A DNA stretch of 64,000 nucleotides from Salpingoeca rosetta. Taxonomy: Eukaryota; Protista; Choanoflagellata. The notes below the pieces were generated by a model. The model did not search any database, was not told the origin of the DNA, and worked only from the letters and a program-made list of their open reading frames with translations. Positions within the stretch are counted from its first letter, which is position 1, and every line of letters starts with the position of its first letter. The stretch is from the NCBI GenBank assembly GCA_033442325.1, contig JAWQFM010000006.1, positions 1,379,124 to 1,443,123 of the forward strand, read 5' to 3'. Of the stretch, positions 1 through 64,000 are shown piece after piece. The translations under genes and the position numbers were made by a program.

Positions 1-8408
<8,408 letters not shown>

Positions 8409-8596
8409 GTCGATGTCGATGATGGTGTGTAATCGGCGCAGGTTGGTTTGGTTGGTTTGGCGCAGTCCACAAAGCAGTCCGCCAGTTCCAGTTTCAAAGA
8501 CAGTCAGCGACACCACGAAAAGCAACGGCGCACCCGCTGCTCAAATGGAGAAAATGTTTGATTTGAGCGCGAAGATCAAATGCCCATTTTTAATCC

Positions 8597-8603
8597 TGGC
8601 AAC
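8597..8603 (-). promoter_or_regulatory. Possible RFX (X-box half-site) motif GTTGCCA upstream of CFAP210
   Basis: TGGCAAC lies 160 bp upstream of the ATG of a ciliary gene. This 7-mer also occurs by chance elsewhere in the window. Confidence 0.3.
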
Positions 8604-8762
8604 ACAAACAGCAGAGAGACAAGACAACAGCGGACGCCAAGAAGAAAGGAAGGAACCACGCCAAGACGGGCAGCTGTGAGTGTGGTCGTCGAGCAGACAC
8701 AGGGGAGGCGGGAGCAGCAAGAAGACAAGAATCCAGCAACAGCAGCAGCAGCAGTCGCGGTC

Positions 8763-8946
8763 ATGGCACGACGAAGCCAGTCAAACCAAAAGGTGCGCGC
8801 GTGCGTGATTGGGTGTGCGTTGATGAATGATGATGCAGATGAGCGCGAAGATGTGTTGGATTGTGATGAGGGTTGATCGTGGCGTGATGTGGACCGTTTG
8901 CACACCCACAGCCACAACCAACGCGCAATGCACTGTCTATCTGTCC

Positions 8947-9011
<65 letters not shown>

Positions 9012-10860
9012 CCTCTGTCTCACCCTCATTTGCGCATCTCACACGCACCCACACGTTGCCTGTTGTCGGTGTTGTCGTGCAGGCGCTCGTCTTGAGCCGT
9101 GACGAGTGGGAGCGAATCAAGGCGCACCTTCGCCCATCGCCTCAGATCATCGAGCAGCAGCGCAAGCAACAAGAGAAGCAGCGCCTGCACGAGCTCTCGC
9201 AGCAGAGCGTCGCAGGATGGTCGAACACGATCGCTGTACGTCTATGCGTGTGACATGTGTCGTTGAGAGGGGCTCTCGGAAGGTCAATGTTTTTTTTTTT
9301 TTGATCATGTCAAACATGACCGAGGGCATGTGCCAAGATGTGTGTACGTGTGTTCTTGTGTGTGTGTGTGTGTTATTGTGTGTGTGTGTGTTTGTGTGCC
9401 TGTGTGTTTGCTTTGATAGCTTGGCTACCACAATGCCACCAACTGACTGCGCAGCACATGCATCTCATCATCTCAACGTTCAGGGTCAAAGGCAAGCAAA
9501 GCTGGAGGCACGAAAGAAGCGGCTGGAGCAGATGGAGGTGGGCTCGTCTCTCCACATCAACACAATACTGCTCGCACCTGTCCACTGTCACGTATCTCCG
9601 CTTGCCATGGCTGTCAACCGCGTCATGTTGACCTGCCGCTCCGCTGTCGTGCTCTCAAGCCCACACTCACCCAATGGCATGACAACACGTCTCGTGCCCT
9701 TCGTGTGTGCTCGCTGCCTTTGTGGGTACAAATTCAGGAGAAGCGCAAGCAGCTGGACAAGGAGGAAGAAGAATTCCAGGCAGAGCAGCGCCGCAAGGCC
9801 ATCGAAAAGGCAAAGGTGTGCATGCATGTGCATGAGCGCACATCACGTCACGTGCTTCGGCAAGCTTTGTGTCTGACTGGACAGCCCATGCCGTCTCGTG
9901 ATCCCTGGTTGTCATCCAAGTGACGCTACGCGCACAGAAACACACACAGACAAGCGCACACGCGTTCACCACCGTGCGCCAACTCACCGCCACTGCCTTG
10001 CGCTGCGCACGTGTCAACAGCAACAACTGTACGAGCAAGACGACCGCATCCGCGGGGTGCAATCTGCCGTGCTCATGTCCGAGGTCATCCGTGAGCGCGA
10101 GCGCCAGGCAAACAGAAAGACAAAGCGGTTGGTGGCCTCATATATGTTTGTGTGTTTGTTTGTGTGTTTGTTTGTTTGTTTGCTTGTTTGCTTGTTTTGT
10201 GTCGAATGGCATGGCCCTTTCTACGTTTCAAGCTGGATACATGCCCACACTCGTTCGTGTGTGCACACTTACATGTGGGCTCACACACTCTCCGGTCTCA
10301 CTACTGCCATTGCTTGTTGCCGTCACCACCCTTGCTTTGATCACGGACAGTGCGGAGTTGTTGAAGCAGTATGAGCAGAGTCTTGTTGAGCAGAGCGAGC
10401 AAGAGCGCATCGAGGCAGAGAAGCGCGAGGTGCGTTGACCTCTGGATGGGTGCAGTGAGGATGAGGGCTGCAGTGCATGACACACCTGCGCCGGCTTGGT
10501 TTGAACACAGTGACAAATCACCTTGCTTCTATTCACTCACACACTCACACAAACGCACACACACACACATACAAACACACACACGCACGCACACACGCAC
10601 ACACACACACTCTCTCTCTCTCTCTGGCCGCGGTTGCCAGGCTGAGAAGCAGCGGCTGAAGCGGGAGCAAGAGATTGCACTGGCGGCAGACCAGCTGCAG
10701 CAGGCGGCAGAGAAGCGCAAGCAGCGCCTGCACATGCGCAAGGCCGAGCTCGACGAGGCTGTCGCCATCCACGAGGACGTGGTGCGTCTCACAGCTTGCA
10801 CGGTGGCGGTGGTGGTGTCATTGCTTTGTTCTGATGGTGGATATACATGTGCGCATGCCC

Positions 10861-10912
<52 letters not shown>

Positions 10913-11191
10913 AGCGCGCACAGTTTCCTTCTCTATGCATGCCATTAGCTCAAACCATCCAAGCACTGACATGTAATTTCTTACCTCGCAAACACACACA
11001 CACACAAACACACAAACGTAAACACATACGTCGCTTCATTTGCAGAACAAGCACACGGCGGAGGAAAAGGCGCGCCAGGTGGCGACAATGCAGCAAAAAC
11101 AACATTTGAGGTCGGAATTTGAACGTCAGCGGCAGGAGCGCGAGCTGCTCGAACAGCGCGAGAAGGAACTCCAAGAGCAGGAAGAAGAAAG

Positions 11192-11239
<48 letters not shown>

Positions 11240-12752
11240 ACGTGTGCGTGTACAGGGGTTGTGTTAATACACTGCTGCCTTGCTTGACTGCGCTTCTCCG
11301 AGTACACCTGCATTGATAAGATCACCCGCTCACACAGCAACATTGCCCTCCCCATCCTCCTTGCCCCCCCCCCAATGCAGGCTGCGGCTTTACACGGAGA
11401 CGCACGACCGGCTGGTAACGCTGCAAAAGGAGCGGGAGGCGGAGCGCATTCGCCAGGTGCAGCAGGGCCGCTTCAACGTCGCAAACAAGCTTGCACAGTC
11501 CGTCAGGCGCGTCGCTGACGAGGTGACAGCACACTCACCATGGTGATGGCTGTTGTCGCCCCATTGGTTATTGAGGGTTGCCGCTGTGCTTGTGCACCAC
11601 TCTATTTGTGTCCTTTCATGTGCAATTCTCACGCTTCCTGGTTTGTATGTACGCGTGTGTGTGTGAGCAGGAGGAGCAGCAGCGGCAGCGCGTGATTGAG
11701 GAGCGGGACCGCCAGCGCCAAGAGGTTAGCAGGACCCCATCACACCCTCCCTTTGTCGCACAGACATGCACAGACATGCACACGTGTTCCTACCTTTTCC
11801 TTGCCTAACTCCCTTTCATACCTTGCATTTCGCTCACATGTGTGTGCGTGTGTGCGTGTGCGTGGTGGTGGTGGTTTTTTTTTTTTTCATTTCGCGCAGG
11901 CTGAGGAGCGAAAGGAACAGGAGCGGAAGAGAATGCTGGATGACATTTTCCAGCACCGCGAGATGGACATGCAGCGCAAGGCCCGCGCAAGGAAGGAGGA
12001 GGCTGAACGCGAGAAGCAGGTGTGTGCAAGTATGTGTGTGAGTGTGTGTATGCAAGAGTGTGTGCGTGTGTATGCAAGTGTGTGTGTGTGTGTGGCCTGA
12101 GTTGTAGTGAGTGAAACAACCCAAACTTGCTTTCCCTTCGTCGCTTCATTTTCTTGCCTTGTACTCATGCAGCCGGTTGTGTGCGTGTGTTTTGTTTGTC
12201 TCTAGCGCGCGGAAGAGTTCCGGCGGCAGGCGGAAGACGCAAAGAAGCAAGCGGAGGAGAAGCGACGAAAGGTTGGTCATATGTCATCTATGTCACTGTT
12301 GCAAGTACACGCACATCCCCGCGCGCATACACACATATACACTGTGTTGCCATACATGCAAGTGATGAACAGGAAGTGTTGTCATTGCAACTGCCTCGCG
12401 TTTGCTATTTCAACTTCCGAATCTCCAAACCTCCAACCTGTTCCCCAACTGCCCAACCGCTAACCTTCCTGCCTTTGTGTCACTGTGCCGAGCAGAAGCG
12501 CGAGGAGTTGCAGCTGCTGCAGGGCGAAGTGCTGCAGATGCAGGAGCACAAGCGGCGCCAGCGCGTGGCCGAGCGCCAGGCGGAGATGCAGGAACGCGAG
12601 GAGCTGCTGTCAAAGGAGAAGCAAGAGGCGCAGTCGTTTGCTGCGTTCACATCGCAGCAGCTGCAAGGCGTCGAGGGCAACGGCTGCCCAAACACGTTTG
12701 CCATCAAGAAGGTTCGTGCGCACACGTTGCTGTTTTGCCCTTGCGCTTGTGT

Positions 12753-12803
<51 letters not shown>

Positions 12804-13109
12804 ACACGAGGACACACGTCTACACGTGCTGGAATCGTACGAAATCCGGGTTCATGCGTTGCATGCATGCAAGCACATGACCACTTGTTGTATCGCCCCA
12901 CGTCTCCACCCGTTCTCAACGACCAACCTACAACCAACCAACCAACCAACCACCACGGGCCCTTACTTGGTTGTGGCAAACAGGTGCTGCTGGCGGATAC
13001 ACAGAAGAAGCGCGGCCCGCCAAAGGAAGGCAAGCAGTGGACCCATTGCCGCGGCAACCCTTTCCCTGGCGACACCACCCGTCGCCTGGGCTTCACTTGG
13101 ACCGACTAG
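8763..13109 (+). CDS. CFAP210: Cilia/flagella-associated coiled-coil protein CFAP210 (CCDC173), trichohyalin-plectin-homology type; multi-exon
   Basis: MARRSQSNQK (8763-8792) splices in frame to ALVLSRDEWERIK (9083). Motifs LHELSQQSVAGWSNTIAGQRQAKLEARKKR, FQAEQRRKAIEKAKQQLYEQDDRIRGVQSAVLMSEVIRERERQ and the C-terminal GDTTRRLGFTWTD* match recalled CCDC173 motifs. Exons are E/K/Q/R-rich coiled coil. Confidence 0.8.
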
Positions 13110-13807
13110 ACATACACGTCGTGTCGTGTGGTGTCGTGTCGTGTGGTGTCGTGTCTGTTGCTTGTTTTGGTTGGTGCGGTGATGTTGTTAACTGCTCAAT
13201 ATCCTTGTGGTTTGCGTGTTTTCGGGATGGCTGTGTTGTGTCCAATGATGATCCGCACATACGCTGCTAGAGTTTGTTATCTTCCCGTCTCTCTCCTTTC
13301 TCTTCCTGTATTGCTGCCGTCACATGCGAACGTGGCTCGTAATTGGCTTGGCAGTCGACGATTCCAGTGCTGGTGCTTGTGTTTGCTTTCCTGCTCTCTT
13401 CTGATGATTGATTGAATCCCCCCCCTTCCAAATAAACGTGCCTCGCTCTCACCGCCCTGTTTGAGGTGGCAACTCAACCCGCCAACTCATGACAGCAGTT
13501 GTTTGCCTGCACGCACACGCAGTGAATAACTGAAACTGCATTCATGATCATGTAATGTATTACATGGCGTGCAGACATGTGTACACACACGCACTCACTC
13601 ACGCACACGCTTGAATGCACACGGTCAACAACCAAAGCCTTTTTACAAAACAAGGGCAAAAGTGCAAGTGTGCACGCAAGCACAAGCGCAAAAGTCGTTC
13701 ATAGTGCGCCTCAACATCAACGATGCACCGGCACTGCAAGGCACCGCTCAAAACCTGCCGTCTCGGTATATTTCCTCGTCCCTGGCCTATTCGCTTCAAA
13801 TTCGCAC

Positions 13808-14722
13808 TCACACAACGCAGTACTCAATATACTCGCCGCTTGGGGTGGGGATCCGCTCAATGTCTGGGCTCCGTGGTGGCGGTGACGCGTGGAATGAGGG
13901 AAGATGCTGGATCTCCGTGGGTACTGGGTTCCACGAGGATAATCGTTGCTGAATGCCCTCCGCAGCAGAGGCGCGTGTTGCCCTTGGTCTTGGTGAGTTG
14001 GCGATGGAATCTGCCGTGCCTCTTCTTCTCGCAAGGGACAGAGCAGGGATGTGGTGGCTCTGGCTGTGGTGTGCGTGATCGTGTTGTTGGCGCGCATAGT
14101 CGATGGCTCGCCTGCGGGCTCGAGCAATGTTGCAGATGACGTCGTCTGCGGCCTGCGCATCGAAGATGTGGAGCTGAATGGCTGCTTCACCCGCCTCGAT
14201 TTGCTCGTCCTGCTGTTCCTTTAGGAGCCGCCTCGTGCGTGCCTTTCGAATGCGCAGTACCCACTGGCGCACATAGTACACGATAAGGCCAATGATGATC
14301 AGGATGATTAGCTCCACACCCGCGATCAGCGTAATCACAAGAATCCCAAACGTGTTTGGCGCTGGCACGACGACATCGCCTGGACCTTGTGTGTGTGTAT
14401 GTGTATGTGTGTACATGTGTGTGTGTACATGTATGTGTATGTGTGTACATGTGTGTATGTACATGTGTGTGTATGTACATGTGTATGTATGTACATATGT
14501 GTATGTGTGTACATGAGCGGGTGAGTCAGGTGCTCAAGAGTACACGAGTACAACCACGTCATGTTTCCAGCGACGTGTCTCCTGTGTCCTGTCAGTCTCT
14601 CCTTTCCTCCATTTCCATATACATCTACAAACGCACACGCAGCTACACGCAGCTACACGCAGCTACACGCACAGCCACCCGCTCTCCTTGCCCTCCAACA
14701 ACAGCAACAAACCTTCGTTCAT
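13808..14722 (-). CDS. Hypothetical single-pass membrane protein (about 197 aa, 2 exons)
   Basis: Proposed micro-exon ATGAACGAAG|GTTTGT at 14722-14713 is phase-compatible with the exon starting at about 14386 (GPGDVVVPAPNTFG). TM segment ILVITLIAGVELIILIIIGLIVYYV is followed by basic RIRKARTRR. Protein ends GEYIEYCVV*. Confidence 0.6.
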
Positions 14723-14927
14723 CTCATCTCATCGCATGCAGACTTGCGCCACGACGGTACAAGCACTGCCCGACTGCCAAGTTTGTTTGTCGTCTGAGCC
14801 TGCAGGCTCTGGTCGAAAAGTTGTAAAACCTCACAACAATTCTCCACAACCGCCGTTTTCTTCTCTGTTCAAGTTTGTTGTTGGTTCGCCTTGTGATTGT
14901 GTGTTTACCCTCCTTCTCTCCTTGGCC

Positions 14928-23378
<8,451 letters not shown>

Positions 23379-23840
23379 TTGTGGTTTCATTGTGTCGTCT
23401 CTTGTGGTCTTGGATTGCTTATTGCACGTGCGTGGATGGTGTGGACGGTGTAGGGCTCTTTGCTTTCTGAGCGTGTGTTGCTTGGGTTGGTTGATTCACA
23501 GCGGGAGTGATGTGGGTGACAGAAAGCCAGTACAACATGAACAACAACAGTACGCCATCACAACCGACAACGCTGCCAAATCCACCCCACGCACACACAC
23601 TCACTGCGATTTTGTTTCTCAATGCGTTGGCTTTTGGTTGAATGCATGCAACTCGCTCGGGTGCAGTTAATGTTTAATTGTCTAGTCATCATGTACACTG
23701 TCGCCAAGACAAGCGGCGCAAGCAGCAGCACTGCGCTCGGCAGAATGCAAACAAGCGGGAGAGAAGAGAGATGGTGCGGGAGCGTGTGCGTGTGCACACA
23801 TCAAATCGCAAGAGTGCGAGGGTTTCACGCGCGCAGGCGC

Positions 23841-24153
23841 TTAGTCCTCCTCCTCCTCCTCGGCGCCCTCGACGTTGAAGTAGCGGACCTCGTATGTGGT
23901 GGGGTTGCTGGCGACGACGCGCAGGTACTCGCGCAAGCTAATCTCCTGGTTGACCTTGGTCTTCTTCAGGAACTTCTTCGTCAAGTACTTGATGTACCTG
24001 TGTATGTTCGATGAGGGGGGGGGGGGAGGTACAGTCAAAGCAAAACAGAGTGAGCGAACGAACACAAATAAAGTACCGAGGTGGACGACATGACAAACAG
24101 GCTGAGGCAAGCCGTAGAACGGGCGCACGCGCAGGAACCCACATTGCACAAGT

Positions 24154-24185
<32 letters not shown>

Positions 24186-24669
24186 GATGTGTAGACGCGA
24201 CCACGCAGCAACCCCACCCCCACTCAAGTCCACACGTCGGGACGTACCGCTTGGACATGGGCAGCTTGGTGGCGACGGTGACCTTGCTGTCGGTGTTGGT
24301 GATCTTGACGATACCGGCGAGCTGGCCGGTCTTGCCGTTGACCTTGATGCGCTCGTGCAGGAAGCGAGCAAACTCAGACACCTCCACGAGGCTGTCCTCG
24401 GCGACCTTGCTGAAGTCCACGGTGAACTTCTTTGTGGCGATCTTCTTGGCACCCTTTTGCTGTGTTGTTTTGTGCGAGACAAAAGCAGATGGTCGTGCAA
24501 ATACCCACGATCACAATCAATCATCATATGAATGAATGAATGAATGCAACCGCGGAATACTACACATTGTGCAAAAGGGACGCACTTGTGGAAGGGGCAA
24601 TCAAGCAAAAGAACGAGAGCGTTGGCATCTCTGCCATTTGTATCAGAGCTACAAGCTTACCGCAGGCAT
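23841..24669 (-). CDS. RPL22: 60S ribosomal protein L22 (eL22); 3 exons
   Basis: MPA|QKGAKKIATKKFTVDFSKVAEDSLVEVSEFARFLHERIKVNGKTGQL...PMSKR|YIKYLTKKFLKK...LREYLRVVASNPTTYEVRYFNVEGAEEEED*. The first exon is ATGCCTGCG|GTAAGC at 24669-24661. Confidence 0.97.
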
Positions 24670-24697
24670 GATGCTGGTCTGTGGTTGGTGTGTGGCT

Positions 24698-24808
24698 GGT
24701 GTGGTTGGTTGGTGTGGTTGGTTGGTGTGGTTGGTTGGTGTGGTTGGTTGGTGTGGTTGGTTGGTGTGGTTGGTTGGTGTGGTTGGTTGGTGTGGTTGGT
24801 TGGTGTGG
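24698..24808 (+). repeat. 13-bp tandem repeat (GGTTGGTGTGGTT)n, about 8 units, between the RPL22 and NPHP4 starts
   Basis: Directly visible. It contains 7 overlapping exact copies of GGTTGGTGTGGTTGG, starting at 24707 and recurring every 13 bp. Confidence 0.95.
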
Positions 24809-24823
24809 CAGAGCACGAGGCGG

Positions 24824-24841
24824 CAAGAAAAAAAAAAAGGC
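24824..24841 (-). promoter_or_regulatory. Putative TCT initiator / 5'-TOP polypyrimidine tract of RPL22
   Basis: The minus strand reads CC followed by a run of about 11 T and then CTT, roughly 170 nt upstream of a ribosomal-protein ATG. Confidence 0.45.
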
Positions 24842-25031
24842 ACTCCACACACACACGCACACGCACTGATGGCGAAAAGAACAAGGGCAGATACCACCCA
24901 AAATTTCTTTGGTTAGAAAAACAGTAGAAGATGTCAACAAAGCAGACTGTATTTTGCCACCTGTTGTTGGTTGGCAAAGAAGCCCTTGCCACATCAGGGA
25001 TTTGCCACCGCCGTTATCGAAGAAGACGGAG

Positions 25032-25216
25032 ATGAAGGCGGACGATGTGGAGGACAGCAGGGAGTGGTGCACGCATGTGCTTGGCAGTGCGGGCATGCCG
25101 CTACCGGCCCCTTCAGCGGCCAAGCCACGCCGAAACACTGCCGCCTTTGTCATTTACCTTGAACGCCTCGAAGATGTCACGCTGCCTTCCATCTACGAGG
25201 TAGCACTGATGTGTGT

Positions 25217-25254
<38 letters not shown>

Positions 25255-25385
25255 GTGTCTCTTGGTTTTGATGACGCTGGTGGTTGTTGTCACTCATGGC
25301 CGCTGCGCTGAGTTCTGCACTGGAGAAAGGTTCACCTGTTCACACAAAATTGCACACCAACCACACACACACACTCACATACTTG

Positions 25386-25422
<37 letters not shown>

Positions 25423-26996
25423 TCGCAAACACACACAACCACACACACACACACACTCATTCACACTCACACACACACACGCACACACACTAACTCACAC
25501 GCGTACGTGTGCAGGATCTGGATGTGAGCGCGACCGTGAGGGTGTCATTCTTCTTCGATGGCAGCAAGCAGGTGTTTGGGAAAACGTGGGTATCGGAGCC
25601 ATGTAAAGTGGTGCCTGTCGCTGGAAAACGACGTAAGGTTGACGTGGAGATCAAGCAGCACGCTTGGTTCAAGACCAAGATCGAGGACGAGGACTGCCTG
25701 GGCATCGTGGAGCTTGTCTTCCACGCACCATCTTTCAACGACAGCGTGGATGACTTGGAGGTCCCCTTGCTGCCGCATCAGGTCGCCGCAGGCTGGCAGC
25801 TCGTCAGCATGTTCCCGCCACGCGGCGAGCGGCACACGGCCGAGACCATGGACGACATCCCGCAGCAGATCAGCGCCAGCATCGACCGCCTCGACATGCT
25901 TCCCGGCAGCCCGCAAGTGCTCTTTGTGCTGGAGGTGCACGCCATTGAAGGCTTGCAGAGCTTGCAGTTGCAAACAGAGATGCAGGGCGCGCTGAGCCTG
26001 GCCCTGATCGAAGCAACCGCACCACTCTCAAAGCGCTTCAAGTACGTGCCTGATAACATGCTCGTGTCCCGATACACGCGCGTGCCTGGCCTGGTTGAAA
26101 ACCTGCGGCCCATGTTCGACGACGAGGAGGACCCGGAGACGTGGGAGTGGATCCGGGACGCCGCGCCCGAGCAGGCCAAGCCGTTGATTGCCAGTGACCT
26201 GCAGATTGCGATGACGCCCTCCTTACAGCGCTTTGAGGAGACGCTCCTCGACCACATCAAACAGGTGCACCACCGCATCTTGTGCTGCGTGCGCGCGCAT
26301 GTGTGTCTGTGTCTGTCTGTGTCTGTGTCTGTGTGTGTGTGTGTGTGTTTTCTTGTGTTGGGTGGTGCCGTTATTGTGTACATGTGTAAGAAGCTGCCTC
26401 AGCTGCTGCTCGATGCGCCTGGCAGTGTGCTCTTGTGGAACGTGGCCATGCTTTCCTTGAACCAATTCTTAACACACACAACCCACACACACACACACGC
26501 AACCACGCACACACACACACACACGCACACGCAACACACATGAGCAGTCTGTGACGACTGCGCATCCTGGTTTGGATGAGAAGGAGACCAGCAACATCAT
26601 GCGTCGCGTTGCTGTGAAGCAGCGCTTCCTCAACGTAAGGAAGCAAAGAGTGGAAGTGGTTTGCGTGTGTGCGCGTGTGTGCGCTTGTGTGCGCGTGCGT
26701 GCATGTGTGCGTGCTTTTGCCAGCCTGCTTGGATTGCACGTGGAATGCGTGAGTGTGACCCCGCTTTCATCGCTCAAGTCTCCACCATTGCTGCGTTGTT
26801 GCTGTTGGGGTGATTGTGGTCGTTGCAGGTGGGCGTACACAACGGCCTCACATACTTGAAGAAGCCAACACAGATCCCGCTGGTGGTGCGTTGGGCATCC
26901 TTGTTTTCATGGCGGCGAATGGAGGGATGACGACGCCTTCGTTATTGCTGCACACTGCCCTCATCATGACCAGCTGACCAGCTCACAAAGCCACAA

Positions 26997-27070
<74 letters not shown>

Positions 27071-29264
27071 GCACGCACGCACGCACGCACACACGCACGC
27101 ACGCACGCACGCACGCACACACGAAACGCCACAACCACAAAACCACGACCACACCTACAACCACGATGCAAGCAGCAGGAGAGTGGGAACCGCAGCTATG
27201 CGTCAACACGCGAGGGCGAGCAGGGAAGCGACGAAAACACGCGTGCAGCAGAGGCGCAGGCATCGTCTGGGGATGGTGGATCCCATCTCCACTTTGACGG
27301 CACAATTGAATTGCGTGATGTCGTGCAGGCGCCTGAGATGGCGGTGACGCTTGAGCTGCTGTACGCTGTTGCTGTCCCCGTCGTCTTCGACAAGGCAGCA
27401 GGGAAGCAAGGCAAGCGCATGTCACGCGCGTTTTCACATCAGCAGTCGATATCCGCGCTGCCAACGCAGATGGAGCAGACGTTTTGTCTCCGTTTCGGCT
27501 GTGTCCTCCCCTTTGCAGGCGGACAGGACCCGGCTGCCGTGGCCTCGCACACCATCGAGCTGCTCGGTACGTGCACACGATGTTCTCTCATTTTATTCGT
27601 GCACGCAAGTCCTTTGCTTTGCTTCGCTTTGCTCGGGCGTGTTTTGTGCTTGATGCACGTTTTGTGCGTTGTATTCATACGTACGTGCTTGCGCATTCTG
27701 TGCATGGTTGCACGTTGTGCGCGTGTGGGTGCAAGACGAAATCAATACTTTCCTGCTGTTGCTTTCTGTGCTCATTGAACAATCACGCGACGCACTGCCC
27801 ACATCAGGCCCGCCACTGCAGACGCCAAAGAACGATTTGCTGTTCACTGCGCAGCAGCTTGACCGCGACAGCCGCGTCTTCCTCACAAAACAGTACTGCC
27901 AGGCATTCGCCAGGTGCGCGCACCCTCATGGTTGATGTGCGTGTGCGCGTGTGTGCGTGTGCGTGTGCGTGTGTGTGTGCGTGTGTGTGTGTGCCTGCCT
28001 GTACGCGCGTAAGTGTTAACCTTGCCTGTCCTCCTTGCGCTCTCGATCACGCTTGAATCACTCAACCGCACACACCATTCGCCGTCCCGCCCCTTGCGTC
28101 CAATCCACCCTGAACCATTGGCAGCTTGACGCTCTCCGTCACAGATGTAGACGAACTGCTGCACACACGCGGGGAAAATCTCGGTGAGCGCACATGTGCG
28201 GCTGACTGCATTGCACCTGCCACACCCGTGGACACACCACGTGCGAGAGTGCGAAGGCGTTTGTACGCGTTGATGATGCTCCTTGTGGTCCAGTTTGTTG
28301 TGATCGCCTCAACCCTGACGCGTGGTGTCCCGAATGATCCACATGTCCTCAGGCCACAGCATGCGGCATGCGATGGTGCGGGCCCTGAGTCACGTCGGCC
28401 GCGACGATGAAGACGGAATTGCGCAGCGCCCACAGTCGGCTGAACCGTCCCCTCGCATGCGGGTATTGTGGCCTGTCGCGTGTACATGTGTGCATGTGCC
28501 GTGTATGCGTGTGCATGTGTGCGTGTGCTTGTACGCACATGCGCGTGCTTGTATCGTGTATGCGTGTGCATGTGTGCGTGTGCGCGTGCGTGCATGAGCG
28601 TGGAGAGCGACCTAATTCGCGGCTTTTGCACCACATGATGTCGCTTGTTTTGCGATTCATGCTGTCGCCCAGGGTCGCCGCTTGCCGTCATCACCAGCCG
28701 CCCGCTCCCAGTCCCTCTACGTCCCAAAGAAGGTGCAGTGCATTGCAATGGCACACAACACACAAAGACACAAGAACGAACACACATACACACACATGTG
28801 CATGCATGTGTTCACCTTGTTGCTTGCGCTTGTCCTCTTTCCTATGTCTCCTTGCGCTTGAGACAGAAGCGTGGGCAGAGCTTGCTTGCACCGCCGGGCA
28901 GCCACCGCAAACCACAACCATCATCAACAACAGCGGCACAGCACTCGGGGGGAGGGCGCAGTCGCGTGCTGGCGGAGAAGCAGCGAGCCGTGTCGTTCTC
29001 AACCAACCTGGCCGCCCCCGTGCGGCGCGGTGGTCCCGCGTTTGCAACTCCGCTCAGGCCATCCACCGCTCCAGACACGTCCACGGGGAAGAAGGGTGCG
29101 TGCGTGTGCATGTGTATGTGTATGTATGTGTGTGCGTGTATGTGTGTGCGTGCGTGTACTGCTGTCGTGAAGTAGCTACGTGCATCTGCTTTTGTCTCAC
29201 ATGGCGAACGTTGACGCACACACACACACAATACACACAATACACACACAATACACACACACGC

Positions 29265-29297
<33 letters not shown>

Positions 29298-29320
29298 GTC
29301 TCTGTCTCTCTGTCTCTCTC

Positions 29321-29351
<31 letters not shown>

Positions 29352-29352
29352 G

Positions 29353-29422
<70 letters not shown>

Positions 29423-29658
29423 NNNNNNNNNNNNNNNNNNNNNNNNNNNNNNNNNNNNNNNNNNNNNNNNNNNNNNNNNNNNNNNNNNNNNNNNNNNNNN
29501 NNNNNNNNNNNNNNNNNNNNNNNNNNNNNNNNNNNNNNNNNNNNNNNNNNNNNNNNNNNNNNNNNNNNNNNNNNNNNNNNNNNNNNNNNNNNNNNNNNNN
29601 NNNNNNNTGCTTTTGAAATTCCTCCACTGCCCCCCGTTTATCCCAGCTTGAGCACTCA

Positions 29659-29718
<60 letters not shown>

Positions 29719-30178
29719 CTAACACTCCCTGTTGCCCGTGCAGGCGGTGAGGAGGGCCTGCTGCCGTCGCGTGTGGATCGCGCTGTGCACGAATTTCCCG
29801 CCGGAGACGACGTAGACGACCACGACATGCGGGAGGTCAACACAACCATCCAGCCAGACGAGGTAGCGTGGCGTGGCATTGCTTGCATAGGGGCCGGGAG
29901 GTTCCACGGTTGCTTGCAAGCATGATGATTGGGGATTTGCAGGGTGGTCGCTGTTGTTTGTGCTGCCTACATTCAGCTCACCCTGCCTCTGCACTGTGGG
30001 CATCATCATAATCACCACCCCATCACCACACCACCATTACGGCTCCTTGGGTGGTTGCGGGGTGACCAGGTGACGGTTGCACAGCTGCCGTTTGCTCAGC
30101 ACGCCCTCCTCCCTGGTGACGCCGAGCCCGCAGCGGAATTCCCAGGCGTCTCCCGCGCTCTCCAGGCCGAAATCATGC

Positions 30179-30265
<87 letters not shown>

Positions 30266-31079
30266 TGACATGGCAATGCATTTTTGGTGCAACGGAGATG
30301 AATGCGTACCCGCACACATCCGTTGTTCACTCTGCTCTCCGTTCACGTCACACGCATGCGTGTGTATCAATATTGGTACACTGCAGGCTGCCTTCCGCCC
30401 CGTTGTGACGGACGACGACCTGCGGGAGATGAAGGTCCCTGCTGCGCTGCTGCCACTGCCGCCGGGACCAGGCGTGCTCAGGAAGGACATCGAGTTGCAA
30501 GACGCGTTCGCAGCATCACGGGTTCGTGCACACACGCACACACTCGCACATGTATATATGGTGGTGCGTTGTCGTGCGTCCATGTGTTTCTGGTTCGTGG
30601 TCGTGTTTTGTTCTCCGCCCTGCTCACAATCCGTTTGTGAATGCACGTGTGTCCATTGCAGGTCACATTGCAGTTCTTGGCACTGGAGTGGTTGCTACCT
30701 GACCATACGCGTCAGCACCTGCCTGGCGTACTTCCAAGGTGAGCTGCTTCGCTTGAGTCTTCAACAATAACACGGACGTCATAAAAGCCATTCATTTCCA
30801 CCTTCACACACTTCGCCTGCTTTCTTTCTTCTTTTCTTGTGTTGACTGTTCATATTTCTCCACCAACTTACACGCACACTCACACACTCACACACTCACT
30901 CATGCGCGCGCATGTGTGCAGGCACCCAGCCCAGAGCATCGCTGTGTCGTTCAAACTGCACAAACTGCCTACATTTGTGTCCATGCCGCTGCGATTTTCG
31001 ACAGCTTCGTCGGCCCCGGGAATGACGCGCACTGAGGACACACGCACGGCGGGCGTGCTGTTCGCCGTGGAGGTGCGCC

Positions 31080-31121
<42 letters not shown>

Positions 31122-32124
31122 GAGAATTTGATGACAGGAAGGAGAAGGGAGAAGCTTACTGCTATCGGCCATTGCGCGCTCATATCACCTTCGATCCCTT
31201 TCCTCCCTTCAACCACCGCCCTCACCATGTACACTGTAACTCCACCGCCCCCCCCCCTTTACAACACCAGGGAAACAACGCGCTTGCGTCGTCGCCCGGG
31301 CTGTTGGCGGCGTTCTCACTCGATCCTGCACAGCTCGGCGTGTCACAAGAACAGCTGCTGGAGTACTCTGGTGACGCGGTATGTCGTGAGGCGGCGACGA
31401 CGGGGGATGTGAATGAAAGGGCAAGAGGGGTGCTGGTGTGTGTGTGTGTGTGTTTGTTTTGGGGTAGCGTACTTGTTGCTTAACTCGGATAGCATGTTTG
31501 AGAGCAAGCAGCAGCACTCACTTCCAACATCCGTCTTACTCCACCCGTGCCCACACACACACACACACACACACACACTCTCTCTCTCTCTCAAACACAC
31601 ACACACACACACGCATGCAGGCGCTTGAGATCCATGTTGTTGATGCGGACTCGTTGATGCCAGTTGGCGTTGCATCCATGAAGCTCTCGTGTTTCCTGCG
31701 CGGAGGTGAGGGAACAACATGAATGTGATCGCGTGTGGTGTGTATTGCAAGATGCGTGCGGCGAGTGGCGCCCTGTTGCCTCGTCAACACTATCAAACCC
31801 ACTCGAATCCATCCTCGCTACTTGTGCTCACACCACACACGCTCGTTCACGCCTCCACTGTCTAATTCTCTGTTATCCCCAATGATCACCACCACCATCA
31901 CCCAAATCACCACCACCACCACCATCACTGCTCCACGACCACCACCACCACCACCACCACCACCACCACCACCACGACGACGACGACGACGACGACCACC
32001 ACCACCACCACGACGCACCATCAGGGTATCGCGGTGTTCAGTCGAGTCTTGAGCTCGATGTTGTCAACACACACGCGGATCCAGACCGCATCAACTTTGC
32101 ACACCCCAGGTGAACAAACGCACG

Positions 32125-32203
<79 letters not shown>

Positions 32204-32876
32204 GGGCTACTACTCGCTCCTCCCCTGCGCCCAAGCGCATTCTCTGCCTCACGCACTTGCTTCACTGTCATGTTGAACATGACACATCCACCCGCACGCG
32301 GTTCTGGACAACAGGGCACGAACAGCCGCTGTGTCGGCGCCACAGACGGTTGCAAAGCTGTGTGTACGTGTGTCCAGCATCGGCCAAACATCGCGCCCGC
32401 CGCCAAATGTGAACCGTCTCCTCATCCCAAAGGCCGCCCTTCCAGATAGCGCAGTGAGTAATGAAGATGGAGAGAAGCGTCGCGTGTGTGTGTGTGCGCG
32501 CGCATGTGTGCGTGCGTGTGTGTGTGTGTGTAGCTGTGTGTGTGTGTGTGTAGCTGTGTGTGTGTGTGTGTGTAGCTGTGTGTGTGTGTGTAGCTGTGTG
32601 TAGCTGTGTGTGTGTGTGTGTACTTGTGCAGGTGCGGAGTGTTGGTTTCACGCCATACAAACCAATATGCGACGTCCTCACCCACCCACCTCACTCAAAT
32701 ATCTGGACCGCCCATCAGCTGATCAACCCGATGTCAGGCCAGACGTCGCACCACCGCGCCCAGCCGGCTGCCAAACTCATCGCTGACGACCCGCGAGCAC
32801 GCGCCGTCCTCCACAGTACGCGCTGCAGTGCTCTTTGTACGTGTCCTCTTGCGTGTTGTGGATGGTGTGGCGTGTG

Positions 32877-32915
<39 letters not shown>

Positions 32916-33990
32916 GCAGGCTCTTTGTTTCCCCATGCGAGTGTTTGAAGAGTGTACGTGATACAACAAGCATGGTGTCCTCTGCTTACCTTCAGCTGTG
33001 TGTGTATGTGTGTATGTGTGTGTTTGTGTTGTTTTGTTTGCAGGGGAAGTCAGTGATCCCGAGCAGGAACGAAAAGCCGCCCGTCTCCGCGCCATTCGCG
33101 CAAAGCGGCGCGATCTCTTCAACGGTACTCCACTTGACACAGCTACACACACACACACACACACAGCTCTCCACACACACGCGCGCAGAGCTATAGACAC
33201 ACACACACACACACATACACCTGCACGCGCACACACACACGCGCGCGCGCACGTGCTTGTCCAGTTCTCACTCATGCTTATTGGCACCGTCGTCGTTGAC
33301 AGACCAAAACACACCGGGTGTTTCTGGGAGCGCCAAGCCCCAGCCAACACAGGTGCGCATGTTTGCACTGCGGTGCTGTGCTATGGACAAACCAGCAGCC
33401 CTTGAGTCCACTTGGACAACAGACACACACGCACACGCACACACACACACACACACCTCATCTCACACCTCATCTCATTCAATGCCCCGTGTGCACGTGT
33501 TTACCGTTTTCTTACCTTCCCCCCTCCCCCGCCCGTAATTATCAGGTGCCCCTGCCGCTGCGTTCGCCGGCTGTGAATGTCCGCGATAGCAGCGATCTCC
33601 TGGCCCTGAACGAATACAGGTGCGACCAGACTGTGCTCGTGTGCTCGTGTGCTCATGTACTGTTTGCGTGGGCATGTGCTGTGCAAACATGTTGTGCAAT
33701 GTGGCTTACCCGTGCACTTGTTGCCTGTCGCCCTACAGATTACGGCAGAAGCGTGCTGTCATCCAACATGCGCTGGAGCGGTCCCTTCGCACATCCGTGG
33801 ACATTTTCGCCGCTTATGGCTCCAAAGTGTACATGGAGGTGCGAATGCAATCGTCGCGTGTATTCGCTGCGTCCTGTGTCTTCTCTGTCCTTGCACAATG
33901 CGCATTGCTGTGCACAAACACACACACACACACACCCGCACACACGCACACACAGACACACACACACACGTTCCCGCACACACACACACT

Positions 33991-34051
<61 letters not shown>

Positions 34052-34502
34052 TTCCCCACACACACACTCCCACACACACTCCCACACACACATACACACA
34101 TTATACACGGCCGCTGACGGCATGTTTGGTTGTTGTTCCTCGACTTGTCAGGTGGTTGCATGTCTCGGGAGCTCACTGAACCCAAGTCACATCAGCTGTT
34201 ACGCCCACAGCGATGTCAGCATCGCCATCGACCCAGAGCGGACGTTTGCGTGCACGNNNNNNNNNNNNNNNNNNNNNNNNNNNNNNNNNNNNNNNNNNNN
34301 NNNNNNNNNNNNNNNNNNNNNNNNNNNNNNNNNNNNNNNNNNNNNNNNNNNNNNNNGCTCCGTGTCTAGGCTTACAGAACCCCCAATATACTGCGGGAGT
34401 GCCGCAAAGGTAAACTCGGTCTATTCAGGACTTAGACCAGCGGATTACAGTCAGTATTAGACATGATTACTATGTCGCCGGAGTGTTAGTCCCACACACA
34501 CA

Positions 34503-34572
<70 letters not shown>

Positions 34573-35690
34573 CTCTGAGCTGCTGGGTGCTCACATATGG
34601 CCTCACCGATTTGGCAAACATCCCCCCCCCCCGCTCTCTCCCAATTCCGTTCTGGTGATCAGTATCGCATCCAAAACCCAAGCCACGATCAGTGTCTACG
34701 CGTGCTTGTGCAATCGTCATCGCAGCACCTGCAAGCCGTCACAAACCACCACGTCCGTCAATGCACATGCACAGGCGTGCACATGCTCGTGAACGAGACG
34801 CGTCGGTGTTGCATTCGTTTGCATACATATGCGCATGCGCCTTCCCCCAACATGCACATGTGCTCGTACACTCTTGGCAACACTCGCGCGTGCACTCGTC
34901 CATTCACGTGAACACATGCGTGTTCATCTCGGTTTCACACTGCCAACCAACGCAACAACACACCGTCTGTGCCTGCAATGCTGGTTGCTTCTATGTTGCA
35001 GGAGTGGAAGGCGCTGCTGCAGTCGCGCGGGCTTGACCGGCCCGTCGAACCAAACATGTTCAACCCAACACGTGATGGCCCACTGGTCATGCTGCGGCCT
35101 CTGGAGGAACTCGTCGTGCCCTTGAAATATTCGCTCCCGCACACGGCGCTGCCACCTGTGACCCTTCGTGGCCCTTCCTCACATCAGGTGCCAGCAAGCA
35201 CCCGGCACACCCCTCCCATCCACGAAAAGGTGACACAACTACGCCCCTCAACTGCCCATCGCTTGTCTGTTTTGCAGCTGACAAATGCTGGTCTGCTGTG
35301 TTGTGCGCTCCGCTTTCTGTTTGCCCTGCTTCACTTGACGAGAGCCCATCGTGTTTGAATGTGTGCGGACTGCTTATTTGTGTGTCACCACACCACGTGC
35401 CCCCCTCCTCTTGTTTGCCTCTGCTGCGCATATGTGTGTTTGTGCCTCGACAGCTCAAATTCGAGTCTTTGGACGGCGTTGATTTTGGATCAGCGGATGT
35501 CGTGGTGCACCCACAGGTGAGATGCCGCTTGCGTGTGTGTGTGCTTGTGTGCGTGTGTGAGTGTGTGCGTATGTGTATGTGTGCGTATGTGCATGCGTGT
35601 GTGTGCGTGTGTACATGTGCGTGCGCGCGCGCGCGCGTGTGTGTGTGTCTGTCTCTGCTTGTGCAAATGTGTATTCCTCATGCAATGTGT

Positions 35691-35749
<59 letters not shown>

Positions 35750-37249
35750 ACAGGAGCCTGCGGTTGATCATCACATCGACCTGTACAGCGCCCAATCCAC
35801 CATTTTCCGCCACCGCCTTCGTCTTCCTCCCCATCTCGCCGAGTCAGTGCTCTTTGCGCTTTTGAAACCAAGCGTGCAGTGTGTGCGTGTGGGCGTGCTT
35901 GTAGGCAACTGTGGGGACGTGAATTCATGAGCAGATGCATCGCCTCACAATCTGGGCATCACACACACACACGCACGCATGCACGCACACGCACTTCCAA
36001 ACGCTTGTATTACAGGGTAACGGGGGTGCTGTGCAGTGACCCGGATGTGCTCGTGCACCTTGATCACCAGGACGGTGTCAACGACATTGTTCTCAAGTGA
36101 GCTTGCTGTGGTCGTTGTGCACGTTTGTTGCACGGGAATCGCGACAGCTTGGGGATATTGAATGGTAGAGGAGGAGTTGGGTTCAATGCTTAGATATCTC
36201 AACCCTGCCGCACACGCTCACACACACACACTCTCTCTCTCTCATGTGCAGGTGCTCGAGCGGCGCGTCCCCGGATGTGTCGGTGTTTCTTCTTCTCCTC
36301 TACACAGACGACTTCTTCGTGTCGCCGTTTATGACGTGGCGCGTCGCTGTGCATGCCGTCGACTCGTACACCATGGTTCGCAACTGCGTGCTTTGCTGTG
36401 TGTGTGCGGATGTGGTTGTGCGAATGAGGTTGTGCGTTTGGTATCTGGTGCGAGGCTTCCATTGTATTTGTGCTTGCGTCTACAAACGCGCGCGAATCCC
36501 GCCAGCTGCTGGCCTCATGTTGCATGTGATGGTTCACTTGAGCAGACTGTGCATCTTGGGGAGGTGGCCACGTCCACCCTTACGTTTCGCCCAAGCCAGC
36601 CCATCTCGCACGCACGCGTCTTCTCCGCAAACGAGTCCGAACTCGAGGTTTGTATGTGCTTGTATGTGTGCGTGTGTGTTTGCATGTTGTGTGTCTGTGA
36701 TTGTGTGTTTGTGTGTGTGTGTGTGTGCGTGCGTGTTAACATGTGCGTGTTAACATGTGCGTGTTAACATGTGCGTGTGCTCGCATGACGCGCCAAGACA
36801 CTGCATGATCAGGAAGTCCTCATGTTGCATTGCTGATTTGCCACGTCAGGTGCTGCCAAAGACACAGTTCTCATTAGCCGGGAACGCTCTGGCTGAGATT
36901 GGCATGCGTGCGCATCCAACGGCCATTGGCTCTTCAAAGTTAGTGAACACCCATCTTTGTGCCCCCCCCCAACTCTGCTTACGACGTATTGCATTTGCTC
37001 ATGTCTTTGCTTTGTCATGATGGCATGCTCACCACCACCCCCCCCCCACACACACACACACGCACCTCAGACACCTTGTGCATGTGGTTGACACGGAGTT
37101 CAAACGGATCGTCTATTCATATCAAGTCGTCCTCGATGTGCAACCACCACCAGTGTCCAAGGTATGCACGTGTTGTGGTCGCGTACGTGTGCGCGTATTG
37201 TTTTTTTTTTTTTTTGTCTCCTTCCCCAGTGTCGCCGGTCCGCCCTGTC

Positions 37250-37290
<41 letters not shown>

Positions 37291-37692
37291 ATACACAACG
37301 TGCACGACTGTCTTTGTGTTTTCACGATACGGCCATCACACCCCAACTGCCTCCACGGCGGCCATAACTGTCACCACCACCACCACCACCACCAGACGTT
37401 TGAGATTGTGCTGGAAGGCGCACATGAGCACGTGAACAAACGGATTGGCTACACGAACCGGTTCAAGCGGCCTGTGGAGATTTCCTTGTACACATCCCAT
37501 CCACAGCGCATCCAGTTCAAGCATCACCGGTTTGTGTTGCAGCCGGAAGAGAAGACGTACATTGGCATTCGCGCCCACGCGTCACAGACGCACCTTGAGG
37601 AAGAGGCCTTTGTTCTGCTTGTTGACCAGCAAATGCGACTGCACGACTCGTTCAAGCTTCGCCTCATCACCATCGCCCCACACCAGCAATGA
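25032..37692 (+). CDS. NPHP4: Nephrocystin-4, ciliary transition-zone protein; multi-exon, spans two assembly gaps
   Basis: N-terminal [53 protein letters not shown] and KQRFLN|VGVHNGL. C-terminal [49 protein letters not shown] and [34 protein letters not shown]. These match recalled NPHP4 motifs in the correct order. Confidence 0.92.
29423..29607. other. Assembly gap (N) following a (CT)n tract
   Basis: Run of N inside the NPHP4 locus. Confidence 1.
34257..34356. other. Assembly gap (100 N) with low-quality flanks
   Basis: Run of N inside the NPHP4 intron 33839-34662. The flanks look like garbled copies of neighbouring sequence. Confidence 1.
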
Positions 37693-37929
37693 CCAGCAAG
37701 TCCTTGGCTTGCGCCATGCGCTGTCTCGTGTTGAGTGGTGAAGACGCGGCAGTGACACGACATGAAGTGAAGTACGACTTGTTGTGGGCGTGGTCTTGTG
37801 TGAACGATGATTAGCCGAAGATGTACATTAAATTTCAAGCCTACCGCAATCTTGTTGTGGTTGTGCGCGTTTGCTTGAAGAATCACACAACACCGGAAGA
37901 GATTCCGTGTTGCCCCCCCCCCCCTCACA

Positions 37930-37986
<57 letters not shown>

Positions 37987-38011
37987 CAACACAACACCCA
38001 CAACGGAGAAG

Positions 38012-38543
38012 ATGGGGTGCAAACAGAGCAAGCCTGTCATGGAAGACGTCAGGCAGCAAAGGCAGCATGGCCAAATGCCAATGTCACCAGCAAAGCAGAA
38101 CAGTGGTGGGAATCAGGAGAACCCAACAGCCACAACAGCCACAACAGCCACAACAGCCCCACAAGCCCAGCAACAAAGCAGCGACTCGTCATCGTTGTGG
38201 GAAGATGCGCGGTTCGATCGCGACCAATGGCAGCAGCGCTTGGACGATGCTGCGCGTGCCAAGCTGGATCCCTGTGAGCGACCAGGTGAGACACTGAAGC
38301 GTGTTTTGGAAGGCGACGCACTTCCCGACAGCGAGATCCAGGCGCTGGGCACGCGACAGCCGGCCATCCGCCTGTTTCTCTCCTCCACCTTCACTGACAC
38401 GGAGGTGGAGCGCAACGTCTTGATCGAGGACGTGTATCCGTACCTCAAGTCCCTCGGACAACGCCTGCGTGTGCAAGTTTACCAGTCCTCCGAGATGCGC
38501 TGGGGCATCCGTTCTGAGGCCTCTGCCGCCCACGAAACCAGCG

Positions 38544-38594
<51 letters not shown>

Positions 38595-41500
38595 CGCGTG
38601 TGTGTGTGTGTGTCTGTGTGTGTGTGTGTGTGCGTGCGTGTGTGTGTGTGAATGAGTGTGTGTGTGAGGTGGTTGCAGCTTGCAATCCGATAATCCCTTC
38701 CCACTCTCAATCTGAGCTTCAACGCGCACACTGACCACCCCACATCCCTCCCCCTCCCACACTCACTCGTTTCATAGATCTGCATGCGGGAGATCAAGAG
38801 GTGCCAGCAAGAATCGAGCGGCATCAGCTATGTGCTCATCCTTGGCAACAAGTATGGCTTCCGCCCCTTTCCCGCCAAGATCCCCGAGGAGGAGTTCAAG
38901 CTGCTGAAGGACGAGATGGCCAAACAAGCCAAGCAAGCCAAGCAAACTGCCTCCGCTGTGACCTCAGCTGCACTCAACAAGGCCATGGAGTACATGGACG
39001 AGTGGTTCGTCCTGAATGAGAACGTCGTGCCGCCGACCCGCGAGCTCAAGCCCGTGAAGAAGGAGCACTCTGATGCGTGGTGGTCCGACATCTTCCCCAC
39101 GCTGCAGATGTGTCTGCGCCAGGCAGCAACCGGTGCTCCTGGGCTGTCTGATGAGCGACGCGCCCTGTACGTGCAGAGCGTGACGGCGGAGGAGATTGAC
39201 AACGGCCTGTTCAAGGTGCAGCCGAAAGAGGCGCGCGACAAGTCGTGCTTCGTCTTCGACCGCCGCCTGGAGGGCATCGACGTTGCGTTGGACCCAGACA
39301 CGGCTAAGCTGTTCATCGACATGGCTGGTGGCGAGGTGGACGAGGAGGCGCAGCAGCTGCTGGAGCGATCGCGTGCAGAAGCGGTGCCGGCTGCGTTGTC
39401 ACCATGTCGCATCAAGACCATGTCCATCCCATGGGGACCAGGCATCGACCTCGCTCACACCGACCACGCAGAGTACATGCGCACCTTCGCCGACGCCTTC
39501 TGCGACACGCTGGCCGCGGACATTGAGCGTGTTGCGCGCGAGCACGCGTTTGAGAGCGACACGGTGGTGGAGGAGGCGGCGGCGCACGCCATGTTCGGCA
39601 ACCTGCGGCGTCGTGGTCGTGTCACAGCAGCCACGCAGCAAGACGCTGATGCTGCCCTGCATACGTGCACAGCGCATCACGAGTGGCAAGAGACGCAGCT
39701 CCGTTTGCCATCTGTGGCCCGTCTGGCAGTGCAAGACCTCGCTAATGGCACACATCGCAGGTGTGCGTATGTGTGTTGTGTGCATGCGAATGTCTCTTGT
39801 TGTGCTTGCCTTCATGCGTGTCCTCATTGTGGGATGCGCTCTGCTTTCCTCTGTTTCATCACATGCTCACACGCACACACGCACACACACACGCCACATA
39901 CGCTCGCGCCATAGGTACCATCAAGGAAGCCCAACCAGCTGCCGTTGTGGTGTCGCGGTTCCTGGGCACGTCGCGGGAGAGCGGCGCTGCCCGCACCCTG
40001 ATGGCAAACGTGTACCGCCACATCCACCGCGCAGTGAAAGGCAAGGAGCCAGCAGCATCACCAGCAGCCGACTTTGAGAAGCTGACCAAGCAGTTCCAGG
40101 CCGCCCTCAAGCTTGGCACGGCTGACAAACCGTTGGTGCTCGTGCTGGACTCGCTTGACCAGCTCTCAGACGAGGACCAGGGCCGCAACCTGGAGTGGCT
40201 GCCGCTCGCATCGCTGCCGCCAAACTGCGCCATCGTCGTCTCCAGTTTGCCGGATGTGGGCGGATGCTGGGAGGTGCTCAAAGCCACGCTGCCAGACATG
40301 AACCAGCAGCACGTGGCCAAGATCAGCAAAGATGACGCAGACGGCATCCTGAGCACGTGGCTGGCCGATGCCAAGCGGTCCCTCACCCCCGCACAGCGCA
40401 GCGTTGTGCTGGGCGCCTACGAGTCCTGCCCCACACCGCTGTACCTCCGCATCTGCACGCAGTTCTTTGCGCTTCGCTGGACCCACGCAGACGCAATTGC
40501 ACCCGACTTCTTCCCCAAGACGGTGGAGGGCTTGATGGAGAAGGTGTTTGATGAGCTGGAGACGCGACACGGCAAGGAAACGGTGCGGGCAGCGCTCGGG
40601 TACCTCTCTGCCTCGCGCGGCGGGCTGAGCGACAATGAGATGGAGGATCTGCTGTCCTGCAACGACACCGTCCTGGACGAGATTTACGAGTGGTGGGTGC
40701 CGCCCGTCCGCCGCGTTCCCCCGCTCATCTGGGCACGCATCGTGTCTGATCTGGAGGGCGCGTTGGTGGAGCGTGGCGCTGAGGGCGGCGTCACTGTCCG
40801 CGCATGGTATCATCGACAGCACCGCGAGGCAGCGGAGCGACGCTACCTTGGCTTCAACTCGCGTAGTGGTGCTGGTGATGACACGGGTGATGATAGCGAC
40901 GGTAACGGTGATGGTGCTGGTGATGGCAACACTGCCACTGCCTCCTCGTCCACCACCACTGCCTCCACTTCCACCACCGCAGCCCAGGCAGTACAGCGGC
41001 ACGGCGAGCTTGCAGACTACTTCAGCGGCAAGTGGGAGCACGGCCGCCACCTGCACGACAAGACGGACGACGCGAGTGCTCTGCGCGATCGCAAAGTGGC
41101 CTCCATGAAGACGGTGCTGGCTGGTCGGCTCGATGACCCGCGCTCCGGTGTTGTGGTCAACGCGCGCAAGGTGGCCGTGCTGCCGTTCCACCTCATGCAT
41201 GCGCAGCGGTGGGAGGAGTGCGCGACAACCCTGTGCGACCTCGAGTTCATTGAGGCCAAGGCAACAGCGGGGATGGTGCACGAGCTGACGGCAGATTTCC
41301 AGACCCTACAGCAGAGCAACGCGCCCGAGAGTTTGCTCAAGACACACGAGGTACCCACGTGGACGCGGTTTGTTGGCGCAAATGCGCACATCTTTGGCGT
41401 CACCCCACACGCCGTTGTGACGCGTGCAACGCTGTACCCTGACCACACGGGCGTCTGCCGGGCTGCGCAAGCCGTGTATGCAACTGCTGGCACGAGGTTA

Positions 41501-43642
41501 CCGCGCGTGCGCCGCTACAACAAGCCACAGCAGCTTGATCCGCGCGTGGCCCTGCTCAAGGGCCTGAGCCGGGTTGTTTCGGCGGTTAGGTTTACGCGCG
41601 ACGGCAAGTGGGTCTTGGCCGGTGGCGAGTCTGGCGAGCTGAGGGCGTGGGAGACGCTGACAGCAACGCCTGTGCTGCGGGTGAAGATGCCTGGGAAATG
41701 GAGGGGCATCTCAAAGATTGTGCAGCTGCCAAGCGGGGTGGTGGTGACGGCGTGCGCCCAGCAGGTGCACCTGTGGGACTTGAGCACGCGCGAGCTTGTG
41801 GAGACAATCGACATGCTGGAGCCGAGCACATACTTCCGCGAGCTGCGTATGACCGATGACGACACCATGGTGGTGGCTGTGTCGACTGCAGAGTCCACGC
41901 CAACCAAGGTGTTCCTGCAGTCGGCTGACGACCTGAAGACGCGCGTGTGGGAGGCGACGTGCAGCGAAAAGCTGTTCTGCGCGCAGGTCCGCAACAACAC
42001 GCTCGTTGCAGGGACGCAGGGCGGAGACATTGTGTGGTTTGAGTTACAAGGCGCCCCAACGACACGAGAGCAGGTTGCAGCCGCCACGGCACCCGTGCAA
42101 GGAACGCTGGTGGAGGTTGCGCGCTACAAACCCGAGCCAGCGGAGGGCAAGAAAGGCTCGGCCATCAAGCGGCTGTGCCTGCTGCCGGACTCACTGGATG
42201 CAGTGGCGATTTCGGGCTCCCACTTCATCAAGGTGAAGGCCGACGGCACTGAGGCGGCCAACACAAAGCTGAGTACGATTCCATTTGGACTCACGCTGAT
42301 GAAGGGCGGGTCCGTGGCAGCGATTGCGCTGTTTGACGAGAGCATGGCGCTGTACGACATTGAGACGATGACGTATCTGCAAGCGATGCGGCCAACCATG
42401 ACCGGGGCGCAGGACACCTCCCCCGACGGCATGCTGGTGGCTTCCGCCGGCACCAACTTCTCCTACGTGTCGGTGTTCAGTGTGGAGCACGTCAACACGG
42501 ACCCCAACGCAACGGATCGTGACCAAGAGCCGCTCTCGTTCTACGCCGCGCCCCGCATTGCGTCGCTTGGTGGAGACGGCGACAGGCGCGCTGTGTTCAC
42601 GGTTGCCGGTGCTTCCACGACCATCGACCTGCTGGACGCAGCGACGATGGAGCAGGTCAAGACGTTTGACGTGTCGGCGGCAACAGAGAAGGTGTCGCTG
42701 CATGACATGAGCGCTGACGGGCGGTTCATTGTGGGTGGGCGGTTCAGGTCCGCGAACATGTTTATTGTGGACACAACGACGGGGGAGGTGCACGCTGACG
42801 TGTTCTCGCACGGCAACAGCACTGACGACCGCGTGTACCGCGTGTTCTTCTCGCCAAACAGCGACATGTGCGTGGTGGCAAACGAGTACGGGTCCATGTG
42901 TGTGGTGGCACTGCCGTCGTGCAAGGTTGTGTTTGGGCATGTGAATGATCGCAAGGCAACAACGCACCACACGCGGGAGGTGTGCGCGGTGGCGTGGCAC
43001 CCGCAGTACCCGGACGTGCGCCAGTTTGCGACGGGCTCTGGTGACAGCTCAGCGCGGCTGTGGCAGCTGTCCGGCAACGCTGACGGGGAGGGCACGCCGG
43101 ACGCGTGCGCGTCCATCAACACGTTTGCCGGCCACGAGTATGACGTGCAGAGCGTGGCGTTTTGCACTCCACCACAGGGAGGCACTGTGCTTGCGACGTG
43201 CGATGAGGAGAGTGGCGTGTGGCTGTGGAAGCTGGATGAGGCGACACCCTACGCGCGCTGCAAGCATGTGCTGGAATACGAGACGTCGGCTGCATCAAGC
43301 CCCATGACCGTGCTGTGGCTGCCAAAGCAGCAGTTGTTGGTGTCCCGCGCTTCGAACCAGAACATCAAGTTCTGGAACCTGTCTGGCGAGCTGGTGCGGA
43401 GTGTGAAGCGGCGCACCAACACGCTGCATCTGCATCCGAGCATGGACTATGTGGTTGGAATCACCTTTGGTGGCTTGCATCTGTTTGATGCCGACACGTT
43501 TGAGGTGGCGTTCCAGTCGTACGGGCATGACCAGTCGCAGGGCGGTGGCTCCTTCCGCATGTCCCCAGATGGACGCTTCTTTGTCTCCAAGTGGGGTGAC
43601 AAGGCCATCCTCACCCATGACTTTTCCAACGTCCCGCTCTGA
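38012..43642 (+). CDS. NWD1/2-like STAND NTPase: DUF4062 + NACHT + WD40 repeats. Exons 38012-38545, 38778-39760, 39915-43642. Frameshifted around Walker A as assembled.
   Basis: DUF4062 motifs IRLFLSSTFTDTEVERNVL..MRWGI..|ICMREIKRCQQES..LILGNKYGFRPFP. NACHT motifs VSRFLGTS, Walker B LVLVLDSLDQL, PLYL, SASRGGLSDNEMEDLLS and WYHRQ. WD40 motifs HTREVCAVAWHP, FATGSGDSSARLWQL and GHEYDVQSVAF. Confidence 0.88.
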
Positions 43643-44076
43643 GCCAGTGGCTGTTGCCATGACATGATGCATGCTGTGTTGGTGTGTGTGTGTGCTTGCG
43701 TGAGTGTGTGTGTGTGCGTGTGTGTTGTGTGCGTGGGTGTGTGTGTGTGTGCGTGTGTGTTGTGTGCGTGCTTGGTGTGTGTGTGTTGTGTGTGTGTTTG
43801 CGTGTGTGTGCGTGTGTGTGCTTGGTGTGTGTGTGTAAGTGTGTGTGTTTGTGCGTGAGTGCGTGTGATGGTTGGCCATTTATTCCTCTCTTCTTTTTTG
43901 TCTCTCTGCCACCTTTGTTCGCTTTCTTGGCTTGATTTTTCGTCGAAGATTTACGATAAACGTCTGCGTGGAAGGACAACGCGCAAAACACCCACCAACC
44001 ACCCACGACCTGTCCTCTTGTTGTCCTCTTGTTGTTGTCCTGCTGATCGATCCAGTCAAATCACAACCAGACAACC

Positions 44077-47000
44077 ATGGTGGCGTCGCTGATGCCTTTT
44101 GTGTTGGTGTTGGTGGTGGTGCTTTGGGGTACCAGTGGGCCCGCCACATCCATGCTCCTCGCACAAGCCTGTGATCTCCCGACTCAAGTTGTCATCGACG
44201 CCACAACGGGTGCGTCTTTGTGAAATGAAGACAGTGATTGATGTTGTTTAGTTGTTTGGTGTTTCGTCTGTGTTTGATCGTGTTGTGTCTGCTTATTGCT
44301 TGACGTGTGTTGTTTGTTGGACAGGTGACACGATGTGACCGTCGCTGTTTCTTTTTGGCAGTGTGTGTGGTTGTCGTTGATTGTCCTCGCCATTGCTCCT
44401 CTACTGCTGGTGTTACGCCATGTATCTTGTGCACGGTCAACGCGTCGCTGACCGCATAATTGCTTCTTACGTTAGCTGTGCCCGCACGACGTGTTCATTG
44501 CAACCCTTCTGCACCTCACATTGCCTCCCTCATTTTTTGTTCGCGTGACAAATAGATGTCAGCGTGGTGTACGATACGCTGGACGCCGGCACGTCTGCGT
44601 GCGTGCTGTTTGACGTGGACCACGTTGAGCTGCCGCAGACGCTGAGCACGAAGCCGGGCGCCCAAGTCGTGTTTTCCCCTGCCCCTGGCCGCTCGCACGT
44701 CACGGCCTACGTGGCCGGGAACCTCGTTGCACAGGCATCCCCTTCAAACGCAGAGAGCGGCCTCACCTTCAGAGGCGTCACAGTCGAGCCTGCAGGCAAT
44801 GGTGACGCCAGCGGCAGTGGCGGCGGTGACGGTGGTGATGCTGGCGGTGCTGATCCTGCCGTGATTGCGCTCGCTGCTGTGCTCGGGATCCTGATGCTGG
44901 TGAATGTTGCCGTGCTGATTGTCCGGCGCAGAAGAGCCGCCCAGGGCTCTGGCGGTCGCAAGCGCGAGGTGCGTTTGTGCAGGTCTGCCCGCGACACCTT
45001 CTCCTCGCTCATGGACGGGTCCACGCTCATCCGCTCCAGCCAGTGCCGCAACGCCGGCGAACTGACTCTGCTCGCACGCGACCCGCGCAGCATCCGTGTG
45101 GCGTCTCTGGACGTCAAATGCGGGGCGCACGAGCTGTGGCGGGCAACGTTTGTGGAGAATATGGTGCCGCTCTACGTCAAGCGAGCACAGCAAGGCCGCG
45201 TCATGGATGACAAGGTCATGGAACAACTGCTGCTGGAGGCACAGCTCATGACGATGCTTGACACCAAGTTTGTCGTGCAGTTCTACGGCTACACGTTCAC
45301 GCGCGACGAGGGCGTGTCGTTGCTGTATGCGTATCCGAACGGAGGCACGCTTCGCGTGGCCGTGAAACAGCACCTCACCACGCAGGACAGCGCGGAGCGT
45401 GTGGGCGTGCTCATCAAGTGCCTGGTGCAGGTTGCGCAGGCGATCGAGTACCTCCACACCAACGACGTGGTGCATGGCTCGCTTTCTGCGGATGCCGTGT
45501 ATGTGACTGCCAACCTGCACAAGGCGCGCATTGCTGGGTTTTGTCCTTCCTCTGGCAAGCTCGGCGACTCGGAGCTCCTGCAGCCTCCCGAAACGCCCCG
45601 CATCAAATGGTAAGAACAGTGACATGGGTGTGAACACCGAGGGAAGGGGGATGGGTGGGTGCGATGATGCATCGTTTGTTGTGTGTCACTGCAAATGTAT
45701 CGCTGGCACGTGGAGGGGGGGGGGGGGGAGAGAGCATGTGTGTGGGTGTGGGTGGGTGAGTGAGTGTGTACACACCGCACTCACAGCCCACACGACACGT
45801 CCTCACTTACCTTGACTTGCTCATTACATGCACGCTTGTCATCATGGACATGGTGTTGCAGGGTTGCGCCAGAGTGTGTGGAGCAAGGACGTATGAGCAA
45901 AGAAGGGGACGTGTGGTCGTTTGGCGTGCTGTGCTGGGAGGCGTTCTCCCAGGGCACCACCCCCTTTGACAGCGTGTCTGGTCTGCAGGCTTACTCGCAG
46001 ATGCTGCACGGCCACCGCCTTGACCTTCCAAGTGACTGCCCTTCACAGGTGTATGACCTGATGCTGCACGCATGGAACGCCAGCCCCTCCGACCGGCCCC
46101 ACGCACACGCACTTGTCAAGCAGTGGCAGCAGGCACTGCAGTCGCTCACATCCACGGGCTATGCGCGTGTGCCCAGCACGTACGACGATGGCAGCGAGGC
46201 TGGCGACGACGTGGGCGGTGTCCCACCGCAGTCCAGTCTGCGCGACCGCAAGCGCCGGTTCTCTTTCCTGCGTCGCATCTCCACCCGCAACCAAGGGTAT
46301 GTCATTTCCGGGTCCAGCAAGGCAACTGCAGCGAACCTGGCCGACCTTGCTGGGCGCACGTCCTCCAAGCGGCGCTGGGCAGACACATACGGACCAACCA
46401 CAGATGACGAACTCTTCGATCCAGTGGACCGCGCTGATGTCGGTGGCGATGGCAGCACGGTGGCCCACGACGGCCACAAGCTTGACGAACAAGGCGGGGA
46501 AGAGATGGAGCTGAAGACAACACACTCGACAGCAGAGGCTACGACGCTGCTTGAAGGCGATGGCACAACTGCCCCGGAGACGCTGGCGTTTGTGGAGAAC
46601 GATCTCGTTGAAGCAAGAAGCCACCCGCCGATTCCAGAGGAAGATGAGGAGGATGCAGAAGCATCACACCAAAGCAAAGGCCAACCCACACCATCTCTCG
46701 ATGGGACCAGCACCAGCACCAGCAGCACCGGAGCTACCACAAGCTCCGGCACCAAAGCGCAGGAACAGCAGCAGCTTCAAGAAAAAGAGGGGAAGCAGGA
46801 GGAGAAGCAGGCGGAGAAGGCGGAGGAGGGCCCAACAGACTGGGGCAGCCTCGCTGACGCTGACAGTCATGATGACCAGCACAAACAGCACATGGACAGC
46901 GATGACGGGGGCGAGGATGATGGCCAAGAGGGCAACGTGCGGGTGTCGCTCACACATGAGGAATACATCGAGATTGCGTGTGCAGATGACGACCAACGGG

Positions 47001-48010
47001 ACAAGGACGATGAATGCAATCTGGATGCCCCGGAGGGCGCTGGCAACGAGGACGCCAGCGATGCAGCCGCCACCACCAGCAATGCAGCCGCCACCACCAG
47101 CAACACCAACAACACCAACACCGTCAACAGCAGCAAAAGCAACAGCAGCAACAACAGCGATAACGCAGCACCCAAAGCCATCGTGACTGACAAGAACGGC
47201 GACGGCAAGGAAGGCGACACACAGGCCTCTGCTTCCACTGAGACTGATGCACATTCACCCGCTGTGGCTGTGCCTGTACTGGACGTGACACCTGACTACG
47301 GTCGCCCTGTGCAGACACAAGTGCAGACCAGCGCTGCCGTGCCCACAACAAAAGCAACAACAACAGCAACAACTACTGCACCGCCACCTGCAGCTGATAG
47401 CAACTACGAGGATGTGGCGTTCGCAGACAACGCTGCCACTGCCACCGCTACCACCACTGCCACAGCAACGGGTGTTGCGCCCCAGAAAGCTAAAGGACAC
47501 GGACTGCAGCTACAGTATGAGAGTTTGTATGAGGACACGCACGCACAAGCGCACGCCACCGATCCACCACCACTGGCTCCGCCTGTGAATGTGCAGTTGG
47601 TGGAAGACGCGGGCCTGTACGAGACAGTGACGCAAGTTGGTCCACAGGTGCTGGTGGTTCCACACACGCCAAGCGCGCCACCACCAGCTGCCCGCCCGCC
47701 ACTGCCTGGGGTGCCACCGCCACTGCCACCCAAGAAAGCGCCGACAGCGGGCGAGCACATGGTCCCCGCTGTCCACTCCCAGCCTCGATCCGCAGCGCCA
47801 TTCAGAGGCATGGCACCACCACCACCACCGCCGGCCGCCACACACACCAGCGCTGTTCTCGCTCAGCAGCCCGCCTACGAGATGCCTCTTCCTGCCACTC
47901 CCGAGCAAGGCGTGCAAAGCGGCCAGCAGCAGGGTGCACCGCCACTCCCACCACGCGCCCCTCTCATGGAGGACGACCAGCTTTACGAGCAAGTTGACGA
48001 CAACAAGTAG
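44077..48010 (+). CDS. Receptor tyrosine kinase-like pseudokinase with signal peptide, short ectodomain, TM segment and long Tyr/Pro-rich tail. Exons 44077-44209, 44556-45609, 45862-48010.
   Basis: Signal peptide MVASLMPFVLVLVVVLWG; TM VIALAAVLGILMLVNVAVLIV followed by RRRR. TK-type motifs EAQLM, QVAQAIEYLH, RIKW|VAPE, DVWSFGVLCWEAFSQGTTPF and CPSQVYDLMLHAW..DRP. Splice phases are consistent. Confidence 0.88.
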
Positions 48011-48692
48011 AGGTTGTGTTGTGTGACGAGCTAGCAACGGCGCTGAGGGACAGGCTCAGGAAGGAGGGCTGTTGACTTGAGTCTGGCTTTCATTCCGGCG
48101 TCCTCCTGGTGTTGGAAGCCACCTCACCGCGCCGCACGCATGCTTTTGTCGCACGTGTGCAGGATTTTCTGCTTGCAAAGATTCATGGCTGGCGTTTTGA
48201 GTGTTGATGTCGTGTTTGTGATCTTGTGATGCTGATGTTGTTCTGTTTGTGATGCCGATGTTGTTGTGTTTGTGATGCCGATGTTGTCTGACATGTGTCA
48301 TAGCATTGCGACGTGACGAGCGCGCATTTGTTCCGTTGTTTCCCGGCAGGGCTTCGTACCGTTGCCTGGTTGATTCCGTTAAATGCGCGAGACCTACTGT
48401 TTGACTGTCCTGGTGTTTTCTTGCATTCTCGCACTTGCATGGCTACGTTGGATCATTGAGATATTTGACACTGCGTTCGGTTTTGTTCTGTTGACACCGC
48501 CCTTCGTTCAAAGCGTCGAAGTTACCTTGCCCATCGGTCTGCGTTGTTGTTGGGCCGTTACTTACTTGCCGCCAGTGTTTTGGTGTAGCTTCACGCTGTT
48601 ACATGCCAACCACCTCGCTCATGGGTGTATGTGTGTGTGTGTGTGATAATGGGCGAGCGAGGCGTGGTTTACTTCTGTTACACCGCTGACCC

Positions 48693-51362
<2,670 letters not shown>

Positions 51363-51806
51363 CGTGGCTGAGCAGTGTTGTCACTGTTGTTCACTGTCCA
51401 GTTGTGCGATGATGATGACGATGGTGTTATGTCACATCCATCCATGACGTGCATGATGCGATGAGAGGGCCATGCAATGGCGGTGGAGCAACGGAAGACA
51501 ACAAAAGAAGGGCGCATGCAGAAAGGACCAGCCATAACAGGGACGATGCAGCGAGGACGACGCTTGTGTTGATGAGAAGCAAGGGCATCTTGGATGCAAA
51601 GGAATCCAGCGGGTGCAAAGAGAAGGCAGAAGGGGCGTGCAATAGCAACAACATGCAGCGACAGTCATTGATGTGACAACAACCAGCGCTAGCAACAGCA
51701 GCGTGCTTGCAAGCAAGGAGGCAGCGCCTCAAACAAAAGCGCGCACATTGTGCCCACTCAGCAGGAGCAGCAGGAACGCATCAATACAATCAAAGCTGGG
51801 AGGGGG

Positions 51807-51884
<78 letters not shown>

Positions 51885-51906
51885 AGGGGGGGGGGATGGT
51901 ATCGGT

Positions 51907-53065
51907 TCAGTTCCAGCGAGGAGCGAGCTGGTCCGTGGGGCGGCGCGTGTGGCGCAGGCCACCAATGGTATGACGTCGGTAGTCGTACCGGTACAAGCTG
52001 CGGCCCGTGTTGGCCTTTGGCGTTGGGTGGGCGCCTAGGATGTTGCGCAACATGGCCTGCTTGGGTGGCGGTTCGATGCGCCCGCCGTCCGGCGCCTGGC
52101 GATATGGACGCGGGAACGGCGCGTGCGTGGTCGCTGTTCGTGTTGGAGTGATGCTCGTGGCCTGAAAGTGGTGGCGGTGTGTGTGTGCGTGTGAGTGTGT
52201 GAGTGAGTGTGTGTAAGTGAGTTTGTGTGTGTGTGAGTGAGTGAGTGAGTGAGTGTATGTGAGTGTGTGTGTGAGTGTGTGCGTGTGAGTGTGTGTACGT
52301 TAGTGTGTGTGTGTGAGTGAGTGAGGGAGTGTGAGTGTGTGTGCGTTAGTGTGTGTGTGAGTGTGAGTGAGTGTGTGTGTGTGAGTGTGTGTGTGTGTGT
52401 GAGTGTGTCGTTCAAGTTGAGTGTTGTTAAAGAGCGAGGCTGCGTGCATTTGGCAACAGCACGAGGAACTGTGTGGCGGAAGAGGCAAACGAAGCATCCT
52501 CCCCAGCCCTTACAGACCTGCTGCTTTGGTCGCGTGCGCGTCAGCCGCACGTTTTCCTCCGAAAGAGACTGGTGGTGACAAGTGCGGCAGGCGCATAGAC
52601 CATGAGGAGCGGCGGTTGCACGTGAGCATGTGTGTGCGTGTGTGCGTGTGTGCGTGTGCGTGTGTGTGTGTGTGTGTGATTGGGTGCGTGATTGGGTGCA
52701 TGTGTGCGTGTGCGTGTGTGCGTGTGCGTGTGTGCGTGTAAGCGAGGGAGCGAGCACGAAGTAGGCGTCTGTTCTCAATGCATACAAACACGCATACACA
52801 TACATGCGCGTGTCTGAGCACCCGTCAGTTGCATCTCACCCGGGTGAACGCGCGGGGTTGTGCTGTGATTGGCGGGAAGCGCGCGGCCGCAAACATGCGG
52901 TTGATGGTCTGAACAACACGCACGCACAAACAACGACACGTCCGTGAGGAAAACAATGTGACGGGGCTGAGAGCGAGCAATGCCAATACACACACACGGA
53001 CACACACACGGACACACACACACACACACACACGGACACACACACACACGGACACACACACACAC

Positions 53066-53108
<43 letters not shown>

Positions 53109-53585
53109 CACACACACACACGGACACACACACACACACCTTGCGTGTTGCGTGGAGTTTGCCGTTGTCCGCCTGGCGAGGAATGCCCGTCACGCCCAGC
53201 GTGCTCTCATCATCATCGTCATCATCGTCATCATCGTCATCTTCATCATCATGCCCAGCAGTCACATCACAGTCGCCAAGCGAGTAGCGCGTCACGCTGC
53301 CACCGCTGCTGCTGCGGTCGAGCGGGGACGCTGGTGTGCTCGCGTGCTCGGGCAGGGCGGCACCAGGTGCTGTCGTCCACATGTCATCCTCGTCTGCCAC
53401 GGATGTGCGATCCTCGCGCAGTGCCGGCATGGAGTGGCGGTTGGGGCGCAGCGTGCGGTGCTGAACACGCGCACAATCACAATCGCAAGGTACGTGTAGC
53501 GAGCGTTTGGTGAGCGACACACTTCAGACGCGCATTCGAAAAGAGCATTAGTGTGAGACAACACACACACACACACACACACGCG

Positions 53586-53661
<76 letters not shown>

Positions 53662-53988
53662 CACACCTGCGTGTACTTGGGCCTGCTGAACTGGGATTGG
53701 TACGAGCTTTTGCCGTAGAGATGGTAGTGGAGATCCAGCATGCTGCCGCCATCGCCATCCCGAGCCTGAAGTGGCGGTGAAGGCGCAGTGTTGCGAATGC
53801 AGAGTGAGTTCTCTTTGCCCTGCGATGTAGACACAGACACACAGGCGCACACAGACACACACAGACACACACACACAGACACACAGACACACACAGACAC
53901 ACAGACACACAGACACACAGACACACAGACACACACACACAGACACACACACACACACACAGACACACACAGACACAGACACACACAG

Positions 53989-54020
<32 letters not shown>

Positions 54021-55155
54021 ACCACTGGCGATGCTGTGACGGGCTGGGAGCGGGACATGAAGTTTGGCTGCTTTGTCGTCTGATTCTTGTGCGTGCTGGC
54101 ACGTCCTGGTCGCGGGGCGATGTGCTGCACGGCCGTCGACTTCATGGGGCGCGGCACGCCACTGGTCTGGCGATCAACACGACACGAGGGGCTCGAGAAG
54201 GGTTGCCTTGGTGATGGTGACGGCGGCACGTGGGGGAAGGGAGTGGTGTGGAGTTGTGGGGGGTCAACAAAAAAGGAAAAGGCGGGCAGATATGGTGAGA
54301 AGTGCGCGCCCATTGTTTGGCTCTGAACCAAGACGTGCACATCGCATCTGGTGTGTGCAAATTGCATTGGCCAATGGGACATTACACGCAAGTTGCAGTG
54401 CCAGGAGCAATACATGTGGACATACGGCAGCAGAACGGAGCTTCCAATGTGCAGATGGCCGCGGTTGGCGTCTGGGATTGCAGAGCCCAAGGTGTGGCGG
54501 GGCGTGGGGGGGGGGTGGCATCGAGGAAGGAAAGGCGGTGATGCACAAGCAAGGATGAGGAAGACGTTGGGAGCGCGTAAGCATGGCTCGATCGATTTTC
54601 ATCACATCAGCATGCAGCAAGACCACAACAGAACACAGCAAAGTTCGAAAGCAAGGCAACGCAGTGCATGGCAGTGCATGAGGTTGTAGATTTCACGCAC
54701 ATGCTTGTTCTCCATCGCTGAGGCGTCTCCAGACGGCGCTCGTGTGGGGCAGTGCAACGCGCGCGTATGCAAAATCGCCTCCACCTGCGCGCATGTGAGT
54801 GTGCGTGCGTGTGTGTGTGGGTATGTGTATGTATGTATGTATGTATGTAAGAGTGTGTGTAAGTTTGTGTGTGTGTATGTATGTATGTATGTATGTATGT
54901 ATGTATGTATGTATGTATGTATGTATGTATGTATGTATGTATGTATGTATGTGAGAGTGAGTGTGTGTGTGTGTATGTTTGCGTGTGTGGTGAGTAAATA
55001 TGACGATGCGCTGGGCGTGGGCACACAAAGCTAAGAAAGGTATCAAACAACACGCCATGCATGCATGTGCGCGTCTCGTCTTGTCCTTCACCTTGGTTCC
55101 TTTGCTGCAAGTATTGGCTCGGGGTAACATCGTCCGATTGCTTCCAAGACGTCAT
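51907..55155 (-). CDS. Hypothetical multi-exon protein, low-complexity and basic, no recognised domain
   Basis: Start [21 protein letters not shown] at 55155. GT-AG bounded segments include [13 protein letters not shown].., [24 protein letters not shown] and an acidic HDDEDDDD exon. The last exon ends ..[21 protein letters not shown] (stop 51909-51907). Not every junction was verified. Confidence 0.6.
54874..54952 (+). repeat. (GTAT)n tetranucleotide microsatellite, intronic
   Basis: Directly visible. Confidence 0.95.
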
Positions 55156-55358
55156 GGTGGCTTCTTTTGTTCCAAGATGCTTGGCCGTCTGGCCGGCAAT
55201 CTGCACTGCCAACAACACAAACGCACCAGCGCAAGGCACAACAACAGAAGCGCAACAACAACAACCACTGAAGGGGAAAACAAGCAAACCAGCAGCGGTG
55301 CGCGGTTGTTGGGAGGCGATGACAATTTGTGAATGATTTCGTCCACTTTTCCGCAACC

Positions 55359-57074
55359 ATGGCGTTTGGCGATGACCGTGATGATGAACAGAGCAGCGTG
55401 AGGAAGGGGAAGAAGGACTTGCACGTTGCCGCTGGTGCACCTCAACCACGGCAGCGAGTGCAGGGACAGCGAGAGCGGGGCCAAGAAAGGTCATTGGAGG
55501 AGCACGCAAAGGATGCCGTGTTTGGCTTTGCTGTCAAGGCGCTGCTGAAGGCGGACACGAATCTGGAAGCGATTCAAACATGCGCCGGCGCCGCGACTGT
55601 CATCCTTCGCCGGCGAAAGCGACGGAAGCAGGCGCAGGCAAGTGCCGCGTTTGTTCGCATGTTCAGGGTCACCCCAGCCGTGTTTGATGAGCTCGTTGCC
55701 CTCATCGCGCAGTCGCCACACCTGGACTCGCTCGATTGGCACACCCCGTCCACCGCATCCTACCACAGCTACGCTCACAACAGCAACAGCCACAATACCG
55801 CACTCAACAGCACCAGCAGCGCTAACAACAGCAGCAACGGCAACCTCAACGACGACAGCAACAACAGCAACCATAACAGCAACAACAGCAACAGTAACAA
55901 CAACTGCAGCAACAATAACAGCAACGGCATTGTCGTTGTTGCAAATGGCTCCACCAAGGCATCCACAAGACAGCATGGCGCCGCCTCCCACGAATCCTAC
56001 CATGAACACGTGCCTTGTGCAACTGGCGGCGGGGAGGGCGCAAGCGACGGCGCCGAAGGCAGCACTGACAATGGCGCTCGCAGTCTTGACAAGACAGGTG
56101 GTGACCATGTCGCTCAGCAGCAGCAACCAGTCGAGAAACAACACCAGCCAGAACCACGGGGTGAGGAGGTGACAGCTTCGCCCACACAGCAGCCACACCA
56201 GTCCAAACCTACTCAAGATGCAGGTCAACCAGCACCCAGCAAAAGCGAGCACAACACACGCAGCGCAGGTGACACGATGCAAGTTGCGCCTGCAACCCGG
56301 TTGCCCACATACATACCGCCAGCCACGTCTGCCTCACCATCAGCAGCGGGATCCGTACTCTCTGGCGTGGCCTGGGGCCGCCGCTGCTTTGCTGTGAAGC
56401 TGTGTCTGCGGCTGCTCGGGAGCCAGCTCAGCCCGACGCAGCTTGCCGCTGAATGGCACGTCAAGGAAAGCGACTTGATGTTGTGGACGCGGCAGGTGAC
56501 CGAGGCCATCGTGATCACCTTCTCTCCATCACTCAGGTGCGTGTGTTGTGTTTGCGTGTGTGTGTGTTGTATGTGTGTGTGTGTTGTGTGTGCGTGTGTG
56601 TGTGTGGTGTTTTCGTGTGTTGTATATGTGTATTGTTTGTTTATTTGTTTGTATGTATATGTGTGTGTGATTTGATTTGAATCATGCGCGCACCTATGTA
56701 CATGTGTTGTTGTGCACATGTGCTTCTTTATACTTGTCCACCCCCCTCCCCCCAGTGCACTCAAATCATTCCCTTTCCCTTCCTTCGCATGCACGTGGGC
56801 AGCGTGCACAACATCCGTGAGGCGGACCCCTTGCTGCCGTCGTGCCTCGGTGTTCTCCATCACGACTACATCGGAATCGTCCGGCCAGCACGCGACAATG
56901 AGTTCTTCCGCAACGTCGACAACAGGCCCTCCATTGGCGTGCAAGCTGTTGTTGGCCACGATGACAAGTTCTACAGCGTGAGTGCTCACCTGCGGTGCGG
57001 GTGTATTGTCTCTTATGTGTGCGTGTGTGCGTGTGTGTGCGTGAATGTGTGTGTGTGTGTGAATGTGGGTGTGT

Positions 57075-57107
<33 letters not shown>

Positions 57108-59396
57108 TGTCTGTCAGCCTGTCTGTACACAGGCAGTTGTATCACGCCGGGAACCCATCACGAATGAGTGCGTGTATGCACATATCCACATACATATGCA
57201 CACGACACACACACATACGCTAACTCGCACACATACGCTCACTCGCACGCACATGCACAACACGCACCACAACACGCATTTTCCCTCTTGCTTTCTTGCA
57301 CCACGGTCGCTTCGTTGTGGTGATGACTGCAGGTGGCTGCTGGCTTTCCTGGGTCTGTGAAGCATGATCTGTGTTTGCGGCAAACGCCCCTGTGTCGGCA
57401 GGGCGCGCGCGCCCTCTACCCGGGATACCTCGTTGCAGGCGCAACCTTCCCGCTACTCAGCTGGCTGGTCACGCCATTCCCTGCGCCGCAAACGGCAAAG
57501 CAGATGGCGCTCAACAGGATAATCAGCTGTCGACAGCAGCGCGCGGGAAGCGTGTTTGCGCGCGTGCGAAATCGGTTCCCGCGCCTCGAGCAGTTTGACC
57601 TCGGGCTGGACTGGGCAGGAACAGCTGCCGTTGCCTGCTGCCTCATCCACAACCTGTGCTTGGACATGGGAGACACGCTATCACTCTCGCTACTTCAACA
57701 GCCACCACCAGCAGCGGCAGCAGCAGCCGAGTGCACGCATGATGCTGGCTACAGCGATGCTCATCAAAGGAAACGCGGTGGTACAGAGAAGAGTCGCTCA
57801 CCACAACAACAGCGCGCGTGCGCTGTGTGCAACCAGAGACACAGCACCGGTGGCACCAATCAATCCACCACGGGCACACACGCGCGGGGACAACAGTCGC
57901 GCATGTACACATCGCCAGCGGGGGCGGAGCAGCGATTGCAGCTGGCAGAGGCCCTCACATCGGCACGTGCAGGCATCAACGAAGCACACCCAGATATAGG
58001 CAACGGCGGTGGCGGTGGCGGTGTTGATCGCGCTGCACATGCACAAGCAGAGAAGTGTAATGACAGAATAGAGAAGGCGGGCGTTGAAGGAGAAGAAGTA
58101 GAAGGACAAGGGGAGGAAAGAGGCGGAAAGGAAGCAGGGGAAGGAGCGTGCACTGTGTATGCGAATGGGCGTGTCGCACGCCCTGCACGAGGTATTGGTG
58201 TTGCTGGCGCGGAAGACGCCTTCACTCGCGCCCCAGCTGATGCGGTTGGTAATGAGGACGCAGACGATGTTGATGATCCTGGTGATGATGTTGATGTTGA
58301 TGTTGATGTGGTGGCGGATGCCGGGACTCGGAGGATGGGCGGGCTGGCGATTGCTGATCACAGCGACAACAGTGGTGATGATGATGGTGGTGGTGGTGAC
58401 ATGGGGCTGCCGCTTTCACACCGGCAAGACAGCCAGGAGGAGGGTGCGAAGAAGGGGGATGAGAAACGAGAACGCAAGGAGCAGATGGATGAGACAGCGG
58501 GCCAGAGAGAACGGAGCCATGGGGGTGGTGAAGCAAGCGCCGTGGAGGCGAAAGCACGGACGCGAGCAAGGTATTCGCATCAGCGACGGGACCGAGGCAA
58601 CAGCCAAGACGGTGGGCAAGACAAAGACAGGGTGGAGCGTGGTATTGGAGAGGACGGGGCAGAGATAGGGCATGTCGGGACGCGGGGTCAGGGAGGTGAT
58701 GGTGGTACGAAGCCGAAAGGCAGTGGCCAGCGACAAGCAGGGGCAAAGAAGGGGTCGCGAAGGACGCGTGCCGCTGCCGTGAGGGCGGTGAAAGGCAGGC
58801 ATGAGCATGGACATGATGGGCAGGGCGATGAGGGGGTGGTGTGGTCTGAGCACGGCCACCTGCCTGTTGTTGACGTGTATGGACAGCCGCTTTCATCGTC
58901 TGCACCTGCGCCCGTACCGGCCCAACCACCACATGCCACAGTCACAACTTCATCGTCTTCGGGGTCATCCTCCTCCCAGTTGCACTCGCGCCACCCGCTT
59001 CTGCTGTTGCCGTCTGCGCACCACGCTATGCACCACCCTCAACATGTGGTGCAGCAGCAGCATGTGCACGGCGCTGTCAGTGTGAACGATCCAGTGTATG
59101 ATGTGGGAGCAAGTGTCAGCACCACCACACCTGCCGCAGTCGCGAGCACTGAACACTTAGATGGCGCAGCTGCTGCAGTTCGTGGTGCTGGTGGCGATGA
59201 TGAGCAGGTGCACAAGTCCCGCCATCAGCAGCACCCTCACACCACAACCGCTGCACCGCCAGTTTCGCACGTGAACTCGCTGCTGCCACCACCATTCCCA
59301 CCGCCGCCACCACCTCCACCGCCGCAAGCGCCCCTGCACTCGGCATCTCACCGCCACGACCGCGGGCCCCGCGAACACCAACCACAACAACAACAA

Positions 59397-59434
<38 letters not shown>

Positions 59435-59963
59435 CAACGTGCATACATCGCCTTCACCACCTCCCCTGTCTCTGCTTCCAGCGCATCTGGTGCCACCGCC
59501 GCCGCCGCCACCGCTGCCAGTTCCCTTGGACGTGGCACACGGCTCACCTCATCATCACCACAGCCACCATCCGCCACACCACCGCCCCCACGTCCACCCA
59601 GAGCACCACCGCCATCACCACAATCCCCACCATCACCACAGTGTCCAACATCTCCCCAATCTCCACGCCCATCACCACCACAGCAGCGTGCACGGCACAC
59701 GCGTGCGAGTGCCCGTGTTTCTGCATCCAACAGAGGAGCTTTCGTCGCACCCCCGCCTGCCACCCATCTCTCTCGGCGCGCCGCTGGCACCGGCACGAAG
59801 CAACGAGCGTGGTGATGGTGGCGGTGGCAGCGATGATGATGACGACGAGGAGGGCAATAGCGGTCGTGCTGATCATGATGGTGATGACGACGATGGTGGT
59901 GGTGGTGGTGACGGTGGACAGGCCAGGAAGCGAGCGAAAACGGCGCAACCAAGACATCATTAA
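55359..59963 (+). CDS. PIF/Harbinger transposase-derived protein (HARBI1/ALP1-like, DDE_Tnp_4), catalytically inactive. Exons 55359-56536, 56803-56977, 57333-59963 (about 1327 aa).
   Basis: FVRMFRVTPAVFDELVALI; HTH-like VKLCLRLLGS..LAAEWHVKESDL..QVTEAIV. Core LPSCLGVLHHDYIGIVRP..FFRN..SIGVQAVVGHDDKFYSVAAGFPGSVKHD..YLVAGATFPLLSWLVTPF..LNRIIS..AGSVFARVRNRFPRL..VACCLIHNLC. Splice phases are consistent and there are no internal stops. Confidence 0.88.
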
Positions 59964-59985
59964 TGCGCCAGTTGTCTGTGTGTGT

Positions 59986-60037
<52 letters not shown>

Positions 60038-60393
60038 GTGTGTGTGTGATCGTGTGTGTGTGTGTGTGATTGTGTGTGTGTGTGTGTGTGTGTGTATGTT
60101 ATTGAGCTTTGTGCTTGTCAATGCGACATGTCTGCACGTCTCACATATTGGATTTTGAACGGAGTTGTATTGACTGATGCATAAACGGCCACGGCAGCAC
60201 GGAGGAAACAGGGCAGACGATTGCATGTGTGCACACACGCGCATGGGTGTGGGGGTTGGTGTAACGAGGCATTGAGAGCTGTAACAGCAACAGGGAAAAG
60301 GGGACGGGACAGATGTCAAGAACAGGCGAGATGAGCAAAGACACGCAGGTAGGCACACCGAAGTCGTGTTCAAAACATGGATGCATGTGCGTG

Positions 60394-63045
<2,652 letters not shown>

Positions 63046-63184
63046 CTTGCTTGGATCAAGGACAGGGAATGAGCGGGCTGTTGTCGTGCGTGTGAAGGTC
63101 AGTGAGTGGGCTTGTTGAGAGTTGTGGGAAATACGCACCGCCCACGACCCACAGCAAATCCAAACAAGCAACGAGCTTGTTGTG

Positions 63185-63209
63185 ATTGGTTTTATCGCTG
63201 ACGTCAGCG
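63185..63209. promoter_or_regulatory. CCAAT box (ATTGG) plus a perfect 14-bp palindrome CGCTGACGTCAGCG containing a CRE/ATF site, in a divergent promoter
   Basis: ATTGG at 63185-63189 and the palindrome at 63196-63209 lie roughly midway between the divergent ATGs at 63045 and 63319. Confidence 0.55.
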
Positions 63210-63318
63210 CAATTCTCGCTTTGCTTGCACAACCACAAACAGCAAAACACCAAAACAGCGCCCTCCCTTCCTCCTCCAGCCAACGCAACAACAAGCAACA
63301 AGCAAGCAAGCAAGCAAG

Positions 63319-63608
63319 ATGGCGCACACGACCAACAACCACACCATGCTGCTGCCTGTGGTGGCAGTGGCGGCGGTACTTGCGCTGATGGCTGCGCAGG
63401 CGAGCGCCTCGGGCGCGTATGGCGATCCCGGAAAGTTTGACTCCTATGTCCTGGCCCTCTCGTGGACGCCCGAGTTTTGCTTCCAGAACCCTTCCTCCGA
63501 TGAGTGCAAGTCCATCGAGCCTTCTGACTTTGCCGCCAGCAACTTTGGCCTGCACGGCCTCTGGCCCCAGTACAACTCTTCCCACGACGGCCACGACTGG
63601 CCTCAGGT

Positions 63609-63700
<92 letters not shown>

Positions 63701-64000
63701 CGTCGTTGTTGTCGTTGTTGTTTTGTTTTGCTTTTGATTTTGTCATTGAATGCACCCCTTTCCACCCAACACACCGCCACACCTTCTTTGCCAAAACGCT
63801 CACTCATCCCCCCCCCACTCACTTGCTCACCCACTCTCTCTCTCGCTCACTCTCGCTCGCAACAGTTTTGCCACGCAGACAACACAAGCTACTGGAAGGC
63901 CATCTCCTCTGTGCTGAACAACGTTGAACAAGAGTTCCTTCAGCAGTGGAAGAAGTATGCCCCCGCCTACGCGTACTCCGACCTCCTTACCCATGAGTGG
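63319..64000 (+). CDS. RNASET2: Ribonuclease T2 family, secreted or lysosomal; 3' end runs off the window
   Basis: Signal peptide MLLPVVAVAAVLALMAAQASA, FDSYVLALSWTPEFC and CAS-I FGLHGLWP. After intron 63607-63865 the sequence reads FC...LLTHEW, the start of CAS-II. Confidence 0.92.
63609..63720 (+). repeat. (TTG)n trinucleotide microsatellite in an RNase T2 intron
   Basis: Directly visible, starting right after the GT donor. Confidence 0.95.

Follow-up and report, generated by a model that had tools for sequence, protein, structure and literature searches.

Does a gene of the choanoflagellate Salpingoeca rosetta that resembles a Harbinger transposase still serve a mobile element, is it a decaying remnant of one, or has it become a gene of the host? 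Recruitment of Harbinger transposases by their hosts has happened repeatedly, in vertebrates, insects and plants, and has often made them part of chromatin complexes. The gene lies at 55359-59963 on the + strand of the window, the whole stretch of 64,000 nucleotides that was analysed. Over the 25.6 kb compared, the window matched S. rosetta GL832956.1 at every base (100% identity), and the gene corresponds to complement 790035-794639 of that sequence; an earlier reading of the DNA, made from the sequence alone, had rightly placed it in a unicellular holozoan. The intact three-exon open reading frame that the sequence-only reading described was recovered, with 1327 codons, no internal stop, and GT-AG introns (donors CAG/GTGCGT for intron 1 and AGC/GTGAGT for intron 2, both acceptors CAG/). 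The parts of the gene are as follows:

55359..56536, + strand: exon 1, residues 1-392 and two bases of codon 393; begins at the open frame's first ATG; its ORF matches the Harbinger profile; same-strand RNA reads
56537..56802, + strand: intron 1 (GT..AG), mainly a (GT)n microsatellite; RNA depth zero in bin 56593-56769
56803..56977, + strand: exon 2, residues 393-451; contains the first catalytic position; covered by two of three RNA runs, at a depth of 1.7 to 3.4
56978..57332, + strand: intron 2 (GTGAGT..CAG), with abundant (TG)n and CA repeats; RNA depth zero in bin 57124-57300
57333..59963, + strand: exon 3, residues 452-1327 and the stop codon; unbroken low RNA depth

The acceptor of intron 1 was picked by reading frame and homology, and alternative acceptors exist; an AG at 56755, 47 bases upstream and out-of-frame, has a stronger polypyrimidine tract than the chosen site. 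Stranded RNA reads cover the exons at a depth of 1 to 14x, on the strand opposite to that of both neighbours, and the gene shows low-level transcription from the + strand. In the RNA-seq check suggested earlier for the two introns, the exons were covered and two intron bins were empty, and no splice-junction read for either intron was among the reads listed. Apparent read joints at 55790/57709, 57702/59809 and similar positions were rejected as splicing; these reads belong to different loci with CAG-type repeats in common. Nine candidate products of the locus, each from a single exon, were sought by exact match in the protein collection and none was present, and the DDE segment of the gene is missing from every protein in the public collections searched, which is a point for annotation.

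Each of the three exons matched a successive stretch of PIF/Harbinger transposases. Pfam DDE_Tnp_4 (PF13359) matched exon 3 with 37 bits (cut-off 24.8), in agreement with the Harbinger origin proposed from sequence alone. A profile of 52 full-length relatives matched residues 346-582 with 161.6 bits (E 1.5e-51), the alignment running unbroken across both exon junctions, and the ORFs containing exon 2 and exon 1 each matched the same profile alone (E 1.4e-7 and 5.7e-6, respectively). A search of 1.84 billion protein representatives gave 414 Harbinger, HARBI1 and ALP1-like matches, the best being a Lotus ALP1-like protein with 36% identity. A PDB search for a solved Harbinger transposase, conducted with the single sequence and with the profile, found none, the profile giving only weak helix-turn-helix matches (E 0.11). 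The scaffold motifs (N-terminal motif, helix-turn-helix, RNase H-like core) follow one another in the order already read from the sequence, and 31 of the 58 conserved columns outside the catalytic triad are identical to those of Harbinger relatives:

55638..55727, + strand: N-terminal Harbinger (FRM) motif FVRMFRVTPAVFDEL, residues 94-123, profile positions 95-124; a weak match, 4.1 bits
56394..57725, + strand: helix-turn-helix and DDE_Tnp_4 core, residues 346-582, over all three exons; profile and PF13359 match

Judged by these matches, descent of the gene from a PIF/Harbinger transposase is virtually certain.

The D-D-E triad is kept by 29 of the 52 relatives. In the S. rosetta gene it reads H, G, G in two independent alignments, so that all three catalytic positions are substituted, as had been claimed:

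56858..56860, + strand: His412 at the first catalytic Asp position; GAIDG has become GVLHH (GVLHHDY); MAFFT and HMM alignment
57438..57440, + strand: Gly487 at the second catalytic Asp position; LLGDSAYPL has become LVAGATFPL; MAFFT and HMM alignment
57546..57548, + strand: Gly523 at the catalytic Glu position; VIERAFG has become RAGSVFA; MAFFT and HMM alignment

The third catalytic motif of the gene reads RAGSVFARVRNRF, and the motif readings given before (GVLHH, LVAGATFP and AGSVFA) are those of the gene. Several conserved polar residues near the active site are also substituted. Since the triad is replaced by H412, G487 and G523 and neighbouring conserved polar residues are replaced too, the protein would not be expected to cut DNA by the mechanism of the family; to judge from the alignments, it is very probably catalytically dead. 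Loss of the triad alone, compared with the other conserved columns, was not significant (p 0.11). Conserved hydrophobic or structural positions were kept in 27 of 32 cases versus 13 of 23 for conserved polar ones (Fisher p 0.03).

No terminal inverted repeats (TIRs), which in an active element come with a 3-bp target-site duplication, were found around the gene, as the sequence-only reading had it: CA/GT microsatellites account for all the long inverted repeats, and outside repeats the flanks share inverted matches of 11-13 nt at best, which is at chance level. A profile search revealed no second copy in the 64-kb window, the depth of the DNA contig is about 20 both within the gene and on either side of it, and this nuclear gene appears to be present in one copy. 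The first 27 bases of the published SrosHar element, which carry its 5' ITR, are absent from the window. Both neighbours are host genes, as supposed, and lie on the opposite strand: upstream, a gene of 372 aa (public annotation), and downstream, a WGR-domain gene. There is no Myb/SANT/MADF partner ORF at the locus, nor room for a partner gene, because opposite-strand host transcripts begin within ~6 nt of the ATG on its upstream side and ~140 nt past the stop. The downstream WGR ORF contains a translated microsatellite, and a protein search with it gave low-complexity matches only.

Relative to Harbinger relatives, the protein has gained about 960 low-complexity residues, in an insert and a C-terminal tail:

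55608..55628, + strand: basic run RRRKRRK, NLS-like, residues 84-90; a putative signal for nuclear import
55728..56393, + strand: Ser/Asn/Ala-rich low-complexity insert, residues 124-345, ~220 aa, lineage-specific; ~13 profile positions in relatives
57726..59960, + strand: low-complexity C-terminal tail, 745 aa; commonest residues Gly, Ala, His, Pro and Asp
59385-59432, + strand: Q16 tract in the tail
59547-59687, + strand: His-rich tract in the tail
59925-59939, + strand: basic run RKRAK, residues 1316-1320, in the tail

The insert had been anticipated at ~200 aa and as Asn/Ser/Gln-rich; its presence was confirmed at slightly greater length, with Ser, Asn and Ala as the residues in which it is rich. 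Both NLS-like runs were located, and the tail has the acidic, poly-Gln, poly-Pro (P9 and P7) and His-rich tracts ascribed to it, with no Pfam domain. Triplet-type repeats occur within the insert at 55777-55925. The frame of the gene has no stop in the tail; the two remaining forward frames have 9 and 43. Much of the insert and tail is likely to have arisen by in-frame repeat growth. Low-complexity tracts are found elsewhere in the S. rosetta genome, e.g., a long Gln-codon array in SrosM, and the tail may therefore have little function.

In a tree of the core domain, the end branch of the gene was 2.71 (median 0.71) and no supported sister was found. The plant ALP1-like clade and the fish DDE-less HARBI1-like clade, each with 99% SH-aLRT, both lack the S. 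rosetta gene, in line with the independent origin put forward earlier; it groups only with the fish clade, at a node that is supported at 68% and unites long branches. Exon 1 contains no stop where 7.4 were expected (2 of 5000 simulations), and exon 3 none where 19.4 were expected (0 of 5000). For the whole frame the expectation is about 27, and when the same DNA is read in its other forward frames, 7 to 45 stops appear. By a rough estimate, unconstrained change equal to the branch of the core would give tens of stops. A long intact frame at the end of a very long branch thus argues for selection on the coding sequence. Selection appears to keep the frame open, and we consider it fairly likely that this is a host gene under selection. 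The maintained frame and the preferential retention of fold-forming positions are indirect support for purifying selection. Domesticated genes have been recognised by an intact coding region that is expressed (PMC9710019), and the S. rosetta gene has a frame without stops and RNA reads on its exons; the published PIF domestications rest on syntenic orthologues and dN/dS below 1 (PMC9710019).

Orthologues were sought in several collections. No close relative was present among the 1.84 billion protein representatives, a word-based protein search with exon 3 returned neither a self match nor relatives of 482-1533 aa, and 235 pattern matches in JGI metagenome contigs included zero relatives. Other choanoflagellate transcriptomes in the collection contained relatives of one neighbouring gene at 45-59% identity, and none close to the Harbinger-derived gene. 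The missing orthologues may reflect sparse sampling or low expression; they would also suit an immobilised, decaying Harbinger relic, which has lost its ends and catalytic residues and is drifting, is transcribed as a by-product of the neighbouring divergent promoter, and has a frame open by luck or youth. Spill-over transcription is plausible, given that RNA reads of the minus-strand neighbour extend to bin 55177-55353, with the ATG following at 55359, and the low expression, with no junction reads listed, agrees with it. Luck is a poor account of the frame, however, for zero stops in 1327 codons are unexpected by chance, and the core is much too diverged for a young relic. The loss of many conserved positions and the absence of a protein with the DDE segment from the collections searched speak for decay, but polar positions were lost more than fold-forming ones, and splice signals and frame continuity are intact over two introns. 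We conclude that a relic is unlikely.

A dead transposase that retains a helix-turn-helix and a multimer-forming core might also bind Harbinger ends, a partner or an active transposase, and so act as a dominant-negative repressor of related elements. The S. rosetta genome is reported to contain a Harbinger-type element that such a factor could control; this element, SrosHar, is nevertheless single copy and silent (PMC6875170). Nor is a closely related element evident as a target, since the core is at most 36% identical to any protein in a library that includes those of S. rosetta, and a role in transposon control seems to us improbable. A still-active nuclease or transposase using non-canonical residues, e.g., His412-His413-Asp414, is barely credible: Asp414 does lie two residues past the first triad position, beside two histidines, but there is no acidic residue near the second or third position (LVAGATFPL, QQRAGSVFA), other conserved active-site neighbours are replaced, and neither TIRs as a substrate nor another copy is present in the window.

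Overall, the best explanation, and one that we favour somewhat, is that of a Harbinger transposase-derived host gene encoding a nuclear, non-catalytic adaptor. Its ancestor was the transposase gene of a PIF/Harbinger transposon, of which the ends and any partner gene have been lost. The helix-turn-helix and RNase H-like core persist as a fold with the metal-binding triad gone, and this core has gained the insert of ~220 aa and the 745-aa tail. The basic runs probably bring the protein into the nucleus, where the dead core and helix-turn-helix would be the binding module of the adaptor and the disordered regions would offer interaction surfaces. A role as a chromatin or transcription adaptor, suggested by analogy with ALP1 and HDP1, is put forward only tentatively. 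Lineage-specific domestication is probable, and we see an even chance that the gene represents a choanoflagellate-specific exaptation, in which the dead Harbinger core is the only folded module of a mostly disordered nuclear protein of 1327 aa. The gene is a credible, if unproven, addition to the transposases that hosts have recruited.

We know of no Harbinger domestication described outside animals and plants in the literature searched. If this exaptation is real, the S. rosetta gene would be the first, an independent one in the animals' nearest living relatives, and would extend the pattern of recruitment to relatives of animals that are unicellular. Its form would also be unusual, with the whole triad lost and about 960 low-complexity residues added. 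S. rosetta is amenable to editing and tagging, and localisation, partners and phenotype are directly testable in this organism.

In active PIF/Harbinger transposases the N-terminal motif, the helix-turn-helix and the RNase H-like core follow one another just as they do in the gene, which differs from them in having no D-D-E, TIRs or partner ORF, no other copy in the window, and about 960 extra residues. HARBI1 of vertebrates retains the D-D-E triad that the S. rosetta gene has lost. HARBI1 and the insect PLG genes (DPLG, APLG, LPLG and BPLG) are single-copy Harbinger-derived host genes that, like the S. rosetta gene, have no TIRs, some of them with introns and a predicted NLS, but the insect genes are backed by synteny and by dN/dS of 0.04 to 0.33, and their proteins have about 356 to 428 aa (PMC9710019). 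Arabidopsis HDP1, derived from a Harbinger transposase, and HDP2, a Myb-like protein, were domesticated together and belong to the IDM1 histone acetyltransferase complex; HDP1, which is ~30% identical to Harbinger transposases, has an incomplete DDE triad and lacks both TIR and TSD (PMC5339849), like the S. rosetta gene. HDP1 works with its co-domesticated Myb/SANT partner, whereas the S. rosetta locus is without a partner gene. ALP1 and ALP2 are PIF/Harbinger-derived accessory PRC2 subunits of Arabidopsis (PMC4671723, PMC7282668). ALP1 has 396 aa, is conserved across land plants and has the triad DGA, in contrast to a protein of 1327 aa with all three triad residues lost and no orthologue found. 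What the plant proteins and the S. rosetta gene have in common is a core derived from DDE_Tnp_4 with an incomplete triad and a helix-turn-helix (predicted in ALP1); the plant genes are immobile and present in one or two copies (PMC4671723, PMC7282668), as the S. rosetta gene also appears to be.

Three long open segments were found on the plus strand of the window and, when joined, gave a 3984-nt frame with a 1327-aa product free of stops, which bears out the intact three-exon frame of the sequence-only reading.

Exons, splice sites and repeats of the gene (window positions)
55359–56536, plus strand: exon 1
56803–56977, plus strand: exon 2
57333–59963, plus strand: exon 3
Introns 1 and 2, plus strand: donors CAG/GTGCGT and AGC/GTGAGT, respectively; both acceptors CAG/
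56740–56756: strong polypyrimidine tract and AG (ccacccccctccccccag), 47 nt upstream of the chosen intron 1 acceptor
53800–55000, 56537–56670, 57016–57114 and 59973–60099: long (GT)n/(CA)n microsatellites in the introns and in the spacers around the gene

A profile of 52 full-length relatives, collected with exon 3 as the sole query, aligned with residues 346–582 in one stretch, gapless at both junctions (161.6 bits, E 1.5e-51), and the open reading frames with exon 2 and exon 1 each matched this profile alone (E 1.4e-7 and 5.7e-6). Homology is thus independent support for the three-exon model. The polypyrimidine tract before the AG at 56755 is much better than that before the chosen AG, at 56802. 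Only donors at 56495 or 56540 would keep this upstream AG in frame, and both fit the family alignment more poorly. Joined to the 56536 donor, it would cause a frameshift, with the protein ending at 56981; a truncated alternative isoform is possible. Both introns consist mostly of microsatellite, and these repeats generated many spurious long open reading frames (CVCVCV…, HTHTHT…), inverted repeats and protein hits.

Transcription was monitored in three stranded RNA runs of 2026, about a quarter of each being sampled. Exons 1–3 were covered to a depth of about 1 to 14. In nearly all of these reads the first mate lay on the minus strand, the opposite of the orientation seen over both neighbours. 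We therefore conclude that RNA of the gene comes from the plus strand. Its expression was well below that of both neighbours. Bins inside the introns (56593–56769 and 57124–57300) had zero depth in all three runs, in agreement with the two proposed introns, but no junction at the gene reached the listing threshold of three reads in these samples; RNA support for splicing is thus indirect.

A 25,631-bp segment around PTSG_00754 (window 28012–53642) is identical, without mismatch, to S. rosetta GL832956.1 (GCA_000188695.1), and an open reading frame near the gene is 99% identical to PTSG_00754; over the 25.6 kb compared, the host is the unicellular holozoan that had been named. If the whole window is collinear, it would correspond to GL832956.1:785998–849997 reversed, and the gene to complement 790035–794639. 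Annotated upstream are NPHP4-like, PTSG_00754 (DUF4062-NACHT-WD40), tyrosine kinase and PALP enzyme genes and a protein of 372 aa with no Pfam domain, 372 aa being also the size of the adjoining gene in the public annotation. Minus-strand reads of the upstream neighbour extend to ca. 55353 (window 55000–55360), and the ATG of our gene follows at 55359; the arrangement of the two is head to head, almost without spacer, and the neighbour's reads splice away at 55085. Downstream, a WGR-domain gene on the opposite strand begins ca. 140 nt past the stop and is strongly expressed from 60133 on. Some reads of opposite orientation cover the final 350 nt of coding sequence (window 59600–60300), and the 3' end of the WGR gene may overlap the tail across the (TG)62 repeat at 59973–60099. 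Both neighbours are thus host genes, as first supposed, and opposite-strand transcripts on both sides leave no space for a partner ORF at the locus.

Exon 3 scored 37 bits against Pfam DDE_Tnp_4 (curated cut-off 24.8), and ESM Atlas features pointed to the same family. Phmmer, run exhaustively against 1.84 billion representatives, returned 414 matches below 1e-3, with a top identity of just 36%; named matches were Harbinger, HARBI1 and ALP1-like proteins from plants, fish, molluscs and arthropods. We conclude that the protein descends from a Harbinger transposase and keeps its helix-turn-helix and core scaffold. The catalytic triad is lost. D-D-E is intact in 29 of the 52 relatives, and MAFFT and HMM alignments both place His412, Gly487 and Gly523 at these positions, confirming that all three are substituted. 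Asp414 lies just after the first position, but the other two have no acidic residue nearby, and a two-metal site cannot be reconstituted. Substitutions also affect further conserved polar residues around the active site (G413H, H415Y, R431V, K432D, R519Q, R534P). Among the relatives, the Glu is the one triad residue missing from a mollusc clade (P0010, P0072, P0115). Fish "HARBI1-like" proteins P0048, P0066 and P0126 (Bagarius, Amia and Scleropages; triads GGE, GGG and GKD) form a well supported clade, common to distant ray-finned fishes, that appears to be a domestication event of its own, with an inactivated triad.

The extensions are as described from sequence. The N-terminal FRM motif (residues 94–123) is followed by a Ser-, Asn- and Ala-rich low-complexity insert of ca. 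220 residues, a stretch that takes up about 13 positions in relatives. The 745-aa C-terminal tail has no Pfam domain; its most frequent residues are Gly, Ala, His, Pro and Asp, and it carries Q16, P9, P7, His-rich and acidic tracts. The basic runs RRRKRRK and RKRAK are both present. ALP1, a plant Harbinger-derived protein with triad DGA, serves PRC2 as an accessory subunit (PMC4671723), and HDP1 acts in a histone acetyltransferase complex together with Myb-like HDP2 (PMC5339849). Both work in chromatin complexes, and a function for our protein is proposed by analogy with them. By this analogy it would be a nuclear non-catalytic adaptor, with the dead core as a binding module for partner proteins or DNA and the disordered regions recruiting further factors. 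Within the same frame, it could instead be a repressor of related transposons.

Whether adaptor or repressor, a functional gene must be weighed against a relic. First-order Markov simulations based on this DNA predict 7.4 stops in exon 1, where there are none (stop-free in 2 of 5000), and 19.4 in exon 3, again with none (0 of 5000); other forward frames of the exons contain 7 to 45. The terminal branch of the core is 2.71 changes per site (median 0.71); by a rough estimate, divergence of this size in the absence of constraint would have broken a frame of 1327 codons with tens of stops and frameshifts. Where DDE-intact relatives are conserved, the protein retains 27 of 32 hydrophobic or structural columns but only 13 of 23 polar columns (p 0.03), as would be expected if it depended on its fold but not on its chemistry. 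The stop-free frame, long branch and biased retention favour a gene over a relic. Counting against a gene, no orthologue was found in any collection searched (1.84 billion representatives, word search, JGI metagenome contigs), although other choanoflagellate transcriptomes are included, with relatives of the neighbouring NACHT gene at 45–59% identity. Also on this side, triad loss, compared with other conserved columns, is not significant alone (p 0.11). No protein with the DDE segment came up in the word or phmmer searches, and exact look-up found none of nine single-exon candidate products.

The data argue against a mobile element. As claimed earlier, no terminal inverted repeats flank the gene: flank comparison yielded only microsatellite pairing and, at best, inverted matches of 11–13 nt. 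The long inverted repeats are CA versus GT microsatellites and were ruled out as termini. The 64-kb window contains no second copy, and no protein in the searched library, which does include S. rosetta proteins, exceeds 36% identity; DNA contig depth is ca. 20 over the gene and both flanks. A published survey of S. rosetta transposable elements lists none matching the locus; the single element that it describes as Harbinger, SrosHar, has 27-bp ITRs (PMC6875170). The first 27 bases of the published SrosHar sequence, containing the 5' ITR, are absent from the window, and its transposase block (…ADNCGAQNKN…GHTKGLHD…; supplementary file 9) is unlike the DDE_Tnp_4 motifs here (PMC6875170); if SrosHar belongs to a different superfamily, as it may, the gene is not its relic.

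Domestication of a Harbinger transposase in S. rosetta is best described as plausible and partly supported; published PIF domestications were judged by synteny and dN/dS (PMC9710019). The gene falls outside both the plant ALP1-like and the fish DDE-less clades (99% support each), and the one grouping it does enter, beside the fish clade, is supported at 68% and unites long branches. Such a placement is compatible with the proposed independent origin, short of proving it. We regard the gene as a candidate case of the known, recurrent domestication of Harbinger transposases, new in its lineage and in the large size of its protein.
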